Of a DNA stretch of 64,000 nt, positions 1 to 64,000 are shown one piece after another. The notes under the pieces were generated by a model. It worked only from the letters and a program-made list of their open reading frames with translations. It was not told the DNA's origin and did no database searches. The position numbers and the translations under genes are program-made. The stretch is taken from positions 4,966 to 68,965 of the IMG/VR virus record IMGVR_UViG_3300042938_001476; one strand, given 5' to 3'. The DNA comes from a virus. Every line of letters starts with the position of its first letter. Positions within the stretch are counted from its first letter, which is position 1.

Positions 1-2
1 AC

Positions 3-941
3 TCTGCCATTGTTCCATCACTTGACAATCAGTCAAATGTAGATCGCTTTAATTCTTATTTAAACCTTGCACAAGAAAGGTTGATTAACAGCGGGAAGTG
101 GAATGGAACAATCCTTCCGGTTCGATTTTATTCCCCAAGCGGAATGATTACGCTTCCAAGGCGATTCACTTCTGCTCTTGCTGCGAAGTGGAATAAAGAT
201 ACCGGAACAGGAAATATTGCTTCTGGGCCTATTAAGATTCGCAATGGTTGGTTTACATACCTCACCCCAATTTCAGACCTGTGGACAGCTTCGTATTGGC
301 CGAGATATGGCTATAACGAAACATTCTTTGATGACCTTGGTGATGGTTTTGCTACATTTGCAAACCCAACATATGAGACATTTACACTCAGAATTGAGAT
401 TGAGAATGCAAGCGATGCGTTAAAGCAAGTTGTTATTAAAGGCAAGGATCAAAATAACAATGATGTAACAATGAATGTTACCCTTGTAAGCCCAGACATT
501 ACAGTAAATCAAGTTTTTTCAAGCATTACATTTTTCCAAAAGCCAATTACAAGTGGGGCCATAAACCTTTATGCAGTCAACGGACTAAACGAAGAGAAGA
601 TTGGCGCATACGAATCCACTGAAACAACAGCAAGTTATCACCGTTATGCAGTCCCTAACAATGACACAATTGACTATCTTGATGTTCTTTGCAAAATTAG
701 ATTTGTTCCATGTATATACGACACAGATGAAGTTATTGTCTCTAACCTTGGTGCATTAAAGAATATGCTTACATCACTAAAGTTTGAAGATGAAGCTGAC
801 CTTGAAAGGTCTGAAATGTTTTTCATGAAAGCATTACAATTACTAAACGGAGAAAGCAGAGAGGTTAGGGGCGGATCGCAATGGAGATTGAATATTGACA
901 AATCTTCAATGCAGTTTGATAATCTTTGGCCAGGAAGATAA
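3..941 (+). CDS. putative tail tubular/head-tail adaptor protein (5' truncated by window edge)
   Basis: Frame is open from base 3 (SAIVPSLDNQ...YLNLAQERLINSGKW); lies directly before fibre and ejection-type genes. Function inferred from position and general resemblance only. Confidence 0.45.
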   Translation, partial: SAIVPSLDNQSNVDRFNSYLNLAQERLINSGKWNGTILPVRFYSPSGMITLPRRFTSALAAKWNKDTGTGNIASGPIKIRNGWFTYLTPISDLWTASYWPRYGYNETFFDDLGDGFATFANPTYETFTLRIEIENASDALKQVVIKGKDQNNNDVTMNVTLVSPDITVNQVFSSITFFQKPITSGAINLYAVNGLNEEKIGAYESTETTASYHRYAVPNNDTIDYLDVLCKIRFVPCIYDTDEVIVSNLGALKNMLTSLKFEDEADLERSEMFFMKALQLLNGESREVRGGSQWRLNIDKSSMQFDNLWPGR

Positions 942-944
942 AAT

Positions 945-2840
945 ATGTATACATTTTCACAAACACCAGGAGAACTTAATATTGAAGCCGTATTAGGCAC
1001 GGACTTTGGAATAGCATTAAATTTTGGTGGAGACATCTCTTCATATACATTTGATGCTGGTATTATTTTAAACGAATATCCATCCGAAACAATTTATGGA
1101 ATAACCTCAAGCATAGCAGGAACAAACATTGTTCAGCTAACATTGACTGATGCTCAAACAACAAGCATTGGGGTTATCTCCAATAAAAAATGGTTTTTAA
1201 ATAGAAGCAAGGATGGAATCAGCCAAATGGTTCTTTCTGGGAGGTTTGAAATATCAAGCACTCCGGTTGGTCAAAACCTTGGAGAGATAAGTTATATCAT
1301 AATTAACGATATCACGGTTTCTTCTTTAAATTCAATTGGGCCAACGGGTGCGACTGGATTAACTGGAGCAACCGGAAGCGGGTCAACTGGCGCAACTGGA
1401 ATTGGCTCTACAGGAACAACAGGCGCAACTGGGCCAGTAGGCTCAACTGGAGCTACTGGTGGCGCTGGTATTGCTGGGCCAACAGGAGCTACAGGATTGG
1501 GAGCAACGGGATTTAATGGGCCAACTGGAACTACTGGGGCGACTGGTGTTACTGGGGCTACGGGTTCTGGGGCTACAGGCGCAACTGGGCCTCAAGGAGA
1601 ACCTGGCCCCGCAGCTACAATTGGTTCAACTGGAGCTACGGGCCTTGGGGCAACTGGAATAACTGGGGCAACTGGATCGACTGGAGTTACTGGGCAAACT
1701 ACAGCATTTTATAGATATAGTGCGGAGGCAACTCAAACATCAGGTTTCCCAGTTGATGGGTTTTTATATTGGAATAATGGAACTCAAATCAATTCAACAT
1801 TAGTTTCTGTTTCTCATATCACTTCTCTTTCGGAAGACATTGACATACTTATATCTTTGATCGGGGTTGGAAATCAGTTTGTAATTCAAGATAAGTTAAA
1901 TTCAAATAGTTTTCAGAAATGGCAAGTATCTTCTGCACCTATAATTATTCCTAATAGTTATACTGAAATTCCTGTAACTCTTGTTAGCAGTGCTGGTGGA
2001 GGACAATCTAACTTTGCACAAGGAACAAATCTAATATTTGTTATAACACAGCAAGGACTTCAAGGGGCAAGTGGGATTAATACTATATACGATGATTCAA
2101 ATCCAATTCCGCCATTAGCTCCAGTTGAGGGTCAGAGATGGGTTGACACGGGAACTCTTATTGAATATCAGTGGTATGACGATGTATGGGTTGAAGTTAA
2201 TGCCCCAATGCTTGGTCTTACTGGCGCAACGGGAGCTGGTGCTACTGGTGCAACTGGAATTGGTGCAACTGGTGCTACTGGATTAACTGGCGCAACAGGT
2301 GTTGGTTCTACAGGCGCAACAGGTTCAATAGGATTAACAGGAACCACGGGAGCAACAGGAGCCACTGGTGTGACTGGTGCAACTGGATTAACTGGAGGGG
2401 CTGGATCAACTGGAGCTACTGGTTTTGGAGCTACCGGAGCAACGGGAGCAACTGGAGTAATCCCATCAACAATAGCTACACTTGCAATTACGGGAGAAGC
2501 ATCATTTGGACTTCCGGTAGAAACTAAAGAAACCCCAGTAATATCGGGAGGAACGCTTACGCTTAATCTTGCATCGGCTACATTCTTTTATGTGACCCTA
2601 AATGCAATAACATCGGTAGTATTTTCAAGTCCACCAGTATCTCCTAAAGTATTTTCATTTACCCTTCAGTTTGTTGCCAATGGATCGAGTTATGCGGTTA
2701 CTTGGCCTGCTTCTGTTAGGTGGGGGGGGGCAGGACAGCCAACATTAACAACAACCAACAACAAAGTTGATACATTTACATTTTTTACACATGATGGTGG
2801 GGTTAATTGGTTTGGATTTATTAGTGGTCAGAATTTTTAA
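945..2840 (+). CDS. collagen-like (G-A-T triplet) tail/virion fibre protein
   Basis: Two long GATGATG/GSTG triplet tracts separated by globular segments; C-terminal beta-rich domain (VTWPASVRW...DTFTFFT..GG..W.G) typical of phage fibres. Confidence 0.75.
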
Positions 2841-2844
2841 TGTT

Positions 2845-3798
2845 ATGAGTTTTTTAGGCAGAAAATTAATGCTTGGGAATATTAGTGATGGATTGACATG
2901 GGCTTTTACTTTAATGCCTGGAAATATTAATAGTTGGAGTTCAGTTACATACGGAGGAGGTAGATTTGTTGCTGTTAGTAACGGTTCAGAGAAAGTAGCA
3001 TATAGTGATGATGGAGTGACATGGCTTTTTACTACAATACCACTTCCAACCAGCGTTTATAATTGGACATCAGTTACATACGGAGGAGGCAGATTTGTTG
3101 CTGTTAGTTCTTTAACAGGTTCTTCGTATGGCTCACAATGGGCAGCATATAGTGATGATGGAGTGACATGGTTTACTACTGTATTTCCATTTTATACAGA
3201 TTGGAGTTCAGTTACATACGGAGGAGGTAGATTTGTTGCTGTTAGTAGCGACTCAAGTGGCTCAGGCGCAGCAGCATATAGTGATGATGGAGTGACATGG
3301 TTTGCTACTACAATGCCAAGTTATACAAATTGGGGTCCAGTTACATACGGAGGAGGTAGATTTGTTGCTGTTAGTTATCCCAACTCAAACGTGGCAGCAT
3401 ATAGTGATGATGGAGTGACATGGTTTGCTACTACAATGCCGATTTCTACCGGCTGGAGATCAGTTACATACGGAGGAGGTAGATTTGTTGCTGTTAATAT
3501 ACTCTTAAACGCATCAGCATATAGTGATGATGGAGTGACATGGGTTAATACCATATTTTTATTTCCATTTTCTATCGGTTATAATTGGAAACCAATTACA
3601 TACGGAGGAGGTAGATTTGTTGTTGTTGGTACTTTAAATGGTTTTGTGGCTGGATCAAACGTGGCAGTATATAGTGATGCTGGAGTGTCATGGCTTTCTA
3701 CTACAATGCCAAATTATAACTGGACATCAGCTACATACGGAGAAGGTAGATTTGTTGCTGTTAGTTCCTCCTCCAACGCGGTAGCATATACAATATAA
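2845..3798 (+). CDS. BNR/Asp-box repeat beta-propeller, putative receptor-binding protein
   Basis: About 7 repeats of WxSVTYGGGRFVAVS...AAYSDDGVTW (SxDxGxTW Asp-box); in-frame ATG at 2845 just after the upstream stop at 2840. Confidence 0.75.
   Translation: MSFLGRKLMLGNISDGLTWAFTLMPGNINSWSSVTYGGGRFVAVSNGSEKVAYSDDGVTWLFTTIPLPTSVYNWTSVTYGGGRFVAVSSLTGSSYGSQWAAYSDDGVTWFTTVFPFYTDWSSVTYGGGRFVAVSSDSSGSGAAAYSDDGVTWFATTMPSYTNWGPVTYGGGRFVAVSYPNSNVAAYSDDGVTWFATTMPISTGWRSVTYGGGRFVAVNILLNASAYSDDGVTWVNTIFLFPFSIGYNWKPITYGGGRFVVVGTLNGFVAGSNVAVYSDAGVSWLSTTMPNYNWTSATYGEGRFVAVSSSSNAVAYTI
2935..3765 (+). repeat. in-frame coding tandem repeats (~125-140 bp unit)
   Basis: cagttacatacggaggaggtagatttgttgctgtta and gcatatagtgatgatggagtgacatgg recur nearly identically 6-7 times with variable inter-block segments. 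Confidence 0.9.
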
Positions 3799-3863
3799 TT
3801 TTTAAATAGCAATCCATCTAAATAGTGCTATACATCAATCAATAATCGTTTAACAATAAATCT

Positions 3864-4397
3864 ATGGCTAAATCAGTAGAAAAACCACCCAAGTTCCAAC
3901 CACTAAAAGACAACTATGAACGCTTCATGGATGTGCTGAAACGCAATAAGGACAAGCGTCTGCCAGCGGTTGATGAAACACTTCGAGATAGAGTTAAAAA
4001 ACTTAAAGACCAAAGGTTTCTTGATGAAGGTGACGAGTCAGAACCACCGGAGCCAGAACCTACTTTAGCAAATAGAGATTTGAACTCGGAATACTATGGC
4101 GGGGTTGATAATGTTCCAGTCCGTAAGGCTATAGCTGTTAAACCCCGTGAGGAGGGTGTTAAGCGCATGCAGCGCAGAATGCGTGAATCTCTCGGAGAGA
4201 AAGACAAGACCCCTACAATCACGATTGCAAAGGAAGCTAAAGAGCCAGAGAAAAAAGGAAAGGTTATTCCTGGATTTGAGAAAGCCGGAAGACCATCAAC
4301 AATTCGCGTTGGTGGAAGCAAGCCTAAATCAACTCCAGAGCAGATTGAGTCCCGCAAGAAGATGCTTCGTAGGAATACAATATTTGGAAGGAGATAA
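3864..4397 (+). CDS. hypothetical charged protein, possible internal virion protein
   Basis: 177-aa K/E/R-rich ORF, first of four tightly packed genes ending in the giant protein. Confidence 0.55.
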   Translation: MAKSVEKPPKFQPLKDNYERFMDVLKRNKDKRLPAVDETLRDRVKKLKDQRFLDEGDESEPPEPEPTLANRDLNSEYYGGVDNVPVRKAIAVKPREEGVKRMQRRMRESLGEKDKTPTITIAKEAKEPEKKGKVIPGFEKAGRPSTIRVGGSKPKSTPEQIESRKKMLRRNTIFGRR

Positions 4398-4399
4398 TT

Positions 4400-5539
4400 A
4401 TGGCTGAAACGCAATCAACTGGAGCCAATATAGCTGGGCTTAGAATAAGACAAGCTCTTTCTGATGCATTTGATAAATATGGAATTTCAAAAACAGCTAA
4501 AAATTATAAAGAAGGTTTAATTAATCCAATTTTAAACCTTTATCCAAATGCCGTAAATCTTAGCGCGGCAGCACTTGAATCTGGCGCTGGATTACTTGGC
4601 GCTCAATATAATGCTGGCAGAATGCCATTGTATGAGACTGGGCCGCTTATTTCTCCATTAATAACTGGAGATAGCCAAAACCAAGATACTCAAATTGATC
4701 CAGAGCCACCAGAACCAAAACCAACTCCATCTAATACAGAGGTGTCGCAAGAAGAAGCCCCAACCATTTCAGTTCGTAAGCCTAATGAGTCTGGTTTTTT
4801 ATATAGAGTAATGTATGCAGGTAAGGGGGGAAAAGAATCTCAAGTATTTGAAACACAAAAAGAGGCTGATAACGCATTAAAAAATTCTGGCGGAAAAGGT
4901 GCTGTTGCAAGAATTGCTCTTGGATATAAACCCAGCGAAAAAAAAGAAAAGGTATTTAACGATAAGTATATGATAGGTAAGCTTGGAGAGCCTCTTCCCG
5001 CCGAAGAACAGGCGGCAAAAAAGAAAGCGTATCTTGACACATTTTATAAGGTTAAAGCGGATAAAACAATGGGTGATATTCGTGATGCTCAATTGAAACA
5101 AAATTTAAAAAAAATCAAATCCCCAGAGTATAAGGCAGCAGTTCAAGAAAGAATCAAGCTGGCTAACGAAGCAAAACGAGCAGAGGATAAAAAGGCTGGT
5201 GCTGGATTTGAATCATGGCGCTCTAATGTAAAAGCAGGACGGGTAGCTGAAGAAGACTTTAATACATACAATCAACAGCTTGGTATTTTAAAACAAGCAT
5301 ATACACAGGCAAAGCGTTCCGGTAATTTAAAAGCGGCATATGATATTTCAATGGACATTGAAGACTTTCAAGCTGGCATTCCAAAAGAAATGGGCGCTCG
5401 GAAAAAAGAAATAACAAGAAGGACATTAGCTACAAGAAACGCTATGCTTGAAGAGCAAGAAAAAAACGCAAGAACACAGGCAGCAAATCCAGACTATATT
5501 AATTCTTTTAATAAACCAATTGCAATGAGGTATCAATAA
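4400..5539 (+). CDS. putative DNA ejection/internal virion protein
   Basis: 379 aa, Ala/Lys-rich and helical; synteny upstream of the giant ejection-type protein. Confidence 0.5.
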   Translation: MAETQSTGANIAGLRIRQALSDAFDKYGISKTAKNYKEGLINPILNLYPNAVNLSAAALESGAGLLGAQYNAGRMPLYETGPLISPLITGDSQNQDTQIDPEPPEPKPTPSNTEVSQEEAPTISVRKPNESGFLYRVMYAGKGGKESQVFETQKEADNALKNSGGKGAVARIALGYKPSEKKEKVFNDKYMIGKLGEPLPAEEQAAKKKAYLDTFYKVKADKTMGDIRDAQLKQNLKKIKSPEYKAAVQERIKLANEAKRAEDKKAGAGFESWRSNVKAGRVAEEDFNTYNQQLGILKQAYTQAKRSGNLKAAYDISMDIEDFQAGIPKEMGARKKEITRRTLATRNAMLEEQEKNARTQAANPDYINSFNKPIAMRYQ

Positions 5540-5540
5540 A

Positions 5541-6335
5541 ATGGCTGACAGAAGATACAGGAATGAATCAAGCGGTTTTAATGTTTTAAGGGGTGGAATA
5601 ACGCCACTTGAAAGAATATCGCAAGCAAACCTTGCAAGAACACCGGATGCGTTTAGTTATGCTGAACTTGATAAAAAATACCCTACCCGCCAGGTAAGGC
5701 CAATGGTTCCCACATACATTCAGCAGGAGCTTGACGAGGACTTGCTTGAGCAAAAAGAACAACTTGCAATGCAGAAGGCAAGAGAAGCACAGGCGAGTAT
5801 TTATGAGTCCCAATTGAATGAAAGAATTTTATCGGCAGAGCAAGTTCCATTGGCAAGGGCTGCATTTTCGCAACTAAATCCTCAAGACCCAAACTATCCT
5901 CAGAAGCGTGATGAAATTCTAATGAGTTATCCATACGCTGAAAATGATGTTTCTTTTATGAGAAGTATCGTTGCAAGAAATGATAGAACATACGACAATT
6001 ACTCTAAGAAAAACATTGGCACTAACATGACTCTTGATGATTACGGCAACGCTGTAAAAGAAATTGTAGATATGGAAAGAGCGGCAACAGCACTTGGTGA
6101 AGAGTTGTCTCCTGCACAGAAAAAATATAGGGGACTTAGAGCCTCACAGATTAAGCAATTTGAAAGTCAGCAGGGAGCAGGGGAGCTTGTTAGTCCTAAA
6201 CAACAACCAAAAGCAGAGGCATCAATTGAAGATGAAGAGGTATCTGTAGCGCGAAGAATTATTGCAAGAAACCCACAAAGGAAAGATGAGATAAATAGAA
6301 GATTGATTTCAGCAGGAAAATCCCCTATTGAATAG
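5541..6335 (+). CDS. putative DNA ejection/internal virion protein
   Basis: 264 aa, Q/E/R-rich coiled character; immediately precedes the 10-kb gene. Confidence 0.5.
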   Translation: MADRRYRNESSGFNVLRGGITPLERISQANLARTPDAFSYAELDKKYPTRQVRPMVPTYIQQELDEDLLEQKEQLAMQKAREAQASIYESQLNERILSAEQVPLARAAFSQLNPQDPNYPQKRDEILMSYPYAENDVSFMRSIVARNDRTYDNYSKKNIGTNMTLDDYGNAVKEIVDMERAATALGEELSPAQKKYRGLRASQIKQFESQQGAGELVSPKQQPKAEASIEDEEVSVARRIIARNPQRKDEINRRLISAGKSPIE

Positions 6336-6337
6336 CT

Positions 6338-9300
6338 ATGGGACTTTTTGATGATATTCTTGAAGAGGAGGGAATGGTTGAGCCGCCCCCTCAAAAACAA
6401 AGCGCAATCCGCAAGGGGGGATTATTTGATGACATTCTTGAAGAAGAAGGAATGCTTGCAGAAGATCAATCGCAATTTGATGCAGATTACTTTACTCCAA
6501 AACCACTAAAGACGGAGAAGAAAGAATTACCAGAAGGACAAAGCGTATTTCGCCAGGTAGCAGATGTTCCGCTTGGCGTTGCCCGTGGTGGCGTTATTGG
6601 CATCAAGATGATGACTGATATTTTGGGTGCTGATAATCCAGTGTCAAAATCATTGGCCGGAGTTGAGGGATACATGGCTGATTTGATGTCCGCTCAAGCC
6701 AAGGAAGACCAACAAGAGATCGCTCGCATTATGAAGGATGCCGAGGATAAAGGATTTGGAGAGCAAGTTAAAGCTGGCATTAAAGCATTCAGCATCGCTC
6801 CAGTTGACATTATGTCTCAAGCGTTGGGAACAATGGCTCCGGTTCTTGCTACTGGTCTTGCTGGAGGTGCTGCTAAACTTGGAGCATTGGGTATTAGGGG
6901 GCTTCAACTTGGTGTTGGTGCTGGAATGGGTGCTGGCATGATTAAAGGTGAGATTTACAATGAGGTTAAAAACGAACTCATTAACTCTGGAACTCCAGAG
7001 GAAGTTGCAGAAAAAGCTGCTGTTGATGCTCAAGCATACGGAGGAAAAAACCTGGATCAGATTCTACTTGGAGCAGGACTTGGCGCAGCATCTACTTTGG
7101 GGGCTGAAGGAATTATTACCAGAATCTTGACCAAGCAAGGCAAGGCTTCTACCGCAGGACTTATATCTCGCACATTGAAGGGTGGCATTACAGAAGCTAT
7201 TCCAGAAGGTTTTCAAGCTGCACAAGAACAACTTGCTAAAAATGTCGCGTTGCAGAGGGAGGGTTTTGATGTTGATCCATCCCGTGGTGTTGTTGCTGCC
7301 GCTACAATGGAAGCTATAGCTGGTGCGCCATTAGGAGGAATTGCTGGTGCTGTTGAACGACCAGCTAAAGTTAAGACCCTTGAAGAGGAAAAATTTGAGC
7401 AGACCAATGAGATTGCAAGAAAGGTTGCTGAAAGCGGTGCGCCACTTACTGCATCCGCGCTTCAAGACAAAGCTGCCGCTAATCTAAATCAAGATGAGCT
7501 TGCAAGAAAACTTGACGAAGAACTTTCCCTTACTGCCGTAAAGCCAACCGCAGCATCTCCAACGGCAATCCCTACAAAGGATGATTATGTTGCAAGGTAT
7601 TCTGCTATTGCACAGGCAGCGCCAGAAGAGATTACAAGAGCAGAACAATCATTCACAAACGAACTTGCCACTGCTGATACAGAAGAGAAGCGTATCAACG
7701 CACAGAACGCATTGGACGCAATCAAAGAAGTAAAGGCAGTTGGGATTACTCCTGCTGCACAACCCGTAACTCCGGTTACACAACAACCAACAATAGATGC
7801 CGCTCAAGAAATCATCCAGCAACAAGGCGTTCGTCAAGAACCTCAAGACGGAACTCAAGTCGGGGCGACCCCAGAAGCAAGCGTTAGCGATAGCGTACTC
7901 GGTGCAGAAGGAATCCAAGAAGAAGGGCAAGTAGATTCTACAATATTTGATTTGCAGTCTGTCGCGAATAACACGGCAACTCGCGAACAGATTTCGTCTC
8001 TGTCGCTTTCTGGACTTGTAGACATCCGTAAGGGGCAAGCCATCATCAATGAGGACGGAGAGGGCATCCTGGCGCAAGCACAAGCCCCATTGCCAAAGCT
8101 CACGCCAGAAGAAAGAGCCGCTGAAGTTGAGGCTGCTCCAGCCACTCCGATTCCATCAGAACCTATCATTGGAGAAATTCCGCAAACTTCTCCGATAGTA
8201 GGCGAGGCTATTACAGAGACTACTCCAGTAGAACAAGTTGCGCCGCAAAAAACAATAACAGTATTTCATGCAACAGACACGCAACCTAAATCTGGTCAAA
8301 AATCTGGATACTATCCAGGCACATATACCGGAATAGATGAGGGTTTTGTTAAAGATTTTGGTAAGAACCTATTTTCAACTCAAGTTGATATAGATAAAAT
8401 ATACAAAGTAAGCAATGAAAGTGACTCGCAACAACTTAAAAAGGATGCGCGAAACGCTGGATTTGATGTTCGTAATGCAAACGGAAATGGAGAAACACAA
8501 TATCTTATATCAAATGGATATGAGGCAATACAGAGAGGGAAGGAAATAATTTTATTGTCTCCAGAAAAGTATAATTTTAGTAAAATCCAGAAACAACCAG
8601 CAGAACCTATCATCTTGGAAAAACCACAAACTTCCGAGATAGTAGGCGCTGAAACTCCTGCCATTGTTGAACAAGAACAAGTTGTGCCAGTAGAAAGAGC
8701 AATAGATGTAGCGAGAAAAACAAACTTTGCCGCAGCCACAACGAGGGAAGAAGCTGGAGATATAGGAAGAAATCTTGCGAGCCAAGACCCTAATTTACCT
8801 CCATTACCTCCACAGCAATTTGAAGTTCTTGAAAGTATATCAAATTTCCAAAACAGAAAGGGTTACAATCCAGATGTATTAACTGAAGAGTTGATTAATG
8901 AGGCTCGAAATAACGGATTTATTACTGGAAAGCAACTTGGCAAAATTAAATTTACTGAAACCGGAAGAAATCAATTAAGGGAATGGTCTGATCAAGCAAG
9001 AGAGAGAAGCCTTGCACAAAGCGCATTGAGCGACGAGATTAGCGATATTGCCGTATCTCAATGGGATGCAGCAAATGATCCAACTTCAGCGGCAGCAATG
9101 GCGGCACAAACCGCTACACCTCCCGCACCAGTCACCGAGCAAGCTGCACCAGCAGAAGCTCCCGCGCCAGAGGTTGCGCCTATCCAGCGTGATGTCACGA
9201 AGCCAGAGCAGATGACTCCAGGGGAGCGTGGAATTCAAGGTCACAAATTAGTTATTGAACAAGCAAGGCAAGACCTTGAGTTAGCAAAAACAGGTCAAAC

Positions 9301-12300
9301 ATTTGGATTTAGCGGAGGTCAAACTTACAAATCAAAAGCTGCTGCTATTAAAGATACTAAAAATACTTTTGAACGGGTGTCTCAACCCACTGAGGCGGAC
9401 ATTAAAAGAGGTGCATCAGATCACTACGGGGAAATAAATAGGGCTGTTTCAGACAGCAGGCCAGTCTCTATAGATGCCGTTGAAGTTTACGGAGTTACTC
9501 TTCCAGAAGGATATGCCAAGCAAGGAGACCTATATGTTTACCAACCCACCCCCGCAGTATCGGAAACAATAACAGAGCCAGCACAAGCCGCCGCTCCAGC
9601 ACAACCTACAGAGTTTGGATTTGTTAAAGACATTGATAGCACAAGAGAAAATATTAAGAAAAACCTAATTCGTTTTGCATCCGGCATGAGTGGATTGAGT
9701 GATATGCGTCGAGGATCATACGCTCGCGCTGGACATAGGAATTATGGCGTTGGTGCTGTTGCTGGTCTTCTTTCAAAGAATACAACAAATGAACTTGCAG
9801 ACCGAATTATTAATTTAGATGTCCATACATTTATTGATTCTGGAGCATTTGGTCATTTCATAAAAGAACAAAAATTAAAACTTGAAGGCAAAACACTTCC
9901 TCCATTAAATTTTGATAAAATACTTGCTAAATATGATTTAATTATTGATGAAATAAATAATGCAAATTCCGTTGAAAGAGATGATTATCCTCGTCCATTA
10001 ATTGTCACTCCTGACAAATTGGGAGATCAAAATGAATCACTTAATTTAACTGAAAAATACAAAAATTGGATTGCTGCAAGAATTGAATTCAATGATGCAA
10101 TACCAATTATTCCAATTCCACTTGGTAAATTAACTTTGCCGCAAGCGTATAACAGAATAGTTGAAATACTTAAAACAAATACCATTGGAGCAGAAATTAA
10201 TCCTAATAAGTTTATAGTTGGTATCCCATCAAATGCAACCGCTGTAAGTAAGGAAGACCTTGCTAATTTTTTACAAGAAACAAAACATCCTCGTATTCAT
10301 TTTCTTGGAGCGGCAGCAGATAGTAAAATCGCTCCACTTATTGATGTTGTGGCTAAAGTTTCTCCAGACACATTAGTAACCGCTGATGCAAGTCCAGTTA
10401 GGTCAAAAATTGCTAATGCTAAAAAGGAAGGGAAAACCAGAGATGCAGCAACTTTTGATGCACTATATCAAGAAGATGATCCTAATGTCATATTGGATTC
10501 AATAGGTAAAAATCCAGAGCAATTAACTCCAACAGAGCCGGAAATTATTGCTCCAACAACTCAACCGGAAAGCATCGCAGTAGGCAACCGCATCAAGTTT
10601 GACAATAGTCCACAGACCTACACCATCGAAGAAGTAATCCCGCAGACGGCAAAAGATCAAGAGTTGGAAGAGAAATACTACTCTGTGAAGAACGAGCGAA
10701 CAGGCGAGGTTCAGGTAGTAGAGGAAAGAGATTTGAAGAAAGTTGGCGGGAAAAAAGTGCGGAAGATGGCGGTTGCAACAAAACTTTCTGATTCTTTAGA
10801 TTCTGGTGAATTCAATTCCGCACAAGCATTAGTTGATCAAGGAACAACAATGGATCGCGAAACATTTATTCGTTCCATTACTCCATCCGCAACACAACGA
10901 GCGACCACAATTCATACAAGACTTGAAAAAGATGGTGTAATTTCAAAAGAAGAGTTTACTGATGGAATGGGACTTGTCTATGGAGACGGACGAGGGGCAG
11001 CATCGTCATATCTTGGAGGTCAGTCTTATGAGCCATTCCCGCCTGCTGGTTTTACTCCAGACTACACTGGTGATCGTGTAGAGGGAAAGGGAGATGCGAT
11101 TGATGGCAAGTTTAGCACAATTCTTAATACATTTGTTCTTAATGTAGTTGATCCACAAACTCGCGCATTCATTGTAAAAGACATAGCAAACCTGCTTCAA
11201 AATGGAGGAAGGGCTGTATTTGTTACCCGTGGATCAGATGTTGCAAACTCAAAAGCCTTGGTATCATTTGCTCCGCTTGAGCGCATTCAAAGATCAGAAG
11301 GTAAGCTAACTTATCAAAAAGGATTCACTCAATCAGAACTGATCAAGTATCTTAAAGAAACGCTTGGTGATGGATTTTCTGTTAAAGGTTTGCGCGGAGG
11401 AACCGCAAGCGATATTCGTGTGGAGGTAATTAAGAATACTGATGCGGAATTGAATAATCCTCCAATAACTCAAGACATTCGGCTGCAAGCGGTAGAACTT
11501 AAAAACGAAGAGATAGTAACGCCAATCCCAGAAGCTAATCGCTACACATACGAAGAAGCTGTAAGGCTGGTTGACTCATACTTCGACAAAGAAGGAATAC
11601 CGGAAGGCGTAGTTATTGTAAACAATACTACCGATAAAGACCTTGAGATGAAGGCAGGGTATTTCGTGAATCGTGGGCAGATCGTTATCAACCTCGCATA
11701 TATCGCTAAAGGTGAGAACCTATCTGACATTATCTCTCACGAACTTGGTCACTACATTTTTGGTGATCCCCAGTTCCAAGCTGACTTTAAATCATTCTGG
11801 GAAGCAATGACACCAGAAGAGCAGGCTGAAGCTGATAGGCTAATAAACCAATTTTACAACAAAGAGACTGGTGCGGTGCAGATGGAAGAGAAGCAAGTCC
11901 GTGCATTCTTGCAGTTGATCCAGGATAGCAATGCTCAACCGAAGTGGAGGCAACTTCTGGACAGCATTAAGCGTTGGATTAACGAGAAACTTGGAACTAA
12001 CTTCCAAGTAACTGACGGAGGCGCATTGGCAGTCCTTGCTGCCGCGCACAAGCGATTCAAGAGTGGTGAGCGCATCATCCGTGAGATTGATTCTGGTGTG
12101 CTTAAAATGGCAGCAGAGCCTCGCCGTGAGCAAGTAGCAGGCAAACCGCGTGGAGACATTATCACAACTCCAGAAGGTATCATCGAGCAAACCAACGAAG
12201 TATTGCGTAACAAGTTCTTCGACGGATCGGTAGTCTCTGACGAGAACACAAGTGCTGCATGGGACTACATAGAGCAATTACTGGATATTAAGTCCGGTGC

Positions 12301-15300
12301 AGCTTATGATCTTGCGGGACAGATTAACAATGTTGTAGATCAAGAAACGAATTCTAAAACAAGAATGGGAGCGGGATTGTTTTCTGTATCATTGACTAAC
12401 TACGCTGCAAAACTGTCGGCTCAAGGTGATAACGCAATGATCTCCTATCTTGTTCGTAGAAATAATAGGATGCCAACCGATAATCGCGGAGGCACTGCAA
12501 CAGATGCCGGAAGGGTCTTGAGAGGCAAACGGGAATACGACATTGATGGATATCACACCATAATGACTGAACATGAGTCTAAAGTTGAGAGAACAGCGGC
12601 TACACTATTTGGAACAGGTAAGCCAAGCAAACAACAAGTTGCTGCCGTTGATGCTGCTATTGAAGCATCAGAAGACACATCTATTGGAAATCCAGAGGAT
12701 GTTGCTGGCGAAGTTGAAAAGGTAGAGAAGAGAACTGGTCGAAAAGTCATCAAGAAAATTGAAGACAAGATCAAAGAATCAACTGAACCAAAGAAAGAAG
12801 AGCTTCTTATCTCATTTGAGAATTTAGATGCAGATAGAAAAATCAAAGGAATTACGCTTAAATACAATCCACAGAAGGTAAATGTAGCAAAAAACATTAA
12901 AGATTTTATTATCGGCAAGATGGTTGACTATAGGAAAACGCTTATTAACCAAGGCGCAAGCGGACTTGAATCTACATTCTGGCAGACGATGAGTGACAAT
13001 GAGAATAAGCCTGGCCCACTTGGGGAAATTGATCAGGCGCAAAACAACGAACTTGCAAAGATTGTTCAGAAGACGCTGATTGATCTTGGACTCAAAGGTG
13101 AACCCCCTAATACCAAGATGACAGACATTGAGAAGGTTGCATCTATTTTGAACAAGCAGAAGTTGAGTGATGAGAAAAGACTTGAAGCTGATAGCAGGAT
13201 TGTTGAGGAAATTGAACGCAGAAGAGAAAGTGATCTTGCGTCTGGTTATACGCCGGAAGTTGTAAACGCAAAGTATGACATTATTCTTGATGCGTGGAAT
13301 CAATCAATGAGCAGACAGCTTAATATGCCTGTTAGCGACAATATGCTTCAGCGTCTTATTAGTTCCGAACTAAAAGAGCAAAACATAAATATTAGCAATT
13401 TAATTGAAGAGGTTGACGGAAAAGTAGTAGTAAAAACAAAACAAGGAATTGTTGATTCTATTATTCGCAAAATTTACAAGGTTTCTAAAGAGTCTGAAAC
13501 TGGAATTGAGATGGACGAAAACTACGATGGTCTTAAAGGCTATCTTGAGCAAACGCTGGATAATATGTATGCGCGGCAAATTGAAAAGAAGAATGCCGCA
13601 TATGCAAAGCGCCAGGCTAAAATATCATTGCGTAACAATGTTGAAGGGCAGGCTCAGTCAATCATCGATCAACTTGCCGATCAACTGTCCGATACTCCAG
13701 CATTCCCAGAAAAACAAGAAAATCAAGTAAAGGCTATTGTTCAACAAGACCTAAGGCAGAGGCCGGACATGAAGCGCAAGCAACCATGGACGAGTCAACT
13801 CACAGCTAAACTCATGCAGGCAGGCGTAAGTGAAGTACAGGCTCAAACAATCTCTGATCTTGTCTGGAGACAGCATGAGATCAAGACAATGGATCGTGAG
13901 CTTAAAGAGCTTGAGACGGCAGCAGAGAAGGGTTCTCTTGCAGTCATTATCCAACGCATTAAAGATACACCGCTTGAGGATCAACAGAAGCCGGAATGGA
14001 TGCAGGGCGTAATTCGTGAATACCTGATTGAAGCAGGGTTATCAAGCCAAGCCGCAGATACCGCTGCAAGGCTATATGAGAGCGTTATTGCTGAAAGGTT
14101 CGCAGAAGCCAAGCAGAAGGCATTTGAAGACACTCTGGCTAAGTCTGCGCCATGGAATAACTATCTTTCCAGAAACGCTCAACTTGGTAAGAATGCGCTG
14201 AAGAAAATTCAAGATGCAATCAGAACCGGAGTCCTTGATCCAACCCAAACCACAGAAGGTATTATTGCAAAAGAAAATGGGTGGTCTGGATTCAGTAAGG
14301 AACAACTTACGCGCATTGTTCAGTTGGATGGAATTCTTTATGATAAGAATTCGGATCAAGTTACTAAAGCGGAAGCGATGTCTGAACTTAACAAGATTAT
14401 CGTTAAGGCAAAGATGCCAGTTAGGTTTAAGGATGCAATCTCTGCTTTTTATGTCGGTCAAGCATTGATGGGTATTCCAACATTCACCGTTAACATTGCT
14501 TCACCTACATTTTTTGCAATCCGCAACTTTTCTATAGATATTGCTAAATATGCTGTTACCGATCCCAAAATGATTCCGGTTGCGTTTCAGAGTTTTATTA
14601 ACTCATTTAAGAGTCTATATGACAACACTATGTATGCATTTAAAAATCAGATTTATATGTCTGGTGAAATTGAATACATGCAAGGTCAAAATATCCTTAG
14701 TGAGTTATTTGACAAGGGTAAGGCTCAGTGGGCTAAAGGTGACTATGCCAACGGAATGGGGAATATGCTTGTTGGAACAAGCCAAATTACTGGCAGAATC
14801 CTTTCATCCCTTGACCAGGGCGCAATTGAAATGATGCAAAGTCAAAACATTACAAGATATGTAATTGAGGCAATGTCTGGTAACAAAAAAATCTCAAAAG
14901 ATAAACGCAGTGAAATCGTTAATATTGCAATTAGTGGGCGCAGGAAAATTAAACAAGACCTAATAGCATCTGGAATGGCTCCTGATAGGGCTGGAGTTCT
15001 TGCTGAATTAAAGGTTAGAGATGAACTAATGGCATCACTTTCTGAATTTGGAATTAAAGGAACTGATGTCCTCAATGCCTCTATAAACGATGCGCTTCAA
15101 TCCGTTGGACGCAATCGCGCCATTACGATAAATTCACTTACTAAAGAACAAAACAATTTGAGGGATGCGGGAATTCTGTCTGGTATTCCAATTGGATTCC
15201 TTGAGGGTGTTGCTCAATGGGCAAATAAAGGAAATCAATCTCAACAGGTTTTTGCTAAAATGATTTATGGATTTGCACTTGTTCCAGCCCGTGTATTTTC

Positions 15301-16441
15301 AACCGCATTATGGTTTAGCCCCATTGGATTTGTTAGGCTTGGAGTTGATGCAGCAATAAAAAGGGGAGGTGGCGAGTCCCGTTATGCCTTATCACTTGCA
15401 ACAGAATTTCAACAAAAGCAAAGACTTATTGAAGCTATAGCCGGAACTGCTCTTTTAGTTGGGTTAAGTTCTTTGCTTTCAAGTTCAACTGATGACGATG
15501 AAGAAAAGCCATTTAAAATTGTAGTTACAGGAAATGGCCCAGATTACAATACAGACAGGCAATACCATGATTCTTGGCACAAGAAATATAAACCACACAC
15601 AACTCACATTATTATAGGTGGACTAAACATCCCAATTAATATTGGACGAGGTGGAGAGGCTATATCAATTCCCCTTATATTTTTGGGCGCTCAAGATGAT
15701 GCAAGAATTAAGGAGAAGCTGAATCAAGCAAGGAAATCTCCGGCAGATTTAGAAATGGCAGCGGAAGTTTTAGGTTCAGCATTTTACTCTTTCTCTAATA
15801 GAGGCCCGTTTGCTGCATTTACAAAGCCTTTGTTTGATGCAAAGAAGCCAGACAAAGTTGTTCCTAATTTGGTTAGCCAAATAGGATACTTTGGAAAAAC
15901 ATTTATTCCAATTGTTGGAACTTCTCTTGCAAGAAATATATCTGATTTTATTAATGACCCAATTGATAAGTCCTCCATTCAAGGTGCTATTTATTCTAAT
16001 ATGCCAATTGTTGGGCCTATGATTGGAACGAAGGCACTTAATGCTTTTGGGCAACCAATCAGAGCAGACGATTGGGGCGATAGATTATTTAAACTTGGCG
16101 CTCCTGTTGTAATGTCGTTTCCTAAAAACACACCTGAAAATGAGCTTAATGAATTAGTTCTTAAAAAAGGCGATGGCCCACCAATTCCAACCAGAATAAA
16201 TGCTCAAAAGAAATTTGAGGAGCCGCTAACGGATAAAGAGTTTGAGATATATGTCCGTGAGTATGGGAGGGTTGTATCTGACAAGATGTTTAAAAATCGA
16301 AAGAGGCTTGAAGATATGCAGGCAAAGAACTATACTAAAGAGCTTGATAAATATGTTAACGGATATTCAATTGATGGAGTTGAAATTCCAGGGGCTTCCG
16401 ATATGGCTGCTCGCGCAGTAAAAAGATCAAGGAACGAATGA
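6338..16441 (+). CDS. giant polyvalent internal virion/ejection protein with ART-like, TGT/DpdA-like, SAM-methyltransferase and HExxH zincin modules
   Basis: 3367-aa ORF. Gly/Ala-rich hydrophobic N-region; VFHAT..GYEAI..EIILL (~8250-8575); FIDSGAF/TPDKLGD/IHFLG (~9650-10440); YGDGRG/FVLNVV/TYQKGF (~10880-11440); HELGH (11738-11752); helical C-terminal half. Confidence 0.8.
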   Translation: MGLFDDILEEEGMVEPPPQKQSAIRKGGLFDDILEEEGMLAEDQSQFDADYFTPKPLKTEKKELPEGQSVFRQVADVPLGVARGGVIGIKMMTDILGADNPVSKSLAGVEGYMADLMSAQAKEDQQEIARIMKDAEDKGFGEQVKAGIKAFSIAPVDIMSQALGTMAPVLATGLAGGAAKLGALGIRGLQLGVGAGMGAGMIKGEIYNEVKNELINSGTPEEVAEKAAVDAQAYGGKNLDQILLGAGLGAASTLGAEGIITRILTKQGKASTAGLISRTLKGGITEAIPEGFQAAQEQLAKNVALQREGFDVDPSRGVVAAATMEAIAGAPLGGIAGAVERPAKVKTLEEEKFEQTNEIARKVAESGAPLTASALQDKAAANLNQDELARKLDEELSLTAVKPTAASPTAIPTKDDYVARYSAIAQAAPEEITRAEQSFTNELATADTEEKRINAQNALDAIKEVKAVGITPAAQPVTPVTQQPTIDAAQEIIQQQGVRQEPQDGTQVGATPEASVSDSVLGAEGIQEEGQVDSTIFDLQSVANNTATREQISSLSLSGLVDIRKGQAIINEDGEGILAQAQAPLPKLTPEERAAEVEAAPATPIPSEPIIGEIPQTSPIVGEAITETTPVEQVAPQKTITVFHATDTQPKSGQKSGYYPGTYTGIDEGFVKDFGKNLFSTQVDIDKIYKVSNESDSQQLKKDARNAGFDVRNANGNGETQYLISNGYEAIQRGKEIILLSPEKYNFSKIQKQPAEPIILEKPQTSEIVGAETPAIVEQEQVVPVERAIDVARKTNFAAATTREEAGDIGRNLASQDPNLPPLPPQQFEVLESISNFQNRKGYNPDVLTEELINEARNNGFITGKQLGKIKFTETGRNQLREWSDQARERSLAQSALSDEISDIAVSQWDAANDPTSAAAMAAQTATPPAPVTEQAAPAEAPAPEVAPIQRDVTKPEQMTPGERGIQGHKLVIEQARQDLELAKTGQTFGFSGGQTYKSKAAAIKDTKNTFERVSQPTEADIKRGASDHYGEINRAVSDSRPVSIDAVEVYGVTLPEGYAKQGDLYVYQPTPAVSETITEPAQAAAPAQPTEFGFVKDIDSTRENIKKNLIRFASGMSGLSDMRRGSYARAGHRNYGVGAVAGLLSKNTTNELADRIINLDVHTFIDSGAFGHFIKEQKLKLEGKTLPPLNFDKILAKYDLIIDEINNANSVERDDYPRPLIVTPDKLGDQNESLNLTEKYKNWIAARIEFNDAIPIIPIPLGKLTLPQAYNRIVEILKTNTIGAEINPNKFIVGIPSNATAVSKEDLANFLQETKHPRIHFLGAAADSKIAPLIDVVAKVSPDTLVTADASPVRSKIANAKKEGKTRDAATFDALYQEDDPNVILDSIGKNPEQLTPTEPEIIAPTTQPESIAVGNRIKFDNSPQTYTIEEVIPQTAKDQELEEKYYSVKNERTGEVQVVEERDLKKVGGKKVRKMAVATKLSDSLDSGEFNSAQALVDQGTTMDRETFIRSITPSATQRATTIHTRLEKDGVISKEEFTDGMGLVYGDGRGAASSYLGGQSYEPFPPAGFTPDYTGDRVEGKGDAIDGKFSTILNTFVLNVVDPQTRAFIVKDIANLLQNGGRAVFVTRGSDVANSKALVSFAPLERIQRSEGKLTYQKGFTQSELIKYLKETLGDGFSVKGLRGGTASDIRVEVIKNTDAELNNPPITQDIRLQAVELKNEEIVTPIPEANRYTYEEAVRLVDSYFDKEGIPEGVVIVNNTTDKDLEMKAGYFVNRGQIVINLAYIAKGENLSDIISHELGHYIFGDPQFQADFKSFWEAMTPEEQAEADRLINQFYNKETGAVQMEEKQVRAFLQLIQDSNAQPKWRQLLDSIKRWINEKLGTNFQVTDGGALAVLAAAHKRFKSGERIIREIDSGVLKMAAEPRREQVAGKPRGDIITTPEGIIEQTNEVLRNKFFDGSVVSDENTSAAWDYIEQLLDIKSGAAYDLAGQINNVVDQETNSKTRMGAGLFSVSLTNYAAKLSAQGDNAMISYLVRRNNRMPTDNRGGTATDAGRVLRGKREYDIDGYHTIMTEHESKVERTAATLFGTGKPSKQQVAAVDAAIEASEDTSIGNPEDVAGEVEKVEKRTGRKVIKKIEDKIKESTEPKKEELLISFENLDADRKIKGITLKYNPQKVNVAKNIKDFIIGKMVDYRKTLINQGASGLESTFWQTMSDNENKPGPLGEIDQAQNNELAKIVQKTLIDLGLKGEPPNTKMTDIEKVASILNKQKLSDEKRLEADSRIVEEIERRRESDLASGYTPEVVNAKYDIILDAWNQSMSRQLNMPVSDNMLQRLISSELKEQNINISNLIEEVDGKVVVKTKQGIVDSIIRKIYKVSKESETGIEMDENYDGLKGYLEQTLDNMYARQIEKKNAAYAKRQAKISLRNNVEGQAQSIIDQLADQLSDTPAFPEKQENQVKAIVQQDLRQRPDMKRKQPWTSQLTAKLMQAGVSEVQAQTISDLVWRQHEIKTMDRELKELETAAEKGSLAVIIQRIKDTPLEDQQKPEWMQGVIREYLIEAGLSSQAADTAARLYESVIAERFAEAKQKAFEDTLAKSAPWNNYLSRNAQLGKNALKKIQDAIRTGVLDPTQTTEGIIAKENGWSGFSKEQLTRIVQLDGILYDKNSDQVTKAEAMSELNKIIVKAKMPVRFKDAISAFYVGQALMGIPTFTVNIASPTFFAIRNFSIDIAKYAVTDPKMIPVAFQSFINSFKSLYDNTMYAFKNQIYMSGEIEYMQGQNILSELFDKGKAQWAKGDYANGMGNMLVGTSQITGRILSSLDQGAIEMMQSQNITRYVIEAMSGNKKISKDKRSEIVNIAISGRRKIKQDLIASGMAPDRAGVLAELKVRDELMASLSEFGIKGTDVLNASINDALQSVGRNRAITINSLTKEQNNLRDAGILSGIPIGFLEGVAQWANKGNQSQQVFAKMIYGFALVPARVFSTALWFSPIGFVRLGVDAAIKRGGGESRYALSLATEFQQKQRLIEAIAGTALLVGLSSLLSSSTDDDEEKPFKIVVTGNGPDYNTDRQYHDSWHKKYKPHTTHIIIGGLNIPINIGRGGEAISIPLIFLGAQDDARIKEKLNQARKSPADLEMAAEVLGSAFYSFSNRGPFAAFTKPLFDAKKPDKVVPNLVSQIGYFGKTFIPIVGTSLARNISDFINDPIDKSSIQGAIYSNMPIVGPMIGTKALNAFGQPIRADDWGDRLFKLGAPVVMSFPKNTPENELNELVLKKGDGPPIPTRINAQKKFEEPLTDKEFEIYVREYGRVVSDKMFKNRKRLEDMQAKNYTKELDKYVNGYSIDGVEIPGASDMAARAVKRSRNE

Positions 16442-17070
16442 TTGAATACGAATATATTGATAAATCCACATCACCTCCTGGCAACTGGAATATAAAGGTT
16501 CCTCAAACCGGAGTTGTTTTTAATCATTACGATTATAGGTCTATTTGTAACTTATACAAAAACCATTGTGCGGCTAATGGAATATTCCTTACGCCAACAT
16601 GGGAGGATGAGTTTATCTCTGAAATGTGTAAGCAAAACACAAAGTGGGGGAGGTTATGCGGAAGGATTAGTATGAAGAAAATACACAGAAGGAGGCTTTC
16701 ACTTACATCAGTTTTGTCATTCTTGAATATGATGAAGGCATGGGCGCAATCTACCTTGTCCGGTAAAAGTGCATTTGTAACGCAGGCCGAAGCTGAAAGA
16801 AGGGCTTCTGTGTGTGCTGACTGCCCAATGAATGTTACCCTTCAGTTTTCATGTGGTGCGTGTATGGGAGCGGTTATAACGCTAATGAGTTCCATTATTG
16901 GCAACAGGAAGACAGAGCGAGATAATGATCTTGGAGCGTGTCTTGTATGTAGTTGTTCACTCAAGGCTGCTGTTCATGTCCCTGTTGATATTCAGCGGGA
17001 AGGATTAACTGAAGAAATTAAAGAAGACTTTGATAAAATAACGCATTGCTGGAAAAGAATAGAAACATGA
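16438..17070 (+). CDS. Cys-rich putative Zn-binding protein
   Basis: CADCP, CGAC, CLVCSC and terminal CW motifs; ATGA-coupled to the giant gene. Confidence 0.65.
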   Translation: MIEYEYIDKSTSPPGNWNIKVPQTGVVFNHYDYRSICNLYKNHCAANGIFLTPTWEDEFISEMCKQNTKWGRLCGRISMKKIHRRRLSLTSVLSFLNMMKAWAQSTLSGKSAFVTQAEAERRASVCADCPMNVTLQFSCGACMGAVITLMSSIIGNRKTERDNDLGACLVCSCSLKAAVHVPVDIQREGLTEEIKEDFDKITHCWKRIET

Positions 17071-18014
17071 ACTTCTTACATGAACGAGACTTCGGTGATA
17101 TTGTATTGAGCCTATCTGCTGTTAAAGCTGCTGGTGGTGGCAATTACTATATTCAAAACAATCCTAAAGCCGTTAAGGTAGTTGGGCCTCTCATTGAATT
17201 TCAACCATATATCAAAAAATTCGGTAAGGCTGGCAAAGAATCAATTGACAAGTCGTTCGTTGATTTCCGTAAACAAGGATTAGATTGGGGCGTTCAACTT
17301 GCATTGCTTCATGCCAAATGGATAAAGCAAGATGTTGACTTTTCTGAGCCATGGCTAACTGCCTGCCAAGATAGTCAATATAACGGAAAGATTATTGTTA
17401 ACAAGACCGAGAGATACGCAAACTCGTTATTTCCATGGGTTCAACTTGTTAAGCTTCTCGGAAGCAAGATGCTTTTCGTTGGACATGATCACGAATACGA
17501 GTTGTTCTGCCGCAGATTCGGAAATGTTGATAGACTGATCATCCGCGACTATCTGCATTTAGCTACAGCCATCAATAGTTCTGATTGCTTTATCGGAAAT
17601 CAAAGTTCCGCTAACTGCGTTGCAGAAGGACTAAAGCACAAAAGCATTCAAGAGGTTTGCTTGTGGCAACCGGATTGTATCTATAAACGAGACAATGCTA
17701 CATTTTGCTATGATGGCACTATTGATACTGAAATAGCTGGAGTTAAGGTTAAGATAGAAAGGCCGAAGCCTGTAATGAATAAGCAAGAGTCACCGCAAGG
17801 TGGGTGGAAGCTAACAATTGATGGAAAGCTATTCAGCAGCTATGCACTCGATGTTGTTGTTAACCATGCAAGGAACAATGGAGTGTCTGGAAGTAAAAAA
17901 GATATTGAAGACAAAATTGTTGATGAAACAATTACAACCAACCAACTAACCGCTATTCCAGACAGGTTCGCGCATGATGTTAAACGTGTTAAAGAATTGC
18001 TTGAAAAGCTATGA
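17067..18014 (+). CDS. glycosyltransferase, GT9/heptosyltransferase-like
   Basis: N-terminal FGDIVLSL and C-domain AINSSDCFIGNQSS...AEGL match GT9-type GD and FIGNDS motifs; ATGA coupling at 17067. Confidence 0.7.
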   Translation: MNFLHERDFGDIVLSLSAVKAAGGGNYYIQNNPKAVKVVGPLIEFQPYIKKFGKAGKESIDKSFVDFRKQGLDWGVQLALLHAKWIKQDVDFSEPWLTACQDSQYNGKIIVNKTERYANSLFPWVQLVKLLGSKMLFVGHDHEYELFCRRFGNVDRLIIRDYLHLATAINSSDCFIGNQSSANCVAEGLKHKSIQEVCLWQPDCIYKRDNATFCYDGTIDTEIAGVKVKIERPKPVMNKQESPQGGWKLTIDGKLFSSYALDVVVNHARNNGVSGSKKDIEDKIVDETITTNQLTAIPDRFAHDVKRVKELLEKL

Positions 18015-18589
18015 ATGAAACAAGCAAAGCCATGAGGCGCAGAATGGTTGAGGATGAACTTGGTATTTTCAACTGGAGCCAGATTATTACTGGTAAGGGA
18101 ATAGATGTAGGCTGTGGGCCTGACAAGGTATGGGATGATAAGTGCATTGCGTTTGACCAAGAGCAGGGTGATGCTAATAAGATATCGGAATACTTCACGC
18201 ACAAGTTTGACTACCTACATGCATCTCAATGCTTGGAGCATATGCATGACCCATATGCTGCAATGGTAGAGTGGCTGGATATTGTTAAAACAGGTGGACA
18301 CGCAATCATATCAATACCTGATTGGACTTTGTATGAAGGAAGGGTGTGGCCATCTCGATATAACCCAGATCATAAAAGCACATGGAGTTTTACATTTGAT
18401 AGTAGCCCATCAAAACATCATATAAATATATACAAGTTTCTGACAAAACTATCACACATTTGTTACGCTAAAAGGGTAATGCTTATTGATAGTAACTATA
18501 ACTATAGCGTGTCTCCAAACACAGACCAAACATTTGAGGAATCGAATGGTGTAGAGGCATTTATTGAAATGGTTCTATGCAAGCTGTAA
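18011..18589 (+). CDS. class I SAM-dependent methyltransferase
   Basis: IDVGCG motif I, FDYLHASQCLEH, VKTGG. Confidence 0.85.
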   Translation: MNETSKAMRRRMVEDELGIFNWSQIITGKGIDVGCGPDKVWDDKCIAFDQEQGDANKISEYFTHKFDYLHASQCLEHMHDPYAAMVEWLDIVKTGGHAIISIPDWTLYEGRVWPSRYNPDHKSTWSFTFDSSPSKHHINIYKFLTKLSHICYAKRVMLIDSNYNYSVSPNTDQTFEESNGVEAFIEMVLCKL

Positions 18590-19140
18590 TTGTTAAAGCA
18601 AAATCTCAAATAGCAGAAGTAGATAAACTTGTTCAATACTGCAAGCAGTTAGATGGAACTGTCATCAAAATTATCCAGAATGACGAGAAGGTTACAAGCT
18701 ATCCAGAGCGTAACAATCATGCGTTGCAACAAGCGTTTAATGCAATGGGTGATGAATCTTTCATTTGGCTTGAACCTGACAGCATCCCACTGAAAGTAGG
18801 ATGGATTGCCGCGCTTGAGGAAGAGTATAATAAACTTGGCAAACACATTATGCTATCAAGCGATTCTAATCCACCACACGATATTGTTGGTGGAATCGGA
18901 GTGTATGGAGGTTTAGCAAGAAAACTAATTCCCGCTGGTATTAAACACGATGGATGGGACGGGTGGACAATAAAACACATTAAGCCACTGGTTGCCTTTA
19001 CTCCGCTGATCCAGCACACATATGGCAAATACGAGAAAGGAAGATGCAGCGAACATATCTTTCAAAGAGACAACCACATTATCCGAGAAGATGCTGTGAT
19101 CTTCCACCGAGATAAACAGCAGGGTTTAATTAATAGATAG
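18577..19140 (+). CDS. putative glycosyltransferase (GT-A-like)
   Basis: FIWLEPDSIP (ExD/DxD-like), GIGVY, AVIFH; paralogous features to 21361-22311. Confidence 0.5.
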   Translation: MQAVIVKAKSQIAEVDKLVQYCKQLDGTVIKIIQNDEKVTSYPERNNHALQQAFNAMGDESFIWLEPDSIPLKVGWIAALEEEYNKLGKHIMLSSDSNPPHDIVGGIGVYGGLARKLIPAGIKHDGWDGWTIKHIKPLVAFTPLIQHTYGKYEKGRCSEHIFQRDNHIIREDAVIFHRDKQQGLINR

Positions 19141-20926
19141 ACCGGAACTTACTGAACGCTTGTTTCCATCCGCCACTCGTTATCTTATTGTTCGTATTTA
19201 ACGCCTTTGTTGCTTGAGAGCTATCAAGGTTCAATCTTTCCCTTGCGAGAGCCAGTAGGCCCATTCCAGCGTCAGCAATGTCAGGTGAGATACCAAACCT
19301 TGATTTCATTTCAGATTTTGGCAGAACCTTAATGCGAAGTGCTAAATTTTTCTCACCATTTGGATCAAGTTTCCTCATGCACATTTCACGCAGTAACTCA
19401 TCTCCGATTCCCTTAACTTGCCCAGTCCTCATATATTCTTTTGCTGAATACCAAATTTCCGATACGGAGTTAACATACCTTTCGTGAGATGGCGTTGGAT
19501 CATAGGCTGAAACTGGATTATCAGATGCTCGTCCACCAAATTGCAGACCATATACATCTTTTGACCATGCTACCGAGATAAAATCTCCCAATGGCCCACC
19601 AGCACCTGACTTATCATATCCAGCATTTTTTGGTTGAACCCCCCGTGACACACATTCATTTCTGAACCATTGCACTACTTGCTGTGATCTTGTAAGTGAT
19701 TTGTCTGTAACATCCTCACTGAACACAAGAAATTCGTCATACTGAAGACCTCGATATCCATGGGGTTCTGCCAGCTTACCAACAGTTCCAAAGTATAAAA
19801 CAGTTCGATCTCCTCCATTCGTAAACGAAGGATCAAGAAATGCTACTTTTGTTTTGTCATTATCCAGCCATATTGCTTTTTCGGTGGCCTTTGAATTTAA
19901 GATTTCTACTTCGGAGTAAATTTGATCTGTAATCCCTGCTGGACACCAGAAACCTCGATACATCCTCCAGAATGAAGAAGTATTTTTAGCGTCCTCTGGA
20001 ATCTTTTCAAAGTCTGCTGGCCCTTCCATCCATGAGTAAATTTTCTTTCTTGCAACCATGTTAGGATTCTTCAATCCATCAAAGTGCAAACATACTCCAC
20101 GATCCGTTTTCCACTCTTCATCGTCTACATCAATTGAATCCCATCCTTCTTTTGGTTTAGCAAACTTGCCAAAAGCATCAACATACGAGGCTGGATTTGA
20201 AATACCTATGAACTGGAAGTGTTCGCAACCCTTAGACAAGTTGAAGAACGCAACTTCAGTAATAGCCTCGGATAACTCTGACAACTCATCAGCCACAAAG
20301 ATTACATTCTTATTGTGGATGCCCTGCATCTTACCAGTAGCATCACGCTCTTTTTTCTTCTCGCCAGGGATCAGCACAATACCGGAAAGGTCTGATCGCT
20401 TTCCATCTCGACCTACATAACTGATTTTGTTTTCAGAATCAACCAGATGCCCTGGCAGTCCAAGTTGTTCACACACCCCCCAGTACCGAGTAATCTTACC
20501 CCAAATACGCTGCTTAGATGCTTTAATTGTAGTTGATGTTGCGAGGACTGTGGTGTTCTCTGGATCGGCAAGGTAGTTAACAATAGCCCATATTGCGTAT
20601 GCTTCTGATTTACCGCAACCACCGGAACCAGCTATTGCGAGATACTCATGTTCACAAGCTGCACGAATCATTTGCTCTGCCCAAGGATGCCAAATAAAAT
20701 GCACTGTAGCTTTAGTATCCCGCTCTGGCCAAAAGGCTCTGGCTATTCTTTGAAAGTGGTGAAATGTATCAACGCCACCAATATCTTTTGGAATCCTTTT
20801 CGTTATCTTCTCTCGGAACATAGCTAACTCAATAGCTATTTGGTGTGTGTTTTTTCGCCAGTTAAACCCATATTGGTGCAGGTAGCCTTCCATGGGATCG
20901 CCAAAAATCGGAACAGAATTCATCAA
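19130..20926 (-). CDS. terL: terminase large subunit
   Basis: Walker A GSGGCGKS, Walker B IFVADE, ISNP coupling motif, RNase H-like FLDPSF..GGDRT and SPDIAD. Confidence 0.9.
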   Translation of the reverse strand: MMNSVPIFGDPMEGYLHQYGFNWRKNTHQIAIELAMFREKITKRIPKDIGGVDTFHHFQRIARAFWPERDTKATVHFIWHPWAEQMIRAACEHEYLAIAGSGGCGKSEAYAIWAIVNYLADPENTTVLATSTTIKASKQRIWGKITRYWGVCEQLGLPGHLVDSENKISYVGRDGKRSDLSGIVLIPGEKKKERDATGKMQGIHNKNVIFVADELSELSEAITEVAFFNLSKGCEHFQFIGISNPASYVDAFGKFAKPKEGWDSIDVDDEEWKTDRGVCLHFDGLKNPNMVARKKIYSWMEGPADFEKIPEDAKNTSSFWRMYRGFWCPAGITDQIYSEVEILNSKATEKAIWLDNDKTKVAFLDPSFTNGGDRTVLYFGTVGKLAEPHGYRGLQYDEFLVFSEDVTDKSLTRSQQVVQWFRNECVSRGVQPKNAGYDKSGAGGPLGDFISVAWSKDVYGLQFGGRASDNPVSAYDPTPSHERYVNSVSEIWYSAKEYMRTGQVKGIGDELLREMCMRKLDPNGEKNLALRIKVLPKSEMKSRFGISPDIADAGMGLLALARERLNLDSSQATKALNTNNKITSGGWKQAFSKFRSIY

Positions 20927-20965
20927 AAAAAGATTACAATAAATTTGAATTATCGCAAATAGTTA

Positions 20966-20993
20966 TTGCAATAAAGTTGGTGTCTGTTAATTT
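20966..20993 (+). promoter_or_regulatory. sigma70-like promoter for the portal operon
   Basis: TTGCAA-N16-TAATTT with TGn extension, in the 76-bp gap between divergent genes; overlaps palindrome TTATTGCAATAA. Confidence 0.4.
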
Positions 20994-21002
20994 TGCTGGG
21001 AC

Positions 21003-21359
21003 ATGACATTCTTACAAGAGTTAGGGTTTCAAAAAACAAAGTCAGAGATTTTCATTGACGAGAAGCGACCAGACATTGACTTTAATATTATTGTAACACC
21101 AGAAGATTATGCTAATGGAACTAAACACAATCCTACTAAATCTCCGCTTGCTATTGCTACATCAAGGGCAATTGAGGGAAGTGGATTCGTGTTGGATCGG
21201 GCAGGCTTTAAGGTTATCATTATTTCTCGCGGCATTTATGAGTATGGTTTCTTTATGCCTCGGAGGGTGTGGCGGAAGGTAAATTGCCAAGAGTTTGTGG
21301 ATGAGTGTTCGCCAATGCACTCAATAAAATTTAAGGCAACATTCACAATGCTATTTTAA
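21003..21359 (+). CDS. hypothetical protein
   Basis: 118-aa ORF heading the portal operon. Confidence 0.55.
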   Translation: MTFLQELGFQKTKSEIFIDEKRPDIDFNIIVTPEDYANGTKHNPTKSPLAIATSRAIEGSGFVLDRAGFKVIIISRGIYEYGFFMPRRVWRKVNCQEFVDECSPMHSIKFKATFTMLF

Positions 21360-21360
21360 T

Positions 21361-22311
21361 ATGAAGCTAACAATACCAGTATCAAGGCATGATCGTCACT
21401 TGATCCCAAACCTCGTTAAGTCCATTGAATCCTTTAAGCCTGGCACAGACCATGAGCTTATTATCTTTGGATCACGCGAAGTTGAGCAAGATGTTTTGGA
21501 ACTTGAAAAGAAAATCAAGCATCTGTTTGTTTCTTCTGAAACACTGATTATTAATGACACGATGTTGGGATGGCCAATGTCATGCAACTTTTACTTCCAG
21601 CAGTTATGCAGACATATCTCCGGTAAGAAAGACACTGATGCATTTATGTGGTTTGAGCTTGATACCACAATTATTAAGTCTAATTGGTTAGATGTAATTG
21701 CTGATGAATACTATGCGGACACAACGAAAGCAATTAAGGAAAAGCGTCTACCATCTATTTACCTTGGTGCAAGAGAGCGTGTTTATGAAGGAAAGAATGG
21801 CGAGCTACTACCGGAATCGCTTGCCGGACAACGTATGGCTCCGATTGGAGTGTATTCCAAGGAAATATGCCTTTCTCCTGTATTGAATTCTTTGTCTCTT
21901 ACAAACAGACATTGGACGCATGTTATCCAATGGTATGTTGTTAAAAGATTAAAGAACTCTCAATTAATTCAAAACAACTGGCGTACAAAAAACTATCGCC
22001 ATGAACAAAATAACATTGTATGTGATTCAGATGCCAATTTAGCTTGGGACATTCATTGGAATAATCTATTGAATGATAACGCTGTTCTTGTACACGGGTG
22101 TAAGGATAGTTCACTCTTCAAGTTATTGTTGGACAATAATAATAACGATATGAAAATGATAAAGAACTTGTCGGTTGAAGATGCGGAAGACATTGTGGAT
22201 GATATTGAAGATGTTTCGGACTTGGACGCAGAGAAACAAACGAAGATATATAAGCAACGCGCATCTAACCTAAAGTTCCTCAAGAAAAACAAAAAGGAAA
22301 CTGAAGAATGA
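21361..22311 (+). CDS. putative glycosyltransferase (GT-A-like)
   Basis: MKLTIPV start, GWP..CN, FMWFELDTT, IGVY, AVLVHGCKD. Confidence 0.55.
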   Translation: MKLTIPVSRHDRHLIPNLVKSIESFKPGTDHELIIFGSREVEQDVLELEKKIKHLFVSSETLIINDTMLGWPMSCNFYFQQLCRHISGKKDTDAFMWFELDTTIIKSNWLDVIADEYYADTTKAIKEKRLPSIYLGARERVYEGKNGELLPESLAGQRMAPIGVYSKEICLSPVLNSLSLTNRHWTHVIQWYVVKRLKNSQLIQNNWRTKNYRHEQNNIVCDSDANLAWDIHWNNLLNDNAVLVHGCKDSSLFKLLLDNNNNDMKMIKNLSVEDAEDIVDDIEDVSDLDAEKQTKIYKQRASNLKFLKKNKKETEE

Positions 22312-24614
22312 GCGATGCATTAGAAACACTTTCAAAAGAAGGAACACCTCCAACGTCGAGGATAAAAGACGCAAGGTCAGCTTATGAGATTTGGGAGACA
22401 CTACGACGAGCGGATGCCGTTTCGTCTTTTGACCGCAGTAAGATTGATGCTGCGTATGATAACGAAAGACCATACGACGAAAGAGCGTTGATCAATGCAG
22501 GGCAGTCATACAGGGTGAATGTATCTTGGGGGTTTGCAAAGCAAGTCCTTGACACTGCAATGGCGGGATATACCGACATTATCAATGCACCACAAACATT
22601 TTTTTCATGCCCTACACTTTACGGGACACAGACAGAAAATGATGAGTTGTCTCAGGTTGTAGCTCAAGAGGTAACTGCCGCTATCCGGTCTTGGCGTAAC
22701 TTCTTTCCAACATACCTTAAGCTTTGCAATAGCTTTATTAAGCATGGCGTTGGAGTTGTAATGTTCAACGATGAGTGGGATTGGCGCTGGAAGTCTACAG
22801 ATATGTCGGACTTCAAGATTCCTCGCAAGACAGAGATTGGGCAGGACAATATCGATGTGGCTGCTTGCCTACGTTTCTATAGCCCTACACAACTCTATCA
22901 ACTTATTAAAGACGAGGAGACAGCAAAAATCCACGGGTTCAATATTGAGGCTTGTCGCAGGTCAATTATCCAATCTGTAAACAATAACAACAATTACTCA
23001 AACTTCAGACAATATGATTGGGAGAAGCTTGAGATGGAACTAAGGAACAATGACCTGTTCTTTACTACACAGGCTGCAAACCAACAGTCAATTCGCGTAG
23101 TTCATTTGTGGGTAACTGAATTTGATAATCGTGTATCGCATTACATGATTAACGACGATAACTCCGTGCAGGATTTCCTATTCAAGAAGGTAGGCAGGTT
23201 TGAAAATAGTTATCAGGCATACACCGTATTCACCTATGGCGTTGGAACAAACGGCTACTATCATGGCGTAAGAGGTCAAGGATATGATGTCTTTGCAATC
23301 AATGGTGCTTTGAATCGCGCATACTGCTCATTGCTTGAGATTGCATCGTTTGGTTCTGCGCCAACATTCCAACCTAAAGATGAGACTGCATTGCAAGAGA
23401 TGCAGTTTATCCCAAATGGAATTTATAATTTGCTTTCGCCAGGAATTGAGGTCATTAAGGATACTATAATTCCTAATGTTTCCAGCGGAACCTTGCCAAT
23501 TGTGAGTGCATTCACTCAACTCTTCCGTGAAAGAACGGCAAGTTATAATACGGAATCCTTGGTAAACACATCGGTTGAGAAGTCCGCTACACAAGTACGC
23601 GCTGAACTTAGCAATATTGCTAAAATGAGCGTGTCAAGTTTGAACCTTTTCTTTGATCCATGGGAATCATTGATGCGAGAGATGGTGCGTAGACTAAAAC
23701 GCAAAGACTATGATGCCCGTGAACCTGGAGGCAAGCAAGTGATTGAACTTCATAAGCGTCTTCTCCGTAGGGGTTCTGAATCGTTTGGTGCAAAGGATAG
23801 ATATCTCCAAGCCTTCTTTGATCTTGATGTGGATAGGCTGCGTATTACAAAGCCAGTAGGAGCCGGATCAGAGGCGGCTCGTATGGTTTCCTTTGATCGA
23901 CTCATGGGAATCTTTGGTAGCCTTCCAGACTTTGGTAAACAAAACCTTATTTGGGATATTGCTTCTGAAACCGCAGGGTATGAGAATGCTGCTCGTTATG
24001 CCATTCAGCCAGGTGACTCTGAGCGTCCTACTATTGATGCATCCATCGCGCAAATTGAGAACAATCAACTAATTGCAGGCAGCAATATACAAGTTCTTGA
24101 TGGTCAGAACAACCTTGTTCACGCCAAGATTCATGTTGAGGCACTTAATCCTTTGGTTACTCAAGCGCAAGAATTGCTTGAACTTGATCCAATGCAGTTA
24201 GCCCCAATGCTTGGTGGTATTAATGCGCTTAATGCTCATGTTGCCCAGCATGTGGAACTACTATCTCAAGACCCGCAAATGCGTAGCGAGTCGGCAATGT
24301 TCCGTCAGGTTCTTCAGAATGCAGACGAGATTCTTCACAATGGCACTCTGAAGGTTCAGAAGCTTATGGCTCAACAACAGCAGCAAACTATGATGCAAGG
24401 TGGAGCAGAGCAAGAGCAGGCTCAACCTCAAATTGATCCTGCGGTCTTGGCAAAGATTGATTCCGAAAGATCAATCCGGCAAGCAAAGCTTGAGATGGAT
24501 ATGCAGACACACCAACAAAAAATGATAATGCGTCAACAAGAAGCATCGCAAAAATTAGCATTGAGAGATGCCGAAGTTGCAAGTAAAATTCAAACACAAG
24601 GAATCAGGGCATGA
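22308..24614 (+). CDS. portal protein
   Basis: 768 aa, between terminase and scaffold/capsid genes; HGVGV, KSATQV and Q/M-rich C-terminal barrel as in P22/T7-type portals. Confidence 0.8.
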   Translation: MSDALETLSKEGTPPTSRIKDARSAYEIWETLRRADAVSSFDRSKIDAAYDNERPYDERALINAGQSYRVNVSWGFAKQVLDTAMAGYTDIINAPQTFFSCPTLYGTQTENDELSQVVAQEVTAAIRSWRNFFPTYLKLCNSFIKHGVGVVMFNDEWDWRWKSTDMSDFKIPRKTEIGQDNIDVAACLRFYSPTQLYQLIKDEETAKIHGFNIEACRRSIIQSVNNNNNYSNFRQYDWEKLEMELRNNDLFFTTQAANQQSIRVVHLWVTEFDNRVSHYMINDDNSVQDFLFKKVGRFENSYQAYTVFTYGVGTNGYYHGVRGQGYDVFAINGALNRAYCSLLEIASFGSAPTFQPKDETALQEMQFIPNGIYNLLSPGIEVIKDTIIPNVSSGTLPIVSAFTQLFRERTASYNTESLVNTSVEKSATQVRAELSNIAKMSVSSLNLFFDPWESLMREMVRRLKRKDYDAREPGGKQVIELHKRLLRRGSESFGAKDRYLQAFFDLDVDRLRITKPVGAGSEAARMVSFDRLMGIFGSLPDFGKQNLIWDIASETAGYENAARYAIQPGDSERPTIDASIAQIENNQLIAGSNIQVLDGQNNLVHAKIHVEALNPLVTQAQELLELDPMQLAPMLGGINALNAHVAQHVELLSQDPQMRSESAMFRQVLQNADEILHNGTLKVQKLMAQQQQQTMMQGGAEQEQAQPQIDPAVLAKIDSERSIRQAKLEMDMQTHQQKMIMRQQEASQKLALRDAEVASKIQTQGIRA

Positions 24615-24949
24615 CACAAAGACAACTATTTCAACTAAATTCAGACAAGGTATCAACGCTTGAATCATTATTGGAAATGCCAATATTTAAAGAGGCAGTT
24701 ACCATAGTAAGGCAAGAATGTTCACCTAAAGCACCAACAGACATCGAGGCAGCTAAGTCAATCGGGGCTGAAGATTTCATTAATAAGTTGACTCTTTTAA
24801 CAAGAGTGAACCAAAAGAAGTTGAATGATTTGGACAAAGAGTATATTGTTCAAGCGCGAAGAAAGCTTTTGTCTACTGGGCTATATACAGAAGACGAAAT
24901 ATTGGAGGCTGAACGGCTTTCAATGGGAGTAAACAATCAACAAGAATAA
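24611..24949 (+). CDS. hypothetical protein
   Basis: 112 aa, ATGA-coupled to portal. Confidence 0.6.
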   Translation: MTQRQLFQLNSDKVSTLESLLEMPIFKEAVTIVRQECSPKAPTDIEAAKSIGAEDFINKLTLLTRVNQKKLNDLDKEYIVQARRKLLSTGLYTEDEILEAERLSMGVNNQQE

Positions 24950-25072
24950 CATTATGAAAAACAAAGAAACAGTAGTTAAAGCACCAGCAACTTCCAGCAA
25001 GAAAACGAGCGTTGGAACCAAGAACAAATCTTGGGGCGACCGTCATCGTGCGGGAATCAAGAAATAAGTAAT

Positions 25073-26233
25073 ATGTCAGAACAAACACAAGAAGCACCAA
25101 CAACAACAGACTCGGCAATCTCTAATTTAAAGAGTGCGCTGACATCCATTGCTAACAATGACCTCGCTGTCCAGCCACCGAAGGAGAGTAAGCCTATTGA
25201 GCCTACTCAACCTTCACCAGCAACAGAAGCAAAACAAGAAACGCAGGCCGAATCTGCTGGAGGAAATGAGGAAAATAAAGTTGAAGCTACTACTAAAGAT
25301 GTTCAGTCCGAAGTAGAGCCAACTGAAGACAAGGCTAAGATTCGCTGGAAGGAATTGAAGCAAGCAGAGACTGAACTTAAAACCGCACAGCGAGAACTTG
25401 CAGAACTTAAAGCCAAAGGGGAAGAATATGAGCAAGCCGCAAGTGAAGTATCTGAACTTAAAGAACAACTTGAAGCTATTCAGCAAGAGCGTGAAGCACT
25501 TGATGGTGAGCTTTATCTAACAAGGGTTCAGTCAACAAGGGAGTGGAAGCAATACATTGCAGAACCTCTAAGCCAAATTATTCAAGACGCAGAGTTTTAT
25601 TCCCAAAGAAATAAGACTGATGCTGGAGAGCTTATCAATGCACTTCAAGCTGATAGCAATGGTGATCCAGCACAACTTGAAAACCTAATCTCCGATTGGT
25701 CTGAACGGGATAAAACAAAAGTTTGGGCATTGGCAGATAACTTGCTTCAGATCGAAAAGCGTAAGGGGGAACTTGAAACAAATTCAAAGGCTGCATACGA
25801 GGCTTCTATGGAGCGGCAAGGCAAGGAACAGCAGGATCAATACAAGCAATATATTGCTCAAAGAGAAACTGCTGTGAGTGAAGTTTTGCCAAAGATCAGC
25901 GAAAAGGTATTTAGTCTTTTGCCGGAAGATAAGAGGCCGGACATGAACAAGCTCCAACAAGAAGTAATGGGTTACGATGAGTGGCCAGAAAACCTCAAGG
26001 TTTACGGAATTCTTGGCGCAACTGTCCTTCCTGACTTGGTTGATCAGATTACTTCACTACAGAAAGAGTTGAGTGATGCCAAGGAAAACAATGTGAAGCT
26101 CCGTGGTGGCGCTCCTGCTGCTGCTGGTGGCAATTCACCAAGGACTCCAAATGAAACATCAAAGTCAGTTGACTACACTAAAGTAGATACTGATGATTTT
26201 GTTAAGAGTCTTGTAAGTCGGATTTCTGGTTAA
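25073..26233 (+). CDS. capsid scaffolding protein
   Basis: Acidic, long coiled coil, low-complexity N-terminus, between portal and major capsid. Confidence 0.7.
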   Translation: MSEQTQEAPTTTDSAISNLKSALTSIANNDLAVQPPKESKPIEPTQPSPATEAKQETQAESAGGNEENKVEATTKDVQSEVEPTEDKAKIRWKELKQAETELKTAQRELAELKAKGEEYEQAASEVSELKEQLEAIQQEREALDGELYLTRVQSTREWKQYIAEPLSQIIQDAEFYSQRNKTDAGELINALQADSNGDPAQLENLISDWSERDKTKVWALADNLLQIEKRKGELETNSKAAYEASMERQGKEQQDQYKQYIAQRETAVSEVLPKISEKVFSLLPEDKRPDMNKLQQEVMGYDEWPENLKVYGILGATVLPDLVDQITSLQKELSDAKENNVKLRGGAPAAAGGNSPRTPNETSKSVDYTKVDTDDFVKSLVSRISG

Positions 26234-26259
26234 CATTTGCGTCTGGTGTAGATGCTAAG

Positions 26260-26293
26260 TAGAGCGGGATTAAAAACCCCGCTCTATTTTTTT
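26260..26293 (+). terminator. rho-independent terminator
   Basis: tagagcggg/cccgctcta stem followed by T7. Confidence 0.85.
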
Positions 26294-26329
26294 GTTGATT
26301 CCAAGTTGTATTTTGTTTAATTAAATTTT

Positions 26330-27190
26330 ATGAAAGAAGAACTAAAAAAATCTCTTAAAGAGCTTTATAAAAAGAATCCATTTGCTGAAAAATTATCAGA
26401 CAAGGAAGCATATTATCGCGCAGTAAACAAAGAGGCTTTTGAAGATTACCTAAAAAACAAGGTTGTTAGGGGTAATCCGAAGGGTAGTGAAAAGGGAGCA
26501 TTTATGTTTGGCGGCAAATTAATGAAAAGGGGAACCCCATTTCCCGCCTTTCAAAAGGGAAAAATTCTTGAGCAATATTTACCAAAATCTGGCGAGGGAT
26601 ATATTTTTGAATCAAAAAGGCCAATGGTAGCAAGGGGCGAAATAAACCCAGTTAGGGGTGGAACGCAATTAGGCGGGGGTCACTTTGCACATAGACCATA
26701 CGATCCATTTACTGGAAGCACGGTTAAAGAATTAAATGCAGCAGAAGTTCGTGCGTTTGAAGGTAAGCCTAATCCAATTATGGGATACAAAGAAGTTGGC
26801 AAGGGTTATCCTGCTGTTCAAGCAGCCAAACAATCTTTGGCAAGAACGGCAAGAGGTGTTGCAAAAGGCGTTGGCTCCGCTGCATTGGCTGGAGCCGCAT
26901 CCGCTGCCGTAGAGCCTATTGCTGAAGCGGCAATGCAAAAATATGAAGAGACAATGGGATATGAAACTCCAGACCCTAAATCTACAGCCGGAAGATTACG
27001 CGCATTAACTATAGGGGGTGGGCCTCTTGCTGCCCCGTATGAGGTTGGAAAAGCAGCAACTGAACTTGTTACTGATATTATTCCGTCAGCAACACAACTT
27101 GCTTACGAAAAATTTATTGAATCTCCTGCAAGGGAGAAAAGAATAAAAGAGCGTACGCAGCAAAAAAAATCAGATAAAAAGAAATCTTAA
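26330..27190 (+). CDS. hypothetical protein, moron-like insertion between scaffold and capsid
   Basis: 286 aa, basic; follows a terminator and a TTGATT..TAATT promoter-like sequence. Confidence 0.6.
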   Translation: MKEELKKSLKELYKKNPFAEKLSDKEAYYRAVNKEAFEDYLKNKVVRGNPKGSEKGAFMFGGKLMKRGTPFPAFQKGKILEQYLPKSGEGYIFESKRPMVARGEINPVRGGTQLGGGHFAHRPYDPFTGSTVKELNAAEVRAFEGKPNPIMGYKEVGKGYPAVQAAKQSLARTARGVAKGVGSAALAGAASAAVEPIAEAAMQKYEETMGYETPDPKSTAGRLRALTIGGGPLAAPYEVGKAATELVTDIIPSATQLAYEKFIESPAREKRIKERTQQKKSDKKKS

Positions 27191-27245
27191 TTATTGTTAA
27201 AAATAATGCTTGCTTATTTTAACAGCGTAACCTATTTGTCGAAAT

Positions 27246-27399
27246 GCAAGTTGTAAGACTTGTTTAAAAATCTTACATGGATCGCTGATTCCTTAACATC
27301 AGTAAATAAATTGAGCTTATAAATCCGAAAGGTCTTTGAGGTGGCTCACCAAAGAAAAATAACACAATTACATTTGGCAACTTAAAAGCTCTTGTAATT
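27246..27399 (+). promoter_or_regulatory. multi-hairpin 5' leader of the major capsid gene
   Basis: Stems tgtaaga/tcttaca, ctgat/atcag, tctttg/caaaga, aattaca/tgtaatt within 150 nt. Confidence 0.5.
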
Positions 27400-27433
27400 C
27401 ACAACCAAACTTAAAATAGAAAGATAAAAAAAT

Positions 27434-28621
27434 ATGTCTCAGTATAATCTCGCTGATGTAAATAATCAGCTTCAACAGGAAGCCGGACGAATCGGTGAAA
27501 TGATTTCGTCCAAACTCATCGCAACTGACCCTTGGAATCGTCTTATCAAACAAGACAACTTCCCTGCTGGAATGGGCGAATCCATTCAGACTCTTATCCA
27601 AGAGCGCACAACTGTTCCTAACGCATCCTCGACTGCGTGGGAAGATGTTGGAACTAATGATGGCACTGGCAATACTTGTAACCCAACACCACAGGTTGTT
27701 GAGTTTGCTCGTACTCTCAAGAGCTACAACCTGCAACAGTCCGCTATCCGTTCCCCTGGCTTCTGTGTGAATGATCTTCGCACCGCTTGGAAGGCTGAAG
27801 AGCAGCTTGCTGGTGAAGTTAAGGTTCTTAAAGAAAACTCCCAGTGGTTCTGGAGCAATCGTTATCGTGATGAATTTTCTCGTCTCGCTGGCAACAAGGT
27901 TGTTACTGATGTTAACGACTCGTTGGCAATGTCCACAAGCGGATCGAACCAAGCGTTCCCTGCTGCGGCTCCTGCTTATGCGCTCGACCAAGGTATCCTC
28001 GATCAGTTCTATCTTGATCTCTCCCGTGATGCGGCTGAAGGTCATTATGCAATGGTTGATGGTGAACCTCAGTACGGTCTCATCTGCTCGCCAGAAACAA
28101 GCAACTACCTCAAGAAACAGAATGCCGATATCCGTCAGGACTTGCGCTTCTCTTCACAGGTTGATGAGCTTATCAAGCCATTCGGCGCTGCATTCAGCTA
28201 CAGTGGCTTTGTCCACTTGGTTGATCGTCAGGCTCCTCGCTACGACTTCGTTGATGGCGCGTTCGTTCGTGTGCCGTTCTTCAGCACTGCCCCTGCCAAC
28301 ACTGGCAACAAGGCTGTTGTGAACCCAGCATACCGCACTGCCCCATATGAAGTTAGCTTCATCTACAACCCCCATGTTTATACTTCGCGTGTTGCACAGG
28401 TTATTACAAGCCCAGGTTCCGGCCTAAAGTTTGATCCCGTTAACTATCGTGGTGAGTTCATGTGGATCAACAACAAGGATAATGCGAACAACATCCTTGG
28501 TGTGAATGGTTACTTCTACGCTCTGTTCATGCAGGGTTCACAGCCAAAGCGCACTGAGTGGGGTTATGCTATCATGCATCTCCGTTGCTCACCAGCTACG
28601 CTGTATCAATCCTGCTCCTAA
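27434..28621 (+). CDS. major capsid protein
   Basis: 395 aa; strong high-expression codon bias (cgt, ttc, aac); follows scaffold and is followed by a terminator; FPAGMG N-terminal segment. Confidence 0.85.
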   Translation: MSQYNLADVNNQLQQEAGRIGEMISSKLIATDPWNRLIKQDNFPAGMGESIQTLIQERTTVPNASSTAWEDVGTNDGTGNTCNPTPQVVEFARTLKSYNLQQSAIRSPGFCVNDLRTAWKAEEQLAGEVKVLKENSQWFWSNRYRDEFSRLAGNKVVTDVNDSLAMSTSGSNQAFPAAAPAYALDQGILDQFYLDLSRDAAEGHYAMVDGEPQYGLICSPETSNYLKKQNADIRQDLRFSSQVDELIKPFGAAFSYSGFVHLVDRQAPRYDFVDGAFVRVPFFSTAPANTGNKAVVNPAYRTAPYEVSFIYNPHVYTSRVAQVITSPGSGLKFDPVNYRGEFMWINNKDNANNILGVNGYFYALFMQGSQPKRTEWGYAIMHLRCSPATLYQSCS

Positions 28622-28635
28622 GAGCTAACAGATCA

Positions 28636-28677
28636 AGCGCGGGGAGGTATTGAGCTTCCCCGCGCTAATCTCTTTTT
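28636..28677 (+). terminator. rho-independent terminator
   Basis: agcgcggggag/ttccccgcgct stem then tcttttt after the capsid stop. Confidence 0.8.
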
Positions 28678-28699
28678 GTAACTTTAACGAAAGACAACT

Positions 28700-29011
28700 A
28701 TGGACGAAAATAAAAAAGGCGGTCTTGCGGTTATGATTGGTATGGGTGCAGCTTCTAATGAAGTGGTTTTTACAGCACCGGAAGGAATGGATGTTTCAGA
28801 AATGAAAGAAGGCGAGGAGAAAGAAATCCTTGCTATGGTTCGCTATGATGGCGATGGACAATTTACGTTGGTTTCTGTTGATGGTTACCCACTCGCTGAA
28901 TCTGGACAAGAAGAAATGCCAGAAGGATATGAAGAGGGTGAAGAAAACGAAATGGAAGAAGAAGAAGAATCTTATCCACAACGACTTCAATCCCGCGCAG
29001 GATTGGCATAA
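28700..29011 (+). CDS. small acidic hypothetical protein
   Basis: 103 aa, Glu-rich. Confidence 0.65.
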   Translation: MDENKKGGLAVMIGMGAASNEVVFTAPEGMDVSEMKEGEEKEILAMVRYDGDGQFTLVSVDGYPLAESGQEEMPEGYEEGEENEMEEEEESYPQRLQSRAGLA

Positions 29012-29012
29012 T

Positions 29013-29165
29013 ATGGCGCAAACTCCAGAACACGGAGACTCTGAATACAATCTTCTGCTAAAGATAGCAGAAAACTTTGGCGTTATTGTTGAGCATGGAG
29101 ATTCAAAAGAAGTTTTGCTTTACAAGATTGCTGAAAAAACTTATGAATCAGCAAATCAAACTTAA
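29013..29165 (+). CDS. 50-aa protein made of two HGD..LL.KIA motifs
   Basis: MAQTPEHGDSEYNLLLKIAE...EHGDSKEVLLYKIAE; the same motif starts the next gene. Confidence 0.65.
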   Translation: MAQTPEHGDSEYNLLLKIAENFGVIVEHGDSKEVLLYKIAEKTYESANQT

Positions 29166-29180
29166 TTAGAATTTAAACAT

Positions 29181-31154
29181 ATGGCTCAACAACCCAAACA
29201 CGGAGACGGAAGTTTCAACCTGCTTTATAAAATTGCAGATAATACCTATGATATGTCGCAGGGTGGCGGGGGGGAAACCGGAGCTACAGGTGCTACTGGT
29301 GAAGTTGGAGCTACAGGGAATGTAGGATCAACTGGGGCTACTGGGCCTGCCGCTGACACATCTACATTTGTTCAGAAATCAGGTGATACAATGACAGGTA
29401 AGCTAAATCTTCCTGTATCAACGACATTATCAGCACCAGTTAATATTGGAACTGGTTCCGCTCCTACCTCTCCAATTAATGGTGATGTTTGGCTTACAGG
29501 ATCAAATTTAACATGGAAAGGAACTTCTGCGGATATTCAAGAAGCTGCTACCTTAAAAAAAGCAAACATTTTTACACGGGCACAAGCCGTTCAACTTGGC
29601 ACAACTGACACAGGAATTGGATTAAAAATCACAAATTTAGGGTCTGGCGAATCTTTGAGAATTGAAGATGAATCTCCAGAATCAACGCCATTTGTTGTTT
29701 CTGCGGCAGGCAAAGTTGGTATTGGTGTTATTCCTGACGCTACAGTCTCACTTTCACTCGATACAACAGGAGTTAAATTTGGTGATGGAACCATTCAAAC
29801 TACAGCTACTATTGCAGGGGCAACAGGAGCTACGGGTGCAACAGGAGTAGGTTCCGTTGGGGCAACAGGAGCGACAGGCCCAGCAGCAGACACTTCAACA
29901 TTTGTTCAAAAATCTGGCGACACGATGACTGGTAAGTTAACCTTGCCAGCATCAACAACTGTATCGGCTCCAATAAATATCCCGCATGGGGTTGATCCTG
30001 CATCTCCTTCTAATGGCGATTTGTGGTTGACTGGGACGCTTAAATATAGAGATCAAGCTGGAACAACTCGATTTGTCGCAGACACAAATCGACCCAATAG
30101 TTTTACCCAAAGACAAACCATATCTGCTGATGTATTTACTACTTTGCCTGCGTTGCGAATAACTCAAGAAGGAACTGGAGAAGCATTCCGAGTAGAGGAT
30201 GGCCCCACTCCAGACGCAACTGCTTTTGTCATTAGTAATGCGGGCAGAGTAGGCGTTGGAGTTACACCAGACGCAAGCGTTGCACTTTCTGTTGATACAA
30301 CAGGCATCAAATTCGGTGACGGCACTATTCAGACTACCGCATCTATTTCGGGAGCTACAGGAGCAACAGGAGCAAGCGTGACAGGTGCTACAGGTGCTAC
30401 TGGAACCGCTGGAGTAGACGGAGCGACTGGAGCAACAGGTATTACTGGAGGGGCTGGATCAACTGGAGCTACAGGTATTACTGGCGATGTCGGAGCGACT
30501 GGCGCGACAGGAGTTATTGGCGCGAGCGGTGCAGATGGAACAGGGACAGCATATTACGGACAAGTTTCCCGAATCACAAACGGCACAATATCAATCGCTA
30601 CTGCTGGGACATATCAATCAACCGGATTAACCGCTACGCTCGATTCTGAAAACTTTGGAGTGAGCCTTGGGACAACAGATAGCTTTGCTGTAAAGAATAC
30701 ATCTGGTTCCGCGCAACTTTTCAAAATCTACGGATCGGCAGATATTGATGCAGGAAACAATACGATTCTTGGAATTAAATTGGCACTTAATGGAACTCCG
30801 ATTGACAATACAGAGTGCAATGCGTCAACGGGACAAGGCACTACTTTTGCAAAACTTGTTACAAATTGGATGATAGAATTGCAACCGAATGATGAGGTTG
30901 CCTTGTTCGTTACAAACAAAACTACCGCTGGAAATGTTACCTTGTTGCGCGGCAGGTTGGTTGCATCAACTGTTGGACGGCAAGGAGAAGAGGGTGCTAC
31001 AGGTGCAACTGGCTCAACTCCTGCAAACATTATTTTATCTGATACGACTGGACTTACAGGAGCAACTCAACTTGCAAATATAGTGCAAATTACACAAGCT
31101 GGGTATAACGCTACAACACCATTGTCTAACACACTTTACATTATCGTAGGATGA
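29181..31154 (+). CDS. collagen-like head/tail fibre with duplicated module and BclA/C1q-like domain
   Basis: GAT triplet tracts; two [13 protein letters not shown]...[11 protein letters not shown] modules; [14 protein letters not shown]1q-like strand. Confidence 0.75.
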
Positions 31155-32734
31155 TTTTAACCGATTCCAGTGCAGCAAATGTTGGGGCAACTGCTGTAAC
31201 AGCAATTGCATCTGCGACAGGTGCATTTCGTCAGTTCATGTGCTATGCCGACACAACCATTTCCTTGGTTATTTCTGGCACAATCGGTCTTATTAAAAAC
31301 GGAGCAGGAATTCTGACTCTCACTGAAAACAACACCTATTCTGGTGGCACAATGATCAATGATGGTTATGTTGTTGCAGAAAACCAAAACGCTCTTGGGA
31401 CAGGACAGGTCACATTGAATTCAACTAATGCAGGATTGATACTGTCGAACGGAACATACATAAACAATTTATTAGTAACGGACAATCTTAATTCAAAATT
31501 TTTAGGTGTATTTTTTGATGGGATTAACACTTATGCCCCAATTTGGTCTGGCACTATTCTCATCAATGAAACTTCTGCTTTAGGATTTATAATTTCGTCA
31601 GCTTCAGGAGACTCTATAACAATTTCTGGAAATATAAGTGGCGCAGGAAGTATAACCAAACAAAACCCCGGATTCCTTTTTTTAAGTGGTAATAACAGTT
31701 TTACAGGAGGAATCACTATTAGTTCAAACGGGGGAATTGTTGTTGTAAATAATAACAACGCTTTAGGGACAGGAAGTGCAACATTGGCAGGGTCAAATGC
31801 AAAAATTTATATTGGCAATGGAGTTACAATTTCAAATACAATAATTGTTTCTGATACTGGAGGTCAAAAAACCATACTGGTTGAAACAGGAGAGTCTGCT
31901 GTTATTTCTAATGTTACTAACAATGAGACAGGTTTTGGAAATTTTAGATTTGATACCGAGAGCGCAGCATTATTAAATGTTGCAGGAGTTATCAGCGGAG
32001 TTGGATCAATTACAAAAATAGGAACAGGACTTTTGACTCTCTCTGGCACTTGCAACTACACGGGGCAAACGCAAATCAACTCTGGAACGCTTGAAGTTAC
32101 AGGAGCATCAACGCTCAACGGAGTTATTAGCGGATCAGGAACATTAAGAAAAACTGGAACGGCAGTTTTAACAATAGGTGGGAACAATACTTACTCTGGA
32201 GGAACATCGTATGTTGCCGCAGGAACAAGTGCTTATATATTATGCACATCAAGCAATGCTTTTGGAACGGGACTTCTTACTGTGTCCAACGCTGTAGGAC
32301 GCATCGACACAGGGAGTAATGTAACCCTACCTAATAATTTTCAATTAACTACTGCCCTGCAGATTCGCACTCTTGGAGCAAACACGATAACAGTTTCAGG
32401 TAATATTGCAGGAGGCGGAAGCTTGACTAAATCGGGCAACGGAACCCTTATTCTGTCTGGAACATTAACCTACACAGGGCAAACAATTATTACTGGACTC
32501 TTGCGAGCGTTCCAAACAACTGGAGCATCAACCGCGACCGCAACATTTAACTCGGCTGGCTCATTCATTGCTGTTTCGTTCAATGTTTCACCTCCGTCTG
32601 GTGTTACAACTTTCCGATTTTTCCAAGGCTCGACAGCAAGCACTTGGGGCTTAGGAACTTTGACAGGCGTCCCTGCTGGAACAACGGCGACCTATAATTC
32701 AACAAACTCAACCCTTTCAGTTACAGTCCCATGA
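31151..32734 (+). CDS. autotransporter-associated beta-strand (PATR) repeat protein
   Basis: Repeated K.G.G.LTLSG.NTYSGGT.I..G units. Confidence 0.85.
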
Positions 32735-32946
32735 TCATTACTCCAAGTGCAAATGGCTGGTCATACGACGATTCTGTTGGAATGTGGAAATTGGCATATG
32801 AAGAGAAAACCATTATTTTCTACCAACAAACAAACCAATCAATTGCGACTCCTCAAACATTATTTGTAGGCACTGAACAAGAGTGCGAAGATCAGATTAA
32901 ATTACTCGACCTTAAATACCCAGAACAAACAGAAGAAACAGAATAA
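32731..32946 (+). CDS. hypothetical protein
   Basis: 71 aa, ATGA-coupled. Confidence 0.55.
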   Translation: MIITPSANGWSYDDSVGMWKLAYEEKTIIFYQQTNQSIATPQTLFVGTEQECEDQIKLLDLKYPEQTEETE

Positions 32947-33128
32947 TGGACACGAACTCATTTAACGCAGGAGCCGCAGGGATGATAGCAACCGCAACAA
33001 GCATTGGGATTTCTATGCTTCCAGCAATAGAACAATGGCTCCGCATGGGTTCTCTTTGCATTGGTATTGTAGTTGGCATAGCATCACTTGCTGTTATCAT
33101 CAGAAACTGGAACAAGAATAAAAACTAA
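32946..33128 (+). CDS. small membrane protein, holin-like
   Basis: Two hydrophobic stretches and a basic C-terminus. Confidence 0.5.
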   Translation: MDTNSFNAGAAGMIATATSIGISMLPAIEQWLRMGSLCIGIVVGIASLAVIIRNWNKNKN

Positions 33129-33129
33129 T

Positions 33130-34398
33130 ATGCCTATCACATTTCCAACACCAACAACTATTGGGGAGCAATTTTCATCTGGCGGGAAAACATGGCAATG
33201 GAACGGATATGCGTGGGATTCCATAGCTAATGCCTCCGCTCTTGGAGCTACTGGGGCGACTGGAGTTGGGCAAATCGGAGCAACGGGAACAACAGGCGCA
33301 ACTGGGCCTGCTGGAACAACAGCTCCACTTTACCAAGCAACATATTATAAAAGTGCAAATCAAAACTTAGTTAATCCAAATACCGATATTACATTTGACC
33401 AAGATGCCTCTTGGAACAACGACAATGGATTAATTACACATACGGCTGGATCAACAGATTTTGTAGTAGTTCAAGCTGGACTTTATCAACTTGAGTTTAA
33501 TCTTTCTGTAAATGCAAACGGTGCAACTTGGAATACAAGCACGAATAAAACAGTTTCAATAGACATCATTCGCTCCCCTGGTGCGGAGCAAGTTGTCATT
33601 GGTCAAACTGCCGTTGCGGCATCAACTCAAAATTTTACTCAAAACGTTGTTTCTACCTTCAACCTTGAAGCTGGCGATATAATTAATCTTCGTCATTTTG
33701 GAAACTTTGCAACAGCAACTCCATTTGCTCAAGGAGTCCTAAATACCATTGACCTTAATACATGGTTTTCTTGGAGGCTTCTTGCTTCTGGAACTCAAGG
33801 TTTAACTGGAGCAAGCGGAGCTACAGGTGCAAGCGGAATTGGTTCTGTTGGAGCAACCGGAGCAACTGGGCCAAGTGCCAACCTCTCTAACTATGTTCTT
33901 AAGGCTGGCGACACGATGACTGGGAAGTTAAATCTTCCTGCATCCACAACAACGGAAGCTGGATTAAATATCGGTAACGGAGTTACTTCTACCACACCCC
34001 AGCAGGGTGACATATGGATGAGTGGAAATATCTTGCGATATTTTGGAGTAGCAGTAAGAGATGTTGCTGTCACAAATTCGACAAATGTGTTTCTCTCTGG
34101 TCAAAGTATCAATGGTTCTACATCTACCCCTGCACTTCGCATTACGCAAACAGGAGCGGGAGAGGCGTTACGAGTTGAAGATGAAACAACTCCAGACGCA
34201 ACTGCTTTTGTTATTTCCAACACAGGCAGGGTTGGTATTGGAGTTACGCCAGATGCAAGTGTATCTTTGTCATTAGATTCGACGGGAGTTAAATTTAACG
34301 ATGGAACAATTCAAACTACGGCAATGATAAACCCAAATCCAAGTGGAACATTTACATTAAAATCAATCGATGGAGTTATTACTTGGGTATCTGGATAA
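33130..34398 (+). CDS. collagen-like fibre with C1q-like domain
   Basis: ITFPTP..G..F..GGKTWQWNG N-terminus, VQAGLYQL/LEAGDII C1q-like motifs, GDTMTGKL module shared with 29181-31154. Confidence 0.75.
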   Translation: MPITFPTPTTIGEQFSSGGKTWQWNGYAWDSIANASALGATGATGVGQIGATGTTGATGPAGTTAPLYQATYYKSANQNLVNPNTDITFDQDASWNNDNGLITHTAGSTDFVVVQAGLYQLEFNLSVNANGATWNTSTNKTVSIDIIRSPGAEQVVIGQTAVAASTQNFTQNVVSTFNLEAGDIINLRHFGNFATATPFAQGVLNTIDLNTWFSWRLLASGTQGLTGASGATGASGIGSVGATGATGPSANLSNYVLKAGDTMTGKLNLPASTTTEAGLNIGNGVTSTTPQQGDIWMSGNILRYFGVAVRDVAVTNSTNVFLSGQSINGSTSTPALRITQTGAGEALRVEDETTPDATAFVISNTGRVGIGVTPDASVSLSLDSTGVKFNDGTIQTTAMINPNPSGTFTLKSIDGVITWVSG

Positions 34399-34406
34399 TT
34401 TAAAAT

Positions 34407-34697
34407 ATGAAAACACTATTACTAAAAACACTATCATTTCTTACTGGAGCATCTAAATCTGTATTGGAATTTATTATTCCAATCTTAAAAGATAGCACTG
34501 CGAATATCTTAAAGGCACTGCTTCCAATTGCTGTTGAGGTTGTATCTTCCTTGGTAGACTCTTCTGCAAGTGGAGATGAAAAACGCAAAATTGCTGGAGA
34601 GAGAATCAAGCAGGCCGCGCTTAAAGAGGGTATGGATGCCTCTACAAGGGCAGTAAACCTTGCAATTGAACTGGCTCTTTCCCGTATCGGAAAATGA
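34407..34697 (+). CDS. holin-like / lysis-associated protein
   Basis: SGDEKRK.A...AVNLAIELA pattern; position in lysis cassette. Confidence 0.45.
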   Translation: MKTLLLKTLSFLTGASKSVLEFIIPILKDSTANILKALLPIAVEVVSSLVDSSASGDEKRKIAGERIKQAALKEGMDASTRAVNLAIELALSRIGK

Positions 34698-35155
34698 ACG
34701 GAGACAAGCCATGGTGGCAGAGTAGGACGATCATTGGAATCGTTGTTATGCTGCTCGCTCAAGCTTTAAAGTGGTTCAATGTAGATATCATAAACGAAGA
34801 GCTTACGGACATTGTTACTATTGCTATGGAGACGGTAGGTGCAGGACTTGCTGTTTACGGGCGCGTGAAGGCTCGTAAGACGCTTCGCAGGACAAGACCA
34901 GGGGGATCATTCAATCCGAGTGCAGAAGTGCGTAAAGCAAAGCCTGCGAGAAATAAGATATTCGGTTTGCTTTTGGTAATGACTGCATGCTCGTATGGTC
35001 AGATGTATCCGTCTAATGTTTGGTATGAAAACCCTATCAAGTTTACCGAAATTGTAGATCAACGCTCATTCCTTGTTAGGCTTATTGATAGCCTTAAGTG
35101 CAGCGTTGTATTGTTCCCGCTAAAGGGAGAGATCAAGGGTTCTGCTGACTTTTAA
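34694..35155 (+). CDS. membrane protein, putative holin
   Basis: KPWWQSRTIIG followed by TM helices and AVYGRVKA; immediately upstream of endolysin. Confidence 0.55.
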   Translation: MNGDKPWWQSRTIIGIVVMLLAQALKWFNVDIINEELTDIVTIAMETVGAGLAVYGRVKARKTLRRTRPGGSFNPSAEVRKAKPARNKIFGLLLVMTACSYGQMYPSNVWYENPIKFTEIVDQRSFLVRLIDSLKCSVVLFPLKGEIKGSADF

Positions 35156-35157
35156 TT

Positions 35158-35712
35158 ATGCTTAAAAAAATCGACATGGCTGGATTCATCTTGGATTCAG
35201 AAGCCCGTAGGGACAAGCAAGGAAACCTCAAGGTCTATGATCTACCTGCCGCTGATGGTGGTGGATCGTATGAGGTTGCCGGAATCAATGATCGCTATCA
35301 TCCAGAAGCTGCGAGGAAGTTGAAGAACCTTATTCAAGAGGGTAAGCATTTTGAAGCAGAAGAATATGCAAAGGCATATCTAATGGACTACACAAATGTA
35401 GTTAGCAACTGGACTCGCAACCCTGCTGTTGAGGCATTCCTTCGTGACACAGCCTTTAATCGAGGGCCGAAAGGTGCATTGCGTATTTTGCAGATTGCTC
35501 TTGGAGTTCCGCACGATGGCAAGTGGGGGGCGATTACTGAATCGGCTATGGGTAAGTATACACCTTCTGAACTATTGGAGAGGCTACGCAAGGCAAGGGA
35601 GACATATGAGCTTCGTATAGCACCTCCGGTTGGAGCGAGAAAGCAGTTCTGGGCAGGTCTTCAAAACAGGTGGGACAATGCGCTAAAGTTTAGTAAGGGA
35701 TTTATTGTTTAA
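35158..35712 (+). CDS. endolysin, glycoside hydrolase family 108-like
   Basis: DGGG...AGI, DTAFNRG...LQIALGV..DG.WG..T, FWAGLQNR. Confidence 0.8.
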   Translation: MLKKIDMAGFILDSEARRDKQGNLKVYDLPAADGGGSYEVAGINDRYHPEAARKLKNLIQEGKHFEAEEYAKAYLMDYTNVVSNWTRNPAVEAFLRDTAFNRGPKGALRILQIALGVPHDGKWGAITESAMGKYTPSELLERLRKARETYELRIAPPVGARKQFWAGLQNRWDNALKFSKGFIV

Positions 35713-35847
35713 CAATTATGGAACAAAAAGATAGTCAGACCAAAGAGTTGGAAAAAGAAAACGCAAAACTTAAAGGAATTCTAAGGCAATGTCTCAAGGC
35801 AAGGCAGATTGCCCATGTAAAACAAATCATTAGAGAGGTATTTACAA

Positions 35848-36792
35848 ATGAGTGATAAAAAAAGCTGGAAAGATAGGGCTATGGAAATGATAGGCGTTGA
35901 GAGCGAACCTCCAAGGCAACGCAAAACATTCTCTACTGAAAAGAAAACGCTTCAAGCATCTGGAGATGAAAACATTCCTAAAGAGGTTTTAAGTAGGTAT
36001 GATGAGCTTTATAAATCTGGAGTTAAAAACATTTCACTTGAAGACTTGATTACTGATTACTACGGAGGATCAGAGAATCTTCAAGCGGAAATATCAAAGG
36101 CAAAGGAAACCAGGTCAACGCGAAATCCTAAATCATACGAGGATAAATCAATGGAGATGTATTATGATAGAATTGCTGAAAAAATTCCAGTTCGTTCAAG
36201 TAAAACATTAGCTCCTCATTATACTCCAGATGACAAAGAGGCCGTTGTATCAGACCCAGAATCATACATTAAGTTCCTCGCGCAAGTTGCAGAAAAGGGA
36301 TTAAGCGGATCGAAAAAAGATCAAGAAGAGTTTAATAAATTTCTTGAAAAAAACAAATACACACGCAGCGACTATGCTGAAATGATGGGCAATCCATTAA
36401 GCCAATACATGGGAGCGGTTGAGCATGAGGTTGGGCATCACGCGACAGGGCCAAGAGAAGGTAATCTTGGAATGACATTTACACATATGTCAGATAAGGG
36501 CGAGCTTTCCAATCAACTTGGCAGAATCCAGCGAGAAGCATATCAGTTGTATGGAGAAAGATTTACACCTGATACCCTTGAAGATTTTATGGTTCAACAA
36601 GAAAATGTTCCAGAAAAAGAACGATTTAAGAATTTTTCTCCAGATACAAGGCGCGGGCTTCGTGAATTGTATGACGCATACAAAGGTGAGAATCCAATGC
36701 TTAAAGAGAATCAAAGAATTTGGCCTGCTGCAAAGGCAAGGATTCCAGAGTTTGTTAAAAATAAACAATCTGAAAAAAATAAAACCGTATGA
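35848..36792 (+). CDS. hypothetical protein with HExxH zincin motif
   Basis: AVEHEVGHH plus downstream Glu (DKGEL). Confidence 0.55.
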   Translation: MSDKKSWKDRAMEMIGVESEPPRQRKTFSTEKKTLQASGDENIPKEVLSRYDELYKSGVKNISLEDLITDYYGGSENLQAEISKAKETRSTRNPKSYEDKSMEMYYDRIAEKIPVRSSKTLAPHYTPDDKEAVVSDPESYIKFLAQVAEKGLSGSKKDQEEFNKFLEKNKYTRSDYAEMMGNPLSQYMGAVEHEVGHHATGPREGNLGMTFTHMSDKGELSNQLGRIQREAYQLYGERFTPDTLEDFMVQQENVPEKERFKNFSPDTRRGLRELYDAYKGENPMLKENQRIWPAAKARIPEFVKNKQSEKNKTV

Positions 36793-37076
36793 GTGATGCA
36801 ATCAAATCAGCGATGAAACGGCTTGGTGTGTCCGGTGTGAATAAACCAAAACGGACACCAGGTCATCCAACGAAAAGCCATGTTGTGCTTGCTAAAGAAG
36901 GGTCAAAAGTTAAGACAATTCGATTTGGACAACAGAATGTATCCGGTTCACCAAAGCGTGAAGGAGAATCTGAGGCTGATCGTAAGCGTAGGGCATCATT
37001 CAAAGCTCGGCATGCAAAGGGAATTGCAACAGGAAAGATGTCTGGAAGTTATTGGGCTTCGAGAACTAAATGGTGA
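36789..37076 (+). CDS. conserved small basic phage protein
   Basis: NKPKRTPGHPTKSHVV..IRFGQ..RRASFKARH..YW pattern familiar from aquatic phages. Confidence 0.7.
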   Translation: MSDAIKSAMKRLGVSGVNKPKRTPGHPTKSHVVLAKEGSKVKTIRFGQQNVSGSPKREGESEADRKRRASFKARHAKGIATGKMSGSYWASRTKW

Positions 37077-37113
37077 CAAACCAATAGTTTACGCAAGCGT
37101 ATTAAAATTCTTT

Positions 37114-37141
37114 TTGACTTGTTCACATTTATTGTTAGTAT
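37114..37141 (+). promoter_or_regulatory. sigma70-like promoter
   Basis: TTGACT-N16-TAGTAT with TGn, 9 nt before ATG 37151. Confidence 0.55.
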
Positions 37142-37150
37142 CCCAACAAC

Positions 37151-37435
37151 ATGAAACACATCTTCATTAAAATTGATGGAGTGAAATGGAAGATTCTTTT
37201 TAAGAAACCAACGCCAAACGATTACATTGGAGTTGAAGAAGATGACATTGGCCTTTGTGTATCTGAAGACAAAAAGATATTTGTCACGCCAGACCCAGAC
37301 ATGGTTCTTGGCACTGCAATGCACGAAGTCCTTCATGCCGCATTCCCTCAACTAAACGAGGATGCTATTATTGTTGGAGAGAAAGCCCTTGTTGAACTTC
37401 TGGACAAATTCCCTAAAGAACTATTACAAAAATGA
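37151..37435 (+). CDS. small HExxH metallopeptidase-like protein
   Basis: GLC...KIFV...TAMHEVLHA. Confidence 0.7.
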   Translation: MKHIFIKIDGVKWKILFKKPTPNDYIGVEEDDIGLCVSEDKKIFVTPDPDMVLGTAMHEVLHAAFPQLNEDAIIVGEKALVELLDKFPKELLQK

Positions 37436-37662
37436 GCCTGCGTTATGAACAACTAAGTTCCCTTGTTAAAACACAGAAGTTCCTGCGTGATCTTTTGTAT
37501 ACAGACACTCGACCTAAAAAAGTATCTGAACTGAAAGAACGGGCATACAGATGCCTTCGTCACTTCCCTCATCTAAAGGAAAATGGAGAGCCAATGTGGA
37601 GTCAGGATGACTTCCCGTGTCCTAAAATTCAACTCACAGAAGAAAATGGCAACAATAAATAA
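37432..37662 (+). CDS. hypothetical protein
   Basis: 76 aa, FLRDL...A.RCLRHFP. Confidence 0.6.
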   Translation: MSLRYEQLSSLVKTQKFLRDLLYTDTRPKKVSELKERAYRCLRHFPHLKENGEPMWSQDDFPCPKIQLTEENGNNK

Positions 37663-38380
37663 ACAATGGAAGAAATGGATGGCTGTTAGCTGTTCTCATG
37701 GAGATCACCTTGACCCAGAAGCCAGAGACGCTGTGCTTCGATTTAAGGAGCAGTTTCGCCCTAATACCACCATTCACCTTGGAGACTTTATTGACGCAGC
37801 AGCGGCCCGTTCTGGAGCAATGAATGACCCAAATGCAGCGGATCGTGCAGCGTCAGTAGCGGAAGACCTTTCTGCGGGTGTAGATTTTTTGCAGGAGCTT
37901 CGTCCAAATCATATTTTATACGGAAACCATGAGGATAGATTGTTCAGGCTTGCCAATTCGCCTAATGCGTTAGCGGCTCATGCTGCAACATTAGTTATTC
38001 AAGAGATCGAGAAGACTGCAAAGAACCTCAAAGCCAGAACATATCCATACGATATGCAGTCACATCCTATAATTGGAGGCACAAAGTTTATCCACGGTTT
38101 CATGTATAACGTAGCCAGTATTAGGGATCATGCGGAGACATTTGGAAATTGCGTCATGGGGCATGTGCATCGCACTGGCATAGAACAAGCAAGGACGCTA
38201 AATGGAGCTACAGGATATTCAGTTGGTATGCTGATGCGCTTTGGTGCTGACTATTCCAAAACAAAACGCCAAACGCTTGCTTGGACGCAAGGATTTGGTT
38301 ACGGATTTTACACAGACACACAAATAACAGTAAATATATGCGAACGAAAAAGGGGAAACCCGTGGATGTTGCCGCTATAA
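37646..38380 (+). CDS. calcineurin-like metallophosphoesterase
   Basis: SCSHG, LGDFID, GNHE, FIHG, GHVH motifs. Confidence 0.85.
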   Translation: MATINKQWKKWMAVSCSHGDHLDPEARDAVLRFKEQFRPNTTIHLGDFIDAAAARSGAMNDPNAADRAASVAEDLSAGVDFLQELRPNHILYGNHEDRLFRLANSPNALAAHAATLVIQEIEKTAKNLKARTYPYDMQSHPIIGGTKFIHGFMYNVASIRDHAETFGNCVMGHVHRTGIEQARTLNGATGYSVGMLMRFGADYSKTKRQTLAWTQGFGYGFYTDTQITVNICERKRGNPWMLPL

Positions 38381-38601
38381 ACTCTGCTTGGCAGGGTTTG
38401 TTTGACCAAAACAAAACTAATTCTATTGAAGAGCTTAAAAAGGATGGGTGGATTTCCATCTATGAAGCCTCCAAGAAAATGAATAGAACAAGAGCAGCTA
38501 CAAAAGCAGCCCTTGAAAAGATAGGGGCCGAATACCAACTGTTTCCAATTCTCGTTGGTGGAATTGCAAGAAGAACTGGGTTCTTTAGGCTTAAATGCTG
38601 A
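38338..38601 (+). CDS. small putative HTH protein
   Basis: GWISIYEASKKMNRTR helix-turn-helix-like segment. Confidence 0.5.
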   Translation: MRTKKGKPVDVAAINSAWQGLFDQNKTNSIEELKKDGWISIYEASKKMNRTRAATKAALEKIGAEYQLFPILVGGIARRTGFFRLKC

Positions 38602-38602
38602 A

Positions 38603-38630
38603 GGGGGAGAGGATTTTAACCCCCTCCCCC
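38603..38630. terminator. GC hairpin at convergence of + and - transcription
   Basis: gggggag...ctccccc stem between convergent genes; no clear U tract. Confidence 0.5.
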
Positions 38631-38680
38631 ACCATGAACACACAAGCCTGGACACACACACGCACCCAGCTATGTGTAAT

Positions 38681-39085
38681 CTATTTTATTACTTCCCAAT
38701 AGTCAACTGGATAATTAATTTCTATTTCTGTTTTTTCTTGATCGAAGGATTTGACTTTTTCTTGCTCGACTTGGAGGCGGATTGTCCATGGGTTGTCTTC
38801 AGGTAGGATTCCAGAGTGTCGCAAGCCATCGAGTAGATTCTTTGTGGACGCTGCGGCGTTGTCAGGATCAAGACATCGGACTCTGAACAGAGTGAAGCGG
38901 ACTTCAATGCGTCCAACAGCAAGTCCCAAGCCAGCTTTTTTTCTTTGTACTGGACTGCCCAGTGCTGGCGCATGGTTTTGTTTAACGAAGGGGTTCTGTA
39001 TAGTACTGTTAGTTTTAGTTGCATTGGCTTGTAAAAATGATTGTGAGGCGTTTGGGAAGGCAAGCATTAGTTCTTTTTGGGTCAT
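38681..39085 (-). CDS. rusA: RusA-like Holliday junction resolvase, catalytic (C-terminal) frame
   Basis: RCLDPDN...KNLLDGL...GILPEDN matches RusA DxDN/K/D/DD catalytic pattern. Confidence 0.75.
   Translation of the reverse strand: MTQKELMLAFPNASQSFLQANATKTNSTIQNPFVKQNHAPALGSPVQRKKAGLGLAVGRIEVRFTLFRVRCLDPDNAAASTKNLLDGLRHSGILPEDNPWTIRLQVEQEKVKSFDQEKTEIEINYPVDYWEVIK
38722..39024 (-). CDS. overlapping ORF carrying the RusA-type N-terminal PSxN motif
   Basis: MQLKLTVLYRTPSLNKTMRQHW...KEKK; nested in another frame of the rusA ORF. Confidence 0.55.
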   Translation of the reverse strand: MQLKLTVLYRTPSLNKTMRQHWAVQYKEKKLAWDLLLDALKSASLCSESDVLILTTPQRPQRIYSMACDTLESYLKTTHGQSASKSSKKKSNPSIKKKQK

Positions 39086-39348
39086 AGTGTGTATCCATTT
39101 TCTTTAGCCCAAGCTGGATTGTCATGGCATTTAGTATGGCAAAATCTACAGGTTGATAAGAAGGTGTCTTTATTACACAGGTTCTTTCCCCTCTTAGCCA
39201 TGTGGTGAATGTCTGTAGCATCGCATCCACAAATCTCGCAATATGGATTTAATGCGAAGTGTTCTTTCCTTGCCTGAGAATACTTGACGAGTTCTTTAGA
39301 GTGTCTTGCTGACACCTTGTTCATCCTACTTCTTCTTAACAGGGGCAT
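39082..39348 (-). CDS. HNH endonuclease
   Basis: CEICG..ATDIHH...G.N...CRFCHTKCH. Confidence 0.85.
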   Translation of the reverse strand: MPLLRRSRMNKVSARHSKELVKYSQARKEHFALNPYCEICGCDATDIHHMAKRGKNLCNKDTFLSTCRFCHTKCHDNPAWAKENGYTL

Positions 39349-39526
39349 AATAGCGTTCCATACTTTTTAGAGTTTCAAGGCATTCGCTATTCTCGATTGG
39401 CGAATGAACACACTTTGGAAATTCCTTTCCTCTCATGTGCATATCACCTAATTTGTTCAGCTTGAATGGAGAGACGAATATTCTCATCTCCCCATTCTCA
39501 AGGCCAATGAATGGAATCAAATCCAT
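39326..39526 (-). CDS. hypothetical protein
   Basis: 66 aa in a packed minus-strand operon. Confidence 0.5.
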   Translation of the reverse strand: MDLIPFIGLENGEMRIFVSPFKLNKLGDMHMRGKEFPKCVHSPIENSECLETLKSMERYYAPVKKK

Positions 39527-39527
39527 C

Positions 39528-39782
39528 CTACGAGTCCAGCTTTGACATTATGCTTTTTAACCATTGGTTTTTCTTTTTGGGTTTTGTTTTTTTAGAAGCA
39601 GGCTTACGAATTCTTTTCATTCTGTAAATGTCCGGTATTGGACTATCTTCAACATAGACTTCGTGTGTGATTGCTTGCTTGCAACAATACCTAATACGCC
39701 GGACAAAACAAACATTGTCTTTGGTTGTCAGAACGCGAGTGTCCTTAACCTCGGTATCCTTGCCGCATTCCTTACACTTCAT
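39528..39782 (-). CDS. NrdR-N-like zinc ribbon protein
   Basis: MKCKECG..TEVKDTR...RRIRYC...T.E. Confidence 0.7.
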   Translation of the reverse strand: MKCKECGKDTEVKDTRVLTTKDNVCFVRRIRYCCKQAITHEVYVEDSPIPDIYRMKRIRKPASKKTKPKKKNQWLKSIMSKLDS

Positions 39783-40224
39783 TTATGAATTTCTTTGCAT
39801 CTGCCATTAGATTCAATCTCCCAACAACATCGTCTACTGAATATGCGGGATGCTCAATTTGAAGAACAAGTAGTTTAACTAATAGCTTTGCCTCTTGCTG
39901 TAGTTCATCCTTATCTTTTACTGCTTTTAAGAATTTAGATAGAAGTGTTTTGCCTCCCTTACCATAAGACAATGCCTTCTCCAGTTCGTCTATACGATCA
40001 GAATCCTCTCTTGCGTTCTTGCGTAGAGACTTGATTACTCCAATGAGTTCATTGCGCTCACGCTCCAGTTCGCGGGTGTGTTGAAGCATAACTTCCAGAT
40101 AAATATAGTTACCTGGGTTTTCTGCCAATAGGGAATTGTAAAGCTCATCCGTATCTGGTGTGCTGGATGAGAAAAAAAACTGCGTTACAGGGGTATCGCC
40201 ACCTTTAACTATTTCAATTTTCAT
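39772..40224 (-). CDS. TPxTD/ERERxE coiled-coil family protein
   Basis: STPDTD...RELERERNE; ATGA-coupled with GGAGG SD. Confidence 0.6.
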   Translation of the reverse strand: MKIEIVKGGDTPVTQFFFSSSTPDTDELYNSLLAENPGNYIYLEVMLQHTRELERERNELIGVIKSLRKNAREDSDRIDELEKALSYGKGGKTLLSKFLKAVKDKDELQQEAKLLVKLLVLQIEHPAYSVDDVVGRLNLMADAKKFINEV

Positions 40225-40445
40225 TTCGCGCCCTCCTTGAGTTGCTCCCATGCGTTTCGGTAAAAGAGAACATCCGCCATGAGTACTTGGTTGGACTCCG
40301 ACATCTGCTGCGCCAAATCCCTCGCCTCGTCGCGTTCACGCTCCAACTTGCGGGCAAAGCTGGCTGTAACAACCTGCAATGGGATTGGGTTTGTTCTGAG
40401 CAGCCCTTCATGTTGTGCAGCATCTGTTTCTGGTGTCTCACTCAT
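40221..40445 (-). CDS. TPETD/ERERDEAR family protein
   Basis: MSETPETDA...ARKLERERDEAR...EGAK. Confidence 0.65.
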   Translation of the reverse strand: MSETPETDAAQHEGLLRTNPIPLQVVTASFARKLERERDEARDLAQQMSESNQVLMADVLFYRNAWEQLKEGAK

Positions 40446-40861
40446 TTCGCGCCCTCCCTATGGATCATTTTGATAATCTCTGCAATCGCTTCCTCTCGGT
40501 TGAATGACAGGGAGCAAATGCCCACATCCCTCCAGTGTCCGCAATAGAAGACTTGGTAGGTAAACCTCCGGCAATCATCTTCGGACTCGTCAAGATACCG
40601 GAATGGGAAGCCAAGGAACTTTGAGTATCCATTGGGATTCTCAACCATATCTCGCAACCTTGCAACCTCCCCCTGTGAAAGAGAGAGGTTATATACCAAA
40701 GACCGTATTTCAGCCCTGAGTGAGTCCATTTCGCATTGTGCGAGGAGGCTGTGATTTACTTCCAGCGGGACATCTTCTGGGCGAGGAATACTACGAAAGG
40801 TGAAATCTCCCACATATTCTGGCATCGTGTCTTCCATATTAGTCCTTTTTAAGTAGTTCAT
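40442..40861 (-). CDS. hypothetical protein
   Basis: 139-aa ORF ending EGAK, ATGA-coupled. Confidence 0.55.
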   Translation of the reverse strand: MNYLKRTNMEDTMPEYVGDFTFRSIPRPEDVPLEVNHSLLAQCEMDSLRAEIRSLVYNLSLSQGEVARLRDMVENPNGYSKFLGFPFRYLDESEDDCRRFTYQVFYCGHWRDVGICSLSFNREEAIAEIIKMIHREGAK

Positions 40862-41237
40862 CGATGATCTTTTCGGTTATTTCCTGGAGTGATGGGTAGC
40901 AAAGCATATTGAATGACTCACCGTGTTTCTTGATGAATGCCTGCCAGTCCTTGTGTTCTTCCTTGGTGAGTTTGATCTCCCGTGGTCTTGCTTCTCCGGC
41001 CTTGCGGACGATTTCCATCAGCTTGTCCTGCTTGTTATGCGCGGCAGCTTGGATTTCAGCCTTGTCTGGATAAACACATTGCCGAATGCTGGTGCAGCCT
41101 GGTGCTACCTTAACGAGCCAGTAACCCTCCTGTAGCCCAAAGTATGAGTTATCGTCCGTGACTTGGATATATCGCTTCCCTTGTTTGCGGTAGAGTATCT
41201 TTGACTCTACTTGTTTTATTCGTTGTTGTGCGTTCAT
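40839..41237 (-). CDS. hypothetical protein
   Basis: LYRKQGKRYI motif; ATG 41237 lies just after TTGACA-N17-CAAGAT (41275-41247). Confidence 0.6.
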   Translation of the reverse strand: MNAQQRIKQVESKILYRKQGKRYIQVTDDNSYFGLQEGYWLVKVAPGCTSIRQCVYPDKAEIQAAAHNKQDKLMEIVRKAGEARPREIKLTKEEHKDWQAFIKKHGESFNMLCYPSLQEITEKIIDELLKKD

Positions 41238-41340
41238 GCGAAATATATCTTGCACTAAATGTAGTGGCGTGTCAATATCTGTTTTCCATGAAACACACAT
41301 CACCCTCTCTATTGTTAAACAATAAACCAGAAAAACACTA

Positions 41341-42456
41341 ATGTGGATACTACCCAAAAACCTAACCTCTCACACATTTCCCTCTGCTTCGGATACGGAG
41401 GTATCGACCTCGGACTGCACAACATTTTTGGAGACAGACTACGACTCGCTGCTGTTTGCGAGATCGAAGCCTTTGCTCTGGAAAATGCTTTGTCGAAAAT
41501 GGAAGCAGGACTCATTCCTGCGGCTCCGATCTGGAATGATTTACGGACATTCCCTTGGGAAGAGTTTCAAAATGTCAGCTTGGTATCGGGAGGTTTTCCC
41601 TGCCAACCCTTCTCTGCTGCTGGAAAGCGAGATGGAGATCAAGACCCAAGACACCTCTTCCCATTCATCATTGATGGAATCAAACGATGCAGACCAGGAC
41701 TTGTTTTCTTGGAAAATGTCGAAGGAATCCTTTCAAGCAAACTTACTGGAGAAGGTTGGGCAGACCCAGCCGGAACGCCAGTTTTGCTCCATGTCCTTAG
41801 AGAGTTGGAACGGGTGGGTTACAAAGCAACGGCAGGAATATTCAGTGCGAGTGAAGTCGGCGCTCCCCACCAGCGCAAGCGGGTCTTCATCTTGGCCCAC
41901 AACAAGTGTGAGGGATCACAAGGGAGGATATTCGGGAGGGAGGATACGCAACGGGAAGCTCTCAATGGACACCTTGGATGTGGCGGTTCAAGCTGTGGAG
42001 TCTGGCCTTCACGCCCAGGTCAATCCCAATACGCGTGGGAACCACCAAGAACAACAAAGACAATGGCGAACTCCATCCGTAGCGGAGGAGAAAAACCAAA
42101 ACACCTCGACGCAAATCTACCTACAGAACCAAGTGGGGGCGACACCGAAAGCGTGGGCAACGCCTCAAGCGAGCGACTATATCGAGGGAGCGAGGACGGA
42201 GCTAACCAGCAATCAGAAATGCTTGGGGAGGGACATGAAGCAGTGGGCGACTCCGAGTGCAGCGAAACTGAATGCTCGCTGGGTGGAGATGCTTATGAAC
42301 CTTCCATTGGGGTGGGTATCTCCGAGTTGTCCGGTCTCAGTGATTCAGAACTGGCTGAAATTCGTGAGTGGATGGTTAAAACTGACAACAGAACCGACGA
42401 ACTCCGACTACTTGGAAACGGAGTCGTCCCGGCAACAGCAACCAGAGCTTTTCTGA
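41341..42456 (+). CDS. overlapping-frame methyltransferase partner (W.TP repeats plus motif IX)
   Basis: 371-codon ORF in another frame: WPTT, WRTP, WATP, WATP repeats and LNARWVEMLMNLPLGW; true start uncertain. Confidence 0.7.
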   Translation: MWILPKNLTSHTFPSASDTEVSTSDCTTFLETDYDSLLFARSKPLLWKMLCRKWKQDSFLRLRSGMIYGHSLGKSFKMSAWYREVFPANPSLLLESEMEIKTQDTSSHSSLMESNDADQDLFSWKMSKESFQANLLEKVGQTQPERQFCSMSLESWNGWVTKQRQEYSVRVKSALPTSASGSSSWPTTSVRDHKGGYSGGRIRNGKLSMDTLDVAVQAVESGLHAQVNPNTRGNHQEQQRQWRTPSVAEEKNQNTSTQIYLQNQVGATPKAWATPQASDYIEGARTELTSNQKCLGRDMKQWATPSAAKLNARWVEMLMNLPLGWVSPSCPVSVIQNWLKFVSGWLKLTTEPTNSDYLETESSRQQQPELF

Positions 42457-42482
42457 CTCTATTGGAGAAACTAAACGGGTGA
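41343..42482 (+). CDS. DNA (cytosine-5)-methyltransferase, catalytic frame
   Basis: Motif I LCFGYGG, IV GGFPCQPFS, VI LENV, VIII HQRKRVF, X LGNGVV. Confidence 0.9.
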   Translation: MDTTQKPNLSHISLCFGYGGIDLGLHNIFGDRLRLAAVCEIEAFALENALSKMEAGLIPAAPIWNDLRTFPWEEFQNVSLVSGGFPCQPFSAAGKRDGDQDPRHLFPFIIDGIKRCRPGLVFLENVEGILSSKLTGEGWADPAGTPVLLHVLRELERVGYKATAGIFSASEVGAPHQRKRVFILAHNKCEGSQGRIFGREDTQREALNGHLGCGGSSCGVWPSRPGQSQYAWEPPRTTKTMANSIRSGGEKPKHLDANLPTEPSGGDTESVGNASSERLYRGSEDGANQQSEMLGEGHEAVGDSECSETECSLGGDAYEPSIGVGISELSGLSDSELAEIREWMVKTDNRTDELRLLGNGVVPATATRAFLTLLEKLNG

Positions 42483-42651
42483 AAAAGAATATTCCATGCT
42501 GGGAACCCTGCGATTCCTGTGAAGATTACATATGCAACATACACAAAGAGCATGTGCATGATTGCGAGTGTGAGCCAATAGACTGGTGGGAAGAGCATGG
42601 AATGTATCCATACCAAACAACAGTAAAAGAATACTTCCTAAAAATAACCAA

Positions 42652-42834
42652 ATGACAAACGAACAAAAAATATGGCTTGCACTTCAGTCTGCAAAGACCG
42701 ATATTATCCTCGCAATTGCCGACTACAAGAAGCCGAACCACACAGCTTGCATGGACTGGGTAGACCAAGCCACAACGAGATTGATGGAAGCTTATGGTCT
42801 TCTTGAAGAAGACAAGGGTGGATACGAACTTTAG
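42652..42834 (+). CDS. hypothetical protein
   Basis: 60-aa ORF with A/C-rich leader. Confidence 0.45.
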   Translation: MTNEQKIWLALQSAKTDIILAIADYKKPNHTACMDWVDQATTRLMEAYGLLEEDKGGYEL

Positions 42835-42960
42835 AATTTGAGATGCAATAACGTGGTATTGTGGCGGATTGAAACCCTTGGCAGGGCTTGATCTGGTTAG
42901 GAATAACGCCATCCTCGCAATCACATAAAACGAGGACTCTCAATTATTGTTAAACAATAG

Positions 42961-43124
42961 TTGACTCTGCACTCAGGCAGTGTAGTGTTCAATCCGCTGT
43001 AGGAATACAGCCATTCGCGTGAGAACGAATGCAACACAAGATTAAATTGAAACAATAAATATATCGATACCCTTCCGTAGATCATTCTCACCCGTCATTT
43101 CAACGGTCTTGTGCTACGGGAGGG
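42961..43124 (+). promoter_or_regulatory. promoter plus structured leader of the replication initiator
   Basis: TTGACT-N16-TAGTGT; hairpins gctgta-GGAA-tacagc, cattcg/cgaatg, cccttccgtag/ctacgggaggg. Confidence 0.6.
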
Positions 43125-43139
43125 GTCGTCCCTCGTAAT

Positions 43140-44006
43140 ATGAATGAGTCAAAAAAAGAATTTCGTGGAGTTTGGATTCGCGCAAGCCTTTGGAGGAGGA
43201 AAGACCTTACTTGGTTTGAAAAGTGTCTTATCGCAGAGATTGATTGTTTCGCTAACAATTGTTTTGCGAGCAATGCGTATCTTGCGGAAATGATGAATAC
43301 AACAGAATCCAGGTTATCAAATGCATTGAGTAAGCTTCGCAGTATGGGGCTAATTATTGATGCTGGTTTCAATGGAAGGGTTCGTCAGATTTTGGTTGCT
43401 GATAATGTATCTTCAGACCCAAAAATCCATAATCCAACAGAGAAAATAATAAACAAAGACTTCACACAGGTGTTAACTCAGCCTTCACCTATATGTGAAG
43501 GCAGGATTCACACAGAGGTGAACATAGATACTAATAGAGAACAAAGCATAGAAAATACCCCTATAATCCCCTCAAAGGGGATAGTGTCTGAATTTGAAAC
43601 TTTCTACTCAACCTACCCTCGCAAGGTTTCCAAAACCAATGCCGAGAAGGCATGGAAGAAACAGAGGTGTGTTCTCTCCGAAGTCATGCCATCCCTTCAA
43701 AAGCAAATGAAGCTCTGGACTGATCCTCAGTTTATTCCCCACCCTGCGACATGGCTAAACGGAAGGCGCTGGGAAGACGAAACACCTAAATCAATACCAT
43801 CACACCAGAACACATATAAAACACACTCTAACGCCAACCTCGCGCAAAAGAAGCGCAACTGGTATGACATCTGTGAAGAGCGTGGAGAGCGTGAAGCATT
43901 CAAAACTTGGGTCACAACGAACAGACCGGAGGAATGGTGTGATTACCTTCCATCAATGGACACTCGTTGGTGGATCGAATTTTCTGATAGACCTGTAGAG
44001 TTTTAG
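43140..44006 (+). CDS. replication initiator / replisome organizer
   Basis: N-terminal wHTH (CFASNAYLAE...LSKLRSMGLI); C-terminal FETFYSTYPRK..K..A.KAW and IPHPATWLNGRRWEDE. Confidence 0.85.
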   Translation: MNESKKEFRGVWIRASLWRRKDLTWFEKCLIAEIDCFANNCFASNAYLAEMMNTTESRLSNALSKLRSMGLIIDAGFNGRVRQILVADNVSSDPKIHNPTEKIINKDFTQVLTQPSPICEGRIHTEVNIDTNREQSIENTPIIPSKGIVSEFETFYSTYPRKVSKTNAEKAWKKQRCVLSEVMPSLQKQMKLWTDPQFIPHPATWLNGRRWEDETPKSIPSHQNTYKTHSNANLAQKKRNWYDICEERGEREAFKTWVTTNRPEEWCDYLPSMDTRWWIEFSDRPVEF

Positions 44007-44258
44007 TGCTACAATACCGAACCCATGTATCACCTAAAGCTCGCTTGGCTTTACATCAAACGCGAATATTATGTCGCTCAATATGTCTGGAATGAACTGA
44101 AGATTTCAATCCTAACTTTATTTCTAAAATGAGAGAGTTTCTTATAATGATATTAATCGCATTCGCATTCGGATGCACAATTTCCGCTTGGCAACGGGCA
44201 TCCAAGCCGGACTTCACAATCTGCCCGCTCTGCAATCAACACACAAAATAACACACAC

Positions 44259-45023
44259 ATGAAAGAATCAGGTCACTACTACGATAGAAACGGGAATGCG
44301 GTATTCCAAGTTCCAAACAAATCAAAAGGCGGAATGCGATATACAACGCTCAAGGATTGTAAATCTTTGAACCTGTACCCAAGTGTAACCACTATATTTA
44401 AGGTTCTCGCCGCACCGGAGCTTGATCGATGGAAACAACAGCAGGTTCTGATGGCAAGCATGACACTGCCTCGCAATCCAGGCGAGGACGATGAATCATA
44501 TTGTTCGCGCATTATGGAAGATGCCTTCAAGCAAGTTTCGGATGCCGCTGATCTTGGAACAAACATCCACAAGGCACTGGAGAATCACTTCCAAGGACTG
44601 CCATACGATCCAATCATGGAGGAATATGTTGCTCCCGTAAAAAAATGGGTGGATCACAATCGAGTTAAGTTCCTCCAGCATGAGTTGCGCTTGGTCAATG
44701 CAGAGGTTGGCTATGCCGGAACCACAGACGCACTCATTGAGAAAGATGGAGTGCTGTATGTTTTGGACTACAAGAGCCGCAAAACAAAACCGGAATACGA
44801 AGTCAAGCCATGGAGCAAAGAGCCAATGCAGATTGCAGCCTACGCTCATGTCACAGAAGCAAAGCGTGGAGTCAATCTCTACATCAGCACTACAGAACCT
44901 GGGCGTATCGGTGAGGCATGGTATGACGAGAAGACTCTTGCAGATAATTACAATGCGTTTACACATGTCTGTAAGTATTGGCAGTTTGCTAATGGATATG
45001 TTCCTCCGAGTGGAAAGGTCTAA
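44259..45023 (+). CDS. PD-(D/E)XK exonuclease
   Basis: YPSVTTI, GT.IH..LE, YAGTTDA, LDYKS, QIAAY. Confidence 0.85.
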   Translation: MKESGHYYDRNGNAVFQVPNKSKGGMRYTTLKDCKSLNLYPSVTTIFKVLAAPELDRWKQQQVLMASMTLPRNPGEDDESYCSRIMEDAFKQVSDAADLGTNIHKALENHFQGLPYDPIMEEYVAPVKKWVDHNRVKFLQHELRLVNAEVGYAGTTDALIEKDGVLYVLDYKSRKTKPEYEVKPWSKEPMQIAAYAHVTEAKRGVNLYISTTEPGRIGEAWYDEKTLADNYNAFTHVCKYWQFANGYVPPSGKV

Positions 45024-45042
45024 AAAAAAAGAAAACTTTTTA

Positions 45043-45070
45043 TTGACCACAGATCAAAGATCACTATAAT
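45043..45070 (+). promoter_or_regulatory. sigma70-like promoter
   Basis: TTGACC-N16-TATAAT with upstream A tract, 9 nt before ATG 45080. Confidence 0.7.
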
Positions 45071-45079
45071 AAAGTTCGC

Positions 45080-45802
45080 ATGAACACACAATCAGACAAC
45101 ATCGGTGAACTTGCCACCGCATTAGCAAAAGCGCAAGGAGAGGTAGGAACAGTTACGAAGGATTCAGCTAATCCTTTTTTCAAATCAAACTACGCATCGT
45201 TGGCAGCAGTATGGGAAGCAACTCGTCCCATTCTGTCAAAGCATCAACTAAGCGTAGTCCAGATGCCAAGCTCTGATGAGCGTGGATACTATGTCGAAAC
45301 CCAGTTGATGCACTCATCGGGTCAGTGGATTCGTAGCCGGACATACATGAAACCAGTCAAGGATGACCCGCAAGGCATCGGTTCGCTGATCAGCTATGCT
45401 CGTCGCTACGCACTCCAAGCAGTCACCATGATTTGCCCAGATGACGATGATGGGGAAGTTGCAATGGGTCGTACTGCTCCACAGAAGCCCGTGGAAGCAC
45501 CGAAACCCGTAGTGAAGGTGGAGACACCCAAGGTAAAGGTAGCCAAGCCTGCGGAACCAGCAAAGGAAGCTGAAGAGAAGTCCAAGTTCAATGGTTCTTC
45601 TCACCAAGAACTCTTCCAAAAACTAATGGAAGCTGGCATCACACAAAATGATTTTATGGCGGCACTTCGTCACGCTGGAACAATCCCAGTAAACGCCACG
45701 GATTTCTTTCTTATGAAAGAAGCAACCGCTCAAAAATTCTTGAGCGAACTAACCACAACGATGGGAGTTGTCCGTGAATGGGTAGCTCTCGTCAAACCCT
45801 AA
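45080..45802 (+). CDS. erf: ERF-family single-strand annealing protein
   Basis: KDSANPFFKSNYASL, LMHSSGQW, PQGIGSLISYARRYAL, DDDG. Confidence 0.9.
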   Translation: MNTQSDNIGELATALAKAQGEVGTVTKDSANPFFKSNYASLAAVWEATRPILSKHQLSVVQMPSSDERGYYVETQLMHSSGQWIRSRTYMKPVKDDPQGIGSLISYARRYALQAVTMICPDDDDGEVAMGRTAPQKPVEAPKPVVKVETPKVKVAKPAEPAKEAEEKSKFNGSSHQELFQKLMEAGITQNDFMAALRHAGTIPVNATDFFLMKEATAQKFLSELTTTMGVVREWVALVKP

Positions 45803-45808
45803 TAATAT

Positions 45809-46033
45809 ATGCCGGAATACGATAACACAAACTCAGGCGCTCTCTTCACTAACGTAAAGAAGAGCGAAAAACAACCAGACTTCAAAGGCAAACTCAATGT
45901 CGATGGAAAAGACTGGGAGATCGCAGCATGGAACCGCACCAGTCAGGCTGGAAAGCAATTCCTTTCGCTCAAGGTGTCAGTGCCTTACGCGAAAGATACT
46001 TCAAAGGATACTGACATCAATCAGGACTTCTAA
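45809..46033 (+). CDS. small SSB-like protein
   Basis: DNTNSGALF..K..KQPD..G...AAW...GK.FLSL; acidic tail ending DF; follows ERF. Confidence 0.65.
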   Translation: MPEYDNTNSGALFTNVKKSEKQPDFKGKLNVDGKDWEIAAWNRTSQAGKQFLSLKVSVPYAKDTSKDTDINQDF

Positions 46034-46043
46034 TTCGGTTGGT

Positions 46044-46082
46044 GGGGGCAGCGAGGTTCTATGGTTTGTCCTCGTTGCCCCC
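46044..46082 (+). terminator. GC-rich hairpin, possible terminator
   Basis: gggggcagcgagg/cctcgttgccccc 13-bp stem; weak U tract. Confidence 0.55.
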
Positions 46083-46092
46083 TTAAACTACT

Positions 46093-46239
46093 ATGAAAAA
46101 ATATCCAGTACTTGGGGTTATCCTTCCCGACAAGGTAAAAAAAGAACTTCGTAAACGCTCAACAAAAAACGGGCGCTCAATGTCAACTGAAGCTGCAAGA
46201 ATCATCGCCAAAGAACTTGGCATGGAAGATGCTGAATAG
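46093..46239 (+). CDS. Arc-like ribbon-helix-helix regulator (48 aa; not in ORF track)
   Basis: MKKYPVLGVILPDKVKKELRKRSTKNGRSMSTEAARII resembles P22 Arc (..ENGRSVNSEI). Confidence 0.75.
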   Translation: MKKYPVLGVILPDKVKKELRKRSTKNGRSMSTEAARIIAKELGMEDAE

Positions 46240-46247
46240 GTAGAGCA

Positions 46248-47318
46248 ATGAACACACCAACACTAAAGGGACAATTCAATACACCCAAAGGAATCATAAC
46301 ACGCGAGCAACTTTCGGAAATGCTTGCAGGTAAATACAAGGTAGATATTAAAACCGCATCAAAGCTCATCTCAATCTGTGAGCGAGATGATGAGTTGCAC
46401 GAAGATGCTCCAAACAATCACTTTGCGCTCTTGGAAGAGGCTTGTGCTATCATTCAGTTTGATCGTGGAGATATTGACGCTAAAGAACTTAAAATGACTA
46501 TTGTTAAACAAGAATTTGCAGAAGGAACTGAAGAATCAATCCTTGAGGCTGCGCTGAATACTCGCCTTGATAATGGATACAGCAAGCTATCGGAACGCTA
46601 TGATTTCGGTGAGTTTATGACTCAGTTCAAGCCAAAGGATGGCGTTGTTCCCACACCAGAAGACTATGCTGCAGCTATCGGCCTCGGTGTTGATATGTCA
46701 AGCAAAGGAATGTGGCTCGCTGGAGACGGCATCCGTTATCTGTATGCAACTGGGCATGAGAATGTTCTGACGCAGATCGCATCGAGTTTGAAAATGTCCT
46801 ACAGCCATGTAAGCAACTGGCATCGCGCTGCATCTCGCATTCCAGCGCATCTACGCAATGAAATTAGTCCCACTGTAGCCGTTGAGATCGCTACTGCTAA
46901 GTTCTCAGATGATGAACAAGAGAACAATCGCAAAGTTGTGCAACTCGTTGAGCAAGCGAGGAAAGAGAAGTGGTCATGCCAAGAGGCTCGTTCTCATGTT
47001 CGCGCAGAGAAGGGTGGGGCAGCAGAGAAGCCAGTAAAACTATCGTGGGTTCAAGAGTTTGGTGGACAAGAAGAACTACTTGTAATTGCTTGCCAATGGT
47101 CAATCGGTGGCGGCGCAGGAGACTTGGACATGTATCATTTTGTTACAAAGTTGGTGAAAATTTTCCATCGTCTGTCTGAAACTGCACAGAGTGCAATCAG
47201 GTTGGTTATCAATGACCGCATCAAGCAACATGGTTCTCTGGAGAAATCCGGCAAAGCAGGGTTGTTTGATGACGATACCCTACAAGAGTTGCTCAAAATT
47301 GCGATGAATGCCAAATGA
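46248..47318 (+). CDS. putative DNA-binding protein with LmbU-like region
   Basis: WLAGDG...SYSHVSNW..A.RIP...IS....EIA...A....WS....R pattern. Confidence 0.5.
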   Translation: MNTPTLKGQFNTPKGIITREQLSEMLAGKYKVDIKTASKLISICERDDELHEDAPNNHFALLEEACAIIQFDRGDIDAKELKMTIVKQEFAEGTEESILEAALNTRLDNGYSKLSERYDFGEFMTQFKPKDGVVPTPEDYAAAIGLGVDMSSKGMWLAGDGIRYLYATGHENVLTQIASSLKMSYSHVSNWHRAASRIPAHLRNEISPTVAVEIATAKFSDDEQENNRKVVQLVEQARKEKWSCQEARSHVRAEKGGAAEKPVKLSWVQEFGGQEELLVIACQWSIGGGAGDLDMYHFVTKLVKIFHRLSETAQSAIRLVINDRIKQHGSLEKSGKAGLFDDDTLQELLKIAMNAK

Positions 47319-47560
47319 AAAAGCTTTATCCGAGATGCTACCAGATTGGAGTTAGTGTTATCGAGAGTCCGATCCACCATGTTAACAGGGATGAATTAAA
47401 CAAGTGTTTGGTAAAGGCAAACTTGAATCCTGATACTTATGTGGAACTTTTTGGTGTGCAAACACAAATTCTGCAAGGCCCATACGCATGGGATGTTGAG
47501 GCTGTCCTTGAACGAATGATGAGCGGAAAGCTCACCGGAACTCAGTTATTCATGGACTAA
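47315..47560 (+). CDS. hypothetical protein
   Basis: 81 aa, ATGA-coupled. Confidence 0.55.
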   Translation: MKKLYPRCYQIGVSVIESPIHHVNRDELNKCLVKANLNPDTYVELFGVQTQILQGPYAWDVEAVLERMMSGKLTGTQLFMD

Positions 47561-47561
47561 T

Positions 47562-48176
47562 ATGCATTACGCACTAAACGCACCAGTACCCCAACACATC
47601 TACGGATATGTTGAGAAGCGAATCCTATTCGGCCTTGAGGATGTTAAAGGATATGAGCCATGTGTTATAACAGGTGTTACATCAATACCTGGGCGAGCGA
47701 TTCACTTCTCCATCCTCTGCGAGAGTGGAGCGCAATGGGCAAGGATTCCGATTCATTGTGTGTTCCATGAGTTGCCGTGCGGCGATCAGAAGCCCGCCTA
47801 CGAGCTTTTTGATCTTCAGGTGTGGGATTGTATGGGATTAGAATTTAGCGTTGTCCAATACACCTATTTCCGAGAGGTGGCATGCACTTTCCTAAACAGG
47901 GATGGCGAGAGTGTTGACGCGCAATACTGGTTCACCCTGGATCACACTGACAATGGTTTCAGCCTATCACCGACACAGCACAAATGTTTTCACCTTTTGA
48001 AATGTACTGATGGGTCAGGACAGATTGCAGCTATGCCCAACAACCGGATTTTGTGGCATGATCCCTCATTCGTTAAGCGTGAAGAGCCTCCCCAATACAA
48101 AGTGATGGCGAATGTTACTTGGCATGCAGAGCAGCAATACATTGACAATCCGCACGATACAGCATTTACTGAATAA
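47562..48176 (+). CDS. conserved phage protein of unknown function
   Basis: SIPGRA, LQVWDC, HKC.H, AAMPNNRI.W.D motifs familiar from aquatic phages. Confidence 0.7.
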   Translation: MHYALNAPVPQHIYGYVEKRILFGLEDVKGYEPCVITGVTSIPGRAIHFSILCESGAQWARIPIHCVFHELPCGDQKPAYELFDLQVWDCMGLEFSVVQYTYFREVACTFLNRDGESVDAQYWFTLDHTDNGFSLSPTQHKCFHLLKCTDGSGQIAAMPNNRILWHDPSFVKREEPPQYKVMANVTWHAEQQYIDNPHDTAFTE

Positions 48177-48330
48177 AAATTATGGCAAAAAAAGACTACT
48201 ACGATGATCCAGAAGAATACTGGAGAGACAAACAGGATCAAAAAGAACGCGATGGCCGAGAGCGCATGCAACGATGGGAAAGGCAGAATCCCAATCATGT
48301 TTATGGGCATCCAACCCCAAAAGAAGAGTA

Positions 48331-48828
48331 ATGGGAAGAGTTAAAGGCCAAGATTTAACTCCAAAGGAGCGTGAGTTTTGCAGGTTCCTTGTCTCTGGCG
48401 TTCCCGTTTATCGCGCTTTTTTCCAAGCTGGATACAAAGCAACGAACAACAAGTATGCGAGCATGAAGGGGTCTGCAATCAGCGCAAGGCCGAATTGCGC
48501 CAAGTATATTGCGGAACTTAAGGAATCTCAGTGGCTCTCAAGTGTTATGTCTATTGCTGAAAAGCGAGCGTTGATGGCAGAGATCGCCAGGTCAAAGCCA
48601 CAGGACATAACGGAGGAATCTTCTTTTGCGTCTCTCAGCATTGATGGTGACGGCAAGAGATCGCTCCAAGGGCCGAAGGTTTCCGACAAACTGAAAGCAA
48701 TTGAGCTTGATGCAAAGATTTCCGGTGAGTTGTCGCAAGAGAACGACTCCAGAACACAAATTGCAATCCAGCTAATCAATGACCGGCTTGAGATTCCAGT
48801 AAAGGAGGTGAAAGAACTTGAAGAGTAA
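48331..48828 (+). CDS. terS: terminase small subunit
   Basis: LTPKEREFC...A..QAGY N-terminal HTH; DKLKAIELDAKISG. Confidence 0.75.
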   Translation: MGRVKGQDLTPKEREFCRFLVSGVPVYRAFFQAGYKATNNKYASMKGSAISARPNCAKYIAELKESQWLSSVMSIAEKRALMAEIARSKPQDITEESSFASLSIDGDGKRSLQGPKVSDKLKAIELDAKISGELSQENDSRTQIAIQLINDRLEIPVKEVKELEE

Positions 48829-48971
48829 AACAGGACTTTATTCAAACATCGCCGCTAAAAAAGCCCGCATTGCAGCAGGCAGCGGTGAAAAGATGCGGAA
48901 AGCGGGAGCAAAAGGCGCTCCAACAGCAAAAGCATTCCGCGAATCCGCAAAGACTGCGAAGAAGTAAAAGC

Positions 48972-49004
48972 AAAAGGCCACTCCCGTTAAAGAGTGGCCA
49001 TTTT
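48972..49004. terminator. bidirectional terminator
   Basis: aaaa-ggccactc/gagtggcc-atttt at convergence of the terS operon and the early genes. Confidence 0.75.
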
Positions 49005-49234
49005 GTTGAGTGTTTTATTGTTAACAAGTCCTTTGACTTAATGGGGTATCGCAAACATCTGCATGCTTGGTGATGCGCGTGAAGTATTCCTGGTCTTTTC
49101 GTCTGAAAGATAGGATGCTGCCGGAGGTTCCGAGGATGCAACAGTTTTGTTTAATGTTCTCCCGTGCGTAAATCTCAGCTTCTGCGAGAGAGTCGAACTG
49201 ATAATTATGTGAGGCAGTGGACAAGGTGATCACT

Positions 49235-49423
49235 TTAGCGGTTCCTCCTCGCACGATCCAAAGCTGAACGGCATTGCATCATGATAAGCGAATCTGAGCC
49301 TTCGTAGGCATCGAGGACAGCTTCCAGGGCTTCCATCATTTCGCGTTTAACTGACTCCCTTGAGAGGTGAGTATCCTTGAATCTGAATAGTGGCTTTTGC
49401 TTGTGTAGTGTTGTGGTTCTCAT
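49235..49423 (-). CDS. small early protein
   Basis: EMMEALEAVL...RSALDRAR motif. Confidence 0.5.
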   Translation of the reverse strand: MRTTTLHKQKPLFRFKDTHLSRESVKREMMEALEAVLDAYEGSDSLIMMQCRSALDRARRNR

Positions 49424-49784
49424 TTTTTCTTGGGTGTATAGGTTGATTTGAATTTTGGTGGTTGCTGTGTGTTTGCCGAGGCATTCCAAAGCCGGATATA
49501 GGCCTCGATGGGAAGGCAGTGACTGCCTTGTGTGGTTTTGCTGGGTGTTGTTTTCATAGTTTTCTGATGAACCGGAGTGCTGCGATTTTGTTTTTGAGAG
49601 CATCCCTCCAATATGAATCGTTGCGCCACTCCCAATGTCTTGATATTGCGGCCATCAAGGTTATTTCAATCGTGTTTTGTATGTTGTGTGGTATCATTAG
49701 TGTGTTGGTTTCTGTCATTATCTGACAGTTTCTGGCATGATTGCCAGACTGCTACCCCCTCCGCAGAAGAGGTAGAGTGTCTGA

Positions 49785-50003
49785 CTACTTCCAGAGCTTC
49801 CCAATGCGCTCCAAGTGTTGCCACATTGGCTTGTAACGAGGAATTAAACAGACTCTTCCATCTTTGCGAATCCATTCACAGTCCGTCATCTTTCCATCCG
49901 AGTCATACCATGCGGAGCAATGACCCGTGAAGTTTCCGTGTATCTTGTGAAGGACGAATGAACCTGGATCGAATACCCCCCCGTCGAATGTTACTTTTTG
50001 CAT
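49785..50003 (-). CDS. small early protein
   Basis: SAWYDSDGKMTDCE; coupled to the upstream gene, with GAGGGG SD. Confidence 0.5.
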   Translation of the reverse strand: MQKVTFDGGVFDPGSFVLHKIHGNFTGHCSAWYDSDGKMTDCEWIRKDGRVCLIPRYKPMWQHLERIGKLWK

Positions 50004-50359
50004 TATACCCCCCTCTTTGCTTTGCAGATTGCGTCGGATGCGTCGGAAATAAAATCCCATATTGGCCCGTCTGGATCATAGTGTTCAGCGTCTCTCACAG
50101 CTCGTTTCATGAGTCCTTCCAGTGCAGAGAGCAAATCCGGTGCGGCGGCTATGAGGCGAGCGTTGGCAAGGCTTCCGCTGTGGAGTGCGCAAATCTCGCT
50201 TTTGCCGTGTTTAATCAATCCCCATGTTGCATCATGTTTCCAAGGGGCGGGTGTGTGGAGTGTATTATTCATGTTTGTGTTTAGTTTTTTGGGGCATGTA
50301 TTGAATGAATTTGAAGTGTTCACTCCATATTCATCATAAATGTTTTCAAGTGTGTTCAT
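50003..50359 (-). CDS. early protein, HTPxPW/ANARLIAAAP family
   Basis: HTPAPW...ANARLIAAAPDLLSALE. Confidence 0.75.
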   Translation of the reverse strand: MNTLENIYDEYGVNTSNSFNTCPKKLNTNMNNTLHTPAPWKHDATWGLIKHGKSEICALHSGSLANARLIAAAPDLLSALEGLMKRAVRDAEHYDPDGPIWDFISDASDAICKAKRGV

Positions 50360-50367
50360 TTTTATGT

Positions 50368-50724
50368 TTAGTTTTTTAAGTTTTTAGGAATGAGAGCCAG
50401 CGTGTTCCTGCCCTCTTCGATGACATTGCGAATCATGCCGGAAAAATAAGAGCCAACGCCCTTGTGTTTTTTAATGCCAAAATGGTCACGGAAATCACGT
50501 GTATTTTCGTGAATACATTGTCCAAGATAATCTTCTGCAATTTCCATCCCGCGAAATGAAAGGGTTGCTTTTACCGCAAAGCAAAGCCAATACCCGTTTT
50601 CTATCATTCTTTGCGTTTCCCCCGTATCATCGAAGGAAAAATCATGGTAATTTTCCTCCATTGCGTCAACTGTGACGGTGAAGTTGCGAGTGTGGAATGT
50701 GTATATGTTTTCAAGTGTTTTCAT
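50368..50724 (-). CDS. early hypothetical protein
   Basis: 118 aa, DYLGQC. Confidence 0.65.
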   Translation of the reverse strand: MKTLENIYTFHTRNFTVTVDAMEENYHDFSFDDTGETQRMIENGYWLCFAVKATLSFRGMEIAEDYLGQCIHENTRDFRDHFGIKKHKGVGSYFSGMIRNVIEEGRNTLALIPKNLKN

Positions 50725-50739
50725 TTTTGTGTTTTGTGT

Positions 50740-51138
50740 TTAGTTTCCAAGGTAGAAATAAATCTTTCCATCGTTGCTTTTGAATATGTTTGAAGGGGCT
50801 TGTCCTTCGCTTTGCATTTTCTCAGCTTCTTCCCAGTCTATTTCATCCAAAGAATCAGCGCCTAATTCGCGGACATCGCCGGAAACCCATTGCAAGAATA
50901 AAGCGTTCAATTCGTTATCACTCCATGCCGCAATCTCCTCTTTATTCCATCCGCCGCTTTCACGTGCAAAGTCACGCATAGCTTGCAACTTTTCGGGAGT
51001 GTTGAGTATTTGAGTGTTTTCAGCTTCCTTCTTTGAAGCGCTCCAGGTGTTTTGACCCGCATTTTCCCCGCCCTCCGCAATTGAGTGCGAGAGGGTGAAA
51101 CAATTCATTTCTGCTAATGTTGTAATTTCAATTTCCAT
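50740..51138 (-). CDS. early hypothetical protein
   Basis: 132 aa, GGWNKEEI..WS..ELNALFLQ.V.GD.RE. Confidence 0.65.
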   Translation of the reverse strand: MEIEITTLAEMNCFTLSHSIAEGGENAGQNTWSASKKEAENTQILNTPEKLQAMRDFARESGGWNKEEIAAWSDNELNALFLQWVSGDVRELGADSLDEIDWEEAEKMQSEGQAPSNIFKSNDGKIYFYLGN

Positions 51139-51168
51139 GGTTTTTATTTGTGTTTTGTGTTGAGTGTT

Positions 51169-51363
51169 TTATTGTGTAACGAGTTCGGAATTATTTCCTT
51201 GCCATTTGCGGAAAAAGTAAACCCCGCATTTTGTTATCCCGCTATTCACTAAGCCGTTGGCATTTGCGGAAACAGCTTTCAGTTTTACCCCGTATATTGG
51301 CCATTGCTCGAAAGCAATATCTTTTAATGAGTTTAACTTTTGTGTGATTTTTTTGTCATTCAT
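51169..51363 (-). CDS. early hypothetical protein
   Basis: 64 aa in packed minus-strand cluster. Confidence 0.45.
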   Translation of the reverse strand: MNDKKITQKLNSLKDIAFEQWPIYGVKLKAVSANANGLVNSGITKCGVYFFRKWQGNNSELVTQ

Positions 51364-51440
51364 GGTTTCAAGTGTGTTTGTTTGTTAGAGTGTTTACAAC
51401 TCCATGCCGCGCACCTAATGAGATGCGCGGTGTTGGAATG

Positions 51441-51764
51441 TTAAACAATAGAATCCAGCGCCTTTTGGATATCTCTTGCCAGTGTTTTGCGTGTGTTCTC
51501 CGCCTGCTTCTCCGCATCGCGCATGATTTTATCAGCTTTCTCGGTTGCGGCTTTAAGCAGATATTCCGCCTGCTGCTTTGCGGTGTTGAGCATTCCATCA
51601 TGAAGCTTGCGTGTTTCCGCCCAAGAGGGTGTTGGAATGATATCGCACCTCATGTCATGTTCAATGAACGGGATTTGACTTTCAAGCCATGGCCCACAGT
51701 ATGAGTGAGAGCCTAATTTGTGCGCCAATTCCATGAGCGCCTGGATTTCATCGTGTTTTGTCAT
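51441..51764 (-). CDS. early coiled-coil protein
   Basis: 107 aa, LGSHSYCGPWL then heptad helix. Confidence 0.6.
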   Translation of the reverse strand: MTKHDEIQALMELAHKLGSHSYCGPWLESQIPFIEHDMRCDIIPTPSWAETRKLHDGMLNTAKQQAEYLLKAATEKADKIMRDAEKQAENTRKTLARDIQKALDSIV

Positions 51765-52026
51765 GTGTTGTGTGTTGTTTAGTGTTAACCTCGAAAGAAT
51801 AGCCTCGCTTGTCGCAATAGTGTGTTTTGAGCGTGAAACGGGAAGGATCGTCCCATCCTTGTCTTGTCAAATGATGAGCAACCCACGCTAAAGCCGCTTT
51901 TTTGTGGACGGCCTCGCCTGATAATTCGTAAGGGTAGGGGATGGATTTAATCCGCCCCCCGAATGTTGCGCGGATTTTAGCGCCTGCGGTGTTGGTAGCT
52001 GGAATGTGTTTTGTTCGGATTAGCAT
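51748..52026 (-). CDS. early hypothetical protein
   Basis: IRTKHIPATNT.GAKIRA...IPY.YEL...H..AA...GY.F. Confidence 0.65.
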   Translation of the reverse strand: MLIRTKHIPATNTAGAKIRATFGGRIKSIPYPYELSGEAVHKKAALAWVAHHLTRQGWDDPSRFTLKTHYCDKRGYSFEVNTKQHTTHDKTR

Positions 52027-52131
52027 AAGATAAAAATGAGTGTTGAGATTATGAGTGAGAGAGTCAGGAAGAGTTTAAAAAATCGATTCTTTGCCTTGCC
52101 GTGTTGTTTGTGAGAGTGAAGCCTGTTCATG

Positions 52132-52320
52132 TTATTTGAAGCGGGCCTTTTGCTCTTCGGTTCCGTGCTTTGCTACGGCTTCTTTAAGTTTGTCCAGTGC
52201 ATAAATTTTCCGGTAAACCTTAGCTGGATAAAAGCCTCCGAACATATTCGGTGACCCCTCGAAAATGAGGGCCACTTGGTATTTTCCATCCCTGCGGGGG
52301 TTTGATATTTCAATTTTCAT
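52132..52320 (-). CDS. early hypothetical protein
   Basis: 62-aa ORF with A/C-rich leader. Confidence 0.5.
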   Translation of the reverse strand: MKIEISNPRRDGKYQVALIFEGSPNMFGGFYPAKVYRKIYALDKLKEAVAKHGTEEQKARFK

Positions 52321-52401
52321 GGGTTTTGGTTGTTTTTTTTGTTTTGAATTCTGACATTTGGTCAGACTACGCCCCCCACAGAATAGAGGGCGCTTGTCTA
52401 A

Positions 52402-53076
52402 TCAGATGACAAAGCCGCTCGTGTCTTTTTTAGCTTTGCCTTTAGCCTTTAGGGCGATCACCGACCCTTTAGGGTCAAGAAAGCGCAAGTCAGATTGATC
52501 ACCATCGAAGCATGGAGCGCCTTTCCATGTTTTCGGCATAGTTTTAAATACCGCCGCGACATTTCCCCCTCTTTCCATAATTTCCTCGCAAGCGCCTTCA
52601 TTATCCTCTTTACGGGAAAATGTCAGGGAATAGTTTGAGGGTAGCTTGCCATCAAGGTAGTCCAACATCCTCGCCCTGTTTGGCGTATAGTCATAAAATG
52701 GGACTTCAGGGAATTTCTGCATGATATCCATGTTATGCCATGGAATGTCGCTTGTGCCGTTTAGCCGCACACAGGGAAGCATTCCCTTTTTCTTTGCCTT
52801 TTTAATGAGGGCGGTAATGTCTTTTTTAATATCGGCAATAAAGGCGCTCTTATCCTTGAAAAAAGAAAGGGTCTTTTTTAGCCTCGCCGCCTGCACAGTT
52901 GAGAAAGCGCCTCGCCCGGCGCTATTCAAACAAGCTAATTCGCAGCCTGCGGATCGATGAGGACAAACCTGCTTTCCACTCATATTAGCGGGAGCTAAGT
53001 ATAAGATGGCTGTGAGATAGCCTTTTTTTTGGCCTTTGATAGTTTTTGCGTTGGTGTCTACTGATAAGATTTTCAT
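52402..53076 (-). CDS. Gp88-like (Cys-motif) phage protein
   Basis: VCP..S.GC...CL..AGRG, VRLNGTSD, FYDYT, NYSLTFS, DGD.SDLRFLD, LKAKG. Confidence 0.75.
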   Translation of the reverse strand: MKILSVDTNAKTIKGQKKGYLTAILYLAPANMSGKQVCPHRSAGCELACLNSAGRGAFSTVQAARLKKTLSFFKDKSAFIADIKKDITALIKKAKKKGMLPCVRLNGTSDIPWHNMDIMQKFPEVPFYDYTPNRARMLDYLDGKLPSNYSLTFSRKEDNEGACEEIMERGGNVAAVFKTMPKTWKGAPCFDGDQSDLRFLDPKGSVIALKAKGKAKKDTSGFVI

Positions 53077-53114
53077 GATTTTTTAATGTGCCTTGATTGG
53101 CGATTCATGACATA

Positions 53115-53129
53115 GCGTAAAGCGTGCCA
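53115..53129 (-). promoter_or_regulatory. sigma54-type -24/-12 promoter
   Basis: Minus strand TGGCACG-CTTT-ACGC (GG-N10-GC). Confidence 0.55.
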
Positions 53130-53168
53130 ACTATCGGACAAGGGGGAAAGAGGGGAAAACTATGCACA

Positions 53169-53183
53169 GCATGATTCATGCCA
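53169..53183 (-). promoter_or_regulatory. sigma54-type -24/-12 promoter
   Basis: Minus strand TGGCATG-AATC-ATGC. Confidence 0.6.
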
Positions 53184-53298
53184 TGGCATTTATTGCCGCT
53201 TTTATAGGTAATTCTTGCCGCACCAGGCAGTTCTTGCCTAACGGAAAAGAGGGGTTTTTTGTAAGGCGAGTAATGCCAGGGGTTTGCGAAGAATCGCA

Positions 53299-53313
53299 GC
53301 AAGAAGCGTGCCA
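53299..53313 (-). promoter_or_regulatory. sigma54-type -24/-12 promoter, perfect consensus
   Basis: Minus strand TGGCACG-CTTC-TTGC. Confidence 0.75.
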
Positions 53314-53363
53314 AGATTTGAGGACGGGTGAGAAAGGGAAGGGTGAAGAGATTGCATGGATGC

Positions 53364-53387
53364 ATCGCTATATCGCTATATCGCTAT
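53364..53387. repeat. 8-bp tandem repeat x3
   Basis: atcgctat three times in tandem. Confidence 0.9.
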
Positions 53388-53825
53388 ACAGCGATACTTG
53401 CCATATCGCGTATGGCATAGCTATAATTGCAAGTCTGCTTTTTGCATAGTGCCATTTCCTGTATATGGCGATACCCGATTTATTCCCGCGATGCATGCCA
53501 TGCACAGCGCCCACAGCATGACAACGCCCCACAGCGCCCCGTATTTTCCAGCCATAGTATGACAGCGCCCATGCAATCAAAGCCCGTTACAAGCCATTCT
53601 CGAGAGATTCATTCCACTATCTATTCTTGATGTTATCGGAAGTTATATTGATAGTCAACGAGTTACAATAGGTAGGTAGTATAATCATGCGCCTGGCAAT
53701 CAACGGTGAGTATCGATGCGTATAGCATGGCGTATGGCATAGAGCAACACAGGGCAGGCGGCGGACGGAGCAACACAGAGCGACACAGAGCAGGAGCAGG
53801 AGCAGCGGGGGGGGCGGAGCAGGCA

Positions 53826-53863
53826 CACAGCGAGGCACAGCGAGGCACAGCGGCACAGCGAGG
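53826..53863. repeat. 10-bp tandem repeat in a T-poor tract
   Basis: cacagcgagg x2, cacagcgg, cacagcgagg. Confidence 0.9.
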
Positions 53864-54249
53864 GGGGCGGCAGGGGTGGCAGGGGACGGGGGGCGCAGCG
53901 TGGAGCGACACACGGGAAACAAGCCCCTACCTAAAAATATAAAAATAAAAATATAAAATATATCTTTACCTAAACCACTCTCCCTCAATCAGAAGGCAAA
54001 TTCCCCTATGCTTTTTTGCCCTAAAAATGCCTATATCCTGTTGAGATATGAGAGTGTAATGTTTGCGCTACACTAAGCTGTGGTAATGTCGCATATACGA
54101 CGAGTTAAGTGCGTTATTCTTGCTTAATGCGTCAAATAAGACACTTTACTCCCCTAACGATGATTTATATGTCATCACCATAAAAACGCATCTAACGCCA
54201 CCCTGGAGCAACCGTGCTATATCCCAGTAGAGTAGCGTGGGTATATATT

Positions 54250-54552
54250 TTATGAGTTGGTATTGGTGGTATCTGATTTGCTCTTTCTGATAACATAAGT
54301 CATATCGATGCCCTGTCCCTGTAGAAAGCTGAGAATTATTTCTTGGTCTGTTTCCAGTTCTTCGATTTTATCAATTAACCCCTCTGTGTCTTCCATGAGT
54401 TCTGCGTTCTGTTCTTTGAGGGATTGGATGACATCTGCTAAGAACTTTATTCCGGTTGTGATGGCTGCTGCTATTTTGACTGGATCACCCTTACCCTTGG
54501 CGAGGGACTTGATAGCTCTGTCTAATTCTGACATGACTGGGTTGGGTGTCAT
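54250..54552 (-). CDS. hypothetical coiled-coil protein
   Basis: 100 aa, last gene of the minus-strand operon. Confidence 0.6.
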   Translation of the reverse strand: MTPNPVMSELDRAIKSLAKGKGDPVKIAAAITTGIKFLADVIQSLKEQNAELMEDTEGLIDKIEELETDQEIILSFLQGQGIDMTYVIRKSKSDTTNTNS

Positions 54553-55187
54553 GGTTTATTTGCTTCAAGCCTCTTAATGACTTTCATGGCGAGGTCAACT
54601 TGGTCTTCCAAATTACTTACCTTATTCTCGGCTATTGCTGCCATTTCTACTGCTGCCTTCCACTTGTTCTCCCACCCTGTTATTTGATTGAGTGCATCGT
54701 CGCGCTCGCGCTCCATTTTAGCTACACCTATCTGCCAATGGATTACTGCAAAACGATGTTTTTCAATTGCTTCGTCACGCTCATTGCACAGCTTATTCAC
54801 TACCAGCATGTGCTCTGTTGCAAGGTTGTCGTATTTTTTTTGAATCTCGTCGCGGCCCATTTGCATATCTAAAATTTTGCACTGAGTATGAACTAATTCA
54901 GTATGAGTTCGATGATGCCACTTCTTTTCTTCATCAAATGCCTCCCGCGCATCGGTCAACAGCTTCCGCAACACAGGGACGCATCCGCAATGCTTCTCAT
55001 CTGGATGGTCTGCCTCAACATGGAGTGCCGCATTCTCCCAATCAGACAGCTCCTGCCTCGCCTCGTCCCGCTCGCGCTCCAGTTTCTGCGCGTGATCCAT
55101 CATTTCACTATACCGATCTGAAAGAACGCAAGGATTATGTAGTTCGCAATCCAGCGCATCCGTCTCTGGTGTTGGTAGTTCGATCAT
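54549..55187 (-). CDS. TPETD/ERERDEAR repeat protein
   Basis: MIELPTPETDA; four to five ERDEA-type repeats; ATGA-coupled at 55187. Confidence 0.65.
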   Translation of the reverse strand: MIELPTPETDALDCELHNPCVLSDRYSEMMDHAQKLERERDEARQELSDWENAALHVEADHPDEKHCGCVPVLRKLLTDAREAFDEEKKWHHRTHTELVHTQCKILDMQMGRDEIQKKYDNLATEHMLVVNKLCNERDEAIEKHRFAVIHWQIGVAKMERERDDALNQITGWENKWKAAVEMAAIAENKVSNLEDQVDLAMKVIKRLEANKP

Positions 55188-55453
55188 TTTTCGCCCTCCT
55201 GTGAAACATCGTCGGCACACTCCCAACATTTTTGCTCTGGTGAGCAAACTGGACATCTCGCGCCCTCCTTTACAAAAGCCAATACATCCTCTGGATGCGT
55301 ATCTGCAAATTGAGGGTGTGTTGAAAGTAACCCAACCGCAATGCGTAGTTGCTGCCGCGCCTCGTCGCGCTCTTGCTCAAGTTTTTTATAGTCCTCTAAT
55401 AAAACGCATTTTAGTCCATCAGCGAGTTCTATTATTTGTGGGGTAAAGCTCAT
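55184..55453 (-). CDS. ERDEAR family protein
   Basis: LEQERDEAR; C-terminal CPVC...CWEC. Confidence 0.55.
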   Translation of the reverse strand: MSFTPQIIELADGLKCVLLEDYKKLEQERDEARQQLRIAVGLLSTHPQFADTHPEDVLAFVKEGARCPVCSPEQKCWECADDVSQEGEK

Positions 55454-55812
55454 TTCGCGCCCCCCTTGAGTTGGTCAAGCTCGGCGCGGAGTTGTTTTAC
55501 AGCTCCTGCATCTGCGTATTGCGGAGATACCCATCTTTGGCAAATAGTTTGCGCCCTCTCCGCGATGTAGCGCAGCTTGGAGTTCTTCTGCCTCGCCCTG
55601 TCGCGCTCTTGTTTCATCCTCTCAAGGTCAAGCAGGCGCAGGTCAACTTCTTGCAGTGCATCAGCCATTTCCTCCCTCGCCTCGTCGCGCTCGCGCTCAA
55701 TTCTGCGGGCAAACTCTACTGACACACATTCACGGTCTGCGTTTTCTAAACCAACTGAGATTTCTTTATCTGTCTCCGGTGTTTGGCTACCAGTCATTTT
55801 TGTTCTCCTCAT
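55450..55812 (-). CDS. TPETD/ERERDEAR family protein
   Basis: QTPETD...FARRIERERDEAR...GGAK. Confidence 0.65.
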   Translation of the reverse strand: MRRTKMTGSQTPETDKEISVGLENADRECVSVEFARRIERERDEAREEMADALQEVDLRLLDLERMKQERDRARQKNSKLRYIAERAQTICQRWVSPQYADAGAVKQLRAELDQLKGGAK

Positions 55813-55990
55813 AATTTCTAACAGCGTCTCTCAATGCGTTGATGAACCCAGCGGTTGGCTCAACATCTTTCCACGATGGTTGCTCCCACCGATCAATAAG
55901 TGCCTTTGCTTTCTCTACAATTTCAGCGCAGAGTTTAAGATGGTCAATAGCAACTTCAAGGGATAGCTCTTGTTTTTGTGTGTTTTTCAT
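55787..55990 (-). CDS. hypothetical protein
   Basis: 67 aa, IDRWEQPSWKD. Confidence 0.6.
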   Translation of the reverse strand: MKNTQKQELSLEVAIDHLKLCAEIVEKAKALIDRWEQPSWKDVEPTAGFINALRDAVRNYEENKNDW

Positions 55991-56187
55991 TTGTGTGTAA
56001 TAACTTTAAGGATAAAAATGCATCCAAGTAATGATATCAGTATACCAAAATTAACCAACAATGGAGACAATACCAACCACCAACTCCAGTCAATGAACCC
56101 TGTCAGCTTGAGTGTGATGAATATAAGCGTTAGTAGATTTGAGAACGTCCCCCCCAATGATATCGTAGTTTTGTTTGCCATGATCAA
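55987..56187 (-). CDS. small phage membrane protein
   Basis: LTLIFITLKLTGFIDWSWWLVLSPL conserved phage TM motif. Confidence 0.75.
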   Translation of the reverse strand: MIMANKTTISLGGTFSNLLTLIFITLKLTGFIDWSWWLVLSPLLVNFGILISLLGCIFILKVITHK

Positions 56188-56195
56188 GTGTGCCT

Positions 56196-56369
56196 TTACT
56201 TGCCTTTGATTTTATATTCTGACTTATTGAAACTCCAGTCAATTTCATCATAGTTGTCCCAGTATTTCTTTGTGATTGGCCTGGGTTTATCACCCTTACC
56301 AGCACCAACTGACTGTGATTTTAGTTCGTTGATTCGCGCTTTTCTATCGTCGTTGTTTTTTAGTTTCAT
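56196..56369 (-). CDS. small conserved phage protein
   Basis: GAGKGDKPRP...YWDNYDEIDW; ATG at 56369 preferred over the TTG at 56501. Confidence 0.65.
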   Translation of the reverse strand: MKLKNNDDRKARINELKSQSVGAGKGDKPRPITKKYWDNYDEIDWSFNKSEYKIKGK

Positions 56370-56379
56370 GTTTTCGTTG

Positions 56380-56925
56380 AAAGTTTCGCAGGAACGGGTA
56401 TGCATCCCCTTTTCAGACATCTGGTTCCCAAGGTTATGAGCCTCCTTCGACTCCCAGACCTCGATGTGGTGTTCGACCGAGAAATCCCAGTCCATCAACA
56501 CTCATCCGTATATCATGTCTGCCTGCTAAATTAGTCTCCTCAACCATAGCGTCCTGTGGTTTCATCTGTTGATTCAGATTCGGGCGATGCCAGCGATAAG
56601 ACTGACAGAGCGGTAACCGGAAGTAGTTTTGATACGGGTTGGGGCGTTAGTCCCAATCATGGTTTCAGTGACGGCCCCATGTAGTGCCGCTTGGCTTTTT
56701 GTGCCATTTAAGTGAATCGCTTCAAAGCTTGCGACTGGCTGCATGACTCCATGCTTCCCGTAAATATCAAAGATCATTACCACTGATTTGCATTGCTGGC
56801 TCAATGGTCAAGCCTCTGTAGGATTCCTGCCTCTGGCAGAGATCAAGGTTGTCGTTCGCCCACTTATGGAAATGTTGTCGTTAGTTAACATTTCTGTAAT
56901 GTTAACGATCAGCGACTCCAAGAAA
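56380..56925 (-). ncRNA. candidate large structured non-coding RNA
   Basis: More than 12 nested stems; the imperfect stems checked pair by G-U on the minus strand only; no convincing ORF. Confidence 0.6.
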
Positions 56926-57003
56926 ATTGTTTGTTTGTCATATTTTTATTGGTTGGTGAAAGTTGATGTATTCAGTATAAATACCAATGCGTGAAAGTAA
57001 AGT

Positions 57004-58275
57004 TTATTGTTGAACAATAGCTTCTTCCAACCTTGCCATGTGTTTGATGAACTTAATGGGAATCATTGGCGTTGTCCCGTTTCGGTTGTGCGTTACAGAA
57101 AGAATGTATGCGTAGGGGTCATCCGATTCCTCTACTGGCATGATCTTTGTCAGGCTATCGCAGTCCATCTCAAATGTCCGGCTCTCGCGGATTGTGTTGT
57201 CCTCATTGAGTTGAGCAAGGAGAACTACACATACCTTCAACTCTTTCGCTATGATCTTCGTCATACGACTAATTTCGGCAACCTGCCTCTCTCTATTTTC
57301 CTTTTGATTGCTTGGAGTTATGAGTTGCGCGTAGTCCAACATAATAATTTCGCACTTGTTCTCGACAACCAACCTTCTTGCCCTGGCTCGAAACTGGTTC
57401 ACCGTCATTGATGCTTCGTCAACAATATGGATTGGAGCCTTCATCCCTTGGCCCATAAAGTTAGACACCTTGGCAAAGTCCGCTCTGTTTAGCTTGCCGT
57501 CACGAAGATCATTCATTCCAATCTGTGCATGGCAGGATGTGATCTTGTCTACAAGCTCATCTGCGCCCATCTCAAGCGAGATGATGCCAATCGGGACTCC
57601 CTTGTCTATAGCTGGCGTTGTGACCATCTGTAGGGCTGCTGTGGTCTTTCCTTGCTTGGCTCTGCCAGCGATGATGTGGACTGTCTGTGGTCTAAACCCT
57701 CTTGTTGCCATATTCCATCTTGGGAAACATGAATCGTGTCCTCGATTGATAGCTCCTCCGGTCTTAGCAGCCTCCTCCCAAGCTGTGATCCTGCGGTTGA
57801 GTACATCGCTAATGTGAACGGACTCAGACTTAGTAGTCATCATTCCGGTAATTTCGCGGCTTGCATCTTCCTTGATTTCCTCTGGGTCTTTGGATCGATC
57901 AAGTGCATCCGCTGCCATACGCTTTGCGGCAAAGTGTATCTTGCGGCGAAGGTAGCAATTTGAGATCGTCTTGAAATACTCATCCCAGTTGGCGGATGTG
58001 TAGACAACTGTGTATATGTGGGTGATGTAGTGTTCACCACCGATTCCCTCAAGGAGGTTGGCTGCTCTCAATTCCGAGGTAATTGTTAACAAGTCTATAG
58101 GTTTCTTGTCAAAATACATCTTGAGGAGAGTTGTCCAAATGTCTTGGTGTGCTGGATATGTAAAGTGTTCCAGTGTAATAATATCAGCAATTTTGCCAAT
58201 GATGCGTGTGTCTTGTATGCAGGAACAAAGCAATCCTTGTTCCGCCTCTGTGTCGGATGGTAGTGTGTTTTCCAT
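57004..58275 (-). CDS. dnaB: replicative DNA helicase, DnaB-like
   Basis: N-domain EAEQGLL...PIDLLTI; IIAGRAKQGKT, SLEM, LDYAQL, LAQLN, HNRNG. Confidence 0.92.
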   Translation of the reverse strand: MENTLPSDTEAEQGLLCSCIQDTRIIGKIADIITLEHFTYPAHQDIWTTLLKMYFDKKPIDLLTITSELRAANLLEGIGGEHYITHIYTVVYTSANWDEYFKTISNCYLRRKIHFAAKRMAADALDRSKDPEEIKEDASREITGMMTTKSESVHISDVLNRRITAWEEAAKTGGAINRGHDSCFPRWNMATRGFRPQTVHIIAGRAKQGKTTAALQMVTTPAIDKGVPIGIISLEMGADELVDKITSCHAQIGMNDLRDGKLNRADFAKVSNFMGQGMKAPIHIVDEASMTVNQFRARARRLVVENKCEIIMLDYAQLITPSNQKENRERQVAEISRMTKIIAKELKVCVVLLAQLNEDNTIRESRTFEMDCDSLTKIMPVEESDDPYAYILSVTHNRNGTTPMIPIKFIKHMARLEEAIVQQ

Positions 58276-58286
58276 GGTCAGTGGAA

Positions 58287-58314
58287 ATTATAGCGAGCAA
58301 CCGGAGAATGTCAA
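58287..58314 (-). promoter_or_regulatory. sigma70 promoter for dnaB
   Basis: Exact TTGACA-N16-TATAAT, 11 nt before ATG. Confidence 0.75.
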
Positions 58315-58556
58315 CGCATTCCGAAAAGATTTAAAAGGTCTTTTAGATTCTTTGAATCGCTATTCGATACTGGTTCTGGTTCAAATGCGTCAGAGTCCGA
58401 CTCTTGATTGAATCCCTGCTTGTATGCCACATCGTATGTCGTTTCAAAGAACTTCTTGAATCCCTTTGCAGACATTACAACTCGGCCATCAATAATTTGG
58501 TTAAGCAACGATGGATTTTTTACAAGGTAATATTCAAACAATTTTTCTTTACTCAT
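58311..58556 (-). CDS. hypothetical protein
   Basis: 81-aa ORF. Confidence 0.6.
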   Translation of the reverse strand: MSKEKLFEYYLVKNPSLLNQIIDGRVVMSAKGFKKFFETTYDVAYKQGFNQESDSDAFEPEPVSNSDSKNLKDLLNLFGMR

Positions 58557-58586
58557 ATTTGTTATTGTATATTAATTTAATAAATT

Positions 58587-58874
58587 ATGCCAGCACTAAA
58601 CCCATATCCATTTTCTCAAAACGCCCAAACCTCAATGAGCCAATCCCAATCTATGATTGAAGAAGCGGCAAGACGCATGGGCATAACACCAGAAGCGTAT
58701 GAAAATATGATGGCCCCATTATCTCCAGAAGACGCATACGAAATGGGTGAACGAGACAGAAAATATCAGCAAGAACAAAAAATATCATCGGAACAACGTC
58801 GAAGGGGTCGTGACGGCGCTGGCCCATCCAAGATGGTAGCAGACTTAAGCTCAAACTATATAAAATATAGATAA
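58587..58874 (+). CDS. hypothetical protein
   Basis: 95 aa, first of a + strand four-gene island. Confidence 0.55.
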   Translation: MPALNPYPFSQNAQTSMSQSQSMIEEAARRMGITPEAYENMMAPLSPEDAYEMGERDRKYQQEQKISSEQRRRGRDGAGPSKMVADLSSNYIKYR

Positions 58875-58878
58875 TATT

Positions 58879-59205
58879 ATGAAAAATTCAATTTCAAACT
58901 CATATGCAAGAATGATTAATGATGAAGAGCAAAAGAAAAAAGATCGTGCGAGTGGAAGACTTATGAAAAAATCTGATCTTGAGGGGGTTATTGGGTATGG
59001 TGCGGCTGAACCAGGTGAGACATATGTTCCAACAGAGAGAGAGTATCAAAGGAGAAATCCTAATTCCGCTGAATTTAAGGCTGAAAGAGAAAAAGAAAAA
59101 CAAGAAGCATTTGATCTTCAAAACAAAAAAACGGAAAAGTTAAATAGACTTAAAGCATCAAAACCATGGCTATTTGGATATGGTGCCGGGGCAATGCAAG
59201 GTTGA
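58879..59205 (+). CDS. hypothetical basic protein
   Basis: 108 aa, K/E/R-rich. Confidence 0.55.
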   Translation: MKNSISNSYARMINDEEQKKKDRASGRLMKKSDLEGVIGYGAAEPGETYVPTEREYQRRNPNSAEFKAEREKEKQEAFDLQNKKTEKLNRLKASKPWLFGYGAGAMQG

Positions 59206-59226
59206 TTATTAACTGGACTTTAAAAT

Positions 59227-59379
59227 ATGAAAAAATACAACTCACTAAAAGCGTTCTACGATCAACCTAAAGACGGCAAGAAAATTACCAAGGGCCAACA
59301 GCAAGGCAAGAAGGGTTTCACAAAAAATCGTGAGACAGGCAAGGTCAAGGCAAGTGCAATGGGAAAGCTGAATTACTAA
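59227..59379 (+). CDS. 50-aa Lys/Gly-rich protein (not in ORF track)
   Basis: MKKYNSLKAFYDQPKDGKK...KLNY fills the gap exactly. Confidence 0.5.
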   Translation: MKKYNSLKAFYDQPKDGKKITKGQQQGKKGFTKNRETGKVKASAMGKLNY

Positions 59380-59380
59380 T

Positions 59381-59782
59381 ATGAAACAACCTCAATTTGG
59401 AAATTACAATTATTCCCCCCAACAAATGGCGAGGATCAACGCACAGCGTGAAGCAAAAGGCCGCGCCCCTTTAGCAAGTTATAGTGGAGCGCAAGAAAGC
59501 TCTGATTATGATAAGTATTATAATGAAATAAAAAAACGATCAGGTAGTGGTGGCATTAAGAAAAGCCAGTATGATATTGATAAAGAAGCGGAGAGCGATA
59601 TTCCAATTAAAGATCGGATTGGAAAAATGACTTCTGATAGTGCTAAAAAAAGAGAAGAAGAACAATCTGCGTTTAGGGAGAGGTTCCGTAAAAAACAAAT
59701 GCTGCCAGGTTCAATGGGTGGAATGAAGAGTGGAGTATCCTCACCTACATCCAGTTCTTCTTACGCCAGAGGAATGGCTTGA
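59381..59782 (+). CDS. hypothetical basic protein
   Basis: 133 aa, S/K/R-rich. Confidence 0.55.
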   Translation: MKQPQFGNYNYSPQQMARINAQREAKGRAPLASYSGAQESSDYDKYYNEIKKRSGSGGIKKSQYDIDKEAESDIPIKDRIGKMTSDSAKKREEEQSAFRERFRKKQMLPGSMGGMKSGVSSPTSSSSYARGMA

Positions 59783-59863
59783 TTTACCTCTTGGTGTGCG
59801 TCTCGTAAACCAAGGATACAATCATAATAACCCAGACAAAGATTATGGCTACAGTCTGGTCGT

Positions 59864-60376
59864 TCATATCCCAAGTATCTTCGCCCCGTTTGGATATGTG
59901 CCTCTATAGATTTCTTCATCTTCTTGCTTCACTACGAACAAGGATGGTTTACAACTATGATCCCAGTATGATTTTAGTTTTTGTTTTTTGAACTCAATAA
60001 GTTCAACCCCCATTTTCTCTGCAACATCAAGAGCAATAGGATCATTCGCATAGATTTCTTTGTAGATAACTTTTTTTATCTTATATGCAGCTATGGCTTT
60101 TAGGCAATCACCGCAAGGTAGAAGTGTAGAGTAGATAACCTCGCCTTCTTCCGGTTTGATATACCTCAATGCATTTTGCTCTGCATGAATAACGTAATTT
60201 CTACGCTGTTCTCTGTCCCCCCAGTTCTCTTCAACTCCTTGAGGGAATCCATTGTATCCAACAGAGGCGATGGAATTATCTTTGCGTAAGATTACTGCGC
60301 CAACCTTCTTCCATGGGTCTTTGCTTTTCTTAGCAACTGCTTCGGCAATGCCGATTGCATATTCATCCCAGTTCAT
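59864..60376 (-). CDS. dCMP deaminase
   Basis: SKDP..KVGA, GYNG, HAEQNA, PCGDC. Confidence 0.92.
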   Translation of the reverse strand: MNWDEYAIGIAEAVAKKSKDPWKKVGAVILRKDNSIASVGYNGFPQGVEENWGDREQRRNYVIHAEQNALRYIKPEEGEVIYSTLLPCGDCLKAIAAYKIKKVIYKEIYANDPIALDVAEKMGVELIEFKKQKLKSYWDHSCKPSLFVVKQEDEEIYRGTYPNGAKILGI

Positions 60377-60433
60377 ATTTATGTGTGTTTGTTACTAATT
60401 TATATGCAACAAGCGTAGCATATTCATTTTAGT

Positions 60434-60901
60434 TCATTGGCAAGACTCGCAGGTTTCGTCATCAAGGTTGCAAACACGCTTGATTTTTACATCCTCAAAA
60501 TCATCTTCAATGTTTGGGATTGCCTTTACCTCTAATGTATCAGGCAGCTTATCAGCCCGTGCAATAGCTGCACTATTGCTATAGGTTCCCTGCGGATATC
60601 GTTTGGATAGTTTATCCATGTTGGCATTGATGCACTCTTCAATCGTCATATCCAACTCACTAAGGAGTCCGGTAAGGTAGAACAGGATGTCTCCAGCTTC
60701 TTCCATAACATTGTTCAAATCGATTTGCTTCTGATACACGCAATGCTTCTTAATTGCGTCCAGAAGCTCTCCAGCCTCGCCGGATACTCCAACAGCCATG
60801 TGGAGTAGGTGGGCCTTTTGTGGCGTTAGCTGGCAGATAATTTCATCTCCAGGCTTAACGATTGAATTTACGAATTGTTGATATGTTGTTGTGTTGCTCA
60901 T
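60434..60901 (-). CDS. MazG-like nucleotide pyrophosphohydrolase
   Basis: GEAGELLD..KK, EEAGDILFY, N..KL.KRYP. Confidence 0.88.
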   Translation of the reverse strand: MSNTTTYQQFVNSIVKPGDEIICQLTPQKAHLLHMAVGVSGEAGELLDAIKKHCVYQKQIDLNNVMEEAGDILFYLTGLLSELDMTIEECINANMDKLSKRYPQGTYSNSAAIARADKLPDTLEVKAIPNIEDDFEDVKIKRVCNLDDETCESCQ

Positions 60902-61467
60902 TGTGTGTATGTGTTAAAATATGCTAATCCAAAACAGCCTGCGTCTGCAAGCATAATTGTCTGACCTTCCTTACCTATCCACTCATCTAACTTATTTTTG
61001 GTAAGCTCTATGGGATGCCCGTCATGGGCGGGAACATTAACCCATTCAAAGATACGAAGCGTCTTAGCTGCGCCCAGTGCGTTCTTGATGATCAGTTCTG
61101 GATCGTCTGTGTGCTGAAGGCAGTTATAAATCCATGCTTCATCGTATCCTTTGGCAAAGTGCTTAATGATTAAATCCTCTCCGCGAATTACAATAGGGGT
61201 TATTCTTTTTGCGGCATATCGAGCATATATCCAATCTGGATACTTTAATGGATCAATTACAGTTCCGCGTTGTCCAAGGTTGATAGTCTTGAGCAACATC
61301 GATGTTGGCCCACCACCAATATCAATGATTGATTTACCCTCTACATTAAATGAATAGCCTTTCTGTCGCAGTCCCATGTATCGAGCGTAAACATAGTGCT
61401 TCTGGTCTTCGTCAAATGTATTGCAACAATCTCCCCAGTAGTTTGATTCAAATGTGTAGTCACTCAT
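60898..61467 (-). CDS. class I SAM-dependent methyltransferase
   Basis: IIDIGGGP, VIDP, YNCLQHTDDP. Confidence 0.8.
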   Translation of the reverse strand: MSDYTFESNYWGDCCNTFDEDQKHYVYARYMGLRQKGYSFNVEGKSIIDIGGGPTSMLLKTINLGQRGTVIDPLKYPDWIYARYAAKRITPIVIRGEDLIIKHFAKGYDEAWIYNCLQHTDDPELIIKNALGAAKTLRIFEWVNVPAHDGHPIELTKNKLDEWIGKEGQTIMLADAGCFGLAYFNTYTQ

Positions 61468-62579
61468 ACAGCGCCAGGATAAAAGCGTTTCATTGCATTG
61501 ATGTTATTCCCGTCAGCATACCAACCCTTTCCGGTATAGACATCCATGACATCATCAAAATACTTCTCATACATTGGAGCTACAGCTTGCAAGGTAAAGT
61601 TCTCACCGAATGCGCGGCAGTCATGCGGTTTGATCCTATCAATGTTTTTGACAGCATCTACGAAGTCACCCATCGTTCTACAGCGATAGCCAGTAATTCC
61701 ATGTAGGTTGTTTTCCGCGAAGCTACCCCAGTCTGTCGTAATAGTAGGAGTGCCGGACAACAAATTCTCAATTTGAACTCCACCAAATGGTTCGACATAC
61801 ATACTTGGCAGGAACGATGCCTTGGCATTAGCCATGAGTTTCTTTCTCATAGGAACATCTGCATAGCCTACATACTCAACATGGTCAGGAAGCTTGTATC
61901 CTTCCTCCTTCTGTCCGGCGATGACCAGCTTCACTCCTGCTCGCTCCGTAGCCTGTATGGCAACATCTACTCCCTTGCCATTGTAGACTCGGCCAAGGTA
62001 GAGAAAGTAATCTTCCTTTTTAGGGGTGAAGTCAAAATCCTCAACATCGAAATAGTTTGGAATTACAACATCATACCAATCTTGATTGCAGTTTCCAACA
62101 TTCTTCAGCCCACAATAAGCATGGTAGATTGCATAGCTTTCCCAAACCTTCCACCTTGCCCAGTGTCCACCAGCATACCCAATGCCTGGCTCAACACAAA
62201 TCAAGTCTTGGTGGGCATCACAGATAGGGCGTACGCCAGAACCCCAGAATGGCAAGATGAACTCGTTACTCCGCTTCCGTTTTGCAACCTCGCGGATAGC
62301 GTTGTCGTAAAACTTACGATACGCATGGTCGTTGGTATTGAACTTAAAAAAGGTCTTGCGCCAGTCATGTGACCCATAGCTCTCTCGAAAGTCGTCATTG
62401 GTAAGTACGGTGACATGTTCGCTGCATTGTAAATCAGAGTCTTCATGTCCGTAGTGTATTACTGTATGACCTCTTTCGGTCATCATTTTTGAGAACTTTA
62501 AGACTTTTTGTGTGTACGCGCAAGCGTTAAATTCTTTGCTGGTAACGGTGTGCGGGAGCGAAAGTACATGAAATATCAT
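61464..62579 (-). CDS. glycosyltransferase family 4 (GT-B)
   Basis: RGHTV, VIPN, YLGR...KG, EPFGGVQIE, GTPTITTD.G...E...G.TG. Confidence 0.9.
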   Translation of the reverse strand: MIFHVLSLPHTVTSKEFNACAYTQKVLKFSKMMTERGHTVIHYGHEDSDLQCSEHVTVLTNDDFRESYGSHDWRKTFFKFNTNDHAYRKFYDNAIREVAKRKRSNEFILPFWGSGVRPICDAHQDLICVEPGIGYAGGHWARWKVWESYAIYHAYCGLKNVGNCNQDWYDVVIPNYFDVEDFDFTPKKEDYFLYLGRVYNGKGVDVAIQATERAGVKLVIAGQKEEGYKLPDHVEYVGYADVPMRKKLMANAKASFLPSMYVEPFGGVQIENLLSGTPTITTDWGSFAENNLHGITGYRCRTMGDFVDAVKNIDRIKPHDCRAFGENFTLQAVAPMYEKYFDDVMDVYTGKGWYADGNNINAMKRFYPGAV

Positions 62580-62583
62580 ATAT

Positions 62584-63336
62584 TTATTTTTTTATGTAAT
62601 AGAATTGTGTTGGTGTTTTTTTTATCAATAAATTAATTCTTGATGGATCAATATTGTAATGTATAGCTGCTTGTTTTCTGCTTTTAAATACACCATGTGG
62701 TGTCATTATTTCTTTACCTAAAGTTTTGTTATTTTTTTTACCTTTTCTTCTTTTGTTACTTTCAATAACTGCAATTCTTGTTTTTTCAGATATCTTTTTT
62801 CCTTTATTTTTTTCTGAAATTTTTCTTTTTGTTTCTTCGGAGTGAATAACTTTTTTTCCTTTTAATGAGTTGCTTATTTTTGCTCTTGTTTCTTCTGAGT
62901 GCTTTTTCCCTTTCATTGGAGGGTTCTTAAAAAGTGATTCGCTAATTTTTCTTCTATGCTCTACTGAAAATGATTGTGAATTTGAGAATGGATTATTGAT
63001 TCCCTTCATTGATTCACTTCTCATTTTTTTGCAAAACTCATATCTCCTTGAATTATATTGAACGCAATTTCTTGTTTGCATCCAGCAAAATGCTTTTGCC
63101 ATTTTATAACATCTTTGTGAATTTAACCCATTCCTAAAAAGAAAAATCTTATGCAATAACTTATGCGCTACAAAATGCTGCCTTGGAGTAAATAAAACAG
63201 TTTTTTTGTTTTTACCAAATATGCTTTGAGGAAAAATGTGATGTTTTTCCATCATCCCATTTTCATTTGTTTCACATGATGTTTTAATCAACAAAATATA
63301 TTTTTTGCAGTACTTACGCCAAAGTTTATATTGCAT
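62584..63336 (-). CDS. HNH homing endonuclease with NUMOD3 repeats
   Basis: EKHHIFP, TPRQHFVAHKLL, KKHSEETRAKIS and HSEETKRKIS; very A+T-rich relative to flanks. Confidence 0.88.
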   Translation of the reverse strand: MQYKLWRKYCKKYILLIKTSCETNENGMMEKHHIFPQSIFGKNKKTVLFTPRQHFVAHKLLHKIFLFRNGLNSQRCYKMAKAFCWMQTRNCVQYNSRRYEFCKKMRSESMKGINNPFSNSQSFSVEHRRKISESLFKNPPMKGKKHSEETRAKISNSLKGKKVIHSEETKRKISEKNKGKKISEKTRIAVIESNKRRKGKKNNKTLGKEIMTPHGVFKSRKQAAIHYNIDPSRINLLIKKTPTQFYYIKK

Positions 63337-63368
63337 GATATATTTATTTCATATTTTAGGTTTTCCGT

Positions 63369-63398
63369 CAATCCCAAAACGTGGAATGTGTGTTTCAT
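63369..63398 (-). pseudogene. orphaned original 5' end of the GT4 gene
   Basis: Encodes MKHTFHVLGL versus MIFHVLSL at the present GT4 start. Confidence 0.6.
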
Positions 63399-63693
63399 AG
63401 TTCGTTATAATTGTATCATGGTTTCTATATCCGACAAGGTATATCTTAATTGGATATGGTGGTTATGGGTTTGATTGGGTATATTCAATCTCTCGGAAGG
63501 TTTGAGATGGCGGCTTCAGGATGCACTTCGCCTGTTATGGAGATGAAGGGCATCCATTGTCATTACAACCTCCCGTATAGGAATCGATGTATGGCACTAT
63601 CAGCATTAACACTGTTGTTTTTGTCGGGCCGCACTAACACTCAATATTCACCCTCAACAGCATCTTCGCCCATATCGCTATGGCGTGTATTGC

Positions 63694-63727
63694 GTTTTGG
63701 TAACGAAACAGATTTCGTTACCAAAAC
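63694..63727. repeat. perfect 15-bp inverted repeat
   Basis: gttttggtaacgaaa-caga-tttcgttaccaaaac. Confidence 0.95.
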
Positions 63728-63880
63728 AATGATTGGTTGGCATGGCTTCATCATTCCAATCAGGTGCGTTCTGCAATGGCAAGTGCAACTAAAGTTTCGT
63801 TGCCATCATTTCGGTCATATGTCGCTTACCGATACAGCATCTACAAGCTCCTTTAGGGAACTGCCGTTAGGCTTCATACC

Positions 63881-63923
63881 AAAAGAAAAACCCGCCTTGA
63901 TAGTCACAATATCAAGACGGGTT
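63881..63923 (-). terminator. rho-independent terminator/attenuator
   Basis: Minus strand AACCCGTCTTGATA-TTGTGAC-TATCAAGGCGGGTT followed by TTTCTTTT. Confidence 0.8.
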
Positions 63924-64000
63924 ATTGACCAAGGGAAAATTTTTCGCCATGAGCTTTGTGACAACTCAAGTAAGATGTGGAAAATATTATGCAGTTCTTT

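Follow-up and report, generated by a model that had tools for sequence, protein, structure and literature searches.

A row of small structured RNAs lies behind the dnaB-like helicase gene of a virus from lake water metagenomes

Results

A non-coding stretch between dnaB and a small conserved ORF

The window, by which we mean the whole stretch of DNA analysed (64,000 nucleotides), comprises bases 4966-68965 of virus record IMGVR_UViG_3300042938_001476 (68,965 bases in all, rated 100% complete), and the DNA runs that hold it (16 runs with at least 0.58 of the sampled words) bear the label lake water metagenomes. On the minus strand, a gene for a dnaB-like replicative helicase (57004-58275; Pfam DnaB_C 8.8e-48, DnaB 1e-23; PHROG 19) ends at 57004, and the first gene downstream of the RNAs described below is a conserved 57-aa ORF (56196-56369, minus strand; start MKLKNNDDRKARINELK), whose ATG lies at 56369 and whose product begins MKLKNNDDRK. 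This ORF has no family match in Pfam or PHROG and is present from the same ATG in the related loci L002, L003, L005, L008, L009, L010 and L217, while a GTG-extended 101-aa form (to 56501, running over module D) is disrupted in relatives. The ~635 nt between the two genes, inside which the examined positions 56380-56925 fall, are non-coding and have dnaB as their upstream neighbour. This stretch comprises four or five small RNA modules that fold separately on the minus strand. They follow one another as G-fragment, A, B, C and D, with short A/U-rich linkers in between; from reading the arrays, each module is shut by a terminal helix of its own and UUUA-like linkers stand between modules. Since Pfam identified no RNA-handling protein among 68 window ORFs, the gene content suggests no partner for the modules. 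At ~53360-53960 the window also holds a candidate origin with iteron-like repeats and an A/T-rich stretch, a better candidate than the RNA array.

The original prediction had seen here a single undescribed RNA of ~550 nt, with a domain that might mimic a tRNA as a decoy against anticodon nucleases. All the complementary segments that it listed were found where it had placed them. Several of its local helices and the notion of an undescribed structured RNA stood up to comparison with relatives, whereas the long-range helix, the tRNA-Met-like loop, the single 550-nt molecule and the decoy did not.

No known RNA family was recognised. Rfam 15 gave 0 matches at gathering score in the whole window, and at E up to 10 the region 56100-57100 yielded 5 matches, none better than 18.8 bits and each well short of its gathering score; a search of 20 related loci returned only 3 tRNA matches, and one of 7 further loci returned tRNAs and weak chance matches only. 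ARAGORN predicted 0 tRNA or tmRNA genes in the window, the Rfam tRNA model had no match there at E up to 10, and blastn against 50,697 deposited phage records found nothing.

We also considered a protein-coding origin of the stretch, either through the 76-aa ORF at 56574-56804 or as a broken or recoded gene. One frame does contain few stops, and no stop interrupts the 76-aa ORF in the window, but it is disrupted in relatives by indels and stops, and the ORFs vary from one relative to another. Stops in all three sense frames were present in 30 of the 38 distinct module B sequences, the substitutions are compensatory in helices and not codon-like, and no open frame is conserved across homologues of the array. 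A coding explanation thus has next to no chance of being correct.

The 5' part of the array

Directly behind the dnaB stop codon lies a candidate sigma-70-like promoter (56974-57001, minus strand; TTTACT, 16 nt, TATACT), purely a pattern match (9/12 in a consensus scan), both hexamers of which are preserved in the close relatives L002-L007. In the leader that follows, a 10-codon mini-ORF (MTNKQFSWSR*; 56908-56940, minus strand) can be read from the sequence, and its ATG, frame and TGA are preserved in L003 (MTLKLFPWSR), L008 (MTNKLFPWSR) and L009 (MTNKDFPWSR) and absent in L010. The 9-bp hairpin gttaacatt/aatgttaac of the original prediction is indeed present (56884-56906, minus strand), but it shows no covariation, and the ~27-nt stretch holding it is missing from L008, L009 and L010. 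The head of a truncated module G (ACAUUUCCAUAAGUGGGCGAACG...; 56850-56883, minus strand) comes next, of which the window has the 5' part only; L007, L008, L009 and L010 carry a longer module G that extends into two more hairpins. The segment GGGCGA falls in this G fragment, and TCGCCC in module C.

On the minus strand, no terminator-like site was found that separates the modules or follows the last of them, so that a single long transcript is equally compatible with the sequence. The string TGATCTTTGAWA, which stands ahead of many arrays, is not a repeated signal, given 3 window matches with at most 1 mismatch and equal counts in 31 of 100 shuffles.

Module B has a conserved multi-helix fold

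Module B (~135 nt; 56629-56767, minus strand) is present in a single window copy, scoring 146 bits with covariance model R1, and folds into a closing stem (P1) that encloses four hairpins (P2, P3, P4, P6) as well as a probable H-type pseudoknot formed by CGGC/GCCG and, crossing it, CAUGG/CCAUG. In a first MAFFT alignment of 38 distinct sequences, RNAalifold proposed 24 pairs, 9 of them with compensatory changes, and in the curated structure 97.7% of cells were paired, as opposed to 19-37% when the partners were slid by 1-3 columns. A 45-sequence alignment (A5), fitted to the model, had 97.6% of cells paired (again 19-37% when slid) and two-sided changes at 16 of 35 pairs, figures to be read in view of its modest sequence diversity, with essentially three clades and few events underlying many inherited compensatory cells; its covariation score was reached by none of 500 shuffles. 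P4 and most of P5 are invariant. The closing stem corresponds to the TACGGG/CCCGTA helix of the original prediction and changes on both sides in relatives, to ACUGGG/CCCAGU and GAGGCG/CGCCUC.

A metagenome scan for module B recovered only 17 stretches, several from contigs already in the set, and among them the GC-rich variants L316 and L328, in which both sides are altered in P1 (GAGGCG/CGCCUC), P2 (GCCUG/CAGGC), P3 (CGGG/CCCG), the pseudoknot (CACGG/CCGUG) and P6 (UCCGG/CCGGA), with the loops GAGU, GAGCYUKGAAA and GUGACGC unchanged.

Module D contains a covarying pseudoknot

Module D (~140 nt; 56385-56529, minus strand) likewise has a single window copy (139.9 bits, covariance model R2). Its outer helices are P1 (GCAGG/CCUGC), P2 (CAGACAU/AUGUCUG) and P3 (GAUG/CAUC, with a variable hairpin), followed by a pseudoknot in which helix a (GAGGU/ACCUU) crosses helix b (CUGG/CCAG) around a hairpin, and the module ends in a 3' hairpin, GGG..CCC. 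In the 18 sequences of the window subtype, 93.0% of 660 cells were paired (36-44% when slid), two-sided changes occurred at 20 of 37 pairs and the covariation score was reached by 0 of 500 shuffles. The closing helix that had been predicted for this domain, GCAGG-CAGACAT/ATGTCTG..CCTGC, equals P1 plus P2 and is 100% paired throughout these sequences, with 2 of 6 P2 pairs altered on both sides. Pairing is likewise complete (100%) in the crossing helices (73-77:132-136 and 78-81:143-146), each of which contains two covarying pairs, and the G.U that forms the base of helix a never changes (18/18). In a second subtype (17 sequences, by reading), GGGA/UCCC and GGGC/GCCC are arranged in the same strand order. 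Among 80 loci taken from exact-pattern matches in species representatives, model R2 scored none above 23 bits and so yielded no bacterial copy of D; the pattern scan of bacterial contigs had returned 97 stretches, which by our own estimate is about the number expected by chance for 17 fixed bases.

These helices bear on the hairpin AGG-CTCATAA-CCT, to which the original prediction had attributed the loop of a tRNA-Met anticodon arm. Its arms belong to a covarying hairpin (GAGUC/GGCUC) and to the pseudoknot helix GAGGU/ACCUU, and homologues read CUCGUAA, UUCAUAA, UCUAUAA, CCGCAA or GGCGUAA in place of CUCAUAA, so that the mimic is at odds both with the variable loop of the 18 homologues and with the covarying helices. 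As the mimic is not conserved and nothing tRNA-like was detected in the window by ARAGORN or the Rfam tRNA model, the sequence lends no support to a decoy for anticodon nucleases.

The folds also raise the possibility that the modules are self-cleaving ribozymes or processing signals that cut a polycistronic transcript, for instance to free RNAs or tRNAs. Such a role would fit the pseudoknot of D, which runs a-b-hairpin-a'-b' with an invariant G.U in an HDV-like strand order, the many invariant unpaired bases in B and D, and the occasional tRNAs in the arrays. However, no Rfam ribozyme family was matched, helix a of D has 5 bp with no conserved C between a' and b', the hairpin loop of D is without a CC to pair with the GG after a', and CUGAUGAG in D is not followed by the GAAA core of a hammerhead. 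We therefore regard such a self-cleaving or signalling role of the modules as improbable.

Modules A and C

Module A (~69 nt; 56778-56846, minus strand) consists of a hairpin CUGCC-aga-GGCAG and a hairpin ACCAUUGA...UCAGUGGU, and it contains the predicted ACCATTGA/TCAGTGGT helix. Copies 93-94% identical follow B-E in L037, L044, L045, L047 and others (in L037, A follows B by ~100 nt). Structural support for A is weak, its folding energy lying at z -0.94 and its 7 distinct sequences offering one informative pair, at which U-A, U.G and C-G are found; for modules A and G alike, covariation provides little or no support.

Module C (~98 nt; 56530-56627, minus strand) is cleanly absent from L002, L003 and L005, which are without exactly window positions 56533-56627. 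It includes the TGTCAG/CTGGCA helix (TGTCAGT/GCTGGCA in the original prediction), and its 3' half forms two hairpins, one with the stem AUCUG..CAGAU and the other with 7 bp below a GACG loop, in which compensatory changes were detected at 7 of 11 predicted pairs (9 sequences).

Strand and folding energy

In the proposed pairs, cells with G.U outnumbered those with A.C by 43 to 8 in D and by 28 to 11 in B, an excess that fits an RNA read from the minus strand and agrees with the remark of the original prediction that the four imperfect stems it checked resolve as G-U on that strand. Along with the conservation of pairs and the broken frames, this wobble bias upholds the prediction of a non-coding structured RNA on the minus strand. 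It also bears on a DNA-level explanation, in which hairpins would form in the DNA itself as an origin beside the helicase gene or as a packaging site. The array does adjoin dnaB, and in L319 module B adjoins ssb, but tolerance of G.U-type pairs on one strand only (43 vs 8 and 28 vs 11), the pseudoknotted multi-helix folds, the presence of B in RNA libraries and the better origin candidate at ~53360-53960 make a DNA element very improbable.

The folding energy of the whole region, compared with shuffles, was borderline: the 546 nt of the minus strand reached -163.8 kcal/mol against -151.4 +/- 7.2 for shuffled sequences (z -1.72; 4 of 100 shuffles did as well), and the plus strand gave z -1.03. 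Individual modules gave a stronger signal in the case of B (z -2.65; 3/200 shuffles) and D (z -2.36; 4/200), with values of -1.62 for the leader, -0.94 for A and -0.82 for C (all minus strand).

Matches in RNA libraries

Four metatranscriptome runs of lake water and sediment, from three studies, contain contigs that match the region. Short contigs hold B or part of B at 90% identity or more; two contigs from one study cover B in full (56622-56776, 7 differences) and two others do so in part. In one contig of 554 nt, B and the end of D stand 266 letters of other sequence apart, and the flanks of the RNA-library contigs match module types known from relatives. Being assembled contigs, these data speak to presence and not to ends or abundance, and DNA carry-over is possible. 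The contigs break where relatives differ, so neither uncovered parts nor contig stops were counted as evidence, nor was the adapter in which one contig ends near 56394.

Modules are lost, re-ordered and interspersed with tRNA genes

Nine viral contigs carry a dnaB gene whose product shares 88-99% identity with that of the window, and the DNA behind dnaB was aligned among close relatives to compare their arrays; besides the losses described above, L008 has a ~200-nt insertion elsewhere in its array. Exact-motif scans of the viral collection retrieved 58 stretches with a 19-mer of module B and 49 with a gapped pattern of module D. A 17-mer scan gave 25 loci, several of which have the 17-mer only in common with the window and were left out, and from a separate pattern scan covariance model R1, that of module B, accepted only 5 loci that were not yet known. 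When the region was compared by BLAST with 83 loci, A, B, C and D were matched separately (in blocks 56778-56846, 56643-56770, 56527-56630 and, for the end of D, 56388-56439) and in differing orders.

By marker motifs at least 25 module orders could be distinguished, a tally of orders and not of phages, since the loci overlap contigs and end where their flanks are cut. Examples are B-E, D-B-E, B-E-A, B-D, F-B, C-B-E-D and C-E-B. The further types E, F and G of relatives bring the module types to at least seven in all. Some orders include tRNA genes (G-B-tRNAMet-C-D, G-tRNAAla-C-D, and four tRNAs then D): a tRNA-Met gene lies between B and C-D in L009 and a tRNA-Ala gene between G and C-D in L010, both at the junction where L002, L003 and L005 lose module C, and in L180 four tRNAs stand directly upstream of D with a 4-nt linker. 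Where tRNAs stand between modules in this way (L009, L010, L180), their maturation must separate the modules on either side. The association with tRNA clusters is an occasional one, with a tRNA near D in only 4 of 52 other loci scanned and none in 52 loci of a second phage group. The phages of this second group are distant relatives: module B is 76-85% identical, and among the proteins flanking their arrays the only ones with a BLAST match in the window genome are 32% and 56% identical.

The arrangement of modules is of direct relevance to the view that the stretch is one large multi-domain RNA of 550-630 nt in the manner of GOLLD or ROOL, with peripheral domains swapped. In its favour, the modules share one strand and a single promoter-like site ahead of them and are not separated by any terminator-like site, the minimum free energy structure of the whole region contains long-range pairs, and one RNA-library contig spans several modules. 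On the other hand, the only long-range helix of the original prediction, GGGCGA/TCGCCC, is not conserved: its 3' partner is part of module C, which L002, L003 and L005 lack, and L008 has no complementary 5' partner. Orders are reversed or different (B-E-A, D-B-E, B-D, C-E-B), B occurs alone in L319, no large-RNA family of Rfam was matched even at E up to 10 and the whole-region folding energy reaches a z of only -1.72. A single ~550-nt RNA is difficult to reconcile with modules that come in many orders and subsets, with the absence of C from the nearest relatives and with tRNAs between modules, and we deem it unlikely.

No gene class is constantly associated with the arrays

A cis-acting leader that regulates or stabilises a downstream small-ORF mRNA, akin to a riboswitch or a long 5' UTR, should keep company with its gene. 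In the window group and in L217, D does lie directly before the same 57-aa or 48-aa ORF, and in the 164-kb contig L319 a solitary B, with a U7 run and a hairpin behind it, is located ~110 nt upstream of a gene for an SSB (Pfam 1.9e-36). At most other loci, however, what comes after D is a further module, the 3' end of a convergent gene or an unrelated ORF, and B of the second group ends at the stop codon of a convergent gene. No constant class of downstream gene, and no consistent class of neighbouring gene across array loci, could be discerned, and for the convergent gene, the 75-aa ORF and the HNH-like ORF beside the second-group arrays Pfam returned no family. That the modules serve as cis-acting leaders hence seems to us a poor bet. 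When the phage genome was searched with 11 conserved motifs of loops or junctions for possible antisense targets, nothing beyond chance emerged other than the motifs themselves; the three motifs of 8 nt had a few other genome matches, as expected by chance at that length.

Discussion

Taken together, the comparisons show folds that are conserved as such, on a defined strand, in modules that behave as cassettes, and B and D are, as judged from their alignments, well-supported conserved RNA families absent from Rfam. The explanation that we favour, and hold to be probable, is a promoter-led operon of discrete structured RNAs whose modules are interchangeable cassettes. In such an operon, transcription would probably start at the sigma-70-like promoter just behind dnaB, and the transcript would run through the leader, the G-fragment, A, B, C and D and on into the small ORFs. 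Host endonucleases might then cut at the single-stranded A/U linkers, as with tRNA precursors, which would release stable small RNAs that each act separately in trans. In the course of evolution modules come, go and change places at the linkers, and the same slots can be filled by tRNA genes.

B and D each combine many invariant unpaired bases with a multi-helix junction and a pseudoknot, which suggests that they have a specific partner, either a protein or a small ligand, or are catalytic, and do not act by simple antisense pairing. It is conceivable, if something of a long shot, that B and D represent two new functional RNA classes, ligand- or protein-binding aptamers or ribozymes, which lake phages would exchange as cassettes alongside tRNAs to disarm or manipulate the host. 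If so, B and D could soak up a host signalling molecule or sequester a defence protein, and the array would be an RNA counterpart of the islands of protein 'accessory genes' in phages.

Proteins and tRNAs dominate phage annotation, and here an 'empty' stretch of 600 nt contains no fewer than two RNA folds that equal riboswitch aptamers or small ribozymes in intricacy and are conserved across phages with almost no protein similarity. The behaviour of the modules as swappable cassettes, sometimes in tRNA slots, suggests that phages possess a general class of small RNAs that has so far gone unstudied. Both modules are compact (about 135-145 nt) and now come with alignments and covariance models.

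A survey of IMG/VR, the collection to which the window belongs, by Fremin and Bhatt (2023; PMC10690425) predicted 8,495 unnamed structured-RNA candidates, including tRNA-like ones, among which B or D could figure. The main text passages of that paper that we consulted do not describe module arrays, and six contig ids of array loci had no match in its searchable supplementary text (PMC10690425).

With HDV-like ribozymes, module D has in common the crossing strand order and the G.U at the base of helix a. HDV-like ribozymes, including the minimal 'theta' form, occur in phage tRNA arrays and possess a P1 of 6-7 bp, a P1.1 in which L3 pairs with the bases that follow P1, and a J4/2 with a catalytic C. 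The pseudoknot of D differs in that it is embedded in three further helices, has a helix a of 5 bp and a joiner (GGGAA, GGAAA or GGUAA) without a conserved C, and offers no loop CC for P1.1. The hammerhead core consists of CUGAUGA ... GAAA around three stems. A hammerhead reading of D was rejected, as CUGAUGAG or CGGAUGAG is followed by CCACAUCGA and not by GAAA, with no match in Rfam.

GOLLD and ROOL frequently neighbour tRNAs, and GOLLD has a variable half that can contain a tRNA. Both are ornate structured RNAs associated with phages and known from lake or metagenome data (PMC12286853). As opposed to these single large molecules of 500-800 nt, the conserved unit here is a module of 65-145 nt, and the array has no conserved overall architecture and no Rfam match.

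The only textbook precedent is provided by RNAC and RNAD of phage T4, the species 1 and 2 RNAs. These are small RNAs of the phage tRNA region, and their roles are given as unknown (PMC3014915). The window array is itself without a tRNA, as are the 52 loci of the second group, at least seven module types are re-ordered between phages, and the array has no blastn similarity to the 50,697 deposited phage records. Nevertheless, as far as its sequence allows the analogy, the array appears nearest in kind to T4 RNAC and RNAD, being made up of phage small non-coding RNAs that stand beside tRNA genes in the arrays of L009, L010 and L180.

Leader of the array

The row of separately folded RNA modules behind dnaB on the minus strand is preceded by a leader in which a 10-codon mini-ORF (MTNKQFSWSR*; window 56908-56940, minus strand) separates a promoter-like site from the first of the modules. 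The stop codon and frame of the mini-ORF are retained in three loci from related contigs (L003, L008 and L009), and it is absent in a fourth (L010). It may encode a leader peptide, or its apparent conservation may instead be exerted at the level of the RNA. Folding of the segment at window 56847-56925, which contains a partial duplication (ACATT.. / ACATTTCC), gave a long hairpin on the plus strand (-23.9 kcal/mol, z -3.92, with 0 of 200 shuffles as good), while the z for the minus strand was only -1.62.

Modules and associated genes in related phages

A further module type, E (for example L036 1114-1196), was recognized among the loci from relatives and is not present in the window. It consists of UGGUCGGCGG-N-UGAG, a variable hairpin and AAUAAUNCNGAGUUAACCCGGCCNCC, and was found in 63 instances representing 20 distinct sequences in the loci set, in which one contig can supply several loci; its bases at N seem to vary in concert. 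Every array of the second phage group (L036-L093), which is distant from the phage of the window, is preceded by an ORF of 73-75 aa (MTTNNTFESRIICEGTEV...LELEGILD) for which no Pfam family was found, and diverged copies of this ORF lie upstream of module D in three other loci (L181, L183 and L215).

Two module variants were also observed. At L319 1-1425, on a 164-kb metagenome contig, a solitary GC-rich variant of module B is flanked by a hairpin and a U7 run; an SSB gene follows ~110 nt downstream, and another stem-closed stretch (CCGGCGGGG...CCCCGUCGG) lies immediately upstream of the variant. A short module D of 82 nt (L201 852-933), scoring 48 bits with R2, the covariance model of that module, retains P1, P2 and the 3' hairpin and is devoid of P3 and the pseudoknot.

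Other features of the window

About 1.2 kb at window 53080-54250 is without a credible gene and could be a replication origin. This region contains three copies of the iteron-like repeat ATCGCTAT (53364-53388), GCGCTGT-type repeats near 53520-53580, a low-complexity C/T-rich block near 53700-53900 (G+C of at most 0.685) and an A/T-rich run (53932-53962). A second gap, of 1,023 nt (window 2841-3863), lies behind a collagen-repeat tail-fibre-like gene and holds no ORF of at least 60 aa, no module of the array family and no Rfam match. A plus-strand ORF of 3,367 aa at window 6338-16441 matched no Pfam family. Finally, a minus-strand ORF with NUMOD3 motifs (window 62584-63336) adjoins a glycosyltransferase gene, and its PHROG match is to homing endonucleases.
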